From: Candidatus Saccharimonadales bacterium | GTDB taxonomy: Bacteria; Patescibacteriota; Saccharimonadia; Saccharimonadales; UBA10212 | Direction: 5' to 3' | NCBI GenBank assembly: GCA_040900055.1 | Contig: JBBDZU010000002.1 | Span: 18,425 to 82,424, forward strand | DNA length: 64,000 nt | The notes under the pieces: generated by a model | What the model saw: only the letters and a program-made list of their open reading frames with translations | The model's database searches: none | What the model was told of the DNA's origin: nothing | Translations under genes and position numbers: made by a program | In this document: positions 1-64,000 of the stretch, in pieces | Numbering within the stretch: position 1 is the first letter of the stretch | How the letters are laid out: the number at the start of each line of letters is the position of its first letter

Positions 1-175
1 CACTGATAGCAAAGGTTAGGCCGATTAAAGCCGCTAGCCCGGCTAACGCTACGGCGTAAATCCCAATCAACCCAATCGGATGGCGATATATCACCGTTAC
101 CAAATGTTCACCAGGTTCAATTAGACCTAAGTTTGATCTTGTACTCCCCACAGAGACCGGTTTTTCTTCAGGCAT
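1..175 (-). CDS. partial CDS (first 58 codons; continues past the window start): membrane protein, possibly bPH/DUF304 (YdbT-like)
   Basis: Absent from the ORF track because it runs off the window. ATG at 175-173 is preceded by GGAG on the reverse strand. Translation MPEEKPVSVGSTRSNLGLIEPGEHLVTVIYRHPIGLIGIYAVALAGLAALIGLTFAIS stays open to position 1. A hydrophobic helix follows RHPIGL. Confidence 0.4.
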   Translation of the reverse strand, partial: MPEEKPVSVGSTRSNLGLIEPGEHLVTVIYRHPIGLIGIYAVALAGLAALIGLTFAIS

Positions 176-183
176 AACTCTCC

Positions 184-1215
184 TTACAAAAGGCTAGGTT
201 GGTTTTGGGCTTTCGTCTTGCGCTTACCAAGATGATCATAAGCCCTAGGTGTAACTTTACGGCCTCGCGGCGTGCGCTCTAGCAGGCCAATCTGCATAAG
301 GTATGGCTCGTAGAAATCTTCAATCGTAGAACGCTCTTCGCTAGTAAGCGCCGATAGGGTTTCCACACCAACCGGGCCGCCGCCGTGGTGGTCAATAATT
401 ACGCTTAGCAAATGCCGGTCGGCCGGCTCCAGTCCCAGATTGTCAATTTCCAGTAAGCCCAAAGCCTCTTTGGCTAGCTTTTGCTCGATAATGCCATCAC
501 CGTTCATGTCGGCGTAGTCACGTACTCGCTTAAGCAGACGGTTGGCGATGCGCGGCGTTAGCCTAGCGCGGCCAGCCAGCAATTTGGCGGCCTCATCGTC
601 AATTGGCACTTTTAAGATTCCGGCCGAACGTTTGATAATTTTGGTAATTTCATCGGGGTTATAAAATTCCAGGCGGTGGATAATGCCAAAACGGTCACGC
701 AGTGGTGCCGCCAGTGCCCCAGTTCGGGTAGTCGCCCCAATAATCGTAAACTTTGGTAAATCTAGCCGCAACGACCTGGCACTGGGACCTTTGCCTAGCA
801 TAATGTCGAGCTTAAAATCTTCCATGGCTTGGTAAAGTACTTCTTCAACCACCCGGGCCAATCGGTGGATTTCGTCAATAAATAAAATATCGCCATCGGC
901 CAAGTTAGTTAATAGGCTGGCCAAGTCGCCGGCTCGCTCAACAGCCGGCCCGGAAGTTATTTTAATTTGGGCGCCCATTTCATTAGCAATAACAGTTGCC
1001 ATAGTGGTTTTGCCAAGCCCTGGCGGCCCATAAAGCAAAATATGATCCATTGGTTCTGAACGTTTTTTAGCGGCCCCAATGGCTAGTTTTAAATTTTTCT
1101 TTAAGCGTTCTTGGCCAACATAGCTTTTAAAGTCTTGTGGCCTAAGGGTCTGCTCAAATTCAACGTCTGCCGGATCGTCCGTACCAGCCTCGTTAATGAT
1201 TCTTTCAACCGCCAT
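184..1215 (-). CDS. ruvB: Holliday junction branch-migration helicase RuvB
   Basis: 343 aa. Walker [10 protein letters not shown], Walker B LFIDEIHR, and typical RuvB N- and C-terminal regions. Confidence 0.95.
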
Positions 1216-1227
1216 AGCTACATTCTA

Positions 1228-3099
1228 TCAGTAGAGGGCAGCCTCTTTAGGCATCTTGGAGCCTTGCAATATTTTGACTACTGCTTCGGCTTCCAGCGTT
1301 TCTTTTTCCAAGAGAGCTTTTTTAAGCTGTTCTAGTTTAGACATATTGGCCTTAACGACTGCTCGGGCCCGGATGGTGGCCTCGGTAATTAGGGCCTCCA
1401 CCTCCTCATCAATAACCTTGGCTGTTTCGTCGGAATATTGCCGTTCATGGACCAAACGTTCTAGCATCATGCCCTCATCGACATGGAAAACTTGGTTGCG
1501 CAGTTTTTTACCCATGCCTTGGTTAACGACCATCTCGCGGGCCAGTTCGGCAGCTTTTTGCAAATCGGAGCCGGCGCCGGTTGTCACTCGGTCAGGCCCG
1601 TAAACTAGCTCTTCGGCTACTCGTCCACCCAGCATGCGTGCTAAAACATCTTTAAACTCGATAATGCTATGAAAGCTTTTGTCTTCGGGCGGGATAAACC
1701 AAGTCACACCGCCTGTCGGGCCGCGCTGGATGATGGTTACTTTATGGACCATGTCACTATCTGGCAGCACATGTCCCACTACGGCATGCCCGGCTTCGTG
1801 ATAAGCAGTTAGTTCTTTTTCTTTGTCGTTTAGGATCTTGCTTTTACGTTCGGGGCCAATGGCTACCTTTTCAAAAGCCGCTACGACGTCTTCGTTCTCA
1901 ATAACTTTACGGTTGTGCCGCGCAGCTACAATCGCGGCTTCGTTCGCAATATTGGCTAGATCGGCTCCGCTTGAGCCAGCGCTTTTAGCCGCCAGCGACT
2001 CTAAATCCACCTCTTTACTTATTGGCTTCTCGCTAAAATGTATCTTCAAGATAGCCAGCCGGTCTTTGCGGTCTGGCAAATCGATATTTACCCGCCGGTC
2101 AAAACGACCGGGGCGCAGCAGCGCCGGATCCAGCACATCGGATCGGTTAGTGGCCGCCAGTACAATGACGTTTTGCCCCTGTTCAAAGCCATCCATCTCG
2201 ACCAATATCTGATTTAAGGTTTGTTCGCGTTCATCGTGGCCGCCGCCCATGCCGCTGCCTCGGCGGCGGCCAACGGCGTCAATTTCGTCGATAAAAATAA
2301 TGCAAGGGGCGTTTTTCTTAGCCTTATTAAACAGATCCCTTACTCGGCTAGCCCCTACCCCGACAAACATCTCCACAAACTCCGAACCGGATATTGAGAA
2401 AAATGGCGCATTGGCTTCACCGGCGACAGCCCGAGCCAGCAGAGTTTTACCGGTGCCGGGCTGTCCCACCAGCAGTACGCCCTTAGGGATGCGTGCCCCT
2501 ACACCCTCAAACTTTTTGGGGTACTTTAAAAATTCGACAACCTCTTCTAGGTCCTGTTTGGCTTCTTCGTTGCCAGCAATTTCTTTAAAAGTAATTTTAC
2601 CCTTGTCACTACCGTAAAGCCGAGCCCGGCTTTTGCCAAAACTTAAAGCTTGCTGGCCCTGTCCCTGGGCACTTCTAAACATCAAAATCAAGATAAAGGC
2701 AATAATTAGCACCGGAAGCACGCTGCTAATTAGGGTTATCCAAATACTGCCTTCTTTAGAGCTTGGTTTATTTTCAATTGTGACCTTACCAGGTTGAAGC
2801 CCCTGCTCGTAAACCGTGGCGCCATCTTCTTTAAAAGACCGCAGGGTCGGTTCTTCTTTGCCCTTAGGAGTAATTTCTAGCTCATTACCCTTTAAAGTAA
2901 TTTTGCTAATTTTGCCGCTGTTAGCGTCGTTAATAACTTGCGATATCGGAACTTCTTTTAAAGGGCTGGGCTGGTTAAAGGCCGCGAAGCCAATTAAACC
3001 AAAAAGGACTAGTAAGATTATAAAACCGGCATTTTTAAAGCGGTTAGAACCTCCCTCACCACCTCTGGGACCACCGAGGCTAAACGGTTTTTTATCCAT
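1228..3099 (-). CDS. ftsH: ATP-dependent zinc metalloprotease FtsH
   Basis: 623 aa. N-terminal TM helices, AAA+ Walker [10 protein letters not shown], Walker B IIFIDEID, zinc motif HEAGHAV. Confidence 0.95.
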
Positions 3100-3124
3100 A
3101 CCAAACTATTATATCAGGCGAAGC

Positions 3125-4006
3125 TCAAGGTGTTTTAATCTTGGCAAATTTAGCCCCAATAGATAAAAAGGCTTTACCTTTAATCGGGTATCTGCTGGGG
3201 ACTGAGGCAGTTTTTAGATGAACCGTAAGTCTGTCTACCGTTTGCCTATCGTACGCAAGAGCTTTTTCTCTTAGCCAATAGATAACCAGCTCATTAGCCA
3301 CATCTGTGGGCAGAGCAGAGAATTTCTGACGGTCGATAAGGCTATTTTTAGCTATTTTATGAGATATTGTCGCAATTGTTATATTAAGTTCCTCATCGAT
3401 TTTTGCGACTTTTTCGATATTATTTAGGATCTTTTGCTTATCTTCAGTCCCTAGCCCTAAGCTTCGCAACCGATTTCGGAGATATTTTTCATCTGTATTA
3501 GTGATGTCTTCCTGCCATTTAAGCTTGTGGGTTTTGGCATATTTGAGCAAATCGGCCTTAGGAACATTAATAAGTGGCCTCTTCACATTTGGGTTTCGCA
3601 AAATTGCTACTAATCCACGCCAGCCGCTGCCTCTTAAAGTATTAAGCAGGGCTGTTTCAACTAAATCGTCCTGATGGTGGGCCGTAATAATCGCCCTGGC
3701 CTGATATTTGTGCTTAACCTGAATAAGATACTGATAACGGGCGTCCCGCGCTTTTTCTTCACTGGCAGCTTTACCTAACCGAGCTTGGCCGACTTCAACT
3801 TCCAGGCTTGCGGCTCTAGCCGTTTTAACTACTAATTTTTCAGCCGTTTTGGCGGCCGCGCCCTGAATACCATGATTAAAATGAGCAATTACCAGGTCCA
3901 TGTTAGCGTGTTCGGCCTGTTTAGCCAGCAAATCAAGCAGTACCATCGAATCGACGCCGCCGCTCACAGCCACTACATACCGGCCCGCCGGGACATTAAT
4001 TTCCAT
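3125..4006 (-). CDS. tilS: tRNA(Ile)-lysidine synthase TilS (short form)
   Basis: 293 aa. PP-loop SGGVDS near the N-terminus and ITAHHQDD, consistent with TilS. Confidence 0.85.
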   Translation of the reverse strand: MEINVPAGRYVVAVSGGVDSMVLLDLLAKQAEHANMDLVIAHFNHGIQGAAAKTAEKLVVKTARAASLEVEVGQARLGKAASEEKARDARYQYLIQVKHKYQARAIITAHHQDDLVETALLNTLRGSGWRGLVAILRNPNVKRPLINVPKADLLKYAKTHKLKWQEDITNTDEKYLRNRLRSLGLGTEDKQKILNNIEKVAKIDEELNITIATISHKIAKNSLIDRQKFSALPTDVANELVIYWLREKALAYDRQTVDRLTVHLKTASVPSRYPIKGKAFLSIGAKFAKIKTP

Positions 4007-4164
4007 GACTTAATCTTATCCCAAGCCAGCCTAATTACTACTGTTAGATATTTGAAGAAGCCATAGAGGTAGAAGATAAAAGCGACCGCGGTATAAAAAG
4101 CTATCGCCCTAGGTAGCCACCGTCCTTTGATTTATAGTAGATAAGAGCAAAAAAACTAAATAGT

Positions 4165-5382
4165 TTGGCAGTTTCTATGCTTGATACTACTTATGGCCTT
4201 ATTTCGCGAGTCGCCAAGACCTTAAATTTGGACGAAAACCATGTGGCGGGGCTAACTTCAGCCAATCAAGAGCACATTTTCAAAATTTATCTTAAAAATG
4301 GCCAAGCTTTTCCGGCTTATCGGGTTCAGCACAGCAATAAACTTGGCCCGTATAAAGGCGGTATTCGTTTTCATCCAGAAGTTAGCTTGGAAGAAGTCCG
4401 AGCCCTAGCTATTATGATGAGCCTAAAAACGGCCGCCATGGGCTTACCATTAGGCGGCGGCAAGGGCGGCATAACAGTTGACCCAAAGTCGCTCAGTAGT
4501 GCCCAGCTAGAGGAGTTGAGCCGCGCTTACGTTCGTCATTTACAACCTCACATCGGACCAGACAAAGATATCCCAGCCCCCGATGTTAATACCGATCCGG
4601 TAATTATCGACTGGATGGTCGACGAGTACCAAAGACTAACCGGCGACGTAAGCACAGCCAGCTTTACCGGTAAAAGCTTGTCAGCCGGCGGCTCAAAGGG
4701 TCGAGATGCCGCCACCGGCCGGGGCGGCGTTATTGCTCTGGCTAAGCTTTTACAGCTGCAGGGCTCAAATGGCGCAAAGTTAACCTACGCTGTAGAGGGG
4801 TTTGGCAACGTGGGCTCTTATTTTGCGATCGTAGCAAAGCAGCAGCAGCCCGGCTGGAAGTTGGTAGCCGCCAGCGACTCATCGGCGGCGGTTTACAGTA
4901 CTACCGGCCTTGATGCTAAAGGCTTGGCAAATTTCAAATCGGCAGGTGGCCGGTTTGTCGACTACAAAAAAGCGGGAGTTGAAATCATCAGCCATAGCCA
5001 ACTCCTAGCTTTAGAAGTCGATGCTCTGGTTTTAGCGGCTTTGGGCGACAGCCTAAATTCGTCTAACTACCGCCAAGTTAAGGCCAAGTTTATAGTCGAG
5101 CTGGCTAACGGGCCGGTCAGTTTAGAGGCGCTTGATTACTTACAGGCTAAAGGAGTGGTTATTTTGCCAGACCTGGTGGCAAATGCTGGCGGCGTAGTGG
5201 TTAGTTACCTAGAATGGCTGCAAAACAAAAAAGGGCAAAATTGGCCGGAATCTAAAGTTAACACATCGCTAAAGATATATATGGTCAAAGCAGTAGAGGA
5301 TCTTTACAAAACAGCTACCTTCTACAAGGTTCCGCTCAAAGAAGCTGCTTTTATAAACGCCCTAAAAGTCCTGACAAAATAG
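4165..5382 (+). CDS. gdh: Glu/Leu/Phe/Val dehydrogenase family, glutamate dehydrogenase-like
   Basis: 405 aa. Catalytic-Lys motif GGGKGG and dinucleotide-binding EGFGNVG. The track start is TTG 4165; ATG at 4177 is an alternative. Confidence 0.85.
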   Translation: MAVSMLDTTYGLISRVAKTLNLDENHVAGLTSANQEHIFKIYLKNGQAFPAYRVQHSNKLGPYKGGIRFHPEVSLEEVRALAIMMSLKTAAMGLPLGGGKGGITVDPKSLSSAQLEELSRAYVRHLQPHIGPDKDIPAPDVNTDPVIIDWMVDEYQRLTGDVSTASFTGKSLSAGGSKGRDAATGRGGVIALAKLLQLQGSNGAKLTYAVEGFGNVGSYFAIVAKQQQPGWKLVAASDSSAAVYSTTGLDAKGLANFKSAGGRFVDYKKAGVEIISHSQLLALEVDALVLAALGDSLNSSNYRQVKAKFIVELANGPVSLEALDYLQAKGVVILPDLVANAGGVVVSYLEWLQNKKGQNWPESKVNTSLKIYMVKAVEDLYKTATFYKVPLKEAAFINALKVLTK

Positions 5383-5422
5383 CCTCCTAACAGATTAGGT
5401 GCTATACTTTTTTTGCGAATAC

Positions 5423-5499
5423 GGCAGGGTAGCTCAGTTGGTTAGAGCGCAGGACTCATAAGCCTGAGGTCGCGAGTTCAATTCTCGCCCCTGCTACCA
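5423..5499 (+). tRNA. tRNA with anticodon CAT, elongator-Met-like
   Basis: 77-nt cloverleaf read by eye: acceptor GGCAGGG/CCCTGCT, D loop AGTTGGTTA, anticodon loop CTCATAA, T arm GCGAG-TTCAATT-CTCGC, encoded CCA. The D loop matches the E. coli elongator Met type. Confidence 0.85.
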
Positions 5500-5864
5500 T
5501 ATCAAGTTTTCTTATTCGCTTAATATCGCATCTATTTCGTCGAATTGCTCGCCGCCCGGGAGCAATTCATAACCTATATCGGCAGCCATGTTAATTAATC
5601 CTTTTTGTTTTTATTTTTTAGCTTTCCTAAGCTAAATTCTACACGCTGCAAGCATAAGCTGTAAAGAACATTTTTTATCCGCCAGCTGGCGGACTCACTA
5701 CTGGGCTTGCTTAAGAACTGGCTTTCTGCTTAACTACCGGCATAGGAATCTTATCTGTTCTGTTCGTGAAGTGCAGTGGAACCAAAGCTTTTGCTAGGAC
5801 CGGCCTGAACGTAAACCAGACTATAAGGGGTCGTTCCTAGGTAACTAACTAAGTAAGGATACAC

Positions 5865-6137
5865 ATGTACAAACTATTTGTAGGTGGCCTACCCTTTGCT
5901 ACAACTGACGATGAGCTTAAGGAATTATTTTCTGCTCACGGTACAGTTGCATCAGCAAGCGTAGTCCGCGACCGCGACAGCGGCCGCAGCAAGGGCTTTG
6001 GTTTCGTCGAATACGAAAAGGACGAAGAAGGCAAAGCGGCTGAAAAAGCGCTCAACGGCTCAGAAATCGGTGGACGCAGCATTTCGGTAGCCGAAGCCCG
6101 ACCTCGTGAGGACCGACCTCAACGAAACAGCTGGTAA
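5865..6137 (+). CDS. RRM-type RNA-binding protein
   Basis: 90 aa. RNP2 LFVGGL and RNP1 KGFGFVEY. A 365-nt untranslated region lies upstream. Confidence 0.9.
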   Translation: MYKLFVGGLPFATTDDELKELFSAHGTVASASVVRDRDSGRSKGFGFVEYEKDEEGKAAEKALNGSEIGGRSISVAEARPREDRPQRNSW

Positions 6138-6153
6138 TTTTAAACTAGCTTTT

Positions 6154-6184
6154 AAAAAACTCCCCAGGATTGGGGAGTTTTTTG
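6154..6184 (+). terminator. rho-independent terminator of the RRM protein gene
   Basis: AACTCCCCA-ggat-TGGGGAGTT followed by TTTTTT, 17 nt after the stop codon. Confidence 0.8.
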
Positions 6185-6244
6185 ATTGTCTTCTACCATT
6201 GACAAACACTCTGTAACAGATTAGAATACGGTCTCGGTAATCGA

Positions 6245-6319
6245 CGCGGGGTGGAGCAGTAGTAGCTCGCGTGGCTCATAACCACGAGGTCGCAGGTGCA
6301 AATCCTGCCCCCGCTACCA
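6245..6319 (+). tRNA. initiator tRNA-fMet (CAT)
   Basis: Starts CGCGGGGTGGAGCAG like bacterial initiators. Position 1:72 is unpaired (C:U). Anticodon loop CTCATAA, encoded CCA. The T loop reads TGCAAAT (G at position 55). Confidence 0.85.
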
Positions 6320-6350
6320 AGACAGATTTTGACGTTTTTTGTTAGATATT

Positions 6351-6800
6351 TTAGTTTTGGGAGAGGCGCCTGCCTAGTAAAAAATCGCGCCAATCTTGCA
6401 AATTCTTACTAATGCCCTGGCTTTCTTGGCTTTCCAAATCGGTAGCAGCAACTGTTTGGGGCACCGATTTAGGGTCGATGTATTTTAATGCGGTTTCTTT
6501 AGGTATTAATATTACTTTCTCGCCAGGTGCAGCCAAGCCAAAATTTTCCCGTGCCGCTAGTTCTAAATATTGGTCGGTCTCAAAATACTGAGTTTGAAGC
6601 TGGGTGTTTTGATTTTGCAGGTTTAATACAACATTTTCTTGTCTAAGTACCGATATTTGTTTTTGCAGTTCGTAGTTAGTCTGCAAAGTTTTTATACCAC
6701 TCCATGTCATTGCCAGTACAAACAAAACAAAAAGATACAGCCCAATGTTACGCAGGTCGGTAAAGTGTTTAAGTCGGCTGTTATTTAAAAGGTTGGCCAT
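6351..6800 (-). CDS. septum formation initiator family protein (FtsB/DivIC-like)
   Basis: 149 aa. One N-terminal TM helix, then a Gln/Leu-rich coiled coil and the ARENFGL motif typical of FtsB/DivIC. Confidence 0.7.
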   Translation of the reverse strand: MANLLNNSRLKHFTDLRNIGLYLFVLFVLAMTWSGIKTLQTNYELQKQISVLRQENVVLNLQNQNTQLQTQYFETDQYLELAARENFGLAAPGEKVILIPKETALKYIDPKSVPQTVAATDLESQESQGISKNLQDWRDFLLGRRLSQN

Positions 6801-6846
6801 ACCCTAATTATAGCCCACTCATCTGTTATAATTGATTATTGCTCAA

Positions 6847-6922
6847 GGGGGTGTAGCTCAGTGGTTAGAGCAGTCGGCTCATAACCGATTGGCCGTAGGT
6901 TCAATTCCTACCACCCCCACCA
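6847..6922 (+). tRNA. tRNA with anticodon CAT, candidate tRNA-Ile2 (lysidine substrate) or second Met
   Basis: 76-nt cloverleaf: acceptor GGGGGTG/CACCCCC, D loop AGTGGTTA, anticodon loop CTCATAA, T arm GTAGG-TTCAATT-CCTAC, CCA. The D arm and variable loop resemble E. coli tRNA-Ile2, and tilS is in the window. Confidence 0.8.
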
Positions 6923-6948
6923 CGCATCAACTAGGGTGTTTTAGTTTT

Positions 6949-7275
6949 TTAGCTAGCCTTTGGCGGCTTTGGTTTAAAGATCTCTCTGTATCTTTCACGA
7001 ACAATGGGGCGACCAACACCCAATCGCCTCTCGAGCATTTCTTGGGTTATATCATCGCTATCTTCCTGGAGCTTACGCTGGAGCTCCGGATCGCGCTGTG
7101 GGTCATGTGGCGTGTGCCTAATAGGCGCAAGATGCTCTCTATAAAAATCAACGATCGGGCCGATTGCAACCCTTGCAAGAGATCGTATTGTAGGAGCTTG
7201 CTTCTCCGGTTCTGCTTCGTGGGCTTCCGTAACTAGCTTTAAATGTCTATTTGGTCCGTGTTCAAGAAGGGGCAT
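6949..7275 (-). CDS. hypothetical protein
   Basis: 108-aa ORF separated by 1 nt from the upstream 93-aa ORF. Charged, Arg/Glu-rich, no recognisable motif. Preferred over the overlapping plus-strand ORF, which reads through the tRNA. Confidence 0.45.
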   Translation of the reverse strand: MPLLEHGPNRHLKLVTEAHEAEPEKQAPTIRSLARVAIGPIVDFYREHLAPIRHTPHDPQRDPELQRKLQEDSDDITQEMLERRLGVGRPIVRERYREIFKPKPPKAS

Positions 7276-7276
7276 T

Positions 7277-7558
7277 TTAAAGTTCCTCCAGTTTACTTTC
7301 GCGTATAACCCTCAGAGTGTTTTCTGTTCTTTCCTTGGCTCTGGCTGCTTCTTCGGCCTCTCGTTGTGCTTCGGTTGCGGCAAATCCCTCTAATAATAGC
7401 TTTCCGTGCTCTTTGCCAATTATGCGTCTGGCTCTTCCTGGGCCAACCGTTCTCCCAAGAGCTTCGGCTGGACTAGTAATATCAGCTAATGCCCCGTGTA
7501 CTCGGGCTTCTTCTTTAGGAGATAAAGCTAGTGGATCTTTATCTGGTTTTTGGACCAT
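7277..7558 (-). CDS. hypothetical protein
   Basis: 93-aa ORF, charged and Ala/Glu-rich at the C-terminus, with no motif recognised. Its antisense partner 7317..7571 has low-complexity shadow composition. Confidence 0.45.
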   Translation of the reverse strand: MVQKPDKDPLALSPKEEARVHGALADITSPAEALGRTVGPGRARRIIGKEHGKLLLEGFAATEAQREAEEAARAKERTENTLRVIRESKLEEL

Positions 7559-7605
7559 AGTAGCACTATAACACGTTTATGCTTATTTTGCAATAGGCTT
7601 ATGGT

Positions 7606-8184
7606 TTAGACTGATTTTAGGGCTTGTTTGATGCGTTCGGCTGCCGACAGTTTGGCATCCACCCCTTTAAGAGCTTCGGCAGCATCGGCGACCGAATAAC
7701 CAAGAGCCACTAAGCCTTGCAAGGCCTCGTCATTAGGGTCGGCATTTGGCGTAGTCAAAAAGCCGGTAGCTTCATCGCTAGTGGCCAGGCCTACTTTATC
7801 TTTTAAATCTACAACTACTCGCTCGGCCACCCGCTTGCCTACTCCGGGTGCTTGGCTAATAAACTTGGTGTCACCGGAAGCAATAGCTCCCCTAACGTGC
7901 GACAAACTAGCCACACTTAAGATAGCTAAAGCCATTTTGGGCCCCACTCCATTGACGCTCAAAAGTTGCTCAAACAAGACTTTTGCCTCTGGAGTCCTAA
8001 AACCAAACAAGTCGTGAGTATTTTCTCGAACATGATCGTAAATATATAAACTTACGGGTTCTTTGATTTTTATGGCACCGTAATCTTCAAAGCTAACGTA
8101 AACGCCGTAGCCAACCCCCCCAGTTTCTATAACCACCATGCTGGCAAGCTTCTCGGTCACCGTACCTTTTAAGGTAGCTATCAT
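7606..8184 (-). CDS. ruvA: Holliday junction DNA helicase RuvA
   Basis: 192 aa. MIATLKGTV start, helix-hairpin-helix segments GVGPKMA and PGVGKRVAERV. Confidence 0.92.
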   Translation of the reverse strand: MIATLKGTVTEKLASMVVIETGGVGYGVYVSFEDYGAIKIKEPVSLYIYDHVRENTHDLFGFRTPEAKVLFEQLLSVNGVGPKMALAILSVASLSHVRGAIASGDTKFISQAPGVGKRVAERVVVDLKDKVGLATSDEATGFLTTPNADPNDEALQGLVALGYSVADAAEALKGVDAKLSAAERIKQALKSV

Positions 8185-8281
8185 TATCTATAGTTTGACA
8201 TCAGGGGTTCCTACTGGCAAGCTAAGGGGCTTAAAGCGACTCTAGCAACATTTGGTGTATTCCACGTGGTTTTTTTGACTT

Positions 8282-8803
8282 TTAAGACCGCAGGGCTTGA
8301 TGGGTCATGGAGTGGGCTATGGCAGCAGCTAGGGCATCAGCACAGTCGTCTGGCTTAGGGATCTCTGGCAGTTTGAGTAAAACCCGCACCATTTCCTGCA
8401 TTTGCTTTTTTTCAGCGCGGCCGTAGCCAGTAAGAGCCTGCTTAATCTGTAACGGTGTATATTCGGCAATATCCAGCCCCGATTGGCGACCGCAAAGCAG
8501 GACTACGCCACGAGCTTGGGCTACAGTCATGGCAGTGGTAACGTTTTGAGCAAAGAACAATTTCTCGACAGCCATGTCAGTCGGCTTGGTTTGGGCGATA
8601 ATATCTGACAACTCATCGTAAATGGTGCTAAGCCGAACGGCATCGTCTTCTTTGACAGGTGTTCGAATCACTCCCCCGTCAACCAACGAAAGCTTGCTAT
8701 TTTGCACCTCAATTACGCCAAAGCCCAAAATACCGGTGCCGGGGTCAATACCAATAATCCGCTTATTACTCAAGGAGGCTTTCCTCTTCACCGTCGACAA
8801 CAA
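8282..8803 (-). CDS. ruvC: crossover junction endodeoxyribonuclease RuvC
   Basis: The IIGIDPG catalytic Asp region and the C-terminal DAADALA-like motif (DCADALAAAI). The real start is probably TTG at 8773, preceded by GAGGAAAG. Confidence 0.9.
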   Translation of the reverse strand: MLSTVKRKASLSNKRIIGIDPGTGILGFGVIEVQNSKLSLVDGGVIRTPVKEDDAVRLSTIYDELSDIIAQTKPTDMAVEKLFFAQNVTTAMTVAQARGVVLLCGRQSGLDIAEYTPLQIKQALTGYGRAEKKQMQEMVRVLLKLPEIPKPDDCADALAAAIAHSMTHQALRS

Positions 8804-9407
8804 TCACTTGGCCATCCATTAAGGCCCTGTGCGGCAGCTCGTGCATTTCCATGTAACGTACCATGGCTTCGGCTTCGGCGCCGAACCAGTCGGATTTATA
8901 GTGCGGCACAATATAAAAATCAACCAAGCTTAAGCCTTCCCAGATTATTTCGGATGGGTAGCCTTCGGGAACCTCCTTGGGATTGTCGCCAAGCTCTGTG
9001 CCATGTAGGGATGGGGTCGCGCAAATGGCTCCGGCGCTAGAACCACCATAAACTAATTCATCCTCGGTCAAGAATTTCTTAATAATGCTATCAAAGCCGC
9101 TGGCGGCCATAGCCCGGCGCAAAATAAAGGTGTTGCCGCCGCTAACCCAAATGAGTTTATATTTTTTTAGTTCGGCGGCTAGCTTATTGGCCTTACCGAA
9201 ATATTTCCTTAGATCCAACTGCTTGGCCAGAAGGCCGATATGCGCAAACTCGGTGATTCTTTCTTTCGTGTTTTGGTCTCTCTCAATCTTTGACAAGCCG
9301 TCTTTGGCATTGTTGATGACGGCCACTGTGTTTGGCGCCTGTCCCACTAAGTCTAATAAAGCCTCTGGGTGGATGCCGAAATCTTCCGATGATAAAAAAA
9401 GACGCAT
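8766..9407 (-). CDS. peptidase S51 family (dipeptidase E-like)
   Basis: 213 aa. WVSGGNTF and the nucleophile region YGGSSAGA are typical of S51 / type-1 glutamine-amidotransferase-like peptidases. Confidence 0.7.
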   Translation of the reverse strand: MRLFLSSEDFGIHPEALLDLVGQAPNTVAVINNAKDGLSKIERDQNTKERITEFAHIGLLAKQLDLRKYFGKANKLAAELKKYKLIWVSGGNTFILRRAMAASGFDSIIKKFLTEDELVYGGSSAGAICATPSLHGTELGDNPKEVPEGYPSEIIWEGLSLVDFYIVPHYKSDWFGAEAEAMVRYMEMHELPHRALMDGQVIVVDGEEESLLE

Positions 9408-10138
9408 TAAACCTTTACCCCCTCGGCAATGTCAAAATTAGTATAAGTGTTGGTGACATCTTCCAGCTCGTCTAGAGCGTCCATAAGCTTAATAACTTTA
9501 TGGGCGGTTTGCTCATCTTCTACTTTAACGATGTCTTTGGGCTCGTAGCCTAGACCAGCTTCGACAATTCCTAGCTTAGCGCTGATAAGACTGTCTCTAA
9601 CTTTAGCCAAGTTTTTTGGCGCCGTATAGATAACTGTCTCGCCAGTTTCTGGCTCTTCAAAGGCGTCTTCGGCGCCAGCGTCTAAAGCGGCCATCAAAAT
9701 ATCCTCGCCAGTATCTTTTACTCGAATTATTCCTTTATGAGTAAACTGAAAAGCCACACTGCCGGGACTGCTCAGCTGGCCGCCGTTTTTCGTAAAGGCC
9801 AATCTAACTTGTGGATATGTACGGTTTTTGTTGTCGGTGGCTACTTCTACCAGTACGGCTATGCCACCCGGCCCATAGCCCTCATACATAACTTCTTCCA
9901 GCTGAGCCTGGGATTTGTCTTTAACTCGCTGGATGGACCGCTCGATATTGGCCAGTGGCATATTGGCTGCTTTGGCTTGGTCTATAGCCATTGCCAGCGC
10001 TGGGTTGGTGGCCGGATTACTGCCGCCACGAGCAGCTACAGCCAATTGTTTACCCAACTTGGTAAATAAGGCGCCGCGTTTGGCGTCGTTGGCGCCTTTT
10101 TGGCGTTTGATTGTCGCCCATTTAGAATGTCCGCTCAT
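9407..10138 (-). CDS. yebC: YebC/PmpR family DNA-binding regulator
   Basis: 243 aa. Canonical N-terminus MSGHSKWATIKRQKG. Confidence 0.92.
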   Translation of the reverse strand: MSGHSKWATIKRQKGANDAKRGALFTKLGKQLAVAARGGSNPATNPALAMAIDQAKAANMPLANIERSIQRVKDKSQAQLEEVMYEGYGPGGIAVLVEVATDNKNRTYPQVRLAFTKNGGQLSSPGSVAFQFTHKGIIRVKDTGEDILMAALDAGAEDAFEEPETGETVIYTAPKNLAKVRDSLISAKLGIVEAGLGYEPKDIVKVEDEQTAHKVIKLMDALDELEDVTNTYTNFDIAEGVKV

Positions 10139-10158
10139 CCCCTGTATTCTAACACGGT

Positions 10159-11598
10159 TTAAGGTGTTAGCTGAGTCTTGGCAGCTGCCGCCAAGACCTT
10201 TTTGGTTTTCAAATGCTTGGTAGCAGCTAAAACAACCAGCCCGAAAAAGCCGTAAAAAACTAGCATAGCAACCGGGCTAATGGTGGCATGCACCAGCGCC
10301 GACGGCACCGAGGCCAACAAACGAATAATATCCAGCATAAAAGTCATAAGCATTACCGCCGGCCAGGCAAACCAGCCGGCTATTGGCGCGACTAACATAC
10401 CGCCCATACCGGCCACAGCCGACAGCAGCATAGCTACCGGCACCAGCGGCACAATAATGCCATTAGCCACTAAGGCTACCAGCGACAGCTGGCCAAAGAT
10501 TAGCATAATCAGCGGCAAGGTCATTATCTCTGCGGCTAGTGTTTCAATGACGGCCAATGTTATCAATTTAGGTCTTTTGCTAAACAGCCGCTTAACAATT
10601 ACCGGTGCCACGATTAAAATGCCGAAAAAGGCCAAAAACGACAGATACCAGCCCACATCTCCCCAAATATAAAACGGCCGCGCATAGGCCGTTATGGCCG
10701 CCGCTAAAGCCAAGACAAGCAGCGGCCTAGCCTGACGGCCATAATACCAAGCCCAAAGTCCTAAGCTCGAGACTACCGCTGCCCTAACAATCGAGGCACT
10801 AAAACCGGTTATAACTACAAATAGTCCAATTAAGCTAAGAGACAAAACCAATTTTTGATATTTTGAGCCCAATCGCAAACGAGACACGGCTCTGACCAAA
10901 ATGGTCAGGTTATAGCCAGACACAGCCACAATATGCACCAAGCCCACGGTTACTAGCTGCTGGTTAATCTCGGCCGGCATAGTGTTTCGTTGGCCCACCA
11001 AGATCCCTAACCCAAAAGACGCCGCCGGTTCGGGCAAAGCACTTTGGATGCCGGCTGTAAATTTGCGGGTAAGCCGGTTAAGCCAGCTGGTGTCTGGACC
11101 AAGCTTGTCCAACTTGGAGTAGCTAATCCGTGCCTGGTTAGCGCCACGCGTGGGGTATAGTTTGCCGCTAATTTGCACCCGGTCACCTCGGTAAACAATC
11201 GGTTCGCCAAAGCCGCTAACGCGGAAAATACCAGTTAGCGGCTTTGACGTGGGTTTTAACAGACTAACCTCGCCGGCCGTAAATTCTAGTTGCGAACCAC
11301 GGGCATAAATGGAGTCACTCCTGGCCGTCGCTTGGATGGTGACTTCTTGGCCGGCTAAGGCTTTAATCTCGTCTAACTTTTGCATAAATAGGCCGCCGCG
11401 CCAAAGCCCTATACCTAGCCCTAAAATTATTACAATCGTAAGGCTCGTTATGTTTTTGTGTTTTAAGAGCAGTAAGGCGGGCGCGAAGATAAGCCACCAA
11501 GCTGCCGGTTCAATATGGACTCGCCGGGCCGCCACTAAGCCGGCCAATACCGCCAAGGCTGCCACCATAATTAAAGTGGTACGGCGGTACCTTTTCAC
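10159..11598 (-). CDS. comEC: ComEC/Rec2-family DNA internalisation channel without a C-terminal metallo-beta-lactamase domain
   Basis: Polytopic membrane protein with an N-terminal OB-like segment (QVTIQATARSD...YRGDRVQISGKLY) and a competence-domain TM bundle. The track ORF extends to 11784, but that extension covers an intergenic repeat and a terminator hairpin. Start placed at GTG 11598 (ATG 11568 is an alternative). Confidence 0.75.
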   Translation of the reverse strand: MKRYRRTTLIMVAALAVLAGLVAARRVHIEPAAWWLIFAPALLLLKHKNITSLTIVIILGLGIGLWRGGLFMQKLDEIKALAGQEVTIQATARSDSIYARGSQLEFTAGEVSLLKPTSKPLTGIFRVSGFGEPIVYRGDRVQISGKLYPTRGANQARISYSKLDKLGPDTSWLNRLTRKFTAGIQSALPEPAASFGLGILVGQRNTMPAEINQQLVTVGLVHIVAVSGYNLTILVRAVSRLRLGSKYQKLVLSLSLIGLFVVITGFSASIVRAAVVSSLGLWAWYYGRQARPLLVLALAAAITAYARPFYIWGDVGWYLSFLAFFGILIVAPVIVKRLFSKRPKLITLAVIETLAAEIMTLPLIMLIFGQLSLVALVANGIIVPLVPVAMLLSAVAGMGGMLVAPIAGWFAWPAVMLMTFMLDIIRLLASVPSALVHATISPVAMLVFYGFFGLVVLAATKHLKTKKVLAAAAKTQLTP

Positions 11599-11661
11599 AA
11601 TTCGTGTAATTATGGCATAGATGGGTTCGAGCGTTAATTGCTCATGGTTTTCAGGACACCA

Positions 11662-11688
11662 CGCAAAAAGCCCAGCATAAGGCTGGAC
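11662..11688 (-). terminator. terminator-like hairpin immediately 3' (minus strand) of repeat copy A
   Basis: Minus strand reads TCCAGC-cttat-GCTGGG followed by CTTTTTG. The terminal pair is G:U on the minus-strand RNA but a C:A mismatch on the plus strand. Confidence 0.5.
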
Positions 11689-11696
11689 TCTTTGTA

Positions 11697-11780
11697 TGGA
11701 GGGCCACCGTGAACGCTGTAGCAACTGCAATTCAAAGTAGACGACGGATTCATATTTCCATAGTCGGCGTTGACTACAGC
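11697..11780 (-). repeat. tRNA-Lys-3'-end-like intergenic repeat, copy A
   Basis: The plus strand starts TGGAGGGCCACCGTGAACGCTGTAGCAACTGCAATTC, 34/37 identical to copy D. It shares TGGAGGGCC with the complement of the tRNA-Lys 3' end. GCTGTAG (11715-11721) can pair with CTACAGC (11774-11780). Confidence 0.7.
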
Positions 11781-11882
11781 CCATTGTAGTTATAAGCTAT
11801 AATAATTAATAAGGAGACCGCTGCAGGCTCCGTTAAATCGTTAATTAACTAACCAACAAAGAACAATGAATTAAGGGCAAAT

Positions 11883-12800
11883 ATGAAAAAGTTTCATAGG
11901 CATTCAATAATAACTGTACTGGTAGTCGCATCTGTGCTTGGTCTAGCTGGGGTAGTTATGACCTCTCCTGCAGGATATGCGGCACATCCCACAGTAAACC
12001 TTCGAACAGCCGAACCGTTTGCCATACTGTCTGGCACTGGGATTACGAACGTTCCAACCTCTACCATTACCGGAAATATTGGAGTGCACCCAACCACTGG
12101 CGCATCCATGACCGGAATATCGTGTTCTGAAGTGATTGGGACAATATATGATATTGACGGCACATTTGCAGGTGCATGCGAGGTAGTAGATCCTGCTCTG
12201 CTGAATACGGCCAAGATCGACTTGGTCACCGCCTATGACGATGCTGCCGGACGAACACCGGTGACGACTGTACCAACCGAGCTGGGTGGTACTACTAAAA
12301 CCGATGGTGTTTACAACTCTGCCTCGACCACATTCGAAATTACTGCAGGAGCAGGTCCTTTAGTCCTTGATGGACAAGGCAATCCCAATGCCGTGTTCAT
12401 CTTCCTGATGAACTCAGGCGCAACCGGACTCACCGTAGGATCGGGTAGTACCGTGTCTCTGATTAACGGTGCCCAAGCCTGCAACGTCTTTTGGAAACTC
12501 AACACCGCCACTATTGACACAACCGCGGTGTTCAAGGGCAATATTCTAGCTCTTACCTCAATCACGGTGGCCAACGGTGCAAACATAGAGGGAAGACTGC
12601 TAGCCCGCAATGGCAACGTCACATTAATTAGCGACACAATTACGAGGGCTGTTTGCGCGGCAACAACTACTCCAGGACTGCCAAATGCGGGAATTGGTTC
12701 TGAGGACAAGAGCGGCATCTCATGGAACATCATCATTCCAGCTGGGATTGTCGTTGCCCTATTCTCGCTGCATCTAGCTCGAAAGAAACAGGCAGTTTAG
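11883..12800 (+). CDS. ice-binding-like (DUF3494) surface protein with a C-terminal sortase sorting signal
   Basis: 305 aa with a signal peptide. AEPFAILSGTGITN...ITGNIGVHP is typical of DUF3494. The C-terminus is LPNAG, a spacer, the hydrophobic stretch IIIPAGIVVALFSLHL, then ARKKQ. Confidence 0.85.
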   Translation: MKKFHRHSIITVLVVASVLGLAGVVMTSPAGYAAHPTVNLRTAEPFAILSGTGITNVPTSTITGNIGVHPTTGASMTGISCSEVIGTIYDIDGTFAGACEVVDPALLNTAKIDLVTAYDDAAGRTPVTTVPTELGGTTKTDGVYNSASTTFEITAGAGPLVLDGQGNPNAVFIFLMNSGATGLTVGSGSTVSLINGAQACNVFWKLNTATIDTTAVFKGNILALTSITVANGANIEGRLLARNGNVTLISDTITRAVCAATTTPGLPNAGIGSEDKSGISWNIIIPAGIVVALFSLHLARKKQAV

Positions 12801-12858
12801 TCCAAGCATTAAGAAGAGTTAGCAAATATGTTTGCCCTGCCTGCAGGTAAGCAAGGAG

Positions 12859-12895
12859 AGCCAGACCAACCTTTGTCTGGCTTGTGTGGTTATTT
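12859..12895 (+). terminator. hairpin / partial terminator between the surface-protein gene and the sortase gene
   Basis: AGCCAGAC-caaccttt-GTCTGGCT followed by the T-rich TGTGTGGTTATTT, ending at the sortase ATG. Confidence 0.45.
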
Positions 12896-13522
12896 ATGAA
12901 CTTACCGAAAACCTTATCAAGACGAATGCTGCTGCTAGTTACTCTTGCAGGATTTGCGGCTTCTGCAGCACTTACTTTTCATTTTATCTTAAACCGCCCA
13001 ATCCAGAGCGACTCGGCCGTGCTTAAGGTACCCACTGCTAGTCTTCATAAGCCAGAGACAGTTGAAGAAGTAAGTTATGGGTTGCCGATGCGTCTCAAAA
13101 TTCCAAAGATCAATATTGATGCTCGTCTCGACAATGTGGGTCTTACGCCTCAGGGAGATCTGGATGTACCGAAAGGCCCCGCTAACGCAGCCTGGTACCA
13201 TCTTGGGGTACGTCCCGGGCAAAAAGGGAGCTCTGTTATTGTCGGGCATTTCGGCTATAAAAATCGCATACCAGCAGTCTTTGATAACTTACATAAATTG
13301 CAAGAGGGAGACAATCTATACGTCGAAGATGAAAAGGGGGCGACTATTTCCTTCGTGGTGCGCGAAAGCCGAAAGTATGAACCAAATGCGGACGCTTCAA
13401 GCGTGTTTCTTTCAAACGATGGAAAAGCGCATCTTAATCTCATTACGTGCCAGGGAGTTTGGAATGAGACCCAGAAAAGTTATTCTACTCGACTGGTAGT
13501 ATTTGCCGATAAAGAAACTTAA
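12896..13522 (+). CDS. sortase (class E/F-like transpeptidase)
   Basis: N-terminal TM anchor, catalytic His region VIVGHFGY, catalytic Cys in LNLITCQG, and a conserved Arg near the end (STRLVVFA). Start placed at ATG 12896 inside the track ORF. Confidence 0.85.
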   Translation: MNLPKTLSRRMLLLVTLAGFAASAALTFHFILNRPIQSDSAVLKVPTASLHKPETVEEVSYGLPMRLKIPKINIDARLDNVGLTPQGDLDVPKGPANAAWYHLGVRPGQKGSSVIVGHFGYKNRIPAVFDNLHKLQEGDNLYVEDEKGATISFVVRESRKYEPNADASSVFLSNDGKAHLNLITCQGVWNETQKSYSTRLVVFADKET

Positions 13523-13944
13523 GTAAGCTTGGAATCTGTACGATTGAGGTTTATTAGTTTTACAATACCCCAAGCAATGAGTGCGTAAACTGCAGCAGCA
13601 ACTAGTATAGAAGGCTCAAAGACCGAGCGAACATCGCCCGTTTTTGTACTAGTTACATTAAAAATACTATCGAAAGGCGCCGTTAAGATACCAGTTATAG
13701 TGTAGATAAAATCTACAAAACCGTTGGTTGGGTTTGCTCCAAGTAGTTTCAGCACAAACCGAAAGCCAATCAAAATTTCAATAACTCCAAGAAGATACCA
13801 AACAGCACTTGCCGCAGTTGATTTGCTGTCAGTCCCAACTTTAGTATCGACTTTTCGGGTATGTTGCTGAACCCGCGCTCCTGTTTGGTCTACTCCTTCA
13901 TCCTGACTAGTCGTAACTGTTTCCTTGAATTCTGCCATATACAC
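13519..13944 (-). CDS. YggT-family-like membrane protein
   Basis: 141 aa. After a polar N-terminal stretch, the two-TM core FRFVLKLLGANPTNGFVDFIYTITGILTAPF matches the YggT pattern. Confidence 0.55.
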   Translation of the reverse strand: MYMAEFKETVTTSQDEGVDQTGARVQQHTRKVDTKVGTDSKSTAASAVWYLLGVIEILIGFRFVLKLLGANPTNGFVDFIYTITGILTAPFDSIFNVTSTKTGDVRSVFEPSILVAAAVYALIAWGIVKLINLNRTDSKLT

Positions 13945-13990
13945 CCCTAATTAATTACCTTTATTATACTCCCCCGATTCATTGGGTTTT

Positions 13991-14019
13991 CAAAAATAAA
14001 ATTCCTCGCTGAAGAGGAT
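13991..14019 (-). terminator. terminator-like hairpin immediately 3' (minus strand) of repeat copy B
   Basis: Minus strand reads TCCTC-ttcagc-GAGGA followed by ATTTTATTTTTG. Confidence 0.5.
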
Positions 14020-14023
14020 TTTG

Positions 14024-14090
14024 TGGAGGGCCACCGTAGAGACTATTGCAACTAAAATGGCAATGTCAAACAACATCCATATTTCTAGAT
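14024..14090 (-). repeat. tRNA-Lys-3'-end-like intergenic repeat, copy B
   Basis: Plus strand reads TGGAGGGCCACCGTAGAGACTATTGCAACTAAAAT... It shares the first 14 nt and the GCAAC core with copies A and D, and a downstream CATATTTC box with A. Confidence 0.65.
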
Positions 14091-14109
14091 TGATGTTAGA
14101 ATAAAATAA

Positions 14110-14898
14110 ATGGATTTACAGCAAAATCAAGATCCACAAAATCAAAACCCCACACCACCAGAACCACAGTCAAATCCTAATACTACAGTTCCTGCTCCGT
14201 CCAATTCAAAACATACGCCACGAATTGCCATCATTGGGCTACTATTAGCTGTTGTTATTGCACCAGTAGGCCTTATTACCTCCATATTGGCGTGGCGGAA
14301 AATAAAGAAATATTCACTTGGGGGTAAGTGGTTGGCAATTACTGGCACTGTCTTAGGAGCTCTATTGATTTTGCCTTTTATATTATTTGCCTGGTTATTC
14401 ATTGCTCTTGGAGCCTGGCATGGTAATCAAGCCCAAAAGGATTTTGATCCCATTGCAAGACAAATTGTGGATATGGGAGGCACTAAACTCTGTAATAACG
14501 GCGATAGTGGCTATGGCATAGATAACACTACACCTTGGTACCAGGTTTACTATACAGTCCCGAATACTTCAGATTTAACAAGTGAGGTGAAGAACATAGC
14601 AAGCCAGCAAGAATACCAACTAAGCACAGATACGAACTTTATTAATCAATTAAAAGGTCTACCGGAGCAAAGAGGAGAATTGGAAGGAGTATATGTAACA
14701 CCATATGGAGATGAACAGTTCAATCCCAAATCAGATTATTTAATTGGTCAAAGTGGGAATAAATCTTTGAAAGTCACAATAAATCGTCAAACTTCAGTTG
14801 CATTGTACTGTGGCGTTGAGGACTATGGAAAGAAGCAGCCGACAGGTAGTAACGCAATTCTAGACTTTAGCCTTACTTTACCCGATAGAAATCTCTAA
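14110..14898 (+). CDS. membrane protein with a Pro/Gln-rich N-terminus and a DUF4190-like two-TM segment
   Basis: 262 aa. The TM pair IAIIGLLLAVVIAPVGLITSILAW...WLAITGTVLGALLILPF is followed by a soluble C-terminal domain of unknown family. Confidence 0.55.
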   Translation: MDLQQNQDPQNQNPTPPEPQSNPNTTVPAPSNSKHTPRIAIIGLLLAVVIAPVGLITSILAWRKIKKYSLGGKWLAITGTVLGALLILPFILFAWLFIALGAWHGNQAQKDFDPIARQIVDMGGTKLCNNGDSGYGIDNTTPWYQVYYTVPNTSDLTSEVKNIASQQEYQLSTDTNFINQLKGLPEQRGELEGVYVTPYGDEQFNPKSDYLIGQSGNKSLKVTINRQTSVALYCGVEDYGKKQPTGSNAILDFSLTLPDRNL

Positions 14899-14922
14899 GT
14901 AAGGCTATAACGCTTATGGTTG

Positions 14923-14945
14923 TGGAGGGCCCACCGGTATAGCAC
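14923..14945 (-). repeat. tRNA-Lys-3'-end-like repeat, copy C (short variant)
   Basis: TGGAGGGCCCACCGGTATAGC. The first 11 nt are identical to the complement of the tRNA-Lys 3' end (TGGAGGGCCCA). It differs from copies A, B and D by two single-base insertions. Confidence 0.55.
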
Positions 14946-15071
14946 TCGGCTATGCCTCGTTATATCCGCTCCTGCGTTACTCGAAATAAACTTCTGTGCG
15001 TGGCTTCGCTACACCGAACCCGCTTTTGCTAGACGCAAAGGACCCTGGTTCTCATCCCAAGGAAGAACGAC

Positions 15072-15110
15072 CAGTGAAAATACCCGGCTCAAGGCCGGGC
15101 ATTTTCACTG
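15072..15110 (-). terminator. 17-bp hairpin immediately 3' (minus strand) of repeat copy D
   Basis: CAGTGAAAATACCCGGC-tcaag-GCCGGGCATTTTCACTG. The single A:C mismatch on the plus strand becomes a G:U pair on the minus-strand RNA. The T-rich run is part of the stem, so this is not a canonical terminator. Confidence 0.45.
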
Positions 15111-15183
15111 GAGGGCCACCGTGAAGGCTGTAGCAACCGCCATTCGGGGCAGCCAGCAACTACATATTAGCACTATTCCATAC
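15109..15183 (-). repeat. tRNA-Lys-3'-end-like intergenic repeat, copy D
   Basis: Plus strand reads TGGAGGGCCACCGTGAAGGCTGTAGCAACCGCCATTC... with a downstream CATATT box. Intergenic. Confidence 0.7.
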
Positions 15184-15207
15184 CTGTGCTAAAAGAAGTT
15201 GGAACTG

Positions 15208-15369
15208 TTATCCAGACTGTTGAGTATTCTCAATTGCAAGTTTTACGATTTCCAAATTACAGCTTTTGTACTGTTTGCACCAAGCCTCACACTTTTCAGC
15301 TGTCTCTTTATCTCTGTAATGGAAGCCGCATTCAGGGCACTGGTAAACTTTGTCTTTCTTATCGTTCAT
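15208..15369 (-). CDS. small Cys-rich protein (53 aa), unannotated, translationally coupled to the glutaredoxin gene
   Basis: Below the ORF-track size cutoff. Its ATG (15369-15367) overlaps the TGA of the upstream gene as ATGA. Translation: MNDKKDKVYQCPECGFHYRDKETAEKCEAWCKQYKSCNLEIVKLAIENTQQSG, stop TAA at 15210-15208. It has CxxC plus three further Cys. Confidence 0.6.
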   Translation of the reverse strand: MNDKKDKVYQCPECGFHYRDKETAEKCEAWCKQYKSCNLEIVKLAIENTQQSG

Positions 15370-15614
15370 AGGTTAAGGGCGGCATCTAGTTTGGCTTTAT
15401 CAAAGCCCAGAATTACAACTTCACTGTCGTCATCTTTAGTAATGTGCGTACAAGGGACACCCATGTTGCCACAGGTATCAAGGGATGCTTGAATTTGTCC
15501 AGGTTGTTTATCGAGAAGTATATCCTCAAATGTAATATTTTTGCTCTGCAAATAGGCTTTTTCTGCCCTACAGTACGGACAGGTTGTAGTTGAGTAGATC
15601 TTTACCTTTGTCAT
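15366..15614 (-). CDS. glutaredoxin / NrdH-like redoxin
   Basis: 82 aa. Active site CPYC at residues 12-15 and a thioredoxin-fold-sized protein. Confidence 0.85.
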   Translation of the reverse strand: MTKVKIYSTTTCPYCRAEKAYLQSKNITFEDILLDKQPGQIQASLDTCGNMGVPCTHITKDDDSEVVILGFDKAKLDAALNL

Positions 15615-15639
15615 AGTATCCTCCTTGGTTTAGGTGAAC

Positions 15640-15948
15640 TTAGAATATATTGCTGTTTTTATTGACTCTGTGGGTTTCAATATTCCATATCCCTAAACTT
15701 GGTGTTGCGTCAGCGGCTTGGAAAACACGAACCGCAGGTGGTACTTTTTCAGTTTGTCGCATGTGATCCAAATCCTCTTGACTACGCCAGTGTGTCATAA
15801 TTCGCCAAGATGTTGCCTGACTCTGGGATTGAATAAGAAAAGTTTGATGTATGCCCTCCGGCACATTAGCGGTTTCTTTATCGTAAGCATCTTTTAGAGC
15901 TTGCCAATTACTTTCTGCTACTTCAGCGTCTAGGATTGTAATAACCAT
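15640..15948 (-). CDS. small dimeric alpha/beta-barrel (ABM monooxygenase-like) protein
   Basis: The track ORF extends to 16035 but reads through tRNA-Lys. Start placed at Met 15948 (MVITILDAEV...). Size and the WRSQEDLDHM pattern fit an ABM-like fold only loosely. Confidence 0.4.
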   Translation of the reverse strand: MVITILDAEVAESNWQALKDAYDKETANVPEGIHQTFLIQSQSQATSWRIMTHWRSQEDLDHMRQTEKVPPAVRVFQAADATPSLGIWNIETHRVNKNSNIF

Positions 15949-16002
15949 AGAAGCAAGTATAACAAAAACGACCTCAACTTCAGAGATCAAAATGCTTATG
16001 CT

Positions 16003-16080
16003 TGGAGGGCCCAGTGGGATTCGAACCCACGACACGCGGCTTAAAAGGCCGCTGCTCTAACCAGGCTGAGCTATGGGCCC
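16003..16080 (-). tRNA. tRNA-Lys (anticodon TTT)
   Basis: Reverse complement GGGCCCATAGCTCAGCCTGGTTAGAGCAGCGGCCTTTTAAGCCGCGTGTCGTGGGTTCGAATCCCACTGGGCCCTCCA. Full cloverleaf, anticodon loop CTTTTAA, encoded CCA. Confidence 0.9.
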
Positions 16081-16154
16081 ATTTATCTCTAAAAATGGGC
16101 GATTTAACACCTTATATTATCTGTTGCTTAAGCTATAAGTCAACCGTCAGTTGG

Positions 16155-16622
16155 TTATTTCCTGAAGTGTTTCATACCGCTAAACCAAACCACCGCTAGG
16201 CTAGCTATGGCGGTGCCCGCTACCAGGTAGGTTTGGGCTTTTGAAAGTTCTGTCCAGATTCCAGAATCGGTGTAGTTAACTATGCCGGCCTGGACTAGCG
16301 CTGGGCCAGCTAGTAGGGCCGATACGGCTCCGGCTCCCAACCCAATAGCAACTTGTAAAATAAATAGCGGGCCGCGCCATACGCTTTTGCGACTAAGAAT
16401 CAAAGTTAGCACCAGCGGTACTAAGATTAGAAAAATATTAATCTGGCTAAAATCGGTCCAAACTCCAGCGTCATTTAATAATCCTTGGATATCGCTGGTC
16501 GCAAACATGGCTGTAATAAATCCGGCACATAGGCTCAAAAAACCTAATGAGGCGTTACTTTTAAGAAAATAAGTCAAAAGGGCCGGCGCTAAAATTATTA
16601 AAACCAGAATAATTTCTGCCAT
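16155..16622 (-). CDS. hypothetical polytopic membrane protein
   Basis: 155 aa with four to five hydrophobic helices. No family recognised. Confidence 0.5.
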   Translation of the reverse strand: MAEIILVLIILAPALLTYFLKSNASLGFLSLCAGFITAMFATSDIQGLLNDAGVWTDFSQINIFLILVPLVLTLILSRKSVWRGPLFILQVAIGLGAGAVSALLAGPALVQAGIVNYTDSGIWTELSKAQTYLVAGTAIASLAVVWFSGMKHFRK

Positions 16623-16695
16623 GCGCTAATTTTAGCACAAGCACTTTCGTACTCTCTCTAAGCAAATACTCATCTATGAATGCCCTCCGACTCCT

Positions 16696-16735
16696 CGTAT
16701 ACTCACGTACTAGTATACTAGTACGTGAGTATACG
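16696..16735. repeat. perfect 40-nt palindrome (copy 1 of 2)
   Basis: CGTATACTCACGTACTAGTA|TACTAGTACGTGAGTATACG, with no mismatch and no loop. It lies between rimK (stop 16819) and the 16622 gene start. The 34-nt core recurs at 48017-48050. Confidence 0.9.
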
Positions 16736-16818
16736 TAGAAGAGGATCTTAGATTAGAGATTGGTGCTTAGCAACTTAATAACGAGGATAAAGGGGTGCGG
16801 TCAAGAGCTAGCGCATTT

Positions 16819-17736
16819 TTAAGCGCCGACGCGGTCTTTACGGCGTCGAGCCTTGGCATTACGCTCTACGTATTCGATAACCTTTTCAACCACATTACGG
16901 CCAGTGACTTGCTCGATGCTTGACCCCGGGCTGGAGTTAACTTCTAGCACCAGCGGACCGCGCTTGCTGCGAATTAGATCTACGCCGGCAATGCTAAGCC
17001 CCATGGCTTTAGCGGCTTTGACGGCAACTTTGCGTTCTTCGTCCGTTAGTTTAATGGAGGTGCCTGTGCCACCTTGGTGTATGTTGGAGCGAAATTCTTC
17101 TTCCAAGTTAAGGCTTTGACGCTTCATAGAAGCAACAACTTTACCACCGACCACATAAGCTCTAATGTCACTGCCCTCGGCTTCTTCTATGTACTCTTGG
17201 AGTAGGATGTTGGTGCCTTCTTCTTCCATCAAGTAAAAGCCCTGAAGTACCGACCGGGCGGCTTTACGAGTTTCGGCCAAGACCACGCCGCGACCGTGAG
17301 TCCCACGGGCTAATTTGATGATAATCGGTAACCCACCAAGCTCCTCGATTATGTTGTCCACATCGGCCATACCACGCGAGAAAATAGTTTTAGGAATACC
17401 AATACCGGCACGGGCAAGCAGCTGGATACTGCGGAGCTTGTCTCGGGAACGCACAATGGCAATCGAACTAGCCGTAGTAAAGACCCCCTGCATTTCAAAC
17501 TGCCGTACAACAGCTGAGCCATAACGCGTATTGGAAGAAGCAATGCGAGGGATAATAGCATCAATACCTGACAAAACTTCACCGTTATACAAAATTACCG
17601 GATTATTTTGCTGAATACGGGCTTCGCACTGCAGATAGTTAATAACTTGCACATCATGGCCCCTTTTTTTGGCCTCTTCTACAAGCCTCTTTGTCGAGTA
17701 GTTGCCAGGACCTTTGGATAAAATGGCTATATTCAT
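16819..17736 (-). CDS. rimK: RimK-family ATP-grasp alpha-L-glutamate ligase
   Basis: MNIAILSKGPGNYSTKRL start and ATP-grasp motifs (IIKLARGTHGRGV, EVNSSPG). The track ORF starts 16 codons earlier at 17784 and would overlap the upstream gene. Confidence 0.88.
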   Translation of the reverse strand: MNIAILSKGPGNYSTKRLVEEAKKRGHDVQVINYLQCEARIQQNNPVILYNGEVLSGIDAIIPRIASSNTRYGSAVVRQFEMQGVFTTASSIAIVRSRDKLRSIQLLARAGIGIPKTIFSRGMADVDNIIEELGGLPIIIKLARGTHGRGVVLAETRKAARSVLQGFYLMEEEGTNILLQEYIEEAEGSDIRAYVVGGKVVASMKRQSLNLEEEFRSNIHQGGTGTSIKLTDEERKVAVKAAKAMGLSIAGVDLIRSKRGPLVLEVNSSPGSSIEQVTGRNVVEKVIEYVERNAKARRRKDRVGA

Positions 17737-17740
17737 GATA

Positions 17741-18196
17741 TTACTTTCTTTGGTAACGATACTTGGAGCCTTTTGCAGCGTCAACTAAAAAGCCGTGGCG
17801 CCTTAAAAAGCTTCGTCCTATTAAGACGCCTTTCATCATAGTACTGCGGTCGGCCAAGCTGATGTTTATAGGGTACTGAACACGCCGGATAACAACCGTG
17901 GTTGGAACAATGTAGCGTGTTTGGATTATGCCGTTAGAGCTGCGCACTTCCTTTTTTTGAAAACCAACTACAGTAATGCGTGGCTCTTTACCATAAGAAA
18001 GAAAGCTGACAGCCTTTTCTCCTGTAGGCAATAGCTCTTCTTTAATGCCAGTAGCGTGAAGAGCGCCAGAAAGAGCGCCGGTATCAACCTTGGCAATAAC
18101 ATCAATAACGCCAAAGTCCGGAAAGCTGACTTTCTCAAAAGCCCCGATAAGTTTGCGCATACCTCTAAATTTGAGCATATCTCTGTATAATACCAT
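17741..18196 (-). CDS. RimK-associated retropepsin-like aspartic protease (DUF785 family)
   Basis: 151 aa. AKVDTGA aspartic-protease signature, C-terminal LIGRSFLR..FLVD, and the typical position immediately upstream of rimK. Confidence 0.75.
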   Translation of the reverse strand: MVLYRDMLKFRGMRKLIGAFEKVSFPDFGVIDVIAKVDTGALSGALHATGIKEELLPTGEKAVSFLSYGKEPRITVVGFQKKEVRSSNGIIQTRYIVPTTVVIRRVQYPINISLADRSTMMKGVLIGRSFLRRHGFLVDAAKGSKYRYQRK

Positions 18197-18219
18197 AATT
18201 AAGGTATATATGCAAGAGG

Positions 18220-18780
18220 TTAGACGCGGCTTACTAGCTCGGGCAAGCTAAGCGTCCCGCCAAGCTCAGGGTGAAACTGGGTAGCCAGTAGTGGTCTTTT
18301 TTTATGACTAATTACTTCTATGCCAGAGCCAGAATCGGCCAAAACCTCGAAGCCCGAGGGCGCCGCTGTGACTCGCCATTTATGAGCCTCGAACTGTTTG
18401 AGCTTTTTATGTAGCAGAATCTGCCTACCCTTTCGGCTTAAGCTGATGTTGTCATAACCAGAAAGCAGGCCAGGCAATTCCTCGACGCTCTGCCCGTAAG
18501 CTTTGGCGATTACTTCAAAACCCATGCAAATGCCAATAATTGGTTTGGGACAAGACAAAACGAAGTTCATTTCGTCTTCATACCACAGTTTGCCCGGCTT
18601 ATTAACATCGTCAATCTCTTGGCCTTCGCCGCCACCACCAGACAAAATTACTAAGTCCTTGTCCTGATAATGAAAGTTAATGCCGGGTTTATAAGTTTGA
18701 ATTTCAACTTGGTGGCCAGCCAAGGCTGATTTTAAATGGCTAAGGTGCTGAGTTTGGTTATTGACTAGCAGTATTCGCAT
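18220..18780 (-). CDS. class I glutamine amidotransferase-like protein
   Basis: 186 aa. Nucleophile elbow GICMGFE and the His-Glu pair in QFHPE. Confidence 0.75.
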   Translation of the reverse strand: MRILLVNNQTQHLSHLKSALAGHQVEIQTYKPGINFHYQDKDLVILSGGGGEGQEIDDVNKPGKLWYEDEMNFVLSCPKPIIGICMGFEVIAKAYGQSVEELPGLLSGYDNISLSRKGRQILLHKKLKQFEAHKWRVTAAPSGFEVLADSGSGIEVISHKKRPLLATQFHPELGGTLSLPELVSRV

Positions 18781-18783
18781 TAG

Positions 18784-18990
18784 CTAATTGACGCGTCGAT
18801 AAGCCAGCCAAATAATGACAGCTATCACCAAAAGAAGCATCAGCAGTAAAGGTATGAACCCAGCACCTAGATCAGGGCGCTTTGCAGATACCCGCCTTCC
18901 GGCGATTTTTTGGGATTCTAAGTGCTGGGTGAACCCGTTTGTCTTTTTATTTTGCGCTAGCATCCTGGTTATGGTTATACACCAAGGCAA
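18784..18990 (-). CDS. small hypothetical membrane protein
   Basis: 68-aa ORF with a C-terminal TM helix (FIPLLLMLLLVIAVIIWLAY). It sits between dnaJ and the GATase gene. The start is uncertain. Confidence 0.3.
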   Translation of the reverse strand: MPWCITITRMLAQNKKTNGFTQHLESQKIAGRRVSAKRPDLGAGFIPLLLMLLLVIAVIIWLAYRRVN

Positions 18991-19003
18991 CCGGTTTGTG
19001 AAG

Positions 19004-20567
<1,564 letters not shown>

Positions 20568-20574
20568 GATAAGG

Positions 20575-22515
20575 CTAGCCTTTCTTCTCGTCTGAGGCGG
20601 AATCTTTAGAATCGTCTACGACTTCGCCCTCGACTGGCTCCTCTTTGGAAGACTTCTTGCCCTTGGGCTCATCCTTTGCATCATCAGATTTGGCTTCATT
20701 TTCCTTGTTGGCTTGCTCGTACATTTTGGCGCCAATAGGCATTATGGCGTCGGACAAGTCCTTGGCAGCTTTTTCCAACTCTTCTTTGTCGGTCGCTTCT
20801 AGGTGTTTTTTGGCTTCGTCGATAGCTTGGTTTAAGGTTTTCATATCTTCGTCGGCCAGTTTGTCTTTATGGTCGGTCTTCATCTTTTCGGCCTGGTAAA
20901 TGGCATTTTCTAGCTGGTTCTTGGCTTCGACGGATTCGCGCTTTTTGCGGTCCTCTTCACGGTGGGCCTCGGCATCTTTGGCCATTTTTTCGACCTCTTC
21001 TTTGGAAAGTGAGCCGCTTTCTTTAATGGTGATGCTTTGTTCTTTACCGCTGGCTTTATCTTTGGCTTTAACGTTCAAGATGCCGTTAGCATCTATGTTG
21101 AAACTTACTTCCACTTGCGGTACGCCGCGTGGAGCTGTAGGAATGCCGTCCAGCACAAAGCGGCCAAGGCTTTTATTGTCGGCAGCCATTTCGCGCTCGC
21201 CCTGCAAAACGTGAATTTCCACGCTAGTTTGGTTGTCGGCGGCTGTAGAGAAAACTTCGCCTTTGCTAGTTGGGATGGTGGTATTTCGCTCAATTAATTT
21301 AGTTGTTACGCCGCCTAGAGTCTCAATGCCCAGACCAAGCGGTGTAACGTCCAGCAATAGTACGTCTTTGACGTCGCCTTGTAAGACACCGGCTTGGATA
21401 GCCGCGCCGATGGCTACGACTTCGTCGGGGTTTACACCCTTCATTGGCTCTTTGCCAAAAATTTCCTGGACCTTTTTTTGGACGGCTGGCATACGTGTCA
21501 TTCCACCGACTAAAACTACGGCATCAATATCGGCCACTTTAAAACCAGCATCAGACAAGGCTTGTTCGCAAGGCTTGGTAGTTTTGGCTATTAAGTCACT
21601 AACCAAGCTTTCCAACTTGGCACGGTTCATTTTGTGCTCAAAATGCTTAGGTCCGTCAGCGTCAGCCGTTAAAAATGGCAAATTTATGTCGTATTCGGCA
21701 GTAGTTGAAAGTTCGATTTTGGCCTTCTCGGCCTCGTCGCGCAGTCGCTGCATAGCTGATTTATCTTCTGTCACGTCAATGCCATGCTGGCGTTTGAACT
21801 CGTCGGCCAAGTAATTGACAATTACCCTATCAAAGTCAGCTCCACCCAAATGAGTGTCACCGTTGGTGCTCTTAACTTCAAAAACATTGTCGCCAAGCTC
21901 TAGGATAGAGATGTCAAAGGTGCCGCCGCCTAAGTCATAGACGGCAATTTTCTCGTCTTTTTTGTCGGCCTTATCTAAACCATAAGCCAAGGCCGCCGCC
22001 GTTGGTTCGTTGATGATTCGCTTAACTTCTAACCCGGCAATTTTGCCAGCGTCTTTGGTGGCCTGGCGTTGGGCGTCGTTAAAATATGCCGGCACAGTAA
22101 TTACTGCTTCGGTGACAGGTTGCCCCAAAAAAGCTTCGGCGTCGGCCTTTAGCTTGGATAAAATCATTGCACTAATTTCTTCGGGACTGTGCTCTTTATC
22201 GCCTAGCTTAACTTTTACGCCACCATTAGATTTTACGATTTCATAGCCCATAATTTTAAGGTCGCGCTGGACTTCTTCATCTTCCCAGCGCCGGCCCATA
22301 AGGCGCTTGATTTCGTAAATAGTATTTTGGGCGTTAGTGACCATTTGGCGCCGAGCCACCTGGCCAATTAAACGCTCGTCGGCTTTATTAACAGCCACTA
22401 CGCTTGGTGTCGTCCGGTTGCCCTCGGAATTAGTAATAATTTCGGGTTTGCCGGCCTGCATCACGGCCATTGCCGAGTTAGTTGTACCTAAATCGATTCC
22501 AATAATTTTTGCCAT
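20575..22515 (-). CDS. dnaK: chaperone DnaK (Hsp70)
   Basis: 646 aa. [18 protein letters not shown] and EPTAAALAY motifs. Confidence 0.97.
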
Positions 22516-22525
22516 TACTTACTCC

Positions 22526-22993
22526 TTATTGCCTTTTAACTTTCACCGTAGCGTGACGAATGATTTCGTCGCCGATTTTATAGCCGGGTTGAAGCTCCTC
22601 AGCTACGACCTCTACATTTCCGCCTTTATCTTCCATGCTGACAGCCTCATGAAACTTGGGGTCAAACTGCTCGCCTACTGCTTTTATGCGCTCCACTCCG
22701 AGTCGGGCTAGGCACTGCTCAAATTGCTTAGATACCCCCTGGACACCTTTGACATAGTCGTGGTTGGCTAATTCTTTGGGGGAGTGGTTTAAGGCCCGCT
22801 CTAAATTATCTAGGGCTGGCAAAAGTTCGTTGACTACCATGGCTTTATAAAAATGTCCTAGTTTTGCCCGTTCGTCTTCCGTGCGACGACGAACGTTCAT
22901 AGCGTCAGCTCTTTCGCGTTTTAAAGCCTCGGTCAACTCTTCAATTTGGTCTTTTAGCTCCTTTAAGCTGGTAGTTTGGGACTTTTTAGGCAT
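22526..22993 (-). CDS. grpE: nucleotide exchange factor GrpE
   Basis: 155 aa. Coiled-coil N-terminus and C-terminal beta domain (FDPKFHEAV), located in the dnaK operon. Confidence 0.9.
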   Translation of the reverse strand: MPKKSQTTSLKELKDQIEELTEALKRERADAMNVRRRTEDERAKLGHFYKAMVVNELLPALDNLERALNHSPKELANHDYVKGVQGVSKQFEQCLARLGVERIKAVGEQFDPKFHEAVSMEDKGGNVEVVAEELQPGYKIGDEIIRHATVKVKRQ

Positions 22994-23690
22994 AGACTGT
23001 CTCCTCCAGCGCCCGACCGGCCCACCCTACGAGATTTATTACATCGCGATAGCTTTGTCTGGTTGGCCCTAAGACCCCAATGTAGCTGCGGTCCGAGAAT
23101 GGACTGCGAAAGCGGCTAATAATCAATGAGCAACCAGCGCCGCGGCCAATTGGGTTTTCGCGACCAATATAGACATTTAATGGCTCGTTAGGCGCTGCCT
23201 CATAAAGCCACGGTTCCAGGTTGTCCAGGAGCCTCGCAACCTCCTTGACTTGACCGGGGTGCATAAATTCTGGCTGACCAAACAGGTTCGACAGGCCACT
23301 CATATAAAGTTGGGGGCCGATAGTGGCTATTCCCAAGTTATGAGTTAGCTCTACTAAGGTATCGACAGCATTTTTAATGGCTAGTTCTGGTACGCCACCG
23401 CCGCTAACCCTCGCGGCTAAAGCCCGCTCACGGCGATCAACCACTGGTGTTTTACCGATATCTGACAGCTGGTTGACGTAATAGCGATAGCCTTTATCGG
23501 TAGGTAACCGGCCAGCACTGGTGTGAGGGTGGGTAATATAACTAGCGCGTTCCAGCTCGGCCATATCGGCTCGAATGGTTGCACTCGAGACATTAAAAGC
23601 CTTAGCCAGCAAGCTGCTGCCAACTGGCACAGCTACTTCGGCATATTGCTCAATTATTGCAGCTAAGATTTTCTCTTGTCGTTCCGTCAT
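22986..23690 (-). CDS. hrcA: heat-inducible transcription repressor HrcA (compact, 234 aa)
   Basis: N-terminal winged helix (RQEKILAAIIEQY...PVGS..L......SSATIR.DM.ELE), first gene of the grpE-dnaK-dnaJ operon, CIRCE operators immediately upstream. Confidence 0.85.
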   Translation of the reverse strand: MTERQEKILAAIIEQYAEVAVPVGSSLLAKAFNVSSATIRADMAELERASYITHPHTSAGRLPTDKGYRYYVNQLSDIGKTPVVDRRERALAARVSGGGVPELAIKNAVDTLVELTHNLGIATIGPQLYMSGLSNLFGQPEFMHPGQVKEVARLLDNLEPWLYEAAPNEPLNVYIGRENPIGRGAGCSLIISRFRSPFSDRSYIGVLGPTRQSYRDVINLVGWAGRALEETVYA

Positions 23691-23717
23691 TTAGCACTCC
23701 AATGCTCCGAGTGCTAG
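23691..23717. promoter_or_regulatory. CIRCE operator 1
   Basis: TTAGCACTC-caatgctcc-GAGTGCTAG, matching the consensus TTAGCACTC-N9-GAGTGCTAA. It directly abuts the hrcA ATG. Confidence 0.9.
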
Positions 23718-23727
23718 TTTACAAGAG

Positions 23728-23754
23728 TTAGCAACAGCTAGTCAAGAGTGCTAA
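23728..23754. promoter_or_regulatory. CIRCE operator 2 (degenerate left half), overlapping a putative -35
   Basis: TTAGCAACA-gctagtcaa-GAGTGCTAA. On the minus strand a candidate promoter is TTGACT (23745-23740), an 18-nt spacer, then TAAACT (23721-23716). Confidence 0.7.
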
Positions 23755-23758
23755 AGAG

Positions 23759-24451
23759 TTATTTGTGGCGGCGCTTTAAGAACTCTAAATTAGATGCCGC
23801 TATCTGTTTAGCTTCGGTTTCGTCAACAGGCCTTCGGCCATCGGCAATTTGGATCACCCGTTGTGCAGCCATTTCTATTTCGTCATTTAGAATATAGCAA
23901 GTTTGGGGGTCAGATAACGAAAGAGCGAGAGATTCGATGGCTTCGGCTTCCCGCTCGGCTTGATCTTCTGGCTTAAATCGGCGGGTATTTAGCCATCCTT
24001 GCCAAGCGCCGTAGCTTTTGGGCACTATATGCAGCCTTTTAAACTCCTTAAACCCTAAGGCCCGGAATTTGGGAATATGCCTGGCCATAATAGCTTTGAC
24101 GGCAATTTTGCCTACCGGATAATCTTGCAGTCTCGAGCCGTAAAAATAGCCGGAGAATCCCGCAGTAATTTCTATAAATCTTCGCGCCAACAAATCTTCT
24201 TTTATATTTTCTTTGGTTCTAAAGTGATATTGTACCCCTTCTTTTTCCTCGGGCCTGGGAGGCCGGCTAGCATCACCAACTGCCCTAGCGAAGCGGTCTG
24301 GATGATGGGACTCCAGATAATCCATAATGCTGTCTTTGCCGCTGCCGTAAGGACCCACAAAGGCATAAAATCTGACCTGACTAATCTTTGCTAACAGTTC
24401 AGCAGGCGGTTGATAGTCGGCGACAGCCTGTGCTAGCTCTTGGTCATTCAT
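23759..24451 (-). CDS. guanylate kinase-like P-loop kinase
   Basis: 230 aa. P-loop GPYGSGKDS and the SRPPRPEEKEGVQYHF segment resemble Gmk (TTRxPRxGExxGxxYxF). A C-terminal extension has no assigned function. Confidence 0.55.
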   Translation of the reverse strand: MNDQELAQAVADYQPPAELLAKISQVRFYAFVGPYGSGKDSIMDYLESHHPDRFARAVGDASRPPRPEEKEGVQYHFRTKENIKEDLLARRFIEITAGFSGYFYGSRLQDYPVGKIAVKAIMARHIPKFRALGFKEFKRLHIVPKSYGAWQGWLNTRRFKPEDQAEREAEAIESLALSLSDPQTCYILNDEIEMAAQRVIQIADGRRPVDETEAKQIAASNLEFLKRRHK

Positions 24452-24483
24452 TTTTTAAGTTTACCAGCAGCAACGCCGCAAAG

Positions 24484-26289
24484 TTAGTCTTGTTTAAGCA
24501 TGACGGCAAATGCCTCGGCTGGGATATCGACTTTGCCAAAGCGGCGCATCCGCTCTTTACCTTTCTTTTGTTTAGTCAGAACTTTCTTTTTTCGGGTGAC
24601 ATCGCCGCCGTATAAACCGGCTGTGACGTCTTTGCGGTAAGCGCTAACATCTTCGCGGGCAATAAATTGGCCGCCGAGGGCGGCCTGCAAGCTTACCTTA
24701 AACTGCTGTTTTGGGATAATTTCTTTTAGTTTTTTGACAGTAGATTGGCCAATCGGAACCGCCTGGCTTCTATGGACAATGGTGCTTAGTGAATCGATTT
24801 TGTCGCCAGCCACATATATATCAAGCTTAACTAAATCGCCAGTGCGGTAGTTTGTTAATTGATAGTTAAATGAACCATAACCAGAAGTTATGTTTTTTAA
24901 TTTATCGTAAAAATCGGTAATTAAACTGCTAAGCGGCGCCTCAAAATCAACAACTACTAAACCTCCATCCTTAGGGTTTAAGCTGGTAATATAGCGCAGC
25001 CCTTTTTGAAGTCCACGTGAGCCGTTAACCAGCTGCAGAACTTTACCTAAATATATAGACGGGCAGACAATCTCGCCGCTAACCCACGGTTCTAAAATTT
25101 CGGTAAACGAGCTATCGTCGGGTAGCTCGGCGGCTGATTTTATATGGGTGGATTGCCCATTTTGTAAGCGGACTTGGTAGTCGCAAGAAGGGTTAGTAAC
25201 GATTAAATCAAGGTCATATTCGCGGCTCAACCGCTCGCGGACAATATCCATGTGAAGTAGCCCCAAAAAACCCAAACGAAGGCCAAAGCCCAAAACCGGT
25301 GACTTCTCCAGGCTAAATTGTAAAGAAGAATCACTTAAGCTTAGTTTTTCCACGCCATCTTTTAAGGCTTGGTATTGCTGGTGGCTAGCCGGGAAGAAAC
25401 CAGCGTAAACAAATGGTTCTACATCTTTGTAGCCTGGTAGCGGCTTGGTTGATGGGAGATTCGCTAACGTTACAGTGTCCCCGACTTTAGCGTTACGTGC
25501 TGTCTTTAGGTTTGTAACAATAAAGCCAATGTCGCCGGCCTGTAAGCCATGCGTTGGTGACATATCTGGATTAAGAAAACCAACTTCTAGTGCTGTCGCC
25601 GTCCTGTCTGCGCCGAGCATTCTTAATTGATCACTTTTGGAAATTTCGCCATCGACGATACGAACATATAAAACCACGCCGCGGTGAGGATCAAAATAAC
25701 TATCGAATATTAGTGCCCGGGTTGGCCCCTTGGAATCGCCAGAGGGTGGGGGGACAGTCGACAGTATTTTATCTAGCAGGGCCTCTGCCCCTTGGCCAGT
25801 TTTAGCGCTGGTAAGTTGTATGTCCTGCTGCTGGCAGCCTAAAAGCTCCATAATTTCTAGGCTTAGTGTCTCGGTATCAGCTGCCGGTAAATCAATTTTA
25901 TTTAGGACCGGAATTACTTTAAGCCCTGCTTCTTCTGCCAAATGAATGTTAGATAAGGTTTGAGCTTGGATGCCCTGCGTAGCGTCAATTACTAAAACTG
26001 CCCCCTCAACAGCGGCCAGTGAACGACTGACCTCGTAGCTAAAGTCAACATGCCCGGGTGTGTCGATAAGGTTTAATTCGTAGTCTTTATATTTCATGTG
26101 GACTGGTGCCAACTTGATAGTAATGCCGCGTTCGCGCTCCAAATCCATTCGGTCCAAAGTTTGTTCCCTAAGCTGACGCTTCTCGATAGTTTGGGTGAGC
26201 TCCATTAACCGGTCGGCCAAAGTGCTTTTGCCATGGTCTATGTGGGCGATAATACAAAAATTTCTTTTTCGAGATTGATCCATGAACAC
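24484..26289 (-). CDS. lepA: translation elongation factor 4 (LepA)
   Basis: 601 aa. G1 AHIDHGKST, G3 DTPGH, NKID, and the LepA-specific C-terminal domain. Confidence 0.95.
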   Translation of the reverse strand: MFMDQSRKRNFCIIAHIDHGKSTLADRLMELTQTIEKRQLREQTLDRMDLERERGITIKLAPVHMKYKDYELNLIDTPGHVDFSYEVSRSLAAVEGAVLVIDATQGIQAQTLSNIHLAEEAGLKVIPVLNKIDLPAADTETLSLEIMELLGCQQQDIQLTSAKTGQGAEALLDKILSTVPPPSGDSKGPTRALIFDSYFDPHRGVVLYVRIVDGEISKSDQLRMLGADRTATALEVGFLNPDMSPTHGLQAGDIGFIVTNLKTARNAKVGDTVTLANLPSTKPLPGYKDVEPFVYAGFFPASHQQYQALKDGVEKLSLSDSSLQFSLEKSPVLGFGLRLGFLGLLHMDIVRERLSREYDLDLIVTNPSCDYQVRLQNGQSTHIKSAAELPDDSSFTEILEPWVSGEIVCPSIYLGKVLQLVNGSRGLQKGLRYITSLNPKDGGLVVVDFEAPLSSLITDFYDKLKNITSGYGSFNYQLTNYRTGDLVKLDIYVAGDKIDSLSTIVHRSQAVPIGQSTVKKLKEIIPKQQFKVSLQAALGGQFIAREDVSAYRKDVTAGLYGGDVTRKKKVLTKQKKGKERMRRFGKVDIPAEAFAVMLKQD

Positions 26290-26292
26290 CTG

Positions 26293-27879
26293 CTAACGTA
26301 TAGGGACAGGTTTGAAGATTATCTTACGGATCTTATCAATAACCGGACGGGCCTCTTCTAGGCCATAAAGCCAAGATAGTAAAAAGTGAACGGCAAATGT
26401 CGGCAAAATAATGGCCGATACTTTAGCGCCAAGTGTAATAAAACCAACTTCCGTTCCTTGGAACGGCACGACGTACCGGGCCATAACGTAGGCCGTCACT
26501 ACTGTAAAGCCGGTAACCGACAAGATTCTGATTACCCCACCCCAAAATTCGGCTGTGAAAAGCCGTTTATCTCGCCAAATCATTATTAGAAGTAAGATAA
26601 AGACCTCGGCAGCGGCTACTACGGATTGAGCCATGGCTAGACCAACCAAACCATAAGTTCTAGTCCAGGTGAAAACTAAGTAAATGTTAAGGGCAATAGC
26701 CAGTAGCGACACATAAAGGGGCGTTTTGGTATCTTTATGTGAATAAAAGTAGCGCGAAATTAAAGCATATAACGTCCGAAAAACTATAGCTCCTGCTAAG
26801 AAACCAAACACAAGCGCAATCTCTGGCGATATATTTTTAAAGATTAAACGAGCAAAATAACCACGGCCAAAATATGAAATAACTGCAACTGGTAAGATTA
26901 TCCAGAGCATTGCCCTAAGCACAGTTAAAAAATCACGTCTAAATAAGTCGGGGCGCCCTTGCGCCAGACGATCATTAAGCCTGGGAAAAGCGGCTGTTGC
27001 AATGGTTGTACCGATTAAAAGAATAGGCACCAAATGCATTGTGTAGGCATTTTCGTAAAAAGTTATGGCGCCGCGCCCCAGTGTACTAGCCATCCTTGTC
27101 TCGACGATACTGTTAATGGAGTCGATACCTTGGTCGACAGATCTAGGCGGCAGTTGTTTTAATATCCGCCGAAAATCGTAGTTTCGCCAATCGATATGAG
27201 GACGGTAGTTAAACTTCATGCCTACCAGTCCCAGCATAACTATCAGCAGTTGCAAAATGGCGCCGGCTAAGGCTCCAATACCTAAGCCAACCAAACCCAA
27301 AGAGTCTTTAAAAATATAAACACTGGCAATAATACAGCCGTTATAAGTGATTGGTGCCAGCGCGTAGAAAAAGAAACGTCCAAAAGTTTGCTGCAAACTA
27401 GTCAAAACACCAGAAATAGTAAAGAGCAGCGGGTTAAAGGCAATAATCCGCATAATAGTCACAGCATCGGCAGTTTGCTCTCTACTTAAGTTGTCGCCTA
27501 TAACTAAACGAACGAGTGGTTCGGCAAAGACTAGCAAGATTATGCCAACTGCTAGCATTACCAAGCTCAGCAAATTCACAAGACCCGAAGTTAGTTGCCA
27601 AACCGATTTACGATCACCCCTATCTAGCTTGTCGGCCAAAAAAGGCATAAAGGCTACGCCTAAAGCACCGGCAGCAATGGTGTAAAAGAAGAAGTCCGGT
27701 ATTTTAAAGGCTGCAAAATAAGCGTCGGTTGTAATATTGCCGGGACTATTAAAATTACCATTAATAATCTGGGTTCGGATAAAGCCTAGTAACTGACCAA
27801 CAAGCGAAGCGCCAATAAGCATAGCCGCAGCACTAACTAAAGTCACCCGTTGATTGGCACGGCTTAACCAGCGGTTCAT
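26293..27879 (-). CDS. murJ: lipid II flippase MurJ (MviN family)
   Basis: 528 aa, about 14 TM helices. The N-terminal pattern SRVLGFIR-like (GQLLGFIRTQII) and FFYALAP-type motifs. Confidence 0.8.
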   Translation of the reverse strand: MNRWLSRANQRVTLVSAAAMLIGASLVGQLLGFIRTQIINGNFNSPGNITTDAYFAAFKIPDFFFYTIAAGALGVAFMPFLADKLDRGDRKSVWQLTSGLVNLLSLVMLAVGIILLVFAEPLVRLVIGDNLSREQTADAVTIMRIIAFNPLLFTISGVLTSLQQTFGRFFFYALAPITYNGCIIASVYIFKDSLGLVGLGIGALAGAILQLLIVMLGLVGMKFNYRPHIDWRNYDFRRILKQLPPRSVDQGIDSINSIVETRMASTLGRGAITFYENAYTMHLVPILLIGTTIATAAFPRLNDRLAQGRPDLFRRDFLTVLRAMLWIILPVAVISYFGRGYFARLIFKNISPEIALVFGFLAGAIVFRTLYALISRYFYSHKDTKTPLYVSLLAIALNIYLVFTWTRTYGLVGLAMAQSVVAAAEVFILLLIMIWRDKRLFTAEFWGGVIRILSVTGFTVVTAYVMARYVVPFQGTEVGFITLGAKVSAIILPTFAVHFLLSWLYGLEEARPVIDKIRKIIFKPVPIR

Positions 27880-27980
27880 CCGAGGAAATCCTCGGTTGCT
27901 ATAAGACTCATTGCCTAAAATTATATAGGCGAATGCCTGGGTTCGCTAAGGATTTATAAAGCTAGAAGATTTGATTTAAA

Positions 27981-28019
27981 TAAAAAATACCCGCGCTTTA
28001 CTTTAGCGCGGGTATTTTA
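27981..28019 (-). terminator. rho-independent terminator of the 65-aa gene
   Basis: Minus strand reads ATACCCGCGCT-aaagtaa-AGCGCGGGTAT followed by TTTTTTATTT, about 20 nt after the stop. Confidence 0.8.
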
Positions 28020-28040
28020 AGTGTACTTTTATTTGGGAAC

Positions 28041-28238
28041 TTATTTTCGCTTCAGCGTAAGAAAACCGTTGCGAGGGTTTTCATTAACTACCCGGTCGTT
28101 AGGCAAATCGGTGCCTGTGTCAGGTCGGTCATCTTTACTGAAGTAATAAATGGTTTGGCTCTTGCCGCCACGCAGGGTGACATTCTTGGAATTTAAATAG
28201 TATGTAACGCCTTTGCTGTTAGTGTGCTTATAGGCCAT
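28041..28238 (-). CDS. small hypothetical protein
   Basis: 65-aa basic ORF with its own strong terminator. No motif recognised. Confidence 0.5.
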   Translation of the reverse strand: MAYKHTNSKGVTYYLNSKNVTLRGGKSQTIYYFSKDDRPDTGTDLPNDRVVNENPRNGFLTLKRK

Positions 28239-28521
28239 GTTTTTCCCTCTCCTTAGGTTTGTATGATACCCCTACCATACTCTGCGGAGTTTTCAGTTGT
28301 CAACCCCTTAGCCTGCCAGCTAGCCTTATCGAGGCAGCCCCGAGGTTCTACAGATTATGCCCTTACCTCTATAAAAATAGCCCCTCGGGTGGCTTGACGT
28401 CGATAGCTAATTTTAAAGAAGTATTAAGCACAACAACACCTTGGCTCAGAGGGTTGCCTTTCAAAACGCTTATGCGCTACTATGGGGACAGTTAACTTTA
28501 AATAAAGGTGGTAAAAGTTCA

Positions 28522-29178
28522 ATGGAATTTATGTCTCGGGGCCCAAGCCGCGCTAATATGCCAGCACCTACACCTCAAATTGATAATAACTCTCCCAAGG
28601 CGGCGCCTAGTCGCCGCAAGCACATCGACTGGGCTGCTCGAACAGTCCGGCTCGAACTATTTATAGTACTGGTCGGTAGTGCTTTGCTCTTAGCAGCTGT
28701 TTCTCTGTATTCGGCACTTGGCTCTACCCTAAGTTCGGAGGCTCAGCGTGTTAAAGCCGATAAATATCAGGCTGTCTTCCTAAACGGCGGCGCAACAAGT
28801 GGATCTGTAGCCTACACAACTTATTTTGGCAAAATCACCAGCATGAACGATAGATACATTGTCCTTAACGACGTTTACTATCTTACAACCGAGCAAATCC
28901 AGGGCAGCGAAAATGTTAATCCTCAGCTGACTAAGCTTGGTTGTCAGCAGTTACATTCGCCATTCGACGAAATGGTTATTAATCGAAATCAAGTGGCCTT
29001 TTGGGAAAATCTAGAAGATAGAGGCAAAGTGGCCCAAGCTATTAAACAATTTAAGGCTGCCAACCCCAACGGCCCAGATTGCGAAGCCGCTCAAACTGAC
29101 TCCACACAGCAAGACACAACCACTACAGACGAACAAAGCCCAACTAACACACAAGACGACACCACCCAGCAAGAGTAA
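28522..29178 (+). CDS. membrane-anchored hypothetical protein with a Thr/Gln/Asp-rich tail
   Basis: Start placed at ATG 28522, preceded by AAGGTGG. One TM helix (LFIVLVGSALLLAAVSLY), an extracytoplasmic domain, and a low-complexity C-terminus. Confidence 0.55.
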   Translation: MEFMSRGPSRANMPAPTPQIDNNSPKAAPSRRKHIDWAARTVRLELFIVLVGSALLLAAVSLYSALGSTLSSEAQRVKADKYQAVFLNGGATSGSVAYTTYFGKITSMNDRYIVLNDVYYLTTEQIQGSENVNPQLTKLGCQQLHSPFDEMVINRNQVAFWENLEDRGKVAQAIKQFKAANPNGPDCEAAQTDSTQQDTTTTDEQSPTNTQDDTTQQE

Positions 29179-29769
29179 TTAACTTAGCCTTAGCCTCCTA
29201 AGCGTTAACGCGGCTACCAAAGCTATTGCCAAGAAAATGCTAGCCAGCAAGCTAAAGCCGGCTAAATCCGGCGACCAGGTTGGACTAACAAAATCAAATT
29301 GGTAAAGGGCTGGCGGCACCGCTTGAGCCTTAACCCCATTGGCAGTAACGTATTGCTCTACACACGGAACTCTTTGCCTACCGGAAAAACTGGCCGGGTG
29401 CAGGGCTTGGCAGTGGTTTTGGGCATCGGTATAAACTTTGGCGTTCACGCTATCTACCCTTTTTTGCTCGGCGGCTACAAGCCGCTCGTAAGTATATTTC
29501 AACTGAATTGGAGGTTTAATAGCGTTGCCACCGCTGGATAAATCGGTATTTATATGGCTATGGACATAGGCCCTCAGCTTGCCCAAGGCCGACTCAACAT
29601 CACCACCAGTTTGATCAGCTTGGTAAACATCGTTCCGAAGCTCAATCATAGTTTGGTTATTTTGGCGTAGTGCCAAGATGGCAATGACAGCGCTAACAAT
29701 AAACAGAGCTCCCAAAATCCAAGCAGGCAACCTTAGCAAATAGGACAATTTCTCTTTTATCACTACCAA
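29179..29769 (-). CDS. hypothetical membrane protein (N- and C-terminal TM helices)
   Basis: 196 aa with TM helices at both ends. No family recognised. Confidence 0.5.
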   Translation of the reverse strand: MVVIKEKLSYLLRLPAWILGALFIVSAVIAILALRQNNQTMIELRNDVYQADQTGGDVESALGKLRAYVHSHINTDLSSGGNAIKPPIQLKYTYERLVAAEQKRVDSVNAKVYTDAQNHCQALHPASFSGRQRVPCVEQYVTANGVKAQAVPPALYQFDFVSPTWSPDLAGFSLLASIFLAIALVAALTLRRLRLS

Positions 29770-29815
29770 TATTCTACAGCTTTACGCATCAAGGCTTAGG
29801 CTTTAGGCTAGATAT

Positions 29816-31108
29816 ATGCACATCTACTTTTCCGGCATCGGCGGAACCGGCATCGGCCCTTTGGCCCTGATCGCCAAACAAGCTGGTTACGGCGTTAGCG
29901 GCTCAGATGCCACCAAGAGCGATTATATTGATTATTTACGTGACCAAGGTATTAAAAACGTTCATATTGGTCAGAGCAGGGCTCAAATAGCCAAAGTGCA
30001 TCAGTCCCGCCCCATCGATTGGTTCGTTTATAGTTCAGCCCTACCCAAAACAGACACCAATCATCCAGAGCTAGTTTTTTGCCAAGAAAACGCCGTCAAA
30101 ACTAGCAAGCGCGACGAATTGCTTAACAAAATCATTAAAGATAAAGGCTTGCAGATGGTGGCTGTCGCCGGCACCCACGGCAAAACCACCACCACCGCTA
30201 TGGCTATTTGGGTTTTAAAGCAGCTAGGGGAGCCGATCAGCTATTCGGTAGGTGCTAAAATCGGCTTTGGCGACATGGGCACTTTTAATCCTAAGAGCCG
30301 CTATTTTATTTACGAAGCCGACGAATTTGACCGCAATTTTTTAAGCTTTTACCCTGAGTTGTCGCTAATAACGGGCATTGATTGGGACCATCCAGACATT
30401 TACCCCACCCGTGAGTCCTACAACGAGACTTTTTTAGAGTTTATCGGCCAAAGTAGGCAAACCTACCTATGGCATAACGATGCCGAGAGGCTCGGCTTAG
30501 AAGTTGCCGCTGACCACCATGTACTGGACGAGAAAGAGCCGGCTATAGAGCAAATAAAATTACTAGGTCTAGTCAACCGCCAAAACGCTTGGCTAGCGGC
30601 CCAAGGCTTGGGTGACTTGATGCAGCGTCCAGCCTCTGATTTAATTAAAATTTTAGAGAAATTTCCGGGAGTGTCGCGTCGGTTTGAGCAAATCGTTCCT
30701 GGCCTTTTAAGCGATTACGCCCATACTCCTGCCAAAATAACCGGCGCTTTGCAGCTGGCTCAGGAAGTAGCCGGCAACAAAGTAGTGGTTGTCTACGAGG
30801 GCCTGCATAACACTCGCCAACATTTTATTAAAGATAGCTTAGAGCACTTGTTTGACGGGGTTAAACAGCTTTATATAGTGCCTAGCTACCTAGCCCGGGA
30901 AGATCAGGCTCTAAAAACCCTCTTACCTACAGATTTACTTAACTTGTTAAGTAGTGAGTCTAAATCTCATAGCCAAGCCATGCAACTTAATCAGGATTTT
31001 AAAAATCAAATTAACCAGCACCTTAAACAAAATGATTTAGTTCTTTGTTTAAGCGCTGGTGGCAGCGGCAGCTTAGACGAGTGGCTCCGCAAGGAATTTG
31101 CAAGGTAA
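29816..31108 (+). CDS. Mur ligase family protein, MurC/Mpl-like
   Basis: 430 aa. N-terminal GIGGTGIGPLALIAKQAGYGVSGSD, ATP site GTHGKTTTT, and DYAHTP. The sequence alone does not distinguish MurC from Mpl. Confidence 0.8.
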   Translation: MHIYFSGIGGTGIGPLALIAKQAGYGVSGSDATKSDYIDYLRDQGIKNVHIGQSRAQIAKVHQSRPIDWFVYSSALPKTDTNHPELVFCQENAVKTSKRDELLNKIIKDKGLQMVAVAGTHGKTTTTAMAIWVLKQLGEPISYSVGAKIGFGDMGTFNPKSRYFIYEADEFDRNFLSFYPELSLITGIDWDHPDIYPTRESYNETFLEFIGQSRQTYLWHNDAERLGLEVAADHHVLDEKEPAIEQIKLLGLVNRQNAWLAAQGLGDLMQRPASDLIKILEKFPGVSRRFEQIVPGLLSDYAHTPAKITGALQLAQEVAGNKVVVVYEGLHNTRQHFIKDSLEHLFDGVKQLYIVPSYLAREDQALKTLLPTDLLNLLSSESKSHSQAMQLNQDFKNQINQHLKQNDLVLCLSAGGSGSLDEWLRKEFAR

Positions 31109-31109
31109 T

Positions 31110-31433
31110 TTAGCGGCTATCGCCGCTGCCGCTTAATTTATTTTGATCTTTTCTTGTCTGTAGTTTGGCAACGTTCACCTGCGCTATTTCATCCAGGCTG
31201 TAGCCTAAATAGTCAGCTAGTGTGGCCGTATACCAAAGGACATCGCCTAATTCGCTGGCTAAGGCTGGTTTATCTAGTTTTTGCATATCCGAATTAGAAT
31301 CCCGAACCCATTTTTTTATTTTGCCCGCCACTTCTCCTGCCTCACTAGCTAGCCCCAAAGTGCGATATATTAAGTCATTAGTCACTGGCAGTGCTGTAGA
31401 TAGTGCTTTCTTTTGGTAGTCATCTAGTGTCAT
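31110..31433 (-). CDS. MazG-like nucleotide pyrophosphohydrolase
   Basis: 107 aa. [11 protein letters not shown] and ELGDVLWY are the EExxE/D metal-binding helices of the MazG fold. Confidence 0.8.
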
Positions 31434-31452
31434 TTAGTCCCTCCTTTATAAC

Positions 31453-33303
31453 TTATAGGCCGCCGTAGCCGCCACCATAACCATAAAAGCTATAGTCCGG
31501 CTTATGATAGTCCGTAATTTTAATTGCCGGCGAGCCGGTCTCGGTACCCATAATGTAAAGCTCGCTGGAATCTTTGGATGTCAGTAAATAGTTGTCGCTA
31601 AACCAGCCGTAAGCCGTATGTTCGCTTAGTTCGCCGATTTGTTTGGCATCACCGCCGTCTGCACTGCCGATAAATAAAGTGTTTTTGCCGTCCCTAGGCT
31701 CTGCCCAAAAAGTTTGCTGGCCTGATGGAGAAAGCAGATAAGTATACGCCGTCTCATAGCCTCGAGAGAAGGTTTTACTGAGGCCGGAATCTTCTATCAA
31801 TTGGCTGTCAGTATATTTAAAGTATCGTTCGCTGTCTTGATCGGAATTATATAAGTTAAAGTAGGCTAATTTGGGCTTGCTTAAGTAGCCACCGAATGAA
31901 TAATAGTTCGTAGACAGTACACCGCCCTCTTCGGCAGTTTCGTAAACCTTGTAACCAAACGTCTTTAGAGTTTTTAAGCCTTGTCCGTCTGGTGCGACGC
32001 TGTAAAAACCAGCCGATAATTCCGCCGGCTTAAGTTTTTGTGAGTCGGAACCAAACTCCCAGCTTTTGGCAAAAACTAATTTGCCGTCAATTATGTAGTA
32101 ATCCTGGATGTATTCCGCCGCATAGTCATCGCTTGATGAGCCATCGGCACGTGTTTGGTTTAAAAACAGGTTTTTCCCGGTTGCTGCGGAATAGCTTTTT
32201 AGGGCTTGATTGCCGGATTGCCATAGCGGAACCCCTTCCTTGTCAACTAGGTATATAAAATTGTGGCCCTCCCAGCCAATGGGCGTAAACGAAGCGTTGC
32301 CTTGATCAATGATAGATAGTTTGTCGGTTGCGGTATCGATTAAATAAAGTAGGCTGCCGGCACCACGATTAGCCCGAAGCGCCAAGTATTTCCAGTCACG
32401 AGAAGCAAGTAGCACACTGTCACTGCTGTCTTCATTACCGGTACCGGCCAAAACCGTCTGGCGCTCGGAGCCGTCTAAGTTAGTTTTAACTACGTCAAGT
32501 CTGCCTGTTAACTTTGACAGAAAATATATTTTGCCAGAAGGGGTAAGATTGTAGTCATTTTGCGTTATTTCGCTGGCACTGGCTAAAACTTCGACTGATT
32601 TGCTGTTGTAACCTTTTGCGCTCAAAGTAGCGTCCTCTTGCTTGGCATCAGCAGCTAATACCACCGCCGCCTTGCCGTCGCTACCGGTCTTGGCAGAAAT
32701 ATCGGCTAGTTTTATGTCTACTCCGGCAATGCTCTTTCCGGTAATTTTATCGGTTACGGTTACGTTAACTTGGCGGCCAGTAGCCACTAGTTTTATCTCG
32801 GGAGTATTTTTTCGGAAAAGTATTGGTACAGTAAATTCGGATTTGACTCCTTCGTAATATTTTTTGTTAATCGATACGGTTTTTTTGCCAACTGGTATAC
32901 CGCGCAATACTGCCTGGCCGGTGCCATCGGTCTGGCTGCTTATGGAGCCTAGGCTCACCGTGGCGCCGCTAACCGGAGTATTAGCCGAAGAATCTACAAC
33001 TCTCAAAGTAAAATCTTTTTTTAATACTAAACCAACCGTCGGATAGCGGGTTACGGGAATAGCCAAGATCAGCATAATTACCAAAGCAATCGACGCAGGG
33101 ATAGTTATTTTCTTATGCGAACCATACCAATGCCGGTACTTTTGCCATCGAGAGGCCGATTCTGGCAAGGGGAAGGTATCGGCTTTATCGGTCATTCTTG
33201 GTATCGGCGTAGCCGTCTCGCCTTGGTTGGATTCAGACGGGGCGGCTGGAGTGGACGGCTGAATTTGATCCGGTGGCCCAGTTTTTGATTTATCTTCGAG
33301 CAT
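31453..33303 (-). CDS. membrane-anchored hypothetical protein with Ig-like (CarboxypepD_reg-like) domains and a probable beta-propeller
   Basis: 616 aa. One TM helix after a Pro-rich N-terminus, two short beta-sandwich-like segments, and a long Tyr/Gly/Asp-rich region ending YGYGGGYGGL. Its ATG overlaps the aspS stop by 1 nt. Confidence 0.45.
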   Translation of the reverse strand: MLEDKSKTGPPDQIQPSTPAAPSESNQGETATPIPRMTDKADTFPLPESASRWQKYRHWYGSHKKITIPASIALVIMLILAIPVTRYPTVGLVLKKDFTLRVVDSSANTPVSGATVSLGSISSQTDGTGQAVLRGIPVGKKTVSINKKYYEGVKSEFTVPILFRKNTPEIKLVATGRQVNVTVTDKITGKSIAGVDIKLADISAKTGSDGKAAVVLAADAKQEDATLSAKGYNSKSVEVLASASEITQNDYNLTPSGKIYFLSKLTGRLDVVKTNLDGSERQTVLAGTGNEDSSDSVLLASRDWKYLALRANRGAGSLLYLIDTATDKLSIIDQGNASFTPIGWEGHNFIYLVDKEGVPLWQSGNQALKSYSAATGKNLFLNQTRADGSSSDDYAAEYIQDYYIIDGKLVFAKSWEFGSDSQKLKPAELSAGFYSVAPDGQGLKTLKTFGYKVYETAEEGGVLSTNYYSFGGYLSKPKLAYFNLYNSDQDSERYFKYTDSQLIEDSGLSKTFSRGYETAYTYLLSPSGQQTFWAEPRDGKNTLFIGSADGGDAKQIGELSEHTAYGWFSDNYLLTSKDSSELYIMGTETGSPAIKITDYHKPDYSFYGYGGGYGGL

Positions 33304-34616
33304 TAAGGAGCCAACCTATTTATATCCCTCGGGAAGAGGGTGGCCTCTTTGACGTTGTTAAGACCGATAAGCTGTTCTGTTAACCGCTCTAAGCCCATGC
33401 CAAAGCCACCGTGCGGCGGCAGGCCGTATTTAAAAGCTTGTAAAAAGTATTTAAAGCCAGCGTCGTCGGGTGAGGCGCCGGTTTTTTCTTTAAGCTGTTT
33501 AACTAGTTTGTCGTAACGGTGCTCACGCATACTGCCAGTAGCAATCTCGACGCCGCGAAACAGCAGGTCAAAGCGCTCGGCTAGTTTAGGCCGGTCGTTG
33601 TAGAGTTTATGGTAGAACTTAGCGTCCGCCACCGGCCATTCGGTAACATAAACGGCCTCAGAACCTAAATTTTTTGCGGCGTAGTCGCAAATCCAACGTT
33701 CCTCTTTGGGGATCAAATCCAGTTCCTTGGTTGTGTCTTCGCCGGTAGCCTGACTATATTTTTTATGGATATCGGCCATAGTAAGTGCCGGAAGCTTGGC
33801 AGATAGAACCGGCTTGGTGGCGTTCCAGTCTTTAAGTTCCGGTTCGTATTTCTGCCAAACGGCATCCACAACGCTATTTACTAAATTACTTAACAAGTCA
33901 AGTAATTCGTCCAGATCGACAAAACCAATCTCCGCATCAATAGTTATAAACTCGGTCATGTGGCGAGTGGTTGCTGATGGCTCGGCACGGTAGGTAGGGT
34001 TAATTTCAAATACCCGCTCATAAACCCCGACCATAATTTGTTTGTAAAACTGGGCGCTTTGGGCTAGCGTTGCCTCTTTGCCAAAATAATCTAAGCGAAA
34101 GACTTCTGCCCCGCCCTCTGTGGCACCTGGCAAAAGTTTGGGCGAATTGAATTTTATAAAGTCTTGGCTTTTTAAGTAGCGGCTAATAGACTCTTCGACT
34201 TCGGCTTGAATTTTAAAAATAGACTGTTCGTTTAAATTTCGAAGTCCAATAGCTCGGTTGTCAAATAACGTATCGAGGTTTTCCGGTTTGTGGCTAAGCG
34301 GTTTGTCGATTTCGACAGGCGGCTCGTCAGAAACCTCTACCTCGATTTCAAACTTGGGGTCGTGCAGCTCGGCTCCACCAACCGCTCGAGGCTCCTTTTT
34401 AACTTGGCCATTAACCGACAAGACTGTGCCAATTTGTAAGCCGCGCAGTTTTTCAACTTCTTGCTCGTCTTTTATAACTACCTGAATCAGCCCACTGCGG
34501 TCACGTATAACTATAAAGTTAAGCCCGCCAAGTAGCCTTTTTTTGTGTAGCCAGCCACGTACTAAAATTGTTTTACCGACGTGCTTTGCCGCCTCAGCGG
34601 CGAGGGTTCTGGTCAT
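33303..34616 (-). CDS. aspS: class IIb aminoacyl-tRNA synthetase, short-type aspartate--tRNA ligase (AsnRS not excluded)
   Basis: 437 aa. N-terminal OB fold, motif 2 FRAEPSATTRHMTEF, motif 3 GGFGMGLERL. Confidence 0.8.
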   Translation of the reverse strand: MTRTLAAEAAKHVGKTILVRGWLHKKRLLGGLNFIVIRDRSGLIQVVIKDEQEVEKLRGLQIGTVLSVNGQVKKEPRAVGGAELHDPKFEIEVEVSDEPPVEIDKPLSHKPENLDTLFDNRAIGLRNLNEQSIFKIQAEVEESISRYLKSQDFIKFNSPKLLPGATEGGAEVFRLDYFGKEATLAQSAQFYKQIMVGVYERVFEINPTYRAEPSATTRHMTEFITIDAEIGFVDLDELLDLLSNLVNSVVDAVWQKYEPELKDWNATKPVLSAKLPALTMADIHKKYSQATGEDTTKELDLIPKEERWICDYAAKNLGSEAVYVTEWPVADAKFYHKLYNDRPKLAERFDLLFRGVEIATGSMREHRYDKLVKQLKEKTGASPDDAGFKYFLQAFKYGLPPHGGFGMGLERLTEQLIGLNNVKEATLFPRDINRLAP

Positions 34617-34646
34617 CTTCTCTGAGTTTTAGTTTACCGCAGATCT

Positions 34647-35681
34647 TTAAGTTTGTTCAGGACTTTTGGGCTTACTTGGCTTATGGTCTTTTTTGGTAGT
34701 CATAGCAGCAACAGCCGCTAAATCATCGTATTTATCAAATTCATCGACTGCCAAGCGATCTACGGCTTGCTTCAGCACGTCTTCTAAAGTTAAAAGGCCA
34801 ACAACTTCTTCAAAGTTGTTAACAACTACCAACGTAGGATTCTGAGTTTTTAAAAACGCATCCAAAGCCTGGCGTAGATCCATGTCTTCATTAATAAAAT
34901 ACACTTGGCGCTTCATTAAACTAGCTACTTTTCCGTCACCTTCGTAGCCAACTAGGTCACCTAAGTAGAGTGTCCCGATAATGGTTGGCGAGGCAGCTTT
35001 GGCGGGACCACTAACCACTGGGAAGCATCTAAAGCCACTTGCGTGCAGTTCATCCATCAGCACCGGCCCAATAGGATCTTGGTCCGAAACCATTTTAAGC
35101 TTGCGACGAGGCGTCATAACATCGGCCACTGTCTTGTCGCCAAAAGTTAAGGCAGCTGCAGCAGTTGTTAAGTCTTGTTGATCGACTTTATTATCGACCT
35201 GCCGATCTTGCGAGTTAATAAGCTCAAGTAAATCTTCTTTTTCATAAATTCCGGTATGAAAGCGGGTGGTTGCTCGCCGCTCCAACCAGTCACCAAGTCT
35301 GCCAACCACCGGTTGAATATAACTTAAAGCAGCTGATATAACCGGTGCCAGGCTGGTGGCCAGCTTCCAGGCAAAATCTCCTGTCCGGATTCGCCAGCCA
35401 CTAACAACTAAGCTCCCGGCTAAAAAAACTGCCAGTCCAAGCCACCAGGCTTTAGACGCTGCCAGTAAAATTAAGGCTGCAAAACTAAAAGCGCCGATGG
35501 TATTTAATAAAATTTCGGCTGACTTCCCATGAGCTACCAATTTATATAGGGCGGAAGCCTGGCGGTTTTGGCCCCGGCGGGCCCGGCGGCGAAGCTCAGT
35601 TAGCGGTAGGGTTTTTGCGGCCTTGGCTACTGTAAGGGCAAATATAAAAATACTCGCCGCCAATAAAAACCATAAGCTCAT
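34647..35681 (-). CDS. CNNM/CorC-type transporter-like protein (DUF21 TM domain plus CBS pair)
   Basis: 344 aa. N-terminal TM region, then VADVMTPR and two CBS motifs. No C-terminal CorC_HlyC domain is visible. Confidence 0.7.
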   Translation of the reverse strand: MSLWFLLAASIFIFALTVAKAAKTLPLTELRRRARRGQNRQASALYKLVAHGKSAEILLNTIGAFSFAALILLAASKAWWLGLAVFLAGSLVVSGWRIRTGDFAWKLATSLAPVISAALSYIQPVVGRLGDWLERRATTRFHTGIYEKEDLLELINSQDRQVDNKVDQQDLTTAAAALTFGDKTVADVMTPRRKLKMVSDQDPIGPVLMDELHASGFRCFPVVSGPAKAASPTIIGTLYLGDLVGYEGDGKVASLMKRQVYFINEDMDLRQALDAFLKTQNPTLVVVNNFEEVVGLLTLEDVLKQAVDRLAVDEFDKYDDLAAVAAMTTKKDHKPSKPKSPEQT

Positions 35682-35936
35682 CGCCTATATTTTACACTCT
35701 TAAGCCTTTGTGTGGCTCTACATTCTTTAAACGAAAGATCAGTAGTCTAAGAATATTTGCCAGGGCGCTTTTTTGACCCTAACTGCTATTTTTTGCGGCT
35801 TGGATGTGCCGACCGTCACCGAGATTGTCATTTTTTCTCCTTTTTGTTTTTGGGGCAGAGGTAAGCTGCCGCAATATCCTCATGTTGCCATAAGCATTTT
35901 GTAATTGTCAACTTGGTTTTAGCATATAATTAGCCT

Positions 35937-37205
35937 ATGAGTTCTGCTAAAACCAAAAGTGGCCGGCCAAAGAATTTAATTAACGAAATTTCTTTCCACC
36001 CCGAACGCCGGATGGAATTATTCCAAAGCCTAACTCAGGAAGAAAAGACCAAGCTTCTACACCTCTTAACATCCCACATAAAAAAAGACATTCTAACGCA
36101 TCTGCCCGAAGACGATTTAGTGGTGCTCTTAGAAAAAGTCGATCCGGATGATGCTACCGACTTGCTACAGCTTTTGGGACCTCGCAAGCGTCAGCGGGTT
36201 TTGGAAAAATTAAGCCAAGACCTTAAAGACATTTTGTCCCAGCTTTTGGAATTTGACCCGCAAACTGCTGCCGGTTTAATGAATGTTGACTACATTCAGG
36301 TCGACAAGCGCGACTCCGTTGCCGATGTAGCTAAGAAATTTAAACTACACGAAAAGCGCACTGGTCGCCCGCCGGTTATTTTGGTGACAGAGGCTGGCAA
36401 GCTACGAGGCTTTTTACCAGGCCACGAACTAGGCTTTGGCCGCTCCACCGAACTAATTGGCAAGTACATAAAGCGGCTAGTAACCATACCTTATTCTGCT
36501 TCTCACGAGGAAGTTACCCAACTGTTCCAATCTCACCCTCATAGCAAAGTGGCCGTGGTTAATGACAGCGGCGACGCCGTGGGCGTAATTTATTCTGACG
36601 ACGTACTAAAACTCATGCAGGACCAAGAAGCCGCCTCGCTTTATGACTTCGCCGGTGTTAGTGCCGAAGAAAACGTTACGGACTCGGCCAAACGTAAGGT
36701 CAGACTGCGTTATAAATGGCTAATTATCAACTTGGGCACGGCTTTTTTGGCGGCCTTTACGGTTGGCTTATTTGAACAAACCATTACCAAATACGTCCTT
36801 TTGGCAGTCTATATGCCCATTGTCGCCGGCATGGGCGGTAACGCCGCTACTCAAACGCTGGCTGTAGTTGTCCGCGGTATCGCACTTAAGCAAATAGACT
36901 TAAAAACGGCTTACGCATCTTTGAAAAACGAGGTTGGCGCCGGCTTTATTAATGGCCTCATAAACGGCTTTTTAGTGGCCTTTATTGTCTTAATAAAAGA
37001 TCACGAGCCCGGCATTGCGCTAGTGCTGGCCCTGGCCATGATAATCAACTTACTGGTGGCAGCTTTATTTGGCACTCTTGTACCGCTTATCATGGCCAAG
37101 CTTAGAAAAGACCCGGCAGCCTCGGCCACCATTTTTATAACAACCGCTACCGATGTCTTGGGCTTTTTGGCCTTCTTGGGGCTAGCCACCTTGATCTTAG
37201 CTTAG
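35937..37205 (+). CDS. mgtE: magnesium transporter MgtE
   Basis: 422 aa. N-domain, CBS pair, and a five-TM C-terminal domain with PIVAGMGGNAATQT. Confidence 0.9.
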   Translation: MSSAKTKSGRPKNLINEISFHPERRMELFQSLTQEEKTKLLHLLTSHIKKDILTHLPEDDLVVLLEKVDPDDATDLLQLLGPRKRQRVLEKLSQDLKDILSQLLEFDPQTAAGLMNVDYIQVDKRDSVADVAKKFKLHEKRTGRPPVILVTEAGKLRGFLPGHELGFGRSTELIGKYIKRLVTIPYSASHEEVTQLFQSHPHSKVAVVNDSGDAVGVIYSDDVLKLMQDQEAASLYDFAGVSAEENVTDSAKRKVRLRYKWLIINLGTAFLAAFTVGLFEQTITKYVLLAVYMPIVAGMGGNAATQTLAVVVRGIALKQIDLKTAYASLKNEVGAGFINGLINGFLVAFIVLIKDHEPGIALVLALAMIINLLVAALFGTLVPLIMAKLRKDPAASATIFITTATDVLGFLAFLGLATLILA

Positions 37206-37244
37206 CTTTAAGCTTTAGCTTAGTTTAGAGTAAAATTAAAACCA

Positions 37245-39008
37245 ATGGATGGCATCTTCCCGGGCTTAAGCCTAATAATCGTTATTGCCACTTTGACCGC
37301 CCTGCTAATGCGTCTAATCGGTCAGCCCCTAATTATCGGCCACATTATCACCGGTATTCTAGTTGGGCCGGCCATTTTACACTTAGCCAAGTCCGCCGAT
37401 ATTTTGACGGTCTTTTCCCAAATTGGTATCGCCTTATTGCTGTTCATTATTGGCCTAAGCTTAAACCCTCTCTTATTTAAGGAAATCGGTAAGGTGGCCG
37501 CGACAATTGCTTCAGCCCAGATTTTATTTATCGGTGTAGTCGGCTGGTTTCTTGGTAATCTCTTGGGCTTTAGCCAGATTGAATCGCTTTTTATTGGTGT
37601 GGCTTTGGTATTTTCTAGCACTATTATTGCCTTAAAGCTGCTGTCAGATAAAAAAGAACAGGCACGCTTGTATGGCAAGATAACAATTGGAATTTTGCTG
37701 TTTCAAGACGCCGTGGCGGCTATTGCCCTAATGCTGGTGGCTTCGGCTGGTGAGCACCAATCTATTGCTTTTACGCCCTTGGGGGGATTGCTTATTAAAG
37801 CTTTGGCTGTTGGCGCAGTGATGTATTACTTTGCTTCCAGATTTTTACCACGTTGGCAAAAATTGGTAGCGGGGAATCAGGAGTTTTTATTTTTGGCGGC
37901 CATTGGCTGGGGATTTGGCAGCGCCGCTTTGTTTGCCAAGCTTGGTTTATCTTTAGAAGTTGGTGCTCTTTTTGCCGGCATCTGTCTGGCGCCGCTTTTT
38001 TATGCCCAAGAAATTGCTGCCCGCCTGCGACCCCTTCGCGACTTCTTTATGATAGTCTTTTTTATAACTTTGGGGGCCGGTATCACTTTTAGCGGATTAT
38101 CCGAACTTTTGCCGGCCATCGTCATTGCCTCAGCAGTCGTGATATTGGCCAAGCCGTTGGTTGTTCTTTTAATAATGGGCTTTATGGGCTACACGCGCCG
38201 AACCAGCTTTAAAACAGCCGTTTCGCTAGCTCAACTTAGTGAATTTTCCATCATCTTTACGATTTTAGGTGTACGTGAAGGGCTAATTGGCCAGCAAATT
38301 GCCGTGATTATGACATTTACTGCTCTGATTTCTATTGCTGTATCGACGTATCTGATTATTTTTAGCGATAAACTCTTTAGCAAACTTGAAAAATATTTAC
38401 GGCTATTTGAACGGCGTACCGTGCACGCCGAACAGCCAGTCATGACAAGGCACGATTTAGTTTTGTTTGGCTACCAACGTGGTGGTCATGAGTTTGTTGA
38501 TCTTTTTAAGCAGCTTAAGAAAAGATATGTAGTGGTCGATTACGACCCGGAAGTTATCGATACCCTTGAGCAGCGCAAAATTAATTATATTTACGGCGAC
38601 GCTACCGATGCCGAACTTTTAGAAGAAGTTGGACTAGAAAAAGCACAGTTAATAGTTTCGACCATCCCGGAATTTGAGATAAACAGCTTCTTGCTTAGCT
38701 TCCTAAAGCATAAGAATCCGCGGGCAGTAGTAATTTTGCATTCCGACGACCCAGACGAAGCTGCCAAATTATATGAGGCTGGAGCAGATTATGTTGTTTT
38801 GCCTCATTACATTGGCAGCGAGAAGGTTAGTAGCTTTATTGGCAAATCCGGACTAACCAAAGAAGCTTTTAAAAAACAGCGTCAAAAACATTTAGAGTAT
38901 TTAGAGAAACATTACGGCTCTTTAGAAAAACTGGATCAATTGCATCGAAAAAAGCTCGGCCGAACAATTGTACAAAGCATGACTCAACTTGCTAAGCCTA
39001 AAGTTTAG
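37245..39008 (+). CDS. CPA2-family cation:proton antiporter with a C-terminal RCK/TrkA-N domain (Kef-like)
   Basis: 587 aa. A 12-13-TM Na_H_exchanger-type domain, then the Rossmann-like LVLFGYQRGGHEF and the YGDATD motif. Confidence 0.85.
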   Translation: MDGIFPGLSLIIVIATLTALLMRLIGQPLIIGHIITGILVGPAILHLAKSADILTVFSQIGIALLLFIIGLSLNPLLFKEIGKVAATIASAQILFIGVVGWFLGNLLGFSQIESLFIGVALVFSSTIIALKLLSDKKEQARLYGKITIGILLFQDAVAAIALMLVASAGEHQSIAFTPLGGLLIKALAVGAVMYYFASRFLPRWQKLVAGNQEFLFLAAIGWGFGSAALFAKLGLSLEVGALFAGICLAPLFYAQEIAARLRPLRDFFMIVFFITLGAGITFSGLSELLPAIVIASAVVILAKPLVVLLIMGFMGYTRRTSFKTAVSLAQLSEFSIIFTILGVREGLIGQQIAVIMTFTALISIAVSTYLIIFSDKLFSKLEKYLRLFERRTVHAEQPVMTRHDLVLFGYQRGGHEFVDLFKQLKKRYVVVDYDPEVIDTLEQRKINYIYGDATDAELLEEVGLEKAQLIVSTIPEFEINSFLLSFLKHKNPRAVVILHSDDPDEAAKLYEAGADYVVLPHYIGSEKVSSFIGKSGLTKEAFKKQRQKHLEYLEKHYGSLEKLDQLHRKKLGRTIVQSMTQLAKPKV

Positions 39009-40372
39009 GCTGCCTTCTTTGCTCCCTCCATTTCGTAGCGTTGCATATCCTGTTTTAGTGTCGCTATAAGAGTTTCGACGAAATCTGCTTGTTTTACTCT
39101 ATTGGTTTTTGGCTTAGGCTTACTTAAGCGTCGGCCGGTGCAGACTTCGACCCCATACCCACAATCACTACACGTAAGGATGCCGGCTTCCAGATTTTTT
39201 TTAGGGATTACAACTTTGCTTTTGCATTCCGGGCAGCTAACCTTTTTCCCTTCTAGTCGCTTTAATGATTCGAAGCCGGTTTGTATCGCCACTTGATTTT
39301 GTTTGTTACCTGGGTCTAATACATAACCGCACATATTAAAAACTTCACCGCTTGCCCGGGCCATACTGCCAGCGCTAGAAGCAGCCAATTCTATGTCAAA
39401 AATCGGCTCGGCAGTAACTTGCTTGAGACGTTCTTTTAGGAGAGCTACATGGTTATAAGCTAGCTGGTCAAACGCATCTTTATATTCTTTAAAGTTGGGA
39501 GCCGATTCTGCTATTTTTCTGTCCAAACCTAGAAGATTTTGGATAATGACTGTTTGAGATTGAACATACTGTTGGGTATCTTCAGCTTCACTGACTGGTC
39601 GCCCTTGCAGCCATTGGCCGCCTTTGCGTTCGCCTAAAAGCTTATCTGCATGTACTACCAATGAATCAGCCTGAGTTAGCCAAGAGTCGTCTTTAATTTT
39701 CATGTGCAGGCGCTCGCCTAGCATTTGCGTAGAGTTTTTAGATTTAAAATCGTAGCCTAAACTTCTTTGAGCCGTTTGGCTAAGAAGACTAATGTCACAG
39801 TTGTCGATAGAACGAGTAAACACATGGAGCCTAGCGCCGTCCCAGTGCGAGATTCTTATCATGGCTCTTTTCTGTTCGGGTTCTTGAGCGGCTTCTTTAA
39901 GTTTGTGTCTAGTTTGATCAGAATCGTATTCCTGGCTATATGGCGAAAAAGTCACGATAGTATTGAAACTGGCTTGCTCTCTTATCATCGCTTCTTGTTC
40001 TCTTAGTTCGTCTAGCTCATGGCGAGCCCGAGCTGGTAAAAATGGTGCAAAGAAATTGTCTTGGCTTGCTTTATAAATAGCATCGCGAAGACCATTTATT
40101 AATAAATCCTCAGTAGCCTGACCGTCTTCCGCTACAAGCTTGCTGTCGACCGGCTCAAAGGTATAGTGGGTCTTGACAATCCCCGGCAGGGCTTCAGCCA
40201 GGCCGCTTGTTATTTCATCGTAGCGGCGCTTCTCTAAGATCTGAAGCTCATCGCCAGCATTAGCTTTAAGACTAACTTCTCCGATTTTTCGAGCTAAGGC
40301 CTTATGCCGCAAAGCTTCATAATAGCGGCGCTCAAAGATCCGTTGATCATCTATTGTTAGTTCTGCCTGCAA
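39005..40372 (-). CDS. hypothetical soluble protein with a C-terminal zinc ribbon, downstream of a cobalamin-type riboswitch
   Basis: 455-aa ORF with no TM helix or signal peptide. C-terminal CPEC-x17-CSDC and a Lys-rich tail. The first in-frame start is TTG 40372, inside the terminator T-tract, so the start is uncertain. No family recognised. Confidence 0.6.
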   Translation of the reverse strand: MQAELTIDDQRIFERRYYEALRHKALARKIGEVSLKANAGDELQILEKRRYDEITSGLAEALPGIVKTHYTFEPVDSKLVAEDGQATEDLLINGLRDAIYKASQDNFFAPFLPARARHELDELREQEAMIREQASFNTIVTFSPYSQEYDSDQTRHKLKEAAQEPEQKRAMIRISHWDGARLHVFTRSIDNCDISLLSQTAQRSLGYDFKSKNSTQMLGERLHMKIKDDSWLTQADSLVVHADKLLGERKGGQWLQGRPVSEAEDTQQYVQSQTVIIQNLLGLDRKIAESAPNFKEYKDAFDQLAYNHVALLKERLKQVTAEPIFDIELAASSAGSMARASGEVFNMCGYVLDPGNKQNQVAIQTGFESLKRLEGKKVSCPECKSKVVIPKKNLEAGILTCSDCGYGVEVCTGRRLSKPKPKTNRVKQADFVETLIATLKQDMQRYEMEGAKKAA

Positions 40373-40398
40373 AAAATAACCCCTGCTCCAAGCAGGGG
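40371..40398 (-). terminator. intrinsic terminator (putative riboswitch expression platform)
   Basis: Minus strand reads CCCCTGCT-tgg-AGCAGGGG followed by TTATTTTTT. Confidence 0.8.
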
Positions 40399-40449
40399 TC
40401 AGTCCAATAGTTGGATGTCCAAGTATCTAAGCGATCCTGCTCGGGAGCT

Positions 40450-40548
40450 TTTATTTGGTTTTGCTGTGTCGGACTTCCCTGGGATGGGTTACCGTTGCGG
40501 CACAGTTCCGGATTTGCACCGGATTCCAGCAATCTAATTGTTAATAAA
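40450..40548 (-). promoter_or_regulatory. cobalamin-type riboswitch aptamer (compact form)
   Basis: The minus strand contains GGAATCCGGTGCAAATCCGGAACTGTGCCGCAACGGTAA...CCAGGGAAGTCC...CAGCAAAACC. Nested helices: TTTATT/AATAAA, TTGCTG/CAGCAA, CTGTG/CACAG, CCGG/CCGG, CCG/CGG. It matches the conserved cobalamin-riboswitch core as recalled from the btuB leader. No GCCACTG B12 box. Confidence 0.75.
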
Positions 40549-40574
40549 CCCAATATAACACGTCAGCTTTGGAC

Positions 40575-41048
40575 CTAGGTAGTGTTTTCTGCACTAAGTC
40601 TGCAGCTTATCATATAGTGTGCTACCCAGCACACCGTGCCAGCTAGAACAAAGCCAGCTACTACATCTACAAAATAATGCACGCCAGATGCCACTCTGAC
40701 CCAGCCAATCAAGATGGCCGCTACTGCCAAAACTGCTCCCAACCTTCGCCGGTAGGGCAAAATGCAAAATGCCAAGAAGGCCGCCAGTAAGGTATGGTCG
40801 GAAGGAAAGCCGTAGTCGTTAGAAGGGTAAAAAAGTGGAGTGGTACCTTCGCTAATATAGGGCCGGGGGCTGGCAACTTGAGCTTTTATTAATTGGGCCG
40901 CCAGGTAGCTAGTTAGGCCTGCCACAAGGAGCGTCAAAGTAAATTGTCGGCGTATTTTTTTGTCTTTAATTGTGTAAGCGACATATACAGCTACTGCGAT
41001 GGGTAGCAAGATTAAATATTTGGCTCCAAAAACAATCAGATTGTCCAT
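40575..41048 (-). CDS. PAP2-family phosphatase (undecaprenyl-diphosphatase-like)
   Basis: 157 aa, membrane protein. The three PAP2 motifs are KAQVASPRP, PSDH and SGVHYFVDV. Confidence 0.8.
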   Translation of the reverse strand: MDNLIVFGAKYLILLPIAVAVYVAYTIKDKKIRRQFTLTLLVAGLTSYLAAQLIKAQVASPRPYISEGTTPLFYPSNDYGFPSDHTLLAAFLAFCILPYRRRLGAVLAVAAILIGWVRVASGVHYFVDVVAGFVLAGTVCWVAHYMISCRLSAENTT

Positions 41049-41053
41049 GGCGA

Positions 41054-41329
41054 CTAGTCTGCACGTAGGCGAATGCTGCTTGCAATCATCCCTAAGTGAC
41101 GTAATCTCGTTGTTTCGGCTGCATTCATAGGAGGCTCAACTACCAGTTCAACATGAGGTCGACCACCAATCTCCCCAAAAACTATGGCTACATTCGATAT
41201 ATTATGATCTGATTCTAATAAATCTTGTCGGACCACATCATAAGAGCGTTCTAATTCGGCAGCTCCTCCCTGAATTGGGTAAAGATAGAAAGGGCTGGGC
41301 TCTTCTGGTTGAAAGGCAGGTTCAGACAT
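41054..41329 (-). CDS. hypothetical protein
   Basis: 91-aa ORF, 5 nt upstream of the PAP2 gene. No motif recognised. Confidence 0.45.
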   Translation of the reverse strand: MSEPAFQPEEPSPFYLYPIQGGAAELERSYDVVRQDLLESDHNISNVAIVFGEIGGRPHVELVVEPPMNAAETTRLRHLGMIASSIRLRAD

Positions 41330-41410
41330 TTGAGGCGATTTATCCGAGCCTAATTATCCTCGTTGCTAGAGTTTAACGCAAGCGCTATCTACTCAAGCTA
41401 TTTATGGAGA

Positions 41411-42667
41411 CTACCGCTCGTACATTTTCGCGGAACTTGTAAAGCCCGAAACTTGCGACAACGATTTGTTTGGGAAAGCTTCGAACTTTAATTTACGCGA
41501 GCTAATAAGCTCTGCTAACGCAGTGCCCTTTATAAAAGCACCCGGCCGCCCCTTAATGTCGATGTAGGGACGCATCCTATCCCACGACTGGTTCGTCGAG
41601 GTGCGGTAGTAATCGATCTCTACAAGTTCGTATTTGACCCTCTGGCCTGGACCGATTGTCGCCGGGTCCGGGGTATTGTCTTTTACGGCAAACTGCTGGG
41701 ATTGACCAGCATAATCACCAATTGAAATAACCAGCATCGTCGGATCTATGTAATCGTAAACCAAGGAAAGATGGGCTCGCCAAGGCGCGGAATTTGGACC
41801 ACTAGTCTCTCCAAATCCATTATTACCCTCTTTAAACCACGTTCCTACTAGCTTTCCGTCTTGATCGTAATCAATCTTTCCTTCCCGTGGTTCGACTTGA
41901 CGAGGATTCAAGGCTAGTAACTGCGAACGCACAGGTTCTTTAAAGTAAGGAAACGGGTTAACCACATGGAGTTTCCATGACTCTGCTAGGTAATGTTCGG
42001 GCACAATAAAGCCCGGCAAGATTTTAGTATAGTCATAGACTGCAAAATCAAGGGTTTGGCCACCGATCCGCCCTACCACTTCACCTTCCTTGACCTTTAT
42101 CTGGACGCTGGCAGAGCCTCCACCTTGCTTACGAGCATCAAATTCAGCTTTTAGTCTTGGTGAGAGGCTGGTGACTAGATCGTAGTAGCTGGCAAAATCG
42201 CAGGTGTACCAAAATTTCATTTGATATTCAGCCTCTTTAGGGCTGCCATTGTTAACGTCTGTGACGTTTTGCGTCCGTTCGCTAATGCTAGTTATAATCG
42301 CATCGGCCATAGCTCGTACTTCATACGTATCTCTAGGCGAGTCAAAAATAACTGGCGAAAAGTACATGTGGTCAATGGGAGTCACATGTGCCCCAATCAT
42401 TCCACCGTAGGGCAAGATTATACCCACATCTTTAGGATCCATCGGGCTTACTCCAAATTCCACTGGCCCGGATCCGGCGCAGCCTTGATTATCAACTCGT
42501 TCACCCTCAATTAAATTGAGGCCTTTTGTCTGAGCCCTGTCAAAAATCGGCACCCCGCCTTGTTTTTCCCAGACACGGTATCCAACAAATGCGATTGCTG
42601 CAAGCACAGCCACTATCAATAAAAGTAAAGAATGGGCGAAGCCATCTGACAGCTTCTGTTTATTCAT
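41411..42667 (-). CDS. membrane-anchored hypothetical protein (possible degenerate M23/LytM-like fold)
   Basis: 418 aa with an N-terminal TM anchor. VKEGEVVGRIGGQTLDFAVYD resembles the M23 G-x-x-G...HLHFE region but lacks the His residues. Confidence 0.4.
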   Translation of the reverse strand: MNKQKLSDGFAHSLLLLIVAVLAAIAFVGYRVWEKQGGVPIFDRAQTKGLNLIEGERVDNQGCAGSGPVEFGVSPMDPKDVGIILPYGGMIGAHVTPIDHMYFSPVIFDSPRDTYEVRAMADAIITSISERTQNVTDVNNGSPKEAEYQMKFWYTCDFASYYDLVTSLSPRLKAEFDARKQGGGSASVQIKVKEGEVVGRIGGQTLDFAVYDYTKILPGFIVPEHYLAESWKLHVVNPFPYFKEPVRSQLLALNPRQVEPREGKIDYDQDGKLVGTWFKEGNNGFGETSGPNSAPWRAHLSLVYDYIDPTMLVISIGDYAGQSQQFAVKDNTPDPATIGPGQRVKYELVEIDYYRTSTNQSWDRMRPYIDIKGRPGAFIKGTALAELISSRKLKFEAFPNKSLSQVSGFTSSAKMYER

Positions 42668-42714
42668 AGGGTTAGCATATCATTCTTATGCTTAGCTCTC
42701 ACTAGTGAATGTAC

Positions 42715-42945
42715 TTACCCTTTATATTTAAGCAAACGAAAGAGTCCTTTAGAGGGCTTGTAAACCTTATCGGGAAATTTTTCGATTAACTTCCAGACAC
42801 ATCCGTTGACCGTTTTTGGATGAAGGCTGGGATCCGATTTATTAATTTTTGCGAGCAACTCTGACCAACGTAGGCCCTCAGGATGCTCTTCGAGCAATGC
42901 AAGTGCTGTGGCGTTTATACGATGTGTAACTTTTGCGGATTGCAT
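42715..42945 (-). CDS. small winged-helix-like protein
   Basis: 76 aa. The pattern LLEEHPEGLRWSELLAKI...VNGCVWKLIEK resembles a winged-helix domain of the Mrr_N kind. Weak evidence. Confidence 0.35.
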   Translation of the reverse strand: MQSAKVTHRINATALALLEEHPEGLRWSELLAKINKSDPSLHPKTVNGCVWKLIEKFPDKVYKPSKGLFRLLKYKG

Positions 42946-42980
42946 ACAACCATCCTTGGCTCCGCTTGTCGGTCGAGAAC

Positions 42981-43208
42981 CTAGCCTTTATTTCTACTTG
43001 CTCTGAAGAATACTACTGTTGCTATTGCTGATCCAACAGTTAAAAGGATGAGTATCAATAGATGGAAATCATTTCGTACAAAATTCCCGTAATCATCAGT
43101 CTCGCCGATCATGCTGTATAAAAACGTACCCAGGGCGAAGTTTAAAGTGCCTATGAGACAAATTACAAATAACCATTTCATATTTAACTTCCATGTTCGA
43201 TTATACAA
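42981..43208 (-). CDS. small two-TM membrane protein
   Basis: 75-aa ORF with two clear hydrophobic helices. Confidence 0.4.
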   Translation of the reverse strand: MYNRTWKLNMKWLFVICLIGTLNFALGTFLYSMIGETDDYGNFVRNDFHLLILILLTVGSAIATVVFFRASRNKG

Positions 43209-43363
43209 CTTGTCTTAAAAGACATACTCCGAATAATAGCCAAGGAACACGGTTGGGCTCTTTGGGTGTCCATCTGGTTCCGGAGGCCGGATAGCGCTTC
43301 CCTCGCTTTGCTCGTCGCTTTTCCGCTGTGGCATGCTCTCCGCCAGCTGGCGGACTACTCCGT

Positions 43364-43471
43364 TTATTCGTAAATCCTGGCTCCAGAGGCCGGACTCGAA
43401 CCGGCAACCATCGCCTTAACAGGGCGCTGCTCTACCATTGAGCTACTCTGGATTACCGGATTTACGAATAA
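43364..43471. repeat. 14-nt perfect inverted repeat bracketing tRNA-Asn
   Basis: TTATTCGTAAATCC (43364-43377) abuts the tRNA 3' end. GGATTTACGAATAA (43458-43471) lies 5 nt beyond the tRNA 5' end. Confidence 0.85.
43378..43452 (-). tRNA. tRNA-Asn (anticodon GTT)
   Basis: Reverse complement TCCAGAGTAGCTCAATGGTAGAGCAGCGCCCTGTTAAGGCGATGGTTGCCGGTTCGAGTCCGGCCTCTGGAGCCA. Full cloverleaf, anticodon loop CTGTTAA, encoded CCA. Confidence 0.9.
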
Positions 43472-43519
43472 TGCTTCTTATGAACTTTCGACCTCTTTAA
43501 CAGATATATTATAGCGGCT

Positions 43520-46048
43520 TTAAGCTGGTATCAAAGATTGGTCTGCTGTTGGCTGAGCTTTTTGCTGCTTTTGCAGTTTATGAAGCTCTGAAGCCAGCAG
43601 AACTAGAATCGCAATTGTGGCCATACCAGCAAACAAGTGTGAAGCGGCAACATCGACTATACCAAATACTTGGCGAAGCGGTCCGAATAATACCACCGCT
43701 TGTAATGTCATGGCGATGGCCAAGCCAAAATAAAGCTTTAGGTTCGGTACTTTTAACCGCACCACTGCCGACAATCGCTCGGAGCGGGCATTAAAGGCGT
43801 TCATCCATTGACCTGCTACCAACATGGCAAAAGCTACTGTTTGGGCATATTCCAAAGAATAACCTGTGTTGATTAGGGCACCAAATGTCAGAAGCGTAGG
43901 AATGGCCATGGCCAAACCCACTAAGACAGTACGGGTTAAAATTACTTTGTCTAAGATTGGTGCTCTCGGCTGTCTTGGGGGCTGGCGCATATGATCTTCT
44001 TCCGGTGGTTCCAGGCCAAGTGGTATTACCAAGGCAGTATCGGTGACCAGATTAATCCAAAGGATCATTATGGCAGTCACCGGCAATGGCAGCCCTAAAA
44101 TAAGCGCACCTATCATGGTAATAACTTCACCAAGCGTAGTCGACAAGAGATAAAACAGTATACGGCGGATATTATCGTAAATCGCCCTACCTTCGCTGAT
44201 AGCTTTAACTATTGACGCAAAGCTGTTGTCCAATAAAACCATATCGCCGGCATCTTTAGCTATATCGTTCCCCGAACCCATGGCTATACCAACATGGGCT
44301 CCAGTTAGCGCCGGCACGTCGTTAACTCCATCACCGGTCATGGCCGTTATCTCGTTACGTTTCAGGGCTCGCAAAATAGTCAATTTTTGGCCAGGCAAAA
44401 TACGGGCAAAAACGGATTTAGATTTAAGCAGAGGCACAATCTCCTCCTCGCTGGCTGGTAAGTCACGCCCGCTTATAACCTCATCTCGGCTGGCACATAT
44501 CCCAAGCGTTTTGCCAATATGGAAAGCCGTCTCGTAGTGGTCGCCTGTTATCATTTTTACCGAAATACCGGCGTTTTTAGCAGCAGCAATGGCCTGGGCT
44601 GATTCCGGCCTAAGCTCGTCTGCAAAGGCCAAAAAGCCTAAAAATTCATAAGTTGCAGCCCCAACTTTGCTAAGGTCTTTGGGCTCTAAAGCCAGACTCG
44701 CGCGGGCAAGTGCTATTACTCGAAAACCTTCAGAAACTAAACTGTATAGCTGGCTCTCTGCTTGCCCCTTTAAATGGTCCGGCAACTGGCAAAGATTTAG
44801 TAGGTGTTCTGGGGCGCCTTTGACATATAAAAATTTACCTTGCTCTTCTTGCCAGAGTGCTCCGCTCATCCGTAGCGCCTGGTTAAAGGGGTAGGTTTTG
44901 AGCAGTTGGCCTCCTGCTGGGATTTGGGCACTAAAAGCTTGTAAGGCTTGATCGAATGGCTCCATAACATTTTCGGTGCTACCAAGGGTTCTACGCGCCG
45001 CCACTTTAAGGTCCGCTTGCTTGTCAGGCGCCCAGTGCCCAACAACCTTCAACATATTTTTAGTTAAGGTCCCGGTTTTATCGACAGCAATAACCGTTGT
45101 TAACCCCAAGTCCTCAATAGTTGACATGGACCTAACCAGGGCGTTCTTTTTGGCCATCCTGCGCATGCCTAATACCGCCACTACTGTTAGGGCAATCGGC
45201 AAGTCTTCTGGCACAGCCGCTACTGCCATGGCCATAACAAAACGTAACGCTTCAGCCGTAGGGATATCCCTTATTAAGCTTAAGACGAAGACCACTATAG
45301 CTACCGCGGCTAGTACTTTTATTAGCCTGCCCACAATAAAATCGATTTTCTGCTGCATAGGACTCTTAGGCTGCACGCGCACTGCTTGCCTAGCAATTAC
45401 GCCAAATTCTGTATGACCGCCAGTAGCCACAATAAGGGCCGAGCTACTACCAGCAGTTACGTATGTCCCAGAAAAAACCATATTTCTACGTTCATATAAC
45501 TGTCTATGAATAGCCTCAGTTGAGACCACTTTTTTAACGGGCAAAGACTCGCCTGTCAGGGCAGCCTCGTCAATATATAAATTGTCTTCGTGAAGTATCC
45601 GGGCATCGGCCGGTATACGCTGCCCCTCCGATAACAATATGACATCGCCTGGCACCAATATGTGGGATGCTAAATTAACTGCCTGGCCATCGCGTAGTAC
45701 CTGAACGTATTGCTGGTTATGCCGCTTTAAGCTTTTTAAGACTCGGTTCGTAGCGTGCTGCTGGCTATAGTAAATAAAGGTATTGACGGCGATAATGGCG
45801 GTGATAACCGTGCCATCCAATGGTTCATGGCTGACGAAGCTAATGGCTGCCGCAACGAGCAGGATAACAACAAAAAGGCTACGGAAGGGATCTAAAATCT
45901 TCCGCCAAAGTGGCTGCCCTTTTACTTCAATTTCGTTATAGCCATAGCTTTGCAATCGGCGCTGGGCTTCGCTACTAGTCAGCCCTTTGGGGCTGGATCC
46001 CAATAGTGTCATCAGTTCATCCAACTTTAAAGAATGCCAGGCATGCAT
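43520..46048 (-). CDS. P-type cation-transporting ATPase (P2-like, Ca2+/Mg2+ type)
   Basis: 842 aa. Phosphorylation site DKTGTLT, hinge TGDGVNDVPAL, M4 motif PEDLP, and an N-terminal cation-ATPase domain. Confidence 0.92.
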   Translation of the reverse strand: MHAWHSLKLDELMTLLGSSPKGLTSSEAQRRLQSYGYNEIEVKGQPLWRKILDPFRSLFVVILLVAAAISFVSHEPLDGTVITAIIAVNTFIYYSQQHATNRVLKSLKRHNQQYVQVLRDGQAVNLASHILVPGDVILLSEGQRIPADARILHEDNLYIDEAALTGESLPVKKVVSTEAIHRQLYERRNMVFSGTYVTAGSSSALIVATGGHTEFGVIARQAVRVQPKSPMQQKIDFIVGRLIKVLAAVAIVVFVLSLIRDIPTAEALRFVMAMAVAAVPEDLPIALTVVAVLGMRRMAKKNALVRSMSTIEDLGLTTVIAVDKTGTLTKNMLKVVGHWAPDKQADLKVAARRTLGSTENVMEPFDQALQAFSAQIPAGGQLLKTYPFNQALRMSGALWQEEQGKFLYVKGAPEHLLNLCQLPDHLKGQAESQLYSLVSEGFRVIALARASLALEPKDLSKVGAATYEFLGFLAFADELRPESAQAIAAAKNAGISVKMITGDHYETAFHIGKTLGICASRDEVISGRDLPASEEEIVPLLKSKSVFARILPGQKLTILRALKRNEITAMTGDGVNDVPALTGAHVGIAMGSGNDIAKDAGDMVLLDNSFASIVKAISEGRAIYDNIRRILFYLLSTTLGEVITMIGALILGLPLPVTAIMILWINLVTDTALVIPLGLEPPEEDHMRQPPRQPRAPILDKVILTRTVLVGLAMAIPTLLTFGALINTGYSLEYAQTVAFAMLVAGQWMNAFNARSERLSAVVRLKVPNLKLYFGLAIAMTLQAVVLFGPLRQVFGIVDVAASHLFAGMATIAILVLLASELHKLQKQQKAQPTADQSLIPA

Positions 46049-46071
46049 AAGCCTATTATAGATTAGCGCTT

Positions 46072-46680
46072 GTGCTTTTGTTATTCTTGAATCAGATGGA
46101 AGAATTAAATTTAGAAAACCTCCATAAGCGTTGGAATAAGTGGCGCCTGAAAAATACTTTTCTGCTTGCTGTTGGTCTTGTCGTATTTCTTATGTTGGTA
46201 GCCATCCCGCAGGTTGAATCATTTATAAAAAGTCTCGGGGCACTTGGCCTTCTAGGGGCCTTTTTAATTGGCTTCTTTTTTGTGCTAACTTACACCGCCG
46301 TACCGGCGGCTTTTGTGCTTTTTGAGTTAGCTAAATATAACGCCCCGCTAGAAATCGCTCTAATTGCCGCGGCTGGTTCAATGCTTGGCGATTATTTTAT
46401 TTTTCGTTTTTTGCGAGATAAGGTTATCTCGGAACTTAAGCCATACTTAGCTAGAATTGGCACCCCAAAAATACAGCATCTTTTTAAGACACCTTACTTT
46501 GCTTGGCTCCTGCCGGTTTCTGGTGCCTTAATAATAATGTCGCCCGGACCGGACGAGATAGGCGTAGGCTTAATAGGCTCTTCAAAAATCAGTAACACTC
46601 GCTTTCTATTACTGTCCTACTCATTAAATGCCGTTGGAATTTTATTAATCGTCTTAGCTGCCCAAAGTCTCTCAAAATAG
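46072..46680 (+). CDS. hypothetical membrane protein (possible DedA/VTT-like)
   Basis: 202 aa with four to five TM helices. GSMLGDYFIFRFLRDKV resembles the VTT-domain motif. ATG 46096 is an alternative start. Confidence 0.4.
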   Translation: MLLLFLNQMEELNLENLHKRWNKWRLKNTFLLAVGLVVFLMLVAIPQVESFIKSLGALGLLGAFLIGFFFVLTYTAVPAAFVLFELAKYNAPLEIALIAAAGSMLGDYFIFRFLRDKVISELKPYLARIGTPKIQHLFKTPYFAWLLPVSGALIIMSPGPDEIGVGLIGSSKISNTRFLLLSYSLNAVGILLIVLAAQSLSK

Positions 46681-47072
46681 TTAGTTATTCTCCTGCAGGG
46701 TGAAATTATTAACGGCTAAAAGCTGGCAGTTTATTTAGTATTAAGCACTAACGGAAGGAGGGCTTATGAATATACGCCGGCATTGGCGAATGCGCCGAGC
46801 AATCCGCCATGCGGAGATTGAGTCATTGCTAAATGATGACATTTATCCTTAGTAGGGAGCTATTTGTGAGCAAACATAAATCCGCAGACCAAAAACTGGG
46901 TATCAGAAACAAGCCTAAAGGAGCCTACAAGAAGGCACCACTATCGGTTGCGCCGCAAGTCCCAAAAAGAGGCACTAACTCTTTGAACCAATTTAGGTAA
47001 ATGGATGTCAAAGTGCTCCTGCTTACCCCCTTGACATGATACAATGTCGGTGTAATTAAGAGGTATCAAGCT

Positions 47073-47324
47073 ATGGAACCCGAACAAGATCAAAAGTCGG
47101 CCCAGGCTACCGCCGAGCGGCCAGCTCAAGCTGCCCCGGCTGCCGCGCCGCCCGAAGAATCATCTGCGTCAAAGCCAACAAAAGCTGCCACCAGCTATGG
47201 CAAACGACCAATGTGGCAGTGGGTACTGCTATATGTAGTCTTGGCCATTATTGTTTATGGCCTTATCTACTACTTCTTCCTCCGTGACAGTGGCACAGAC
47301 GGTACTGGCGGATTAGGTTACTAG
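47073..47324 (+). CDS. small membrane protein with an Ala/Pro-rich N-terminus
   Basis: 83 aa. AAGAGG lies 8 nt upstream of the ATG. A candidate promoter is TTGACA, a 16-nt spacer, then TAATTA. One TM helix (WVLLYVVLAIIVYGLIYYFF). Confidence 0.55.
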   Translation: MEPEQDQKSAQATAERPAQAAPAAAPPEESSASKPTKAATSYGKRPMWQWVLLYVVLAIIVYGLIYYFFLRDSGTDGTGGLGY

Positions 47325-47328
47325 AAGC

Positions 47329-47808
47329 CTAAGCTGCGTATTCCCCGCTTTTTTTGCGGTGCTTTATAGCAGTTAGTCGCGGTATATATGCTCGGGCTGC
47401 GGCATCTAGCCCTAATACTTTTAAGGCTCCAATTAGCACATATAATTGGTCGAGTTCACGTTCTAAAACTTTAGGGGAGTCTTCGGCATCTTTAAAAAAT
47501 ACTTCTACTTTATTGACCAGCCATTTCTCTTCGCTGGTGTTAAGCTGACGCGGCGTAATATCGGTAATTTGCTTTAGGCCGGATGGTTTTACTACTTCTA
47601 ACGATCGCGCAGACCGGTCGCGTTTATTAAGGTGACCACGCTTTATCAAATTATTAACGTGCAGGCTGACAGTTGCCACCGAAGTGTAGTTTAGACCCCT
47701 CATAATCTCACGGTAGCTGGGGCTGTAGCCGCGACTAGCTATAAAACCTTCGATAAAGGTTAGCAGCTCTTTTTGCTTCTTAGTTGGTCTAATTTTGGTA
47801 CTTTCCAT
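47329..47808 (-). CDS. LexA-N-terminal-domain (winged helix) regulator lacking the S24 peptidase domain
   Basis: PTKKQKELLTFIEGFIASRGYSPSYREIMRGLNYTSVATVSLHVNNLIKRGHL matches the LexA DNA-binding domain pattern. The C-terminal ~90 aa has no Ser/Lys dyad (GDSM) region. Start uncertain: ATG 47808, or TTG 47859 as in the track. Confidence 0.7.
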   Translation of the reverse strand: MESTKIRPTKKQKELLTFIEGFIASRGYSPSYREIMRGLNYTSVATVSLHVNNLIKRGHLNKRDRSARSLEVVKPSGLKQITDITPRQLNTSEEKWLVNKVEVFFKDAEDSPKVLERELDQLYVLIGALKVLGLDAAARAYIPRLTAIKHRKKSGEYAA

Positions 47809-48016
47809 TAGTTTAAATATACCAATTTTGTAAAATCGTGCTTCAGCAGAGCTTTGCAAAATTGAGAGGAGAAAGCGACTTGAGGTTGAGAGTAAGCAAG
47901 AATTACGAGCTTACGAAAATCGAGCGTCGATCCCGACGACACACCGCTATTATAACTGCCTAATCCACTCTGGGCATCAATACTCCCTCACATCTCCATA
48001 CTCACCCGACTCACAT

Positions 48017-48050
48017 ATACTCACGTACTAGTATACTAGTACGTGAGTAT
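48017..48050. repeat. perfect 34-nt palindrome (copy 2 of 2)
   Basis: ATACTCACGTACTAGTA|TACTAGTACGTGAGTAT, identical to the core of the 16696-16735 palindrome. It lies 40 nt after the gtrA stop and 160-210 nt upstream of the LexA-like gene. Confidence 0.9.
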
Positions 48051-48089
48051 GGTGATGAAGGGGCATGGTGATGGGTTGGCAAAGAAATG

Positions 48090-48539
48090 CTAGCGCAGGT
48101 GCTTTTTGGCAGGATGGCGCGGAGCCGGTATTCTGATTGGGAAAACCCAAAAGCGGTACCAAAAGTAATTCCAAACCGTAAAGAAACCGGCCGATATAAA
48201 GTTGCCAATATATGGTGTTATCCCTGCCAGCCTTAAGCCGTAGATAATAAAGAAGTCCATCACAAAATCAATTAAGGAAATTACTATGTAGCGGCCGCTG
48301 ACCTGGCCAAAATGGCCAGATAAGTGAGGGTTACGAAATACCCAGTATCGTTGCAGAATAAAGTTAATAGCCCAGCCAAAAATATTAGCGCCTAGCTTGG
48401 CCCACCACAGGCTCCAACGTAAACCGGACCAAAGTAGCGCAAATACCAAATAACCGCTCCAAAAATAAGCTCCGCCGGAAATTAAATATTCAATAAACTG
48501 GATTAATAGCTCACGGCTAGATTTTGATAACTTTTGCAT
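48090..48539 (-). CDS. GtrA-family membrane protein
   Basis: 149 aa, four TM helices. LIQFIEYLISGG and QRYWVF motifs are typical of GtrA. Confidence 0.75.
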   Translation of the reverse strand: MQKLSKSSRELLIQFIEYLISGGAYFWSGYLVFALLWSGLRWSLWWAKLGANIFGWAINFILQRYWVFRNPHLSGHFGQVSGRYIVISLIDFVMDFFIIYGLRLAGITPYIGNFISAGFFTVWNYFWYRFWVFPIRIPAPRHPAKKHLR

Positions 48540-49860
48540 CTGCTTTTTGCTTACTAGGGAGTATAACAGGACTACAAGCCACCCCCGCTAACCCCCACCA
48601 AAGATAGGCCAAAGTGTCATCTGTCCAGGCATGGGACACTAAGTTGATAAACGTAATCCCGGCTAAGCTTGCTAGTAGTGCTCTGCCTAAAGGCTGATCT
48701 TTGACTTTCCAAAGCTCTTTAATAATCAGACCTAGCATTGATAGGAACAAAATCAGCCCGGCTACACCTAATTCCTGGCCGATCTGAACGAAATAATTTT
48801 CAGAAATTTTAGGTTCACTATTCAAATTCCTTCGCGAGGCAGGACCGGCGCTGCCGACACCTCCACCCAGCGGGTTATTAATAATATCCTTGGCGCCTCC
48901 TTTGATAGCTTCCAGCCTTTGGGCATTTGAGCTTTCTTGTGACGGCGATACTTCGCTAGAGTGAAATACAGCGTTTTGAATAAAATCATTATCCCTTAGC
49001 CAAAAAAAGCTCAGGCTGCTAAGGGTTATTAGCACTATGCCAACTGCCGCAACCGTATGACGGGCGAAAGCTTTTTTCCGACTCAAGCCGAATAAAACAG
49101 CTAGAGCTATGATCGTGCCTATTTCTGCGCTCCTAGAATAGCTGCCAAATAAAAGGATAGCCGCAGCCCCAACTAATAGGAGTAGTTTTGGGGATTTTTT
49201 AATAGTCGTTAGGATAAGCGCCACAGACAATGTAATGACTAGCAAGAGGTAAGCACCCAAAGGGTTAGGCCCTGGAAGGGTGGATTGCACTCTTACAAAA
49301 TCAGGGTTTTGATCAACTAACTGATAGGGGGTAACTGTTTGTGGGCCATAACCGATGTGCGTCAATATATTGTCTGATAAAATAAACATTTGCATTAAGC
49401 CAAATAAAGTGACGATACCTGCTGGAAAGAATATAATTTTCAGCCATGGTAGGCCTCTTAATTTATCTTTGGCCACACTAGCTGCAAGTAAAACTAATAA
49501 GAAAAATCCGGGTAACCGTAAATCCAAAATCAGACCCTGCAAGATAGCCTTGTAGGATACCCGGCCTGTGGCAAAATCAATGGCGGCTACTATCAAAATA
49601 AAGAGGATGTAAGCAAGAGGTATAAAAATTATGGGCTTACGCATTAGTTGCTTAAGCAAGGAGAGGTGATGGAAAATAAAGTTAACAATAATGGCAGCTA
49701 CTACAATCAGCGCAAGTTCTTTCCAAACCCTGAAGAAATAAAAATTCTCAAAATTGCTAACCGCCCAGACATACAAGGGGGTATAAAAGGGACTGATCAG
49801 CATAACAGCCGCTACAACGTATGCTACGGCTTTAATACTAAAAGGGTTTTTATATCTCAT
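48517..49860 (-). CDS. O-antigen ligase / polymerase family (Wzy_C-like) membrane protein
   Basis: 447 aa, about 11 TM helices. A periplasmic loop with GSYSRSAEIG is typical of the family. Confidence 0.65.
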   Translation of the reverse strand: MRYKNPFSIKAVAYVVAAVMLISPFYTPLYVWAVSNFENFYFFRVWKELALIVVAAIIVNFIFHHLSLLKQLMRKPIIFIPLAYILFILIVAAIDFATGRVSYKAILQGLILDLRLPGFFLLVLLAASVAKDKLRGLPWLKIIFFPAGIVTLFGLMQMFILSDNILTHIGYGPQTVTPYQLVDQNPDFVRVQSTLPGPNPLGAYLLLVITLSVALILTTIKKSPKLLLLVGAAAILLFGSYSRSAEIGTIIALAVLFGLSRKKAFARHTVAAVGIVLITLSSLSFFWLRDNDFIQNAVFHSSEVSPSQESSNAQRLEAIKGGAKDIINNPLGGGVGSAGPASRRNLNSEPKISENYFVQIGQELGVAGLILFLSMLGLIIKELWKVKDQPLGRALLASLAGITFINLVSHAWTDDTLAYLWWGLAGVACSPVILPSKQKADAKVIKI

Positions 49861-49905
49861 TATTGAGGTTTGGGGTAATCACGTTCTAAGATAGTATTAT
49901 AGATT

Positions 49906-51351
49906 ATGAAGAGTAACGCCTCCCTCGTATACGGCTTAGTGCTAGTTGTAGGAGATTTTTTAGCCTTAGTAGCCGCTTTTATCTTCGCCTACGCTATCCG
50001 GGGCCCATTATCTACCGTACCTGTTGCCACTCCAATCCCGGCTACTGAGTATTTGAGTGCTTTTTTACTACTTCTACCCTTTTGGATATTAATTTTTGCT
50101 TTGCTTGGGCTTTATAGCCCTTCAATTCAAGAAAAGCGTTTTTCGGAACTAGGTCGTCTGCTCATGGGCTCCTTTGTAGGCTTACTTTTTGTAATTGCCT
50201 ATAGCTACTTACTTGATAAAACCATTTTCCCATCACGACTAGTGCCAGTTTATGGTTTCAGCCTGGCCTTTATTTTCTTAGTGGCCTTTAGAAACTTAGC
50301 TCGTGAGTTTAGGGCACGGCTCTATCGATACGATATTGGCATAACTAACATATTGATTGTGGGTAATACTAAAGTTGCACGTGAGCTGGTCGAAAATCTG
50401 GCGGACTATCACATCTCCGGCTACCGGCTTGTAGGCGTAGTGGGCAATAAAGCTCATACTGCCAAGCGCTACCCCCACCTGCCCGTCTTTGACAACTTTG
50501 AGCAGGCTGTGTCTAAACTTAAACCTAATGATATCCATAGCATTGTCCAAACTGAGCTATATGCCGATGCAGATCTCAATAATGAGATCCTAGAGTTTGC
50601 CCAAACTCATCATATTGCCTACCGTTTTGTACCCGGCAACAGTGAGTTGTTTGTTGGCAATATCGCAGTTGAGTTGTTCCGGTCCCAGATCCCGGTGATA
50701 GCCGTACATCAAACAGCTTTAATTGGCTGGGGCCGGATTGTTAAGCGCCTGACTGACTTCTTGCTCGGGGGGATGGCCTTCACTGTGTCTCTACCTTTCA
50801 TGCTCTTTATAGCTCTGGCGGTTAAGGTGTCTGACATACGCGGGCCAATTTTTTATAAAGATAGGCGTTTAACTCGGTTTAACAATATTGTAAATATCTA
50901 TAAATTCCGAAGTCATAAACAGGTTTATAGTGGGTTAACCCCAGAAGAGGCTTTTGCCAACATGGGTCGCCCAGAGCTTACAAAAACTTACCGCAGAAAT
51001 GGTGATTATCTAGCCACTGATCCACGAATTACTCCCTTTGGAAGATTTCTACGTCGCACCAGTCTTGATGAACTGCCCCAGTTATTTAATGTAGTAAAAG
51101 GCGACCTAAGCTTAGTGGGGCCACGAGCTTTGCAAGTTAGTGAGCTGGAACAATATGACAAAAAGGATATGATCTTAGCAGTTAAATCCGGTGTGACTGG
51201 CCTTGCCCAAGTCTCTGGCCGACGTTCGATTAGCTTTGACGAGCGCCGTAAGCTTGACCTTTATTATGTCCAAAACTGGAGTTTGTGGTTAGACCTTATA
51301 ATCTTGGTCAAGACTATACGAGTTGTCTTTTCACGCATCGGAGCAAAATAG
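49906..51351 (+). CDS. polyprenyl-phosphate glycosyl-1-phosphate transferase (WbaP-like initiating sugar transferase)
   Basis: 481 aa. N-terminal TM helices, a central Rossmann-like domain, and a C-terminal Bac_transf domain with DELPQLFNVVKGDLSLVGPRA. Confidence 0.88.
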   Translation: MKSNASLVYGLVLVVGDFLALVAAFIFAYAIRGPLSTVPVATPIPATEYLSAFLLLLPFWILIFALLGLYSPSIQEKRFSELGRLLMGSFVGLLFVIAYSYLLDKTIFPSRLVPVYGFSLAFIFLVAFRNLAREFRARLYRYDIGITNILIVGNTKVARELVENLADYHISGYRLVGVVGNKAHTAKRYPHLPVFDNFEQAVSKLKPNDIHSIVQTELYADADLNNEILEFAQTHHIAYRFVPGNSELFVGNIAVELFRSQIPVIAVHQTALIGWGRIVKRLTDFLLGGMAFTVSLPFMLFIALAVKVSDIRGPIFYKDRRLTRFNNIVNIYKFRSHKQVYSGLTPEEAFANMGRPELTKTYRRNGDYLATDPRITPFGRFLRRTSLDELPQLFNVVKGDLSLVGPRALQVSELEQYDKKDMILAVKSGVTGLAQVSGRRSISFDERRKLDLYYVQNWSLWLDLIILVKTIRVVFSRIGAK

Positions 51352-52526
51352 TGCGTGTAGCTATCGTGCACGATTGGTTCGTAGGCGGTGGCGCGGAACG
51401 AGTCGTATATGAATTGCACAAAATGTACCCCAATGCACCGATTTTTACCGCCTATTGCAGTGATGAATGGCGCACAAAATTGGCTTCCACCCAAATTGTT
51501 ACTAGCTATATGCAGCACTGGCCTTTCTCCAAAATCCGCAAATTTTTACCTCCCCTAAGAGCTCTTTGGTTTTCACGCTTAGACTTCAGGGACTACGACC
51601 TAGTTATCAGCAGTTCGGGAGCCGAAGCCAAAGGAATCCGAGTTGAACGCCAACAATGGCAAATGGCATTTGGAAAAATTATTGGTAAATGGCAAATGAA
51701 AAATGAAAGATCTGATGTAAAGAGCCCAATTCACATCAGCTATATCCATGCACCCACGCATTATTACTGGGCGCGCTACGAAGATTATCTTGAGCAACCG
51801 GGCTTCGGTGTATTTAACTGGCTAGCCCGCCTAGGACTAAGATTATTAATCGGGCCGATGCGTCGTTGGGATTTTAAAGCTGCTCAGCGTCCTCAATACT
51901 TAATTGCCAACTCTCACTACACTAAGGACCAAATAAAAAAATGCTACAAAAGAGAGGCGACAGTTATTCATCCACCTGTGGATGTCGACCGCTTCAAACT
52001 ACCGACTACCAACCGTCAACTACCGCCGCGAAGCGGCTTTATAACGGCTGGAAGGCAGACTCCATATAAAAGAATCGATTTAGCGGTGACAGCCTGCAGT
52101 ATGCTTAATTTGCCATTAAAAGTTATCGGTTCTGGACCTGACCATAAAAAGCTCACGAAAATCGCTGGGCCGAGTGTGGCTTTCTTGGAACAAGTGAGTG
52201 ATGAAGCTATGCCTAAATTTTTAGGACAAGCTAAAGCTTTCATCTTCCCCGGTATTGATGATTTTGGAATTGTGGCTGTTGAAGCTTTAGCAGCCGGCAC
52301 GCCAGTAATTGCAGCTGGTTATGGTGGGGCTCTTGATTATATAACTAAAGAAACTGGTATTTTATTTAAACCTCAGTCCGAACAAGCTCTGGTAAAAGCT
52401 CTTGAGGAATTCGAGAATAAGCATTTTGATAGCCGAATAATTGCCAAGGCGGCTCAAAATTATTCGTTAGATGACTTTAGATTAAGCTTTAGGAGTTTTG
52501 TTAAAGACGTGGGTAAAGAAGCTTAA
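51351..52526 (+). CDS. glycosyltransferase family 4
   Basis: The GTG start at 51351 overlaps the upstream TAG by 1 nt (the track ORF begins 22 codons earlier inside the upstream gene). VAIVHDWFVGGGAERV N-terminus and a C-terminal EDFGIVAVEALAAGTPVIA (E-x7-E-type) motif. Confidence 0.85.
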   Translation: MRVAIVHDWFVGGGAERVVYELHKMYPNAPIFTAYCSDEWRTKLASTQIVTSYMQHWPFSKIRKFLPPLRALWFSRLDFRDYDLVISSSGAEAKGIRVERQQWQMAFGKIIGKWQMKNERSDVKSPIHISYIHAPTHYYWARYEDYLEQPGFGVFNWLARLGLRLLIGPMRRWDFKAAQRPQYLIANSHYTKDQIKKCYKREATVIHPPVDVDRFKLPTTNRQLPPRSGFITAGRQTPYKRIDLAVTACSMLNLPLKVIGSGPDHKKLTKIAGPSVAFLEQVSDEAMPKFLGQAKAFIFPGIDDFGIVAVEALAAGTPVIAAGYGGALDYITKETGILFKPQSEQALVKALEEFENKHFDSRIIAKAAQNYSLDDFRLSFRSFVKDVGKEA

Positions 52527-52626
52527 GTTGAACCATATAATAGTTCAATCATTTCCACAGTTAAATCTTTTTTTAACAGATTAAAAACTTAGTCGCACCA
52601 ATTTTTTCAGGGGATAACCCAAATTT

Positions 52627-53109
52627 TTATTCAGCAGTTATAAAAGGGTGTTTTTCTGCTACTTTTTCTGACAACTCTACTAGTCTGTCTAGGGTTTCAA
52701 GTTGAAGTTGTGCGTTTGATCTATAACCAGGCCTCCCGGAGTCGATATAGTCTCTCTTAAGGTGGATCACTTCTTCCTGGTGGCCCTGGCTATCAAGTTT
52801 AATTGCTGTCACATTCGGACAATAAGATGGATTCTCAGGCTGAAAAAGTAAAAAGATCCACCTTCCATTATCAGAGGTATCTACAGGTTCAATTTCTATG
52901 TAGCCTTTACCTGTAACTGTGTCCAGTTCTTGTCCTAATGGAAGAAGCCGGCTGAAGATTTCATCGAATCTTTGCAAGTTATCCTCCTCTAAAACATTAC
53001 TAGCGGCTTCCACGCTCATCAAACCAAAATAACAGCTATGTATTTGTTTTCCAAGCATGAGCATAATCAATCGAGTAGAATAGATATTATTTATGATTAT
53101 TAACTCCAA
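52627..53109 (-). CDS. hypothetical protein (start uncertain)
   Basis: The only minus-strand ORF inside the plus-strand glycan cluster. It is soluble with no motif recognised. Internal Met candidates are at 53064, 53058 and 53019, none with a Shine-Dalgarno sequence. Confidence 0.4.
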   Translation of the reverse strand: MELIIINNIYSTRLIMLMLGKQIHSCYFGLMSVEAASNVLEEDNLQRFDEIFSRLLPLGQELDTVTGKGYIEIEPVDTSDNGRWIFLLFQPENPSYCPNVTAIKLDSQGHQEEVIHLKRDYIDSGRPGYRSNAQLQLETLDRLVELSEKVAEKHPFITAE

Positions 53110-53121
53110 GAAGGCTATCTT

Positions 53122-54507
53122 ATGAGGCTTAGTTCATCCTTCAGGGATCCGAGTGGCTTTATGTTCCGAGCAGACGGCTCGTTACTGCGATATGTAAGTC
53201 TTCTTTATAAGGATAACTACGATAAGCTGCTCTCTTCAGGGCTCTATGAAAAACTAGAGGCAGCCAATTTACTAATTAGCCATCAAGATGTGACCAAAAA
53301 GCACGGCAAGGTTGATAATCGCTGTTACAAAATTTTAAGGCCCGAATTAGTCCCATTCATCTCATACCCATATGAGTGGTCCTTCTCCCAGTTAAAAGAC
53401 GCCGCCCTAACAACCTTGAAAATCCAGAAGCTAGCTTTAGAACATGGCATGATCCTAAAAGATGCCAGCGCTTACAACATTCAGTTCTATGGAGGCGAGC
53501 CTTTGTTGATTGATACGCTCTCTTTTGACGTTTATAAGGAAGGGCAAGCCTGGTTGGCTTACCAGCAGTTCTGCCATCATTTCATGGGCCCCCTAGCCTT
53601 AGCCGCCTATGTTGATATACGCCTGTTAAAGCTATTAAGGGATTATGTTGATGGTATTCCGCTAGACTTAGTCTCAAAATTACTGCCGGTTAAAACCAGG
53701 TTTAAACCTCAGCTTTACATGCATTTGCATCTCCATGCTAAAAGTCAGAAAAAACACGCCGGAAGGCAGAAAAAAGTCTCGGCTACTTTAAGCCTTAAAG
53801 CCCTAAATAATCTAGTGGATAGCTTAGAGTTGGTTATTAAGTCCCTAAAGTGGCAGCCATCCGGCACTCAGTGGGCCGATTATTACGAAGACACTAACTA
53901 CAGCCAAACAGCCTTTAAATCGAAGTTAAAGATAGTAGAAGAATTAATTAGCTTATCTAAGCCTTCAGTCATGTGGGATATGGGAGCTAACATTGGAGAA
54001 TTTAGCCGGCTGGCCAGCAATAAAGATGTTTTTACAATTGCCTTTGATACGGACCCGGCTGCCGTTGAAAAAAATTATCTGCAAGTCAAAAAAAATAGTG
54101 AGTCAAATTTGCTACCTTTAACTTTAGACCTGGCTAACCCCAGCCCGCCTATTGGGTGGGCTAACCAAGAAAGAATGTCACTTAGCGACAGAGGTTCACC
54201 TGATTTGGTTATGGCACTGGCTCTAATCCACCACTTAGCAATATCTAATAATGTGCCCTTAGCTGATATTGCCAAGTTTTTTGCTGGTTTAACTAAGCAT
54301 TTAATAATCGAATTTGTACCTAAAGAGGATTCACAAGTAAAAAGATTGCTTCTTAACCGTAAGAATATTTTTTCAAACTATTCCCAAAAAGAATTCGAGA
54401 AGGTTTTTGCAAACTATTATAAGGTCGTTAAAAGCGCAAAAGTATCAGGCAGCCAAAGAACTATCTATTTAATGAAGAACCTAATCAATTTAAGAAATAT
54501 TGATTAG
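53122..54507 (+). CDS. two-domain protein with a C-terminal class I SAM-dependent methyltransferase
   Basis: 461 aa. The N-terminal domain starts FRDPSGFMF. The C-terminal part has the motif I-like VMWDMGANIGEFS and the acidic loop AFDTD. Confidence 0.6.
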   Translation: MRLSSSFRDPSGFMFRADGSLLRYVSLLYKDNYDKLLSSGLYEKLEAANLLISHQDVTKKHGKVDNRCYKILRPELVPFISYPYEWSFSQLKDAALTTLKIQKLALEHGMILKDASAYNIQFYGGEPLLIDTLSFDVYKEGQAWLAYQQFCHHFMGPLALAAYVDIRLLKLLRDYVDGIPLDLVSKLLPVKTRFKPQLYMHLHLHAKSQKKHAGRQKKVSATLSLKALNNLVDSLELVIKSLKWQPSGTQWADYYEDTNYSQTAFKSKLKIVEELISLSKPSVMWDMGANIGEFSRLASNKDVFTIAFDTDPAAVEKNYLQVKKNSESNLLPLTLDLANPSPPIGWANQERMSLSDRGSPDLVMALALIHHLAISNNVPLADIAKFFAGLTKHLIIEFVPKEDSQVKRLLLNRKNIFSNYSQKEFEKVFANYYKVVKSAKVSGSQRTIYLMKNLINLRNID

Positions 54508-54595
54508 GATTACTACCCCTATTGCGCTTAAGCTTGAAAGGTGTTAGTATACAGACACACTGCGATAAACGGTCAGTGCGGTAAAATAAAAAGCT

Positions 54596-55117
54596 ATGGT
54601 TCGGAAACTTAGAAAACTCTATCTTAATAAAAGGCTGGCTTTAGTAGTAACAGCCGCATTGCTCTTGCTTGTAGGAGCATTCGCTTTTAATCAGTCGAAG
54701 GACAAGGATGTAGCTACCGAGACGGCACCCGAGCCTTATATAAACCTTGATCCGCCCACAGCGGAGCAAAAGCAGGCGACCGAGGAATTCAAGAAATCGC
54801 TGGCTGAAGATCAGCCAAGAACACCGCGTACTACCTCAAGCGGTAAAACTCAAGTTACTCCGATAATCACGAGTGTCTCCGGCGGTGAAGTTAGGTCATA
54901 TGTCCAGGGTGTAATTGAGGATGGCGGTACTTGCACCGCTATAGCCACCAAGAGCGGAGCGTCACTCGTCAGCAGCAGCTCCATTGGATTTGCCGACGCC
55001 ACATACACAGGATGTCCGCCTATTAAGCTCGATTTAAGTGGTAATGGCTGGTCGGTAACCGTCAGTTATAGTTCACCAACGTCAGAAGGCAAGTCAAGCG
55101 CCTATGGGGCCAATTGA
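54596..55117 (+). CDS. secreted or membrane-anchored hypothetical protein
   Basis: 173 aa with an N-terminal TM/signal segment (LALVVTAALLLLVGAFAF). No family recognised. Confidence 0.5.
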   Translation: MVRKLRKLYLNKRLALVVTAALLLLVGAFAFNQSKDKDVATETAPEPYINLDPPTAEQKQATEEFKKSLAEDQPRTPRTTSSGKTQVTPIITSVSGGEVRSYVQGVIEDGGTCTAIATKSGASLVSSSSIGFADATYTGCPPIKLDLSGNGWSVTVSYSSPTSEGKSSAYGAN

Positions 55118-57140
55118 TATGGGGCTTCAGCAACTTAAAACACATCTATTAAAAACTGGTCTGACCTTGGCTGGATGCCTGATTTTAGCTGGAGCTATTA
55201 ATGTTGGCAAGGCTGAAGCCACGCCTTCACCCAGTCAATGGCAGGCCGGCAACATTATCAGTGATGGCAAATTTTTCAACTCCACCTCCATGACTCCGGC
55301 GGCGATTCAAAATTTTCTGAACTCCAAGGTGGCTGCCTGCGATACTTGGGGTACTCAACCTTATGGCAATACAGGTATGACACGTGCACAATGGGCAGCT
55401 GCCAACGGTAAACCTCAGCCGCCGTATACATGTCTCAAAGAGTACTCGGAGAATACACCAGCTATGTCAGCCGATGCATACTGTAATGCCTATGGCGGCG
55501 GTACTAACAATGCAGCTACAATTATCTGGTATATCTCGCAGATTTGCGGAATTAATCCGCAGGTTCTAATTGTTCTTCTTCAAAAAGAGCAGAGCCTCGT
55601 GACGGACGATTGGCCGTGGCCGAGGCAATACCAATTTGCCACCGGCTATTGTGTTTACGATGTTGGTCCTCCGCCTCCAAGCTGCGAGGGCACTGATGGC
55701 TTTTTCCGGCAGGTTTATTATGCTGCACGACAGTTTAAGAGGTATGCAGCCCTACCCCAGAATTATAATTTTCGGCCTAATGCTACAAGCAATATTCAAT
55801 ACGACGTAGATACAAATTGCGGCAGCTCAGCTGTATACATACAAAATCAGGCCACAGCAAACTTGTATAACTACACTCCTTACCAACCTAACCAGGCGGC
55901 TTTGAATGCCGGATATGGCTCAGCTGAACCATGTGGTGCATACGGCAACCGGAACTTCTGGCTGTTTTACTGGGACTGGTTTGGCCCGACAACCGGAGTC
56001 GATTATTCGTGGTCATACATTAGTACATCTTTCTCAACCGGATCTTCCCAGGTTACGGGTAACTCCCAGATAACTATTACCGTCACTGCAAAAAACACTG
56101 GTAATCAATCTTGGTCCAGCACAAATTTCCCGGTGCGGCTAGCGACCTTCGCGCCGTCTAATCATAGTAGTGCGCTTTATAATTCCAGCTGGATAAGTTC
56201 TTCTAGACCGGCCAATGTCGGGCAGCCCGTCGTGGCGCCCGGAGAGAATGGGACCTTTACCTTCGTCGCTAATGTGCCCAACATCAGCGGCAGTTATTAC
56301 GAGAGGTTTAATCTCGTTGCCGAAGGCTCTACTTGGATGCCCGATATCGGCTTTAGTATCGAACTCCGAGTCACCAAATCTACCTACAAATATCAGATGG
56401 TCTCGCAGAGTTCCACTAATGGCTGGGTGTTGACGCCTGGCCAGAACTCGCAGTTCACGCTGGTCGCCAGAAATACCGGCAATACCACATGGAACAATTC
56501 GTCAAATCCAGTCAAACTTGCGACTTGGGATCCGCCTTATAGCCGGAGCGACTTCGACCCTGGAACCTGGGAAGGACCATATCGCGCTGCTACTTTGCAA
56601 GAGTCATCGGTTGCACCCGGCCAAAACGGTACATTCGTATTCCCGGTCAAGGCACCTAATACCTCCGGCTTTTATGCCGAACGCTTTAATTTAGTCATGG
56701 AAGGAGTATCTTGGTTTGATGACCCTTGGCTGGAGTTCCAGACCAATGTTGGTAATTTCTATACTTGGCAGATGGTATCGCAAAGTTCTAATCAAGGATT
56801 CAGTCTCAGCAAAGGCGAAATTGCCCAATTTACATTAGTCGCAAAAAATACGGGTAATGTAACCTGGAACAACTCAAGTAATCCTGTCCGATTAGCAACT
56901 TGGAATCCGTCTTATCGCATTAGCCCGTTCTGTAGTGACAACACTAACTGGGTTATGGGTTGCATACGAGCCGCAACCTTACAGCAATCGTCAGTAGCTC
57001 CAGGAAATAACGGGACATTTGTATTTACAGTCCAGGCTCCACAAAAAGCTGGCTTTTATTTGGAGCGGTTCAATTTGGTAGCAGAAGGCCTTGCGTGGTT
57101 TACAGACCCTTGGCTTGAATTCCAGGTTCACGTAGAATAG
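55104..57140 (+). CDS. secreted protein: conserved N-terminal domain plus three tandem ~120-aa Ig-like (NBR1-like) repeats
   Basis: 678 aa with a signal peptide. The N-domain has LLQKEQSLV, YTPYQPN and YGNRNFW motifs. Three repeats share the pattern NTGNxxWxxxxxPVxLATxxP...VAPGxNGTFxF...GxYxERFNLVxEGxxW. ATG 55119 is an alternative start. Confidence 0.6.
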   Translation: MGPIDMGLQQLKTHLLKTGLTLAGCLILAGAINVGKAEATPSPSQWQAGNIISDGKFFNSTSMTPAAIQNFLNSKVAACDTWGTQPYGNTGMTRAQWAAANGKPQPPYTCLKEYSENTPAMSADAYCNAYGGGTNNAATIIWYISQICGINPQVLIVLLQKEQSLVTDDWPWPRQYQFATGYCVYDVGPPPPSCEGTDGFFRQVYYAARQFKRYAALPQNYNFRPNATSNIQYDVDTNCGSSAVYIQNQATANLYNYTPYQPNQAALNAGYGSAEPCGAYGNRNFWLFYWDWFGPTTGVDYSWSYISTSFSTGSSQVTGNSQITITVTAKNTGNQSWSSTNFPVRLATFAPSNHSSALYNSSWISSSRPANVGQPVVAPGENGTFTFVANVPNISGSYYERFNLVAEGSTWMPDIGFSIELRVTKSTYKYQMVSQSSTNGWVLTPGQNSQFTLVARNTGNTTWNNSSNPVKLATWDPPYSRSDFDPGTWEGPYRAATLQESSVAPGQNGTFVFPVKAPNTSGFYAERFNLVMEGVSWFDDPWLEFQTNVGNFYTWQMVSQSSNQGFSLSKGEIAQFTLVAKNTGNVTWNNSSNPVRLATWNPSYRISPFCSDNTNWVMGCIRAATLQQSSVAPGNNGTFVFTVQAPQKAGFYLERFNLVAEGLAWFTDPWLEFQVHVE

Positions 57141-57187
57141 CTCCCCCTCATAGCCGTTAGTGCGTGCTATACTCTAACCTGTAATTC

Positions 57188-58126
57188 ATGTTTTGGAAAG
57201 ATAAGAAAGTTCTAGTGACTGGCGGTCACGGTTTTCTTGGCAGCCATCTTGTAGAAAAACTCCAAGAATTCAAGGCGAATGTCATAGCCCCCTCTCGTGC
57301 TGAATATGACTTAGTAGATCGCGGCGCCATTATCAAAATGTATGAAGACCATCCTGCTGATATGGTTATCCATTTGGCAGCAGTTGTTGGGGGTATTGGC
57401 ATAAACCAAAAACATCCGGGTAAGTTCTTTTATGAAAATCTCATGATGGGAGTACAGTTAATTGAGTACGCTCGTGTGGCGGGCATATCCAAGTTTGTGG
57501 CTTTAGGTACAATTTGTGCTTATCCCAAATTCACTCCTGTGCCTTTTAAAGAGAATGACTTATGGAATGGCTATCCAGAAGAAACGAACGCGCCTTATGG
57601 TTTAGCTAAAAAAATGATGCTCGTCCAATCGCAAGCTTACAGGCAAGAATATGGCTACAATTCTATTTTCTTACTTCCAGTCAATCTTTATGGCCCTAGA
57701 GATAACTTCAACCCGCAAAGCTCTCACGTTATCCCCGCTTTGATTAAAAAGTGTGTGGATGCTGTGGAGTCTGGGGCCAACAGTATTGAAGTATGGGGGG
57801 ATGGCTCACCAACCCGTGAATTTTTATATGTAAAAGATGCAGTAGAGGGAATTTTACTGGCAGCTGAAAAATATGATAAAAGCGATCCGGTTAATTTAGG
57901 CAGCTCGTTTGAGATCTCAATCAAAGATTTGGTTGAATTGATAGCCAAAGAGACAGGGTTTGAGGCCCAAATCAAATGGGATAAATCTAAACCTAATGGC
58001 CAGCCTCGGAGAAAGTTAGATACCTCAAGAGCCAAAAAAGAGTTTGGCTTTGAATCAAAAACCACATTTGAGGATGGCCTGCGTGAAACGATAAAATGGT
58101 ATCGAGAGCACAGATCAAATGCGTAG
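57188..58126 (+). CDS. fcl: GDP-L-fucose synthase (GDP-4-keto-6-deoxymannose 3,5-epimerase/4-reductase)
   Basis: 312 aa. [12 protein letters not shown], catalytic YxxxK (NAPYGLAKK), and NLYGPRDNF. Confidence 0.88.
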
Positions 58127-58952
58127 TTTAACTAATGAAACCGTAATATCGCCAGGTAAACAGAGCAGCGTCAGCCTGCGCGAACTTTGGCTATACCGAG
58201 AGTTGTTTTACTTCTTTGCCTGGCGAGATATCAAAGTCCGCTACAAACAATCGGTGCTTGGTATCGGGTGGGCAATTCTCCAGCCACTATTGCTGGCCAT
58301 TATTTTTACGCTTTTTTTTCACCGCATAGCCGGCATTAGCTCAGGTGACCAGGACATCCCTTACCCCGTCTTTGCTTACCTTGGCTTAATGTTTTGGAAC
58401 GCTTTCTCCGGCGCGCTAAATAGCATAAGCAACTCGCTTGTGGGGAACGCCGGCGTAATCACCAAGATATATTTTCCTCGATTAATCCCACCGTTGGCGG
58501 CGTCAGCCTTAAGTATTGTGGACTTTTTCTTCGCCACCATAATTTTCGTTATCATCCTCCTTGTCTTCACTGTGACGCCAGGATTGCTAGGTATTCTATT
58601 GATTATTCCTTCCCTTTTGCTTATTACTGTTGCCGCTCTGGGAGCTGGTTTATTTTTCGCAGCTTTGAACGTCAAATACCGTGATGTTCGCGCGGCATTA
58701 CCTTACCTTGTGCAAGCCCTTTTCTTTATGACGCCTGTAATTTATCCTATAACCCTAATCCCGGAACGCTTTCGCGACATTGCCTACTTAAACCCCGCAG
58801 CCGGAGCCATCAGCACGGTTAAGGCTGGTATCTTTGGCCAGCCAGTGGAGTGGGGCAGTCTTGCGCTCTCCTGGATTAGCGCAATCGTTCTACTGATAAT
58901 TGGTATTTGGTATTTCAAACGGACAGAGAAGGATTTTGTAGACGTAATATGA
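58119..58952 (+). CDS. wzm: ABC-2 type polysaccharide export permease (Wzm-like)
   Basis: 277 aa, six TM helices. The N-terminal [26 protein letters not shown] signature. Confidence 0.85.
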
Positions 58953-60253
58953 AGCCAGTTATTCAAGTTGAAAATATTAGTAAATCTTATGATATAAGCC
59001 ACCAGACCAGGGCATCCTACGGCACTCTGAAGGATGATTTTGCAAATCTTCTAAAAAAGTCGGTTGGACGGGGGGATAGAGATGAGCATGAGACCTTTTG
59101 GGCCTTAAAAGACGTATCCTTTGAAGTCGGCGAAGGTGAAGCTTTCGGAATAATCGGCAAGAATGGTTCCGGTAAATCAACCCTGTTAAAAATCCTTTCT
59201 CGGATTGTTGAGCCAAGCAGTGGCACTGCTAGACTTCGTGGCAGAGTTGCCAGCCTGCTCGAGGTTGGTACAGGTTTTCATCAGGAACTAACCGGCCGCG
59301 AAAATATTTTTTTTAATGGCTCTATGCTTGGAATGAGCCGCCAGGAAATAAGGAAGAAGTTTAATGAGATTGTAGAATTTTCCGAAATCGAACAGTTTCT
59401 AGATACTCCTGTTAAATTTTACTCCTCCGGCATGTATGTCCGTTTAGCTTTTGCCGTGGCCGCACACCTTGATCCGGAAATATTGATTCTAGATGAAGTT
59501 TTAGCAGTTGGGGATGCCCAGTTCCAAAAAAAGAGCATGGATAAAATGCTAAGCATTGCAAAAGGCGGACGCACAATTATTTTCGTCAGCCACAGCATGG
59601 CTTCCGTCGAAGATCTATGTGACAGAGCAATGCTACTGCACAGAGGTAAAGTAAAGATTATCGGTGATACTAGTGAGGTCGTTGATAAATACTTAGGGGA
59701 AAGTTCGCCCAAGGAAGCCGAAGGAACCGCTGCGGCCCTAGCTGCTGATGAAGCTAGTAAATCTAAAAGGGAGCTTACAAAGATTCCTATAGAAAAACGC
59801 CGTGATAGGCAGGGTACAGGACGGGTTAGATTTACTGAGCTTAATTTAGAAAACCATATTGAAAAGAAGCGGCAGTTGAAAATTAAACTTGCGCTAAAAA
59901 ATAGGACTAAGACGAAGTTCGAGAACTTTAAGCTCTCTATAGATATTTTTGACAGTGCGGGTAACTACATAAGCAATTGTTTGAATTACACGGTGAATCA
60001 AACAATTAATCTTCACCCAGGCGATAACTATGTAACAGTCACCGTCGACAAGATAAACCTTGTTCCGGGTGCTTATTATATAAACTGTTTCGCCGGTAAA
60101 GATTTTAACAATAGTGAGATATTCGATTGGGTGGAAAACGCCGGTTCATTTAGGGTACCTGTCTATGACTATTACCGTGCCGGCAAACCGCCAGAGGTGA
60201 TCCCCAAGTTTGTCTACTTGGATCATAGCTACGAAGTTGGTACTAAACTATGA
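58949..60253 (+). CDS. wzt: polysaccharide ABC transporter ATP-binding protein with a C-terminal glycan-binding-type domain (Wzt-like)
   Basis: The ATG at 58949 overlaps the wzm TGA (ATGA). Walker A GKNGSGKST, signature YSSGM, Walker B ILILDE. About 170 extra C-terminal residues have a beta-rich Wzt_C-like pattern. Confidence 0.85.
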   Translation: MKPVIQVENISKSYDISHQTRASYGTLKDDFANLLKKSVGRGDRDEHETFWALKDVSFEVGEGEAFGIIGKNGSGKSTLLKILSRIVEPSSGTARLRGRVASLLEVGTGFHQELTGRENIFFNGSMLGMSRQEIRKKFNEIVEFSEIEQFLDTPVKFYSSGMYVRLAFAVAAHLDPEILILDEVLAVGDAQFQKKSMDKMLSIAKGGRTIIFVSHSMASVEDLCDRAMLLHRGKVKIIGDTSEVVDKYLGESSPKEAEGTAAALAADEASKSKRELTKIPIEKRRDRQGTGRVRFTELNLENHIEKKRQLKIKLALKNRTKTKFENFKLSIDIFDSAGNYISNCLNYTVNQTINLHPGDNYVTVTVDKINLVPGAYYINCFAGKDFNNSEIFDWVENAGSFRVPVYDYYRAGKPPEVIPKFVYLDHSYEVGTKL

Positions 60254-61128
60254 GAGCTATAAAAAAAATTATTTCATCATTATTCGCTTTATTTGGTTAT
60301 AGAATAACGAAGATTACAAGAGGTTCCATCCTTGTTAATGAAGTAATCGCAACTGAAAAAACCGAAGAGCCCGAGCCCAAAACTGCCCAAGACATAGAGT
60401 TCGAGTTCATCTCCCTACTCCCAGGGTTTTTGGACCGCGATGCTTACGAACTTTTTTGCAAACTCGGACAGATTTTTCAAAAGAAAACTCCTGAAATTTT
60501 AGAAGTCGGAATTTTTTGCGGTAAAAGTTTCTTAGCTCTTGGGCTTGCCTTCAAAAGCCCTTCCCGATTAGTGGGCGTTGATCCTTTTTACGAAGATTTT
60601 AAAGACTCTCCCGCGCTTGAAGATGAAGGCGAATATTTGGAACAGGCTTCAGAGTACCTAACCGGGAAACAGCGGCTAGCTCTCCTAGAAAAGACTTTGG
60701 CGAATAGTAAGAACTTCAGGGCGGATTTACCCGCTAAGTTCACTATTCTTGAGATGACGCAGGATGATTTTTTTAAAACCAAAAAAGTTTCTGAGAAATT
60801 TGATGTTGTGCATATAGACGGAGAGCATACTTTCCAGGCAGTTTATGATTTTTTTGACCAGGTCGATACAACTTTGAATACCAGCTCAATTGTTATTGTT
60901 GACGATTTTCTTAACCCGGGGTTCCCTGAGATTTCTGAAGCAGTTCATATTCACCCCACTTACAAAAAAGAGGTCTTTCCAGTTTTCTATGGATTCAATA
61001 AAGCGGTATTTCTTTACAAACCGGTCACCGCTCAAGTTAAAAAATTTTCGAGCCAATTATCAAAAGCCTACAGGTCGGAAGGTAGAGCCGTGAGACCTCT
61101 AGTGGATGGCTCTGTGACTGTACAATGA
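60250..61128 (+). CDS. class I SAM-dependent methyltransferase (Methyltransf_24-like)
   Basis: 292 aa. EVGIFCGKSF (motif I) and VHIDGEHTFQAVYDFF. Overlaps the wzt stop by 4 nt. Confidence 0.6.
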   Translation: MRAIKKIISSLFALFGYRITKITRGSILVNEVIATEKTEEPEPKTAQDIEFEFISLLPGFLDRDAYELFCKLGQIFQKKTPEILEVGIFCGKSFLALGLAFKSPSRLVGVDPFYEDFKDSPALEDEGEYLEQASEYLTGKQRLALLEKTLANSKNFRADLPAKFTILEMTQDDFFKTKKVSEKFDVVHIDGEHTFQAVYDFFDQVDTTLNTSSIVIVDDFLNPGFPEISEAVHIHPTYKKEVFPVFYGFNKAVFLYKPVTAQVKKFSSQLSKAYRSEGRAVRPLVDGSVTVQ

Positions 61129-61988
61129 AGATTTATATATTGCCGATTGATTCTAAACTGCAACCAGATTCACAAAAATTTGAATACCCTGCTGGTAATT
61201 CGGACTATGGTGTCGAACAGGATTTTCTAAGATATATAAGTACTAAATCTTTGGCAACCGACTCGCCCACCGAAGCAGGTTGGCATTATCTGCCGGTCTT
61301 TTGGACTCGCTGGCACCTTAACCATAATTATGGAAAGGAAGGCTTAAAGGAGCTCCAAGCTGAGGTTTCAAAAAGCCTCATAGATCCTCAAAGAACTTTT
61401 ACCATCTGCCAGTATGACGATGGCCCGGTAATTGACCTTGGGCCCGTAACCGTTTTCTTAGCCTCTAGAAAGACAAAGGCTGGCCTGGATATACCGCTTT
61501 TACGCAATCCCTTGAAAACCCCTTTTTTTAAACCCCGGAAGCAATACCTAGCTTCATTTGTTGGCAGACTCGATACCCACCCAATCCGAAAACAGATGGC
61601 AATGGCCTTAGAAGGACGCGACGACATCATGATTAGCGATGGAGACAAGGGACAAAAATTTTTTGTAAACGAAACCCTGCGTTCCTATACCGCGCTTTGT
61701 CCTAGAGGATACGGCGGCAGTTCCTTTCGTTTCTATGAAGCGATGCAGCTAGGTATAGCCCCGCTGCTTATCGGAGATATTGACACCCGGCCGTTTAAAA
61801 AATATATAGCGTGGGATAGTGTAAGTTTCTATATAAAAAACGCTGAAAAGCTTCCCGCACTTTTAGATGGCCTTGATAAAAAAAGGTTGAAATATATGGG
61901 CAGCATGGCGAAAAAAACCTATATGAATCATCTCCAGTACGGAAAATGGGGTGACTACGTTATTAAGGAGCTAGAAACGACATCATGA
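61125..61988 (+). CDS. exostosin-like (GT47-like) glycosyltransferase
   Basis: 287 aa. C-terminal LCPRGYGGSSFRFYEAMQLGIAPLLIGD matches the exostosin-family pattern. Confidence 0.6.
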   Translation: MKIYILPIDSKLQPDSQKFEYPAGNSDYGVEQDFLRYISTKSLATDSPTEAGWHYLPVFWTRWHLNHNYGKEGLKELQAEVSKSLIDPQRTFTICQYDDGPVIDLGPVTVFLASRKTKAGLDIPLLRNPLKTPFFKPRKQYLASFVGRLDTHPIRKQMAMALEGRDDIMISDGDKGQKFFVNETLRSYTALCPRGYGGSSFRFYEAMQLGIAPLLIGDIDTRPFKKYIAWDSVSFYIKNAEKLPALLDGLDKKRLKYMGSMAKKTYMNHLQYGKWGDYVIKELETTS

Positions 61989-63418
61989 TATCGTTAGATA
62001 AAAAGATAACCAAACACGCCTTAGCTGCGGAAGAAGTCTGGGGTAAAGCCTACGACAAATTCCCAAGAGTGATTTCAAAAAAGAAACTAAAAAAGGGGGT
62101 AGAGCTAGGAGTTGCTTTCGGCGGTCACACGGAAGCCATCTTAAAAAATACCGCCGTCGAGCACCTGTATGGGGTCGATCCTTACCTCCACATAGCCGGC
62201 TATGATGATCCAATGAACCTGCCGCAAAATGAGTTCGACGCCATATTTAAGTTCGTCAAAAAAAGGATGGCCAGCTTTGGTAAGCGTTATATTCACATCA
62301 GGCAAACTTCTGAGCGCGCCGCCAGTTCAATAAAAGAAGCTTTGGATTTTATTTATATTGATGCCAATCACTCTTATAAGGGTGTCTGGGGTGATTTGAT
62401 AAGGTGGTATCCGAAAATACTCGAAGGCGGGATAATTGGCGGTCATGACTATGGGCATCCCAGTTTTCCAGGTGTAAAGCGGGCGGTTGATAAATTTTTC
62501 GGACGGTTGAGTTGGCCAATCCACGAGGAGGGCGAAGGGGTTTGGTGGGTTGAGAAAAAACCAGTTTCTGTAAGTTTCATCATGCCGACCTACAACGCGG
62601 AAAAAACCATTGAAGCTTCAGCAGAGTCTATTTTCAAAGACAATTTTTTGCCAGGAGATGAAGTAGTAATCGTTAATGATTGTTCTACCGACAATACGGC
62701 AGGAGCATTAAAAAATTTGCAAAAAAAACACCCAGAGATTAAGATCTTCAATCATGCCATCAACAAAGGAGGCGGCGCAGCGCGTAATACTGCTGTTAAG
62801 CATGCTAAAAACGCACTTATTTTTTGCCTGGATGCAGATAATGTTTTGGCCCCGGACTCCGTAATCAAGCTGAGGGATTTTCTAGTCGTTTCTGGTGGAG
62901 ACGCCGCTTCATTTAGCACCCTAAAATATTTTAAAATTGCCCCCTCTAATGTCACGCATCAGTGGCATTTTGACGATAACAATGCTAGCTTGGAAGGAGC
63001 ACTTTCCACTTATAAATTCCCCGGCTCAAGTGGCAACTATTTGTTTACCAAGGAGAGTTGGCAAAAAGCTGGACGATACCCTGAATTCGCAGGAGCTCTG
63101 GATGCTTGGGGATTTGGGCTCCGGCAGGTAGCCACGGGATCAAAAATGACAGTTATGCCTCAGTCGTTTTATTACCATCGTTATGGCCATGATTCATACT
63201 GGATGCGTGAGGCTCGGACAGGCGAAACATCCGCTAGAGCCCTGCAGCTATTAACCCCTTTTTTAAATCAGTTGAATGAACGTGACGTCGACCATATTAA
63301 AAGTGAAAGAGCTCGTAATAATTGGTTTGACAACCTAGAGAAGCGCCCAGTTCGAGTTAGGAAAAGGGGGGGCCGTTCTCCTTTATTGATTAGAATTAAG
63401 AAGAGGTTAAAAAAATGA
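61985..63418 (+). CDS. bifunctional protein: N-terminal class I methyltransferase fused to a GT2 glycosyltransferase
   Basis: 477 aa. The N-terminal half has YIDANHSYKGVWGDL...GGHDY (Methyltransf_24-like). The C-terminal half has SFIMPTYNAEKTI, VNDCSTDNT and LDADN (GT2 DxD). Confidence 0.8.
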   Translation: MISLDKKITKHALAAEEVWGKAYDKFPRVISKKKLKKGVELGVAFGGHTEAILKNTAVEHLYGVDPYLHIAGYDDPMNLPQNEFDAIFKFVKKRMASFGKRYIHIRQTSERAASSIKEALDFIYIDANHSYKGVWGDLIRWYPKILEGGIIGGHDYGHPSFPGVKRAVDKFFGRLSWPIHEEGEGVWWVEKKPVSVSFIMPTYNAEKTIEASAESIFKDNFLPGDEVVIVNDCSTDNTAGALKNLQKKHPEIKIFNHAINKGGGAARNTAVKHAKNALIFCLDADNVLAPDSVIKLRDFLVVSGGDAASFSTLKYFKIAPSNVTHQWHFDDNNASLEGALSTYKFPGSSGNYLFTKESWQKAGRYPEFAGALDAWGFGLRQVATGSKMTVMPQSFYYHRYGHDSYWMREARTGETSARALQLLTPFLNQLNERDVDHIKSERARNNWFDNLEKRPVRVRKRGGRSPLLIRIKKRLKK

Positions 63419-64000
63419 AGCTGCACTTAGGCTGCGGACAAGTTTACTTGGAAGGCTATGTCAATATTGATTACCCACTTAGCAAGCATACGGTTCAGCA
63501 AAAATCGGTTGCCGATGAGTTCGCCGATTTAACCGATATGAAATATAAGCCCGAGAGTATCGAAGAGGTGCGACTGCATCATGTTTTTGAACATTTCCCC
63601 CGCACTCAAGCTGTAGCACTATTGGTAAGCTGGCATAGCTGGTTAAAAAAAGGCGGACGGGTACATATAGAGGTTCCGGAGTTTGATGCGACCGCCCGAC
63701 TCGTATTGGACCCTAAAGTGCCAAAGAAGGACCGGAGGCTGGCCATGCGTCATATATTCGGTTCTAACGAAGCTCCATGGGCTGTCCACTATGACGGGTG
63801 GAATGAAGAAAGGTTCAAAGAGCTTTTTGATACTTTTGGCTTTAAAACGGAAAAAGTGGAAAGAAATTCATATATGGCAACCAGGAACATCGAGGTCTTC
63901 GCCAAAAAAAATAAAAAGACACCTAGCTCCGATAAAATAAGAGAGAAAGCTCGAGATTATCTGCGGCCATTCACAGTTAATGACAGTGAATTTGAGACCC
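63415..64000 (+). CDS. partial CDS: SAM-dependent methyltransferase-like protein (continues past the window end)
   Basis: Absent from the ORF track because it has no stop in the window. The ATG at 63415 overlaps the upstream TGA (ATGA). MKLHLGCGQVYLEGYVNID... and HVFEHF are typical of Methyltransf_11/23-like proteins. The frame is open to 64000. Confidence 0.65.
   Translation, partial: MKLHLGCGQVYLEGYVNIDYPLSKHTVQQKSVADEFADLTDMKYKPESIEEVRLHHVFEHFPRTQAVALLVSWHSWLKKGGRVHIEVPEFDATARLVLDPKVPKKDRRLAMRHIFGSNEAPWAVHYDGWNEERFKELFDTFGFKTEKVERNSYMATRNIEVFAKKNKKTPSSDKIREKARDYLRPFTVNDSEFET

Follow-up and report, generated by a model that had tools for sequence, protein, structure and literature searches.

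Repeat boxes behind a tRNA-Lys gene as probable boundary marks of an integron-like cassette array in Saccharibacteria

Chromosomal (sedentary) integrons and CALINs, for example the VCR array of Vibrio cholerae, are long one-directional arrays of short units, each made up of an ORF and then a repeat. The repeat starts at the stop codon or right behind it, and cargo is highly diverse, often of unknown function and rich in toxin-antitoxin genes. Close strains differ in cassette content, and the repeats first came to attention only as intergenic repeats without an explanation; the locus described here is alike in all these points. In tRNA-targeting islands and tycheposon-type accretion, elements integrate at the tRNA 3' end, the tRNA is regenerated and a direct repeat stands at the far boundary; with each further insertion the older elements are displaced outward, and scattered partial tRNAs remain (Hackl et al., bioRxiv 10.1101/2020.12.28.424599). 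Islands of this kind measure several kb or more, encode an integrase of their own and have tRNA-derived att repeats of about 40 nt. Xer-dependent modules (IMEX at dif, and pdif of Acinetobacter plasmids) are small and free of recombinase genes, are bounded by short conserved sites, and are moved in trans by a housekeeping recombinase. REP/BIME and MITE repeats are short and intergenic with adjacent hairpins, as are the repeats studied here, but REP and MITE elements are dispersed over the genome in both orientations as palindromes or with terminal inverted repeats, whereas our boxes occupy a single locus, keep to one strand and are non-palindromic.

The window, a 64-kb stretch of a Candidatus Saccharimonadales genome, had been described in a first-pass annotation as containing a four-copy intergenic repeat (A to D) that mimics the tRNA-Lys 3' end, each copy lying next to a hairpin. 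All four sequences were found where they had been placed, in the orientation of tRNA-Lys; the identity of A and D (34/37), the CATATT box 54-55 nt beyond A, B and D, and the match of the box end to the tRNA-Lys 3' end were reproduced as well. After A, B and D there is in each case a hairpin with a U-tract, and the single G:U in the A and D stems pairs on the minus strand only, the hairpins being suited to minus-strand transcripts. As a family of four, however, the repeat holds in part. A (11697), B (14024) and D (15109) have the exact 14-mer TGGAGGGCCACCGT in common, in each case on the strand of tRNA-Lys. For these three the repeat and its strand specificity are confirmed, but C is a different element, a partial copy of the tRNA-Lys 3' end. 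When up to two mismatches were allowed, TGGAGGGCCACCGT had 4 matches in the window against 0.74 expected, and 4 was not reached in any of 100 shuffles. Five copies of the 8-mer GCCCTCCA lie in the window, namely in A, B, C, D and tRNA-Lys, all on the minus strand between 11.7 and 16.0 kb. The four repeats are probably marks of cassette boundaries rather than small-RNA genes. With moderate confidence, we further regard boxes A, B and D as sites of att-type recombination in an integron-like array that has tRNA-Lys as its anchor; the boxes would then bound swappable gene cassettes stacked behind this tRNA, an arrangement that extends across Saccharibacteria. Table 1 gives the map of the parts.

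Table 1. Features of the tRNA-Lys array in the window and its flank, with their proposed roles
Feature	Position	Strand	Remarks
tRNA-Lys(UUU)	16003..16080	minus	Array anchor and putative first recombination site; 3' end ...CACTGGGCCCTCCA; ARAGORN and Rfam
Cassette 1	15139..16002	minus	Trailer AGCATAAGCATT, terminator hairpin 15969-15989, TATACT promoter, three ORFs
ABM-domain gene	15640-15948		In cassette 1; leaderless
Glutaredoxin gene	15366-15614		In cassette 1
53-aa ORF	15208-15369		In cassette 1
Possible antisense mini-ORF over box D	15121..15192	plus	GGAGGG, 6 nt, GTG; peptide VKAVATAIRGSQQLHISTIPYLC
Box D	15109..15138	minus	Arm GGTTGCTACAGCCTTCACGG and core TGGCCCTCCA; subfamily extension continues to 15168
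Non-coding module X (type I)	14923..15108	minus	186 nt; starts at box D core, ends with site C
Bidirectional terminator hairpin	15071-15111		In X module
Site C	core 14923-14933	minus	TGGGCCCTCCA; partial tRNA-Lys 3' copy, 11 nt identical to local tRNA
Cassette 3	14054..14922	minus	Trailer CAACCATAAGCGTTAT and DUF4190 gene
DUF4190 membrane-protein gene	14110-14898		In cassette 3; inverted relative to array
Box B	14024..14053	minus	Arm AGTTGCAATAGTCTCTACGG and core TGGCCCTCCA
Cassette 4	11727..14023	minus	Terminator hairpin 14003-14018, TATAAT promoter, three genes
YGGT-family gene	13519-13938	minus	In cassette 4
Sortase gene	12884-13522	plus	In cassette 4
Ice_binding-like gene	11883-12800	plus	In cassette 4, with sortase
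Possible antisense mini-ORF over box A	11709..11789	plus	Peptide VNAVATAIQSRRRIHISIVGVDYSPL
Box A	11697..11726	minus	Arm AGTTGCTACAGCGTTCACGG and core TGGCCCTCCA; final array site
Terminator hairpin 3' of box A	11669..11684	minus	Would insulate array from comEC promoter
comEC	10159..11598	minus	Conserved chromosomal flank past array; likely start GTG 11598 after CATAAT -10 box

Pattern scans of genomes and metagenomes gave 172 loci, 165 of them of Saccharibacteria type, where by our own estimate about 4 hits would be expected by chance. The repeat has many further copies in relatives. The conserved part of the family is only about 30 nt, AGTTGCGATAGCGTCTAC-NR-TGGCCCTCCA, of which the final 9-10 nt equal the tRNA-Lys 3' end and the 20-nt arm is unrelated to tRNA. 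The core was counted 450 times on the tRNA strand versus 5 times on the opposite strand (0.92 Mb), and in all 78 loci containing tRNA-Lys, this gene is co-stranded and is the 5'-most site. The spacing of the sites peaks at 0.5-1 kb, and 169 of the 223 boxes (76%) lie within 60 nt past a co-oriented stop codon. An unbiased logo of 108 sites outside the search-pattern selection consists of conserved blocks of fixed length (GTTGC, ATA, AC and TGGCCCTCCA) with variable positions between them, a pattern that looks like a protein-recognition site. When compared with integrons, the box is a 30-nt sequence-conserved site that has neither R''/R' boxes (RYYYAAC...GTTRRRY) nor its own hairpin, the anchor is the 3' end of a tRNA gene instead of attI beside intI, no IntI-like gene adjoins the array in the loci scanned by motif, and the cassettes have their own terminator and promoter. 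As for the tRNA-targeting islands, site C and the X modules fit the partial-tRNA pattern exactly; the X module body contains GGGTTCGG, the start of the tRNA T-arm, and gave no match in Rfam. On the other hand, the units here measure 0.5-2.5 kb and lack an integrase, only 9-10 nt are common to the tRNA, and the remainder of the box, 20 nt, is a conserved non-tRNA arm that recurs in hundreds of unrelated cassettes.

Comparison of related loci places exact junctions at the box. In three genome pairs, the identity is at least 97% over the 120 nt that lead up to and include the box, and the sequences are unrelated directly after CCTCCA. Two sites of L035 (5948 and 7014) represent the reverse case, with different upstream and identical downstream sequence. 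A break of homology at the end of a repeat is also expected from homologous recombination between repeats. Cassettes are exchanged between genomes: one follows a box in L003 and tRNA-Lys in L004 (89.7% identity over 628 nt), and a toxin-antitoxin cassette is 96.6% identical in L001 and L030, where the neighbourhoods differ. L006 has, relative to L078, a single additional three-gene cassette of 2,450 nt bounded by two cores. The sortase and Ice_binding pair of the window is the tRNA-proximal cassette in L005 too, and the trailer type of cassette 1, AGCATAAGCA, is also found after boxes in other genomes. Among the 377 ORFs within arrays, 79% are co-oriented with the tRNA and the majority are singletons; their Pfam matches include PIN, YafQ, ParE, FitA, NUDIX, AAA_33 kinases, HAD hydrolases and APH. 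The tRNA is preceded by conserved core genes, FolD among them, and the recurrent neighbours of the arrays are housekeeping genes. comEC also flanks the tRNA and array block in L016 and L046, in which the whole block is inverted against its flanks relative to the window.

We propose that the boxes close single gene cassettes and that a hypervariable array grows downstream of tRNA-Lys. On the tRNA strand, a cassette starts with a 5' module of short trailer (ATACGCTTATGCTTAAAC or AGCATAAGCA), terminator hairpin and promoter, continues with 1-3 cargo genes, and ends with the 20-nt arm AGTTGCGATAGCGTCTAC-NR and the core TGGCCCTCCA, which also serves as the tRNA-Lys 3' end. A site-specific recombinase acting in trans would exchange strands inside the shared core or at its end, and a circular or incoming cassette could be inserted after the tRNA or any box already present, and lost again. 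The tRNA resemblance would then arise because boxes and tRNA are interchangeable recombination partners with a common core of 9-10 nt. The first-pass annotation had also considered att-site duplication of the tRNA end, and this largely applies, except that the 20-nt arm makes the box more than a duplicated tRNA end. The hairpins would be intrinsic terminators of the next cassette that keep the units apart in transcription. Terminator-like hairpins follow 65% of the tRNA-Lys genes and 51% of the boxes versus 5% of random windows, and it is the module downstream that they move with rather than the box. The hairpins reported beside A, B and D are present but belong to the downstream sequence. Regular-expression searches for tyrosine and serine recombinase motifs were negative in the window and in about 0.98 Mb of loci. 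Neither an excised circle nor a circular contig turned up, and no box was found on phage or viral contigs. Unlike classical tyrosine recombinase core sites, the box has no visible palindrome. The array shares with the Xer-dependent modules the small units and short bounding sites, but no 11-6-11 partially palindromic site was recognised in the boxes, and the sites, compared by sequence only, are all in direct orientation and anchored on tRNA instead of dif. The cassette trailer TTATGCTTAAA resembles the XerD arm of dif, TTATGTTAAAT, and this is a lead only.

The same array could be produced with no dedicated recombinase, by RecA-dependent exchange in which the tRNA, the 30-nt boxes and the trailer and hairpin modules of about 50 nt are short homology anchors. 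The DNA would be supplied through natural uptake by Saccharibacteria (comEC adjoins the array), and the boxes would persist since cassettes bearing them spread. Consistent with this, no linked recombinase was detected in any of the roughly 170 loci, about 50 nt (core, trailer and hairpin) are duplicated at the flanks of the insertion that distinguishes L006 from L078, a segmental duplication in L003 spans a box, and the tRNA and array block is inverted in L016 and L046 as described above. Nevertheless, we hold this alternative to be unlikely. Stretches of 30-50 nt are very short for efficient homologous recombination, the fixed-length blocks with freely variable positions point to protein recognition and not to selection for overall identity, and the strict single orientation with the tRNA always first is typical of site-specific insertion. 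The box also keeps its own T where the local tRNA-Lys(UUU) has G, a difference that homology-driven conversion would tend to erase.

It is rather improbable, in our judgement, that the boxes act as RNA, either as small RNAs whose CCA end is tRNA-like or as a 3'-UTR or processing signal mimicking the tRNA-Lys 3' end, by which cassette transcripts would be trimmed or stabilised like tRNA. Sense boxes between stop codons and terminators are probably transcribed, and the G:U pairs of the hairpins favour the tRNA-sense strand. The window's subfamily, moreover, has a 35-nt conserved extension. This includes TGnTAATAT, which lies at a constant distance of 27 nt before the box and matches the local extended -10 promoters; the subfamily also has a possible hairpin of GGCUA with UGGCC of the core. 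This hairpin, however, has 2 compensatory pairs of 15 with a covariation term of +0.19, and it is broken in copies A and B of the window. The sRNAs or leaders of 70-120 nt proposed in the first-pass annotation do not hold up across the whole family: conservation is limited to 30 nt, the repeat elements gave no match in Rfam, and the aligned copies of the general family have no conserved structure (consensus energy -0.71 kcal/mol, 0 compensatory pairs). The proposal is also unsupported because 76% of the boxes are placed shortly after a co-oriented stop codon instead of behind their own promoter, and the general logo has no conserved upstream promoter motif. Action as RNA by itself does not account for why the boxes keep to one locus behind tRNA-Lys, why the tRNA comes first in every case, or why cassettes are swapped at the core. 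A short transcript is possible for the window's own subfamily only.

The cassette array does not require the extra conserved sequence of this subfamily, which may be a promoter-like box, an antisense mini-ORF or a second binding site. As a full alternative, a tiny plus-strand protein gene, with the core complement GGAGGG as ribosome-binding site, GTG 6 nt downstream and a product of 20-29 aa (MKAVATAIQGSQQLHIS plus a variable tail), is very improbable and would account for the 35-nt extension only, not for the array. The open frame is kept in twelve members, these differ chiefly in the third base of codons (Ala GCC/GCG/GCA/GCT, Gly GGC/GGT/GGA, Gln CAA/CAG, Leu CTA/TTA, Ser AGC/AGT), and a conserved TGA closes the tRNA-sense frame; yet three members, namely B and the two copies of L102, have GTA in place of GTG, GTA and no start codon is what the general family shows, the C-terminal tails are unconserved, and variation falls where the alternative hairpin is unpaired.

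The first-pass annotation had put forward a four-copy intergenic sRNA family mimicking the 3' end of tRNA-Lys. A direct check found the sequences of A, B, C and D in the window at plus-strand positions 11697, 14024, 14923 and 15109, and the adjacent tRNA-Lys(UUU) was detected by both ARAGORN and Rfam. The repeat is real: the exact 14-mer TGGAGGGCCACCGT is common to A, B and D, and the window contains four matches to it with up to two mismatches (0.74 expected; none of 100 shuffles gave four). The 8-mer GCCCTCCA occurs five times in the 64 kb, always on the minus strand and between 11.7 and 16.0 kb, and these copies are A, B, C, D and tRNA-Lys itself. A and D agree at 34 of 37 positions, the CATATT box lies 54-55 nt further on, and the hairpins with U-tracts were described correctly, their G:U pairs forming on the minus strand only. 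The family is reduced to A, B and D; C is a partial copy of the tRNA-Lys 3' end (TGGGCCCTCCA). In the following, a box is a 30-nt repeat on the tRNA-Lys strand, composed of a 20-nt arm and a core equal to the tRNA-Lys 3' end (...CCTCCA), the trailer is the short sequence right after the core, and L numbers denote loci from our pattern scans of other genomes and metagenomes. The table below gives the layout of the array. An exact-protein look-up for two of the window proteins returned no record.

Features of the tRNA-Lys array in the window, with related modules at other loci
Feature	Coordinates	Strand	Remark
tRNA-Lys(UUU)	16080-16003	minus	first element of the array in minus-strand reading
Cassette 1	16002-15139	read on minus	ABM-domain gene, glutaredoxin, 53-aa ORF
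ABM domain gene	15640-15948	minus	Pfam
Glutaredoxin gene	15366-15614	minus	Pfam
Box D	15138-15109	read on minus	
Candidate antisense mini-ORF	15121-15192	plus	overlaps box D
X module	15108-14923	read on minus	site C at its end
Cassette 3	14922-14054	read on minus	DUF4190 gene, inverted
DUF4190 gene	14110-14898	plus	Pfam
Box B	14053-14024	read on minus	
Cassette 4	14023-11727	read on minus	YGGT gene; sortase and Ice_binding genes inverted
YGGT family gene	13519-13938	minus	Pfam
Sortase gene	12884-13522	plus	Pfam
Ice_binding-like gene	11883-12800	plus	Pfam
Box A	11726-11697	read on minus	
Candidate antisense mini-ORF	11709-11789	plus	overlaps box A
Terminator, then comEC	from 11684	read on minus	
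comEC	10159-11598	minus	Pfam; likely start GTG 11598
Type II X copies, among others	L035:1843-2039	minus	
	L096:102-298		
	L084:691-1074	minus	
	L034:5152-5343		

Further copies were found in relatives. When one genome per species was scanned with the pattern TGGAGGGCCACCGT-N10-GCAAC, 52 loci were obtained against about 4 expected by chance according to our own estimate, and 45 of them are Saccharibacteria/Patescibacteria MAGs or contigs of like content binned elsewhere. A relaxed pattern added at least 120 loci from metagenome contigs. Read on the tRNA strand, the conserved part is only about 30 nt, AGTTGCGATAGCGTCTAC-NR-TGGCCCTCCA, and the flanks on both sides vary between copies. The shape was derived from 108 secondary sites picked by neither search pattern, so as to avoid pattern bias, and the resulting logo consists of fixed-length blocks GTTGC, ATA, AC and TGGCCCTCCA with freely variable positions between them. 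Seven pattern matches outside Saccharibacteria were set aside. L024 and L047 look like chance, and L012, L017, L019, L026 and L043, all matches to the first pattern, appear to represent one GC-rich stretch apart from the Saccharibacteria element, assigned to actinobacteria by composition and mutual similarity; these five appear homologous because they have surrounding sequence in common (...CTTGTTGCGNGGCTCGCCACGGTGGCCCTCCATGCACTCGA...), and this stretch reads like coding sequence.

The boxes are linked to tRNA-Lys. Strands and positions were counted in 165 Saccharibacteria-type loci (0.92 Mb) among the matches listed, where one strand holds 450 copies of the core motif and the other 5. A tRNA-Lys (CUU or UUU) is present in 78 loci, and without exception it shares the strand of the sites and is the 5'-most of them; 73 of the 87 loci lacking one end less than 1.5 kb ahead of the first site. 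The tRNA ends in ...C(T/C)GGCCCTCCA, and thus box and tRNA have the 9-10-nt core in common. Sites mostly follow each other at 0.5-1 kb, with a maximum of 12 sites in 13 kb, and 169 of 223 unique boxes (76%) lie no more than 60 nt downstream of the end of a co-oriented ORF; in 26 cases this ORF stops at a TAG to which the box contributes its two leading bases. Some arrays deviate from this plan. In L004 (oriented 3849-3925 and 4308-4384), L030 (oriented 4065-4141 and 5713-5789) and L101, a second complete tRNA-Lys replaces the box at a cassette end, of which L001:2655 (oriented) is a decayed copy, and in L168 (oriented 5677-5791) the array stands behind tRNA-Trp and its first site is only a short tRNA-Lys fragment, GTGTCCCAGATGGCCCTCCA.

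The boxes bound exchangeable cassettes. What comes directly behind the core belongs to a few types that are found after tRNA and boxes interchangeably: ATACGCTTATGCTTAAAC with a hairpin and a T-run behind it, then a TGnTAnAAT promoter and an ATG 6-8 nt later; AGCATAAGCA and then a hairpin; or a hairpin leading into a structured non-coding module between two cores, named X. Between L001 and L018, L004 and L051, and L034 and L048, identity is at least 97% from 120 nt upstream to the end of the box, and in the last pair the upstream homology goes on for more than 3 kb; in all three the sequences are unrelated directly after CCTCCA. L035 is the mirror case, identical downstream and different upstream. 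One cassette lies behind a box variant in L003 and behind tRNA-Lys in L004 (89.7% identity over 628 nt), and L001 and L030 have in common a toxin-antitoxin cassette of two genes (96.6% identity) that stands among different neighbours. In L006 and L078 the tRNA region and X module are 91-98% identical; L006 then carries one extra three-gene cassette of 2,450 nt between two cores, beyond which it continues with the sequence found directly after the first core in L078. The arrays combine what characterizes integron-like arrays in the functional sense, namely one-directional units of ORF plus repeat, strain-variable content and exchange at the repeat. Rearrangements of other kinds were also noticed. 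L003 contains a segmental duplication of about 1 kb (oriented 1615-2613 and 3576-4574) that covers gene, box and gene, so the box is spanned by it and is not its boundary. Compared with window 10159-18200, L016 and L046 have the whole stretch from tRNA-Lys through the last box turned around between the same flanking genes, with comEC on one side and, on the other, RimK, a Zn protease and a membrane protein of 155 aa.

Upstream of the tRNA stand conserved core genes such as FolD; the neighbours on that side are FolD, RimK, comEC and the like. Within the arrays, 79% of 377 ORFs are co-oriented with the tRNA, and most are singletons. The cargo includes the Pfam families PIN, YafQ, ParE, FitA, NUDIX, AAA_18/33 kinases and HAD, together with histidine phosphatases, APH, methyltransferases, epimerases and a heliorhodopsin; the sortase and Ice_binding pair of the window is cargo elsewhere as well.

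A terminator-like hairpin stands in the 80 nt behind 65% of tRNA-Lys genes and behind 51% of boxes, compared with 5% of random windows. These hairpins segregate with the downstream module rather than with the box, and in the window they come directly ahead of promoters, those of the ABM-domain gene, the YGGT gene and comEC. On both counts they are terminators that insulate each unit at its start, which also explains why their G:U pairs suit the minus strand. An extended -10 box, TGnTAnAAT, right after the terminator T-run is common in cassette and flanking genes of many loci, with ATG or GTG only 6-10 nt past it (window 15940-15965, 13938-13970 and 11598-11640); such a short distance suggests widespread leaderless mRNAs.

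Site-specific recombination at the core common to box and tRNA-Lys gives the best account of the array architecture. The left partner at this core would be, alternatively, the box arm or the T-arm/acceptor region of the tRNA. The arrays could represent an undescribed gene-capture platform of Saccharibacteria, consisting of a tRNA-Lys-anchored integron-like array, a new 30-nt box, a recombinase that would act in trans (possibly a housekeeping enzyme) and X cassettes built from tRNA-Lys 3' ends and highly structured on the tRNA-sense strand; we consider this composite quite possible, if somewhat short of probable. In the literature searched, such arrays are not described for Saccharibacteria, and nothing relevant came up for Patescibacteria. 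Regular-expression scans of the window and about 0.98 Mb of loci detected neither tyrosine- nor serine-recombinase motifs; when 1,226 neighbouring ORFs were clustered, no recombinase was among the recurrent ones, and Pfam scans of 241 in-array proteins gave none in the cargo. Viral contig scans revealed no contig with a box as a phage or plasmid attP would require, and for circular cassettes no contig was circular or had terminal repeats. With no recombinase, viral box or circular contig found, short-homology recombination after natural DNA uptake remains a serious rival.

Among known systems, the closest functionally are chromosomal integrons/CALINs and the tycheposons, in which islands accrete at tRNAs (Hackl et al., bioRxiv 10.1101/2020.12.28.424599). 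The combination that the Islander criteria use for tRNA islands, an intact tRNA with its displaced 3' fragment as a direct repeat, is found here at site C and X-type ends. Classical tRNA islands, however, carry an integrase, none of which was found in the arrays scanned, and the box-tRNA identity of only 9-10 nt is also unlike them. An attC site comprises R'' and R' boxes in an imperfect hairpin of 55-140 nt. In the box logo, R'' (RYYYAAC) and R' (GTTRRRY) do not stand in attC order and there is no hairpin, nor was an intI beside the first site or any tyrosine-recombinase motif found. A Xer/dif-type site has two 11-bp arms and a 6-bp spacer, bound by XerC and XerD. The only likeness to it is the trailer TTATGCTTAAA, which presumably resembles a XerD arm; we know of no reference dif site for this phylum.

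X modules are common between two cores and are 110-320 nt long. They open on a long hairpin that takes the CCA of the preceding core into its stem, and at the far end they carry 11-21 nt from the 3' end of the local tRNA-Lys, X-type sites having 16-21 nt. Between hairpin and module there is no space for a promoter. Site C, carrying 11 nt of the tRNA end, closes such a non-coding module of 186 nt, which belongs to type I. In this type an invariant GGGTTCGG, equal to the start of the T-arm, forms a long-range helix with the T-stem 3' strand, though the two halves of this helix may be nothing but copies of the local tRNA. In type II, about 150 nt long with four or five helices, a diverged tRNA 3' end in inverted orientation makes up the 5' part, and the 3' part repeats the 3' end of the local tRNA-Lys in direct orientation. 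In an alignment of 12 copies, 24 of the 46 predicted pairs show compensatory changes, and a G:U pair is kept in 11, which places the structure on the tRNA-sense strand. Neither type was matched in Rfam. X modules may be recombination substrates folded as single-stranded DNA, or RNAs mimicking a tRNA.

For the box itself, which is probably transcribed, an added role at the RNA level is conceivable. An independent sRNA family, as first proposed, is unsupported for the boxes as a whole. The general logo has no conserved promoter motif upstream of the 30-nt box; the consensus structure of 16 junctions of the general family reaches -0.71 kcal/mol with 0 compensatory pairs, and a pairing of AGCGU with ACGCU between box and trailer has no covariation support. 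Rfam searches of boxes and X modules in the window and 19 loci gave no match at the gathering threshold or at E-values up to 10. ARAGORN and Rfam (gathering threshold and E up to 10) detected true tRNAs only, which dismisses a tRNA, tmRNA or tRNA-like RNA. Ahead of the box, each of the three tRNA-strand frames stays open for only some 1-8 codons, which makes the box neither a C-terminal tag nor a C-terminal coding segment, and the apparent ...TVALQ(Y)A* reading is an artefact. On the antisense strand, most copies have GTA at the position where a start codon would be needed. As regards annotation, the cassette reading cautions against naming these repeats sRNAs or tRNA pseudogenes. A REP/MITE-like repeat, another earlier suggestion, would be scattered in either orientation and have a palindrome or terminal inverted repeats, in contrast to boxes confined to one locus and one strand, and a CRISPR repeat is ruled out by the 0.5-2.5 kb spacing and the genes between copies.

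The window's own boxes form a subfamily with additional conservation. It comprises A, B and D and nine copies in eight loci (L016, L046, L052, L055, L064, L085, L089 and L102, the last with two), all with a further conserved 35 nt upstream of the box. This extension contains TGnTAATAT in tRNA sense, found only in this subfamily and resembling local extended -10 promoters, and a second, degenerate half-box copy of AGTTGCTAC. With the core it could form a hairpin of GGCUA with UGGCC, for which 2 of 15 pairs are compensatory (covariation term +0.19) and which is broken in A and B. The opposite strand has a candidate mini-ORF overlapping the box, with GGAGGG, 6 nt, GTG and a conserved peptide MKAVATAIQGSQQLHIS; many third-position differences are synonymous and the substitution pattern is coding-like, and in three copies the start is GTA, not GTG. 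GGAGGG, the complement of the core, would be the Shine-Dalgarno sequence of this mini-ORF. The extension may be read as a short transcript, an antisense peptide or an arm-type binding site.

Saccharibacteria and other Patescibacteria are epibionts with tiny genomes, and little is understood of the ways in which they gain and swap accessory genes. If it holds up, a conserved cassette platform behind tRNA-Lys throughout the phylum would be a main route of gene flux for them, with cargo including toxin-antitoxin genes, small kinases, phosphotransferases, surface proteins and heliorhodopsin. The box would be a simple sequence handle to mine the accessory gene pool from metagenomes, the site a neutral, naturally permissive insertion point for genetics in the few cultivable strains, and the system a new recombination system to look for.

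Two minor observations were made elsewhere in the window. A cobalamin riboswitch aptamer lies at 40445-40563 on the minus strand, scoring 33.9 bits against the Rfam gathering score of 31.5. At 5423-6922 on the plus strand, three tRNA-Met(CAT) genes are found within 1.5 kb, which may be the initiator, elongator and tRNA-Ile2-type species.

Follow-up and report, generated by a model that had tools for sequence, protein, structure and literature searches.

Two palindromes and the genes around them

The 64-kb stretch of Saccharimonadales DNA analysed in this study (termed here the window) contains two long perfect palindromes, the only ones of their kind within it, each of which lies--as the initial annotation had stated and as the gene calls confirm--in a gap between co-directional minus-strand genes. 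Palindrome 1 is preceded by a gene for a RimK-type ATP-grasp ligase (Pfam RimK; 16819..17784, minus strand), the stop codon of which lies 84 nt before the palindrome, and is followed by an ORF for a multi-pass membrane protein of 155 residues (WD877_00305; 16155..16622, minus strand). This ORF has no Pfam family and its sole match among 5.8 billion proteins is itself; hence, it is an orphan gene. A role for it as a tryptophan transporter was considered and rejected, inasmuch as it is an orphan lacking both Pfam and NCBIfam support. The co-directional cluster upstream of palindrome 1 (16819-18780) consists of the RimK ligase, a putative ATP-dependent zinc protease (PF05618) and a class-I glutamine amidotransferase. 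Palindrome 2 is preceded by a gene for a GtrA-family membrane protein (48090..48539, minus strand; stop codon 40 nt before the palindrome) and followed by a gene for a LexA-like protein of 159 residues (WD877_00450; 47329..47808, minus strand), which has a LexA DNA-binding domain and no peptidase domain.

Direct inspection of the sequence confirms that palindrome 1 is a perfect 40-nt dyad without a spacer (16696-16735), the two halves of which are CGTATACTCACGTACTAGTA and TACTAGTACGTGAGTATACG. Palindrome 2 is a perfect 34-nt palindrome (48017-48050) with the same sequence as 16699-16732. The exact direct identity between the two loci, given earlier as 34 nt, in fact spans 35 nt (16698-16732 = 48016-48050), of which 34 are palindromic. 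A 30-mer of the palindrome had no matches in 100 shuffles of the window, and a search for weaker copies within the window (at most three mismatches to 18-, 22- and 30-mer patterns) revealed none above chance. The suggestion that the flanks are partly conserved as well did not hold up: the low-coordinate flanks yield a local alignment score of 24, as compared with 19.6 +/- 3.7 for shuffled sequences (77 of 500 shuffles scored as well), and for the high-coordinate flanks 39 of 500 shuffles align as well, so that neither pair exhibits significant homology. Thus the repeated unit is essentially the palindrome alone. A 55-nt tail common to both copies was also considered and likewise rejected.

Folded as RNA together with its flanks, palindrome 1 attains -38.7 kcal/mol (z = -8.2); the 40-mer folded as DNA attains -18 kcal/mol. 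As had been pointed out, no T-run follows either palindrome on either strand, and a terminator scanner made no call; the stem is stable and the U-tract is absent, and with regard to the U-tract the earlier dismissal of an intrinsic terminator is correct. The source genome nevertheless uses ordinary terminators, as is indicated by a canonical bidirectional intrinsic terminator at 6154-6183 (AAAAAACTCCCCA-GGAT-TGGGGAGTTTTTT, with A/T tracts) near a tRNA cluster. No Rfam family was matched at palindrome 1 or palindrome 2; elsewhere in the window, a cobalamin riboswitch was found at 40445-40563 on the minus strand (RF00174; 33.9 bits, which is barely over the gathering score). A public short-read contig from the same sample as the window (L134; Logan SRR27977660_1020328, sample SRR27977660) stops inside palindrome 2, at window position ~48021, which is where a break would be expected if the 35-nt repeat disrupts k-mer assembly graphs.

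A consensus scan revealed no -35/-10 pair in the direction of the genes at either palindrome, and thus neither exhibits the overlap with a recognisable sigma-70 promoter that an operator would be expected to show. The candidate promoter elements of both downstream genes come no closer than about 80 bp to the centre of the respective palindrome. For the membrane ORF, an extended -10-like element read from the sequence, TGCTAAAAT (16629..16637, minus strand), occurs 6 nt before the ATG at 16622; if functional, it would constitute a leaderless promoter some 80 bp away from the centre of palindrome 1, and the consensus scan found no -35/-10 pair there (16629-16637). For the LexA-like gene, TGGTATATT at 47816-47824 is an apparent extended -10 element; such elements are found 6-7 nt before the ATG. 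In addition, about 140 nt upstream of the ATG of this gene there is a minus-strand stretch (47924-47954) consisting of TATAAT (47949..47954), AGCGGT, a small hairpin (GTCGTCGGGATCGAC) and ATTTTCG. Because its TATA(A/G)T..AGCGGT and ATTTTCG pieces recur in a syntenic locus of a relative (L108, discussed below), this stretch probably provides the LexA-like gene with its promoter and leader, at about 80 bp from the centre of palindrome 2; it may serve as a leader or attenuator.

Fit of the palindromes to the Trp repressor operator

The central 18 bp of both palindromes are GTACTAGTATACTAGTAC (termed here the 18-mer core, which is contained within the palindrome sequence ATACTCACGTACTAGTATACTAGTACGTGAGTAT) and the central 20 nt are CGTACTAGTATACTAGTACG. 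The published motif for the Trp repressor (TrpR) is TGTAcTnGTnnACnAgTACA, which has GNACT half-sites 8 bp apart (PMC9413887). Except for the outermost pair, CGTACTAGTATACTAGTACG fits this motif at every specified position, and the sequence GTACT-N8-AGTAC, which occurs at 16707-16724 and at 48025-48042, conforms to the half-site consensus GNACT-N8-AGTNC. Moreover, the core is embedded in a regular array: within the 40-mer, [A/G]TACT begins at positions 4, 12 and 20 and its mirror image, AGTA[T/C], at positions 17, 25 and 33. This amounts to three overlapping [A/G]TACT-N8-AGTA[C/T] sites offset from each other by 8 bp, which together span positions 4-37--that is, exactly the 34 nt common to both copies. 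In palindrome 1 the central site (16707..16724), which coincides with the 18-mer core, thus stands between a left (16699..16716) and a right (16715..16732) outer site, both of the form ATACT-N8-AGTAT; the half-site and its 8-bp spacing are those reported for TrpR in PMC9413887. Palindrome 2 contains the identical three sites, at 48017-48034, 48025-48042 and 48033-48050. On either strand the central TATACT can be read as a -10 hexamer, though it has a convincing -10 appearance only where TTGACA precedes it. GAGTAT/AGTAT repeats in the downstream flank were considered as extra half-sites and, being out of the 8-bp phase as judged by eye, were rejected.

The palindromes resemble the trp operators of E. 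coli (trpEDCBA, aroH and trpR) in that the core fits TGTAcTnGTnnACnAgTACA, its GNACT half-sites are in 8-bp register and its CTAG steps recur every 8 bp. Three TrpR dimers bind to the trpEDCBA operator of E. coli, and at the E. coli trp promoter the centre of the operator doubles as the -10 element, which is the same layout as that of the CPR-like TTGACA-N17-TATACT loci described below. As with E. coli TrpR, there is room for tandem dimers, the binding of which to one operator is documented (PMC8745587). On the other hand, the dyad centre here is AT rather than the TA of E. coli; the array here forms a perfect 34-40 bp palindrome; and, unlike the E. coli operators, the window copies lack a recognisable promoter and are not beside trp or aro genes or trpR. 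Another point of comparison is HisR (YerC), a member of the TrpR family in Firmicutes of fewer than 100 residues that is often autoregulatory and that recognizes a 20-bp palindromic operator (PMC9413887). Here too a palindromic operator would be tied to a small TrpR-family protein; however, the HisR consensus, cacTTTAnnnnnnTAAAgtg, is unrelated to the core described here, and the protein encoded at one of the loci considered next (L006) keeps the TrpR-type recognition helix, IATxTR.

The core and TrpR-family genes in other genomes

The 20-mer CGTACTAGTATACTAGTACG is present in four other Patescibacteria species genomes, with 1-3 exact copies per GTDB species genome; the source MAG (WD877_*) is absent among the GTDB representatives with a match. 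The 18-mer core occurs in at least 120 metagenome contigs, and the counts derived from these are lower bounds. Sorting the 107 non-redundant 18-mer sites among the matches listed reveals three groups, two of which are promoter-associated. In the first kind (17 non-redundant loci among the matches listed; GC 0.34-0.56 and mostly CPR-like) the exact 18-mer lies at the 5' edge of an ORF for a Trp_repressor protein (PF01371; Pfam E = 1e-10 to 1e-22). Typically the arrangement is TTGACA-N17-TATACT and the ATG comes 1-6 nt past the core, so that the trpR-like gene is leaderless and the operator overlaps its promoter. In the second kind (18 non-redundant loci among the matches listed; GC 0.55-0.71) TTGACAat-core-att promoters of genes for GntR-family regulators (PF00392) contain this 18-mer. 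Hence two unrelated regulator families, TrpR and GntR, appear to use one operator sequence, and the sequence alone does not name its binder. The GntR genes with GTACTAGTATACTAGTAC between their -35 and -10 elements encode proteins of ~135 residues and include those of L035, L036, L052, L053, L058, L060, L061, L078, L100, L104, L121 and L123, among others.

In the third group the symmetry extends well beyond the core. Among the matches listed, about 24 sites, to which both window copies belong, have palindromes extending at least 7 nt per side. Extension lengths are bimodal (among the matches listed, 0-4 nt in 80 sites and at least 8 nt in 24), with an upper mode of exactly 8, which gives 34 nt. 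The arms of the 25 long palindromes among the matches listed read, from position -8 to -1, A(0.86) T(0.84) A(0.64) Y Y A(0.80) R C(0.72), and this consensus, ATAYYARC, repeats the 8-bp unit ATACTAGT in degenerate form. Many long copies are perfectly symmetric for 10-16 nt per side, which is more than the 34 bp explained by three dimers. The ORF pairs flanking the 23 long-palindrome sites examined among the matches listed are co-directional in 12 cases, divergent in 5 and convergent in 5, the remaining site being partly inside an ORF. In the convergent cases L043, L086 and L090 the flanking ORFs look real; the palindrome of L043, for instance, has a RecX-like ORF (so named by eye) on one side and an unannotated ORF on the other. 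The proteins flanking these 23 sites share no family except TrpR, and thus provide no sign of a conserved regulon. Such mixed orientations and non-conserved neighbours are not what a classical promoter operator predicts. The first eight copies examined (the two in the window and six in genome contigs) are all located 9-84 nt past a stop codon.

Within the 64-kb window both tblastn and profile searches revealed no TrpR-family ORF, and the 15 kb beyond its left edge contain neither a palindrome site nor a trpR gene. L108, a locus of a relative, is syntenic with the window at 47-50 kb, where it shares the Wzy_C-like and GtrA genes and a 73%-identical LexA-like gene. Next comes a gene for an 84-residue TrpR-family protein with a promoter, TTGACAccaGCGTACTAGTATACTAGTATACTgatATG, and an operator, GCGTACTAGTATACTAGTATAC; a 38-nt palindrome of the same class as those in the window occurs 40 nt past the stop codon of this gene and is followed by a small ORF. 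The window has no TrpR-family gene at the corresponding position. L109 repeats this trio of TrpR-family gene, long palindrome and small ORF. In L129 a 34-nt palindrome, ATACTATCATACTAGCGTGCTAGTATGATAGTAT, which lacks the exact 18-mer, overlaps the start codon of a TrpR-family gene, and in L022, which is among the 17 loci, a divergent intergenic region of ~70 nt contains a perfect 34-nt palindrome, 26 nt ahead of a TrpR-family gene. The small proteins encoded after the palindrome in L108 and L109 are weakly similar to each other (30% identity, E = 0.02) and show no similarity to that of L129. Other TrpR homologues have CTAG arrays at 8-bp spacing on their promoters, the L129 palindrome being one such array.

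TrpR homologues form 31 Saccharimonadales-like clusters, one of which is named Saccharimonadales, and a 60%-identical homologue heads a trpR-trpC-trpB-trpA-trpE-trpG-trpD-trpF operon. The CPR-like and Saccharimonadales proteins score higher against the NCBIfam model for TrpR (TIGR01321) than against that for YerC/YecD. Alignment to E. coli TrpR structures, together with the contact-residue list of PMC9413887, indicates that the recognition-helix residues (I79, A80, T81, T83 and R84) are identical to those of E. coli TrpR in L006 (GIATVTRGS), nearly so in L109 (GVSTVTRGS) and partly changed in L108 (GVSTVGRGT), the last of which keeps R54, R84 and G85 in the alignment.

A further feature of some relatives is a conserved ORF of 24-26 residues, rich in Trp codons (..QQGAWW[NH]SH..WE..), directly after trpR (L129:10255-10335, L131:350-424 and L133:1786-1863). 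The encoded peptides are MKNRILLASFGQQGAWWNSHESWELV (L129, where the start codon overlaps the trpR stop codon), MNKLFTILGKQGAWWHSHYTWELV (L131) and MNNQLPRSYSQQGAWRNSRYTWESY (L133). In each case a canonical terminator, consisting of a GC stem and a T-run, comes next, followed by the next gene, which is not a trp gene: a 95-residue ORF and a HAD hydrolase gene; a PPDK-like gene; and an ORF of no assigned family and a luciferase-like gene, respectively. Judging by its sequence features, this combination of ORF and terminator resembles a Trp leader-peptide attenuator of Saccharimonadales-like genomes. The space after trpR in L108 and L109 is instead taken up by the palindrome, the mini-ORF being truncated or read through, which lends circumstantial support to the block proposed below. 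At plentiful tryptophan both devices--the palindrome in L108 and L109 and the leader-terminator in the relatives--would lower downstream expression.

A proposed tryptophan-dependent block and its alternatives

It had been proposed that the dyad is an operator for a dimeric DNA-binding protein, and this part of the proposal is the best-supported reading, given the match to the TrpR operator and the co-occurrence with TrpR-family genes. Specifically, with a probability of roughly 60%, each palindrome consists of three overlapping sites for a homodimer of the Trp-repressor family (PF01371) that would be encoded elsewhere in the genome and would block transcription crossing the site. With L-tryptophan as co-repressor, up to three TrpR dimers would bind side by side, and the resulting tight complex of protein and DNA would separate rimK from the membrane-protein gene and gtrA from the LexA-like gene. 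Because neither palindrome overlaps a likely downstream promoter, the most likely output would be a tryptophan-dependent block of transcription crossing the site--that is, a roadblock or insulation. Repression may extend to a weak promoter that lacks a -35 element and is formed by the central TATACT, and the ability of the perfect dyad to fold into a hairpin may strengthen the block. A TrpR operator array is of a known kind; what would be new here is the Saccharimonadales host, the unusually long and perfect form, and the non-promoter position. An extension of this reading, offered tentatively as a minority view, is that the perfect 34-50 bp TrpR 'super-operators' of Saccharimonadales are not promoter operators at all but portable, orientation-independent, tryptophan-dependent transcription blocks that have been copied into intergenic regions; if so, a reduced genome would be using an amino-acid repressor as a ligand-gated terminator that acts genome-wide.

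In an alternative explanation structure comes first: the hairpin (in RNA) or cruciform (in DNA) would act as a factor-dependent or U-tract-less bidirectional terminator, as an insulator or as a stabiliser of mRNA 3' ends, and the TrpR-operator sequence would be an unused inheritance from a duplicated trpR operator. The very stable hairpin, the location of the eight first-examined copies just past stop codons, the copies between convergent genes, the bimodal extension lengths with symmetry beyond 34 nt in many copies, and the position of the L108 and L109 palindromes where relatives have a leader peptide and canonical terminator are all in keeping with this. We nevertheless consider it unlikely: there is no T-run on either strand, yet this genome and its relatives use canonical GC-stem and T-run terminators; the apex of the stem is base-perfect across distant lineages and the arms follow the 8-bp TrpR unit instead of varying freely; and at the five long-palindrome copies between divergent genes there is nothing to terminate. 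Alternatively, the palindromes could be small dispersed or selfish repeats of the REP or MITE kind, copied around the genome without a regulatory role. The initial annotation had taken copy number and position as a means of telling such repeats from operators, and here the outcome is mixed. The copies are few (two in 64 kb and, for the exact 20-mer, 1-3 per species genome), so that the copy number is regulon-like, but their positions include every intergenic orientation, with unrelated neighbours, as is the case for REP/BIME elements, which likewise are intergenic, stem-loop-forming repeats past genes in any orientation context. Two identical 35-nt copies 31 kb apart, an insertion-like pattern of presence and absence at the gtrA/lexA-like junction among relatives, and arms that are lineage-specific but common within an assembly also fit a mobile repeat. 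REP/BIME elements, however, are imperfect, number in the tens to hundreds and are associated with RAYT transposases, whereas the copies described here are perfect, number 1-3 per genome and have a transcription-factor operator at their core; moreover, neither terminal repeats nor target duplications nor significant flank homology could be seen, none of the copies was seen to adjoin a transposase or RAYT-like partner, and viral contigs yielded 0 matches to the palindrome sequence. Such an origin without a regulatory role therefore seems to us rather improbable.

Two other regulators might be the binder instead of TrpR. One is a winged-helix regulator of the GntR/YtrA type encoded elsewhere in the genome, since the autoregulatory operators of such proteins in high-GC bacteria include the identical 18-mer between -35 and -10. 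The 18 loci at which this is seen, though, all have a GC content of 0.55-0.71; their sites lack ATAYYARC arms (with the exception of the divergent-promoter case L078); and no such gene, YtrA included, was found in the window by a profile search of all ORFs or beside the core in any low-GC locus carrying it, so that this is a highly improbable binder of the window palindromes. The other is the LexA-like protein itself, for which palindrome 2 would be an autoregulatory operator: the palindrome is 209 bp upstream of the gene, the protein carries a DNA-binding domain, and TrpR-type palindromes are also found near the gene in L108. This was the binder that had been put forward first, and it is not borne out; indeed, we regard it as very remote, because the motif is not conserved upstream of orthologues. 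The family is near-universal in Saccharibacteria, yet no copy of the palindrome occurs upstream of the gene in L108, L135, L137, L139 or L141, and in the sequence examined no LexA-like gene is found near palindrome 1 or at some 20 further long-palindrome loci. In L135, L137, L139 and L141, which represent two other lineages, the LexA-like gene abuts gtrA without a spacer, and there is no core-like sequence (at most four mismatches) within +/-10 kb of it.

The LexA-like protein is a conserved core regulator of Saccharibacteria. It accounts for more than 7000 protein clusters at ~70-75% identity, lacks the S24 peptidase domain and is usually encoded directly after Wzy_C-GtrA. At the place that palindrome 2 occupies in the window, the junction in L108 (L108:3255-3335) has a different inverted repeat, with 21-nt arms (GAGGTCTGTCCTTGCAAAAAG/CTTTTTGCAAGGACAGACCTC) and a loop of ~40 nt. 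Given palindrome 2 in the window, this different repeat in L108 and the lack of a spacer elsewhere, the gtrA/lexA-like junction seems to collect inverted repeats.

To our knowledge, how Saccharibacteria and other CPR bacteria regulate transcription has hardly been charted, and a full-text literature search pairing Saccharibacteria with TrpR found no paper. Saccharibacteria are epibionts widely regarded as auxotrophic. A recognisable TrpR regulon--as suggested by an operator almost the same as the one in E. coli, by a trpR-led trp operon in one lineage and by candidate Trp attenuators in others--would provide a testable handle on how an epibiont senses an amino acid that is possibly host-derived. 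The long symmetric copies located off promoters raise the questions of whether a classical repressor can function as a ligand-gated roadblock and of how such sites are copied. More generally, an 18-mer shared with the GntR regulators of unrelated bacteria is a caution for motif-based regulon prediction.

In L128 (10001-16610) a Saccharimonadales-type TrpR homologue comes first in a complete trpC-B-A-E-G-D-F cluster, and a gene for DAHP synthase is found at the start of the locus, ~10 kb upstream of the cluster; together these suggest that some members of the group may make tryptophan.
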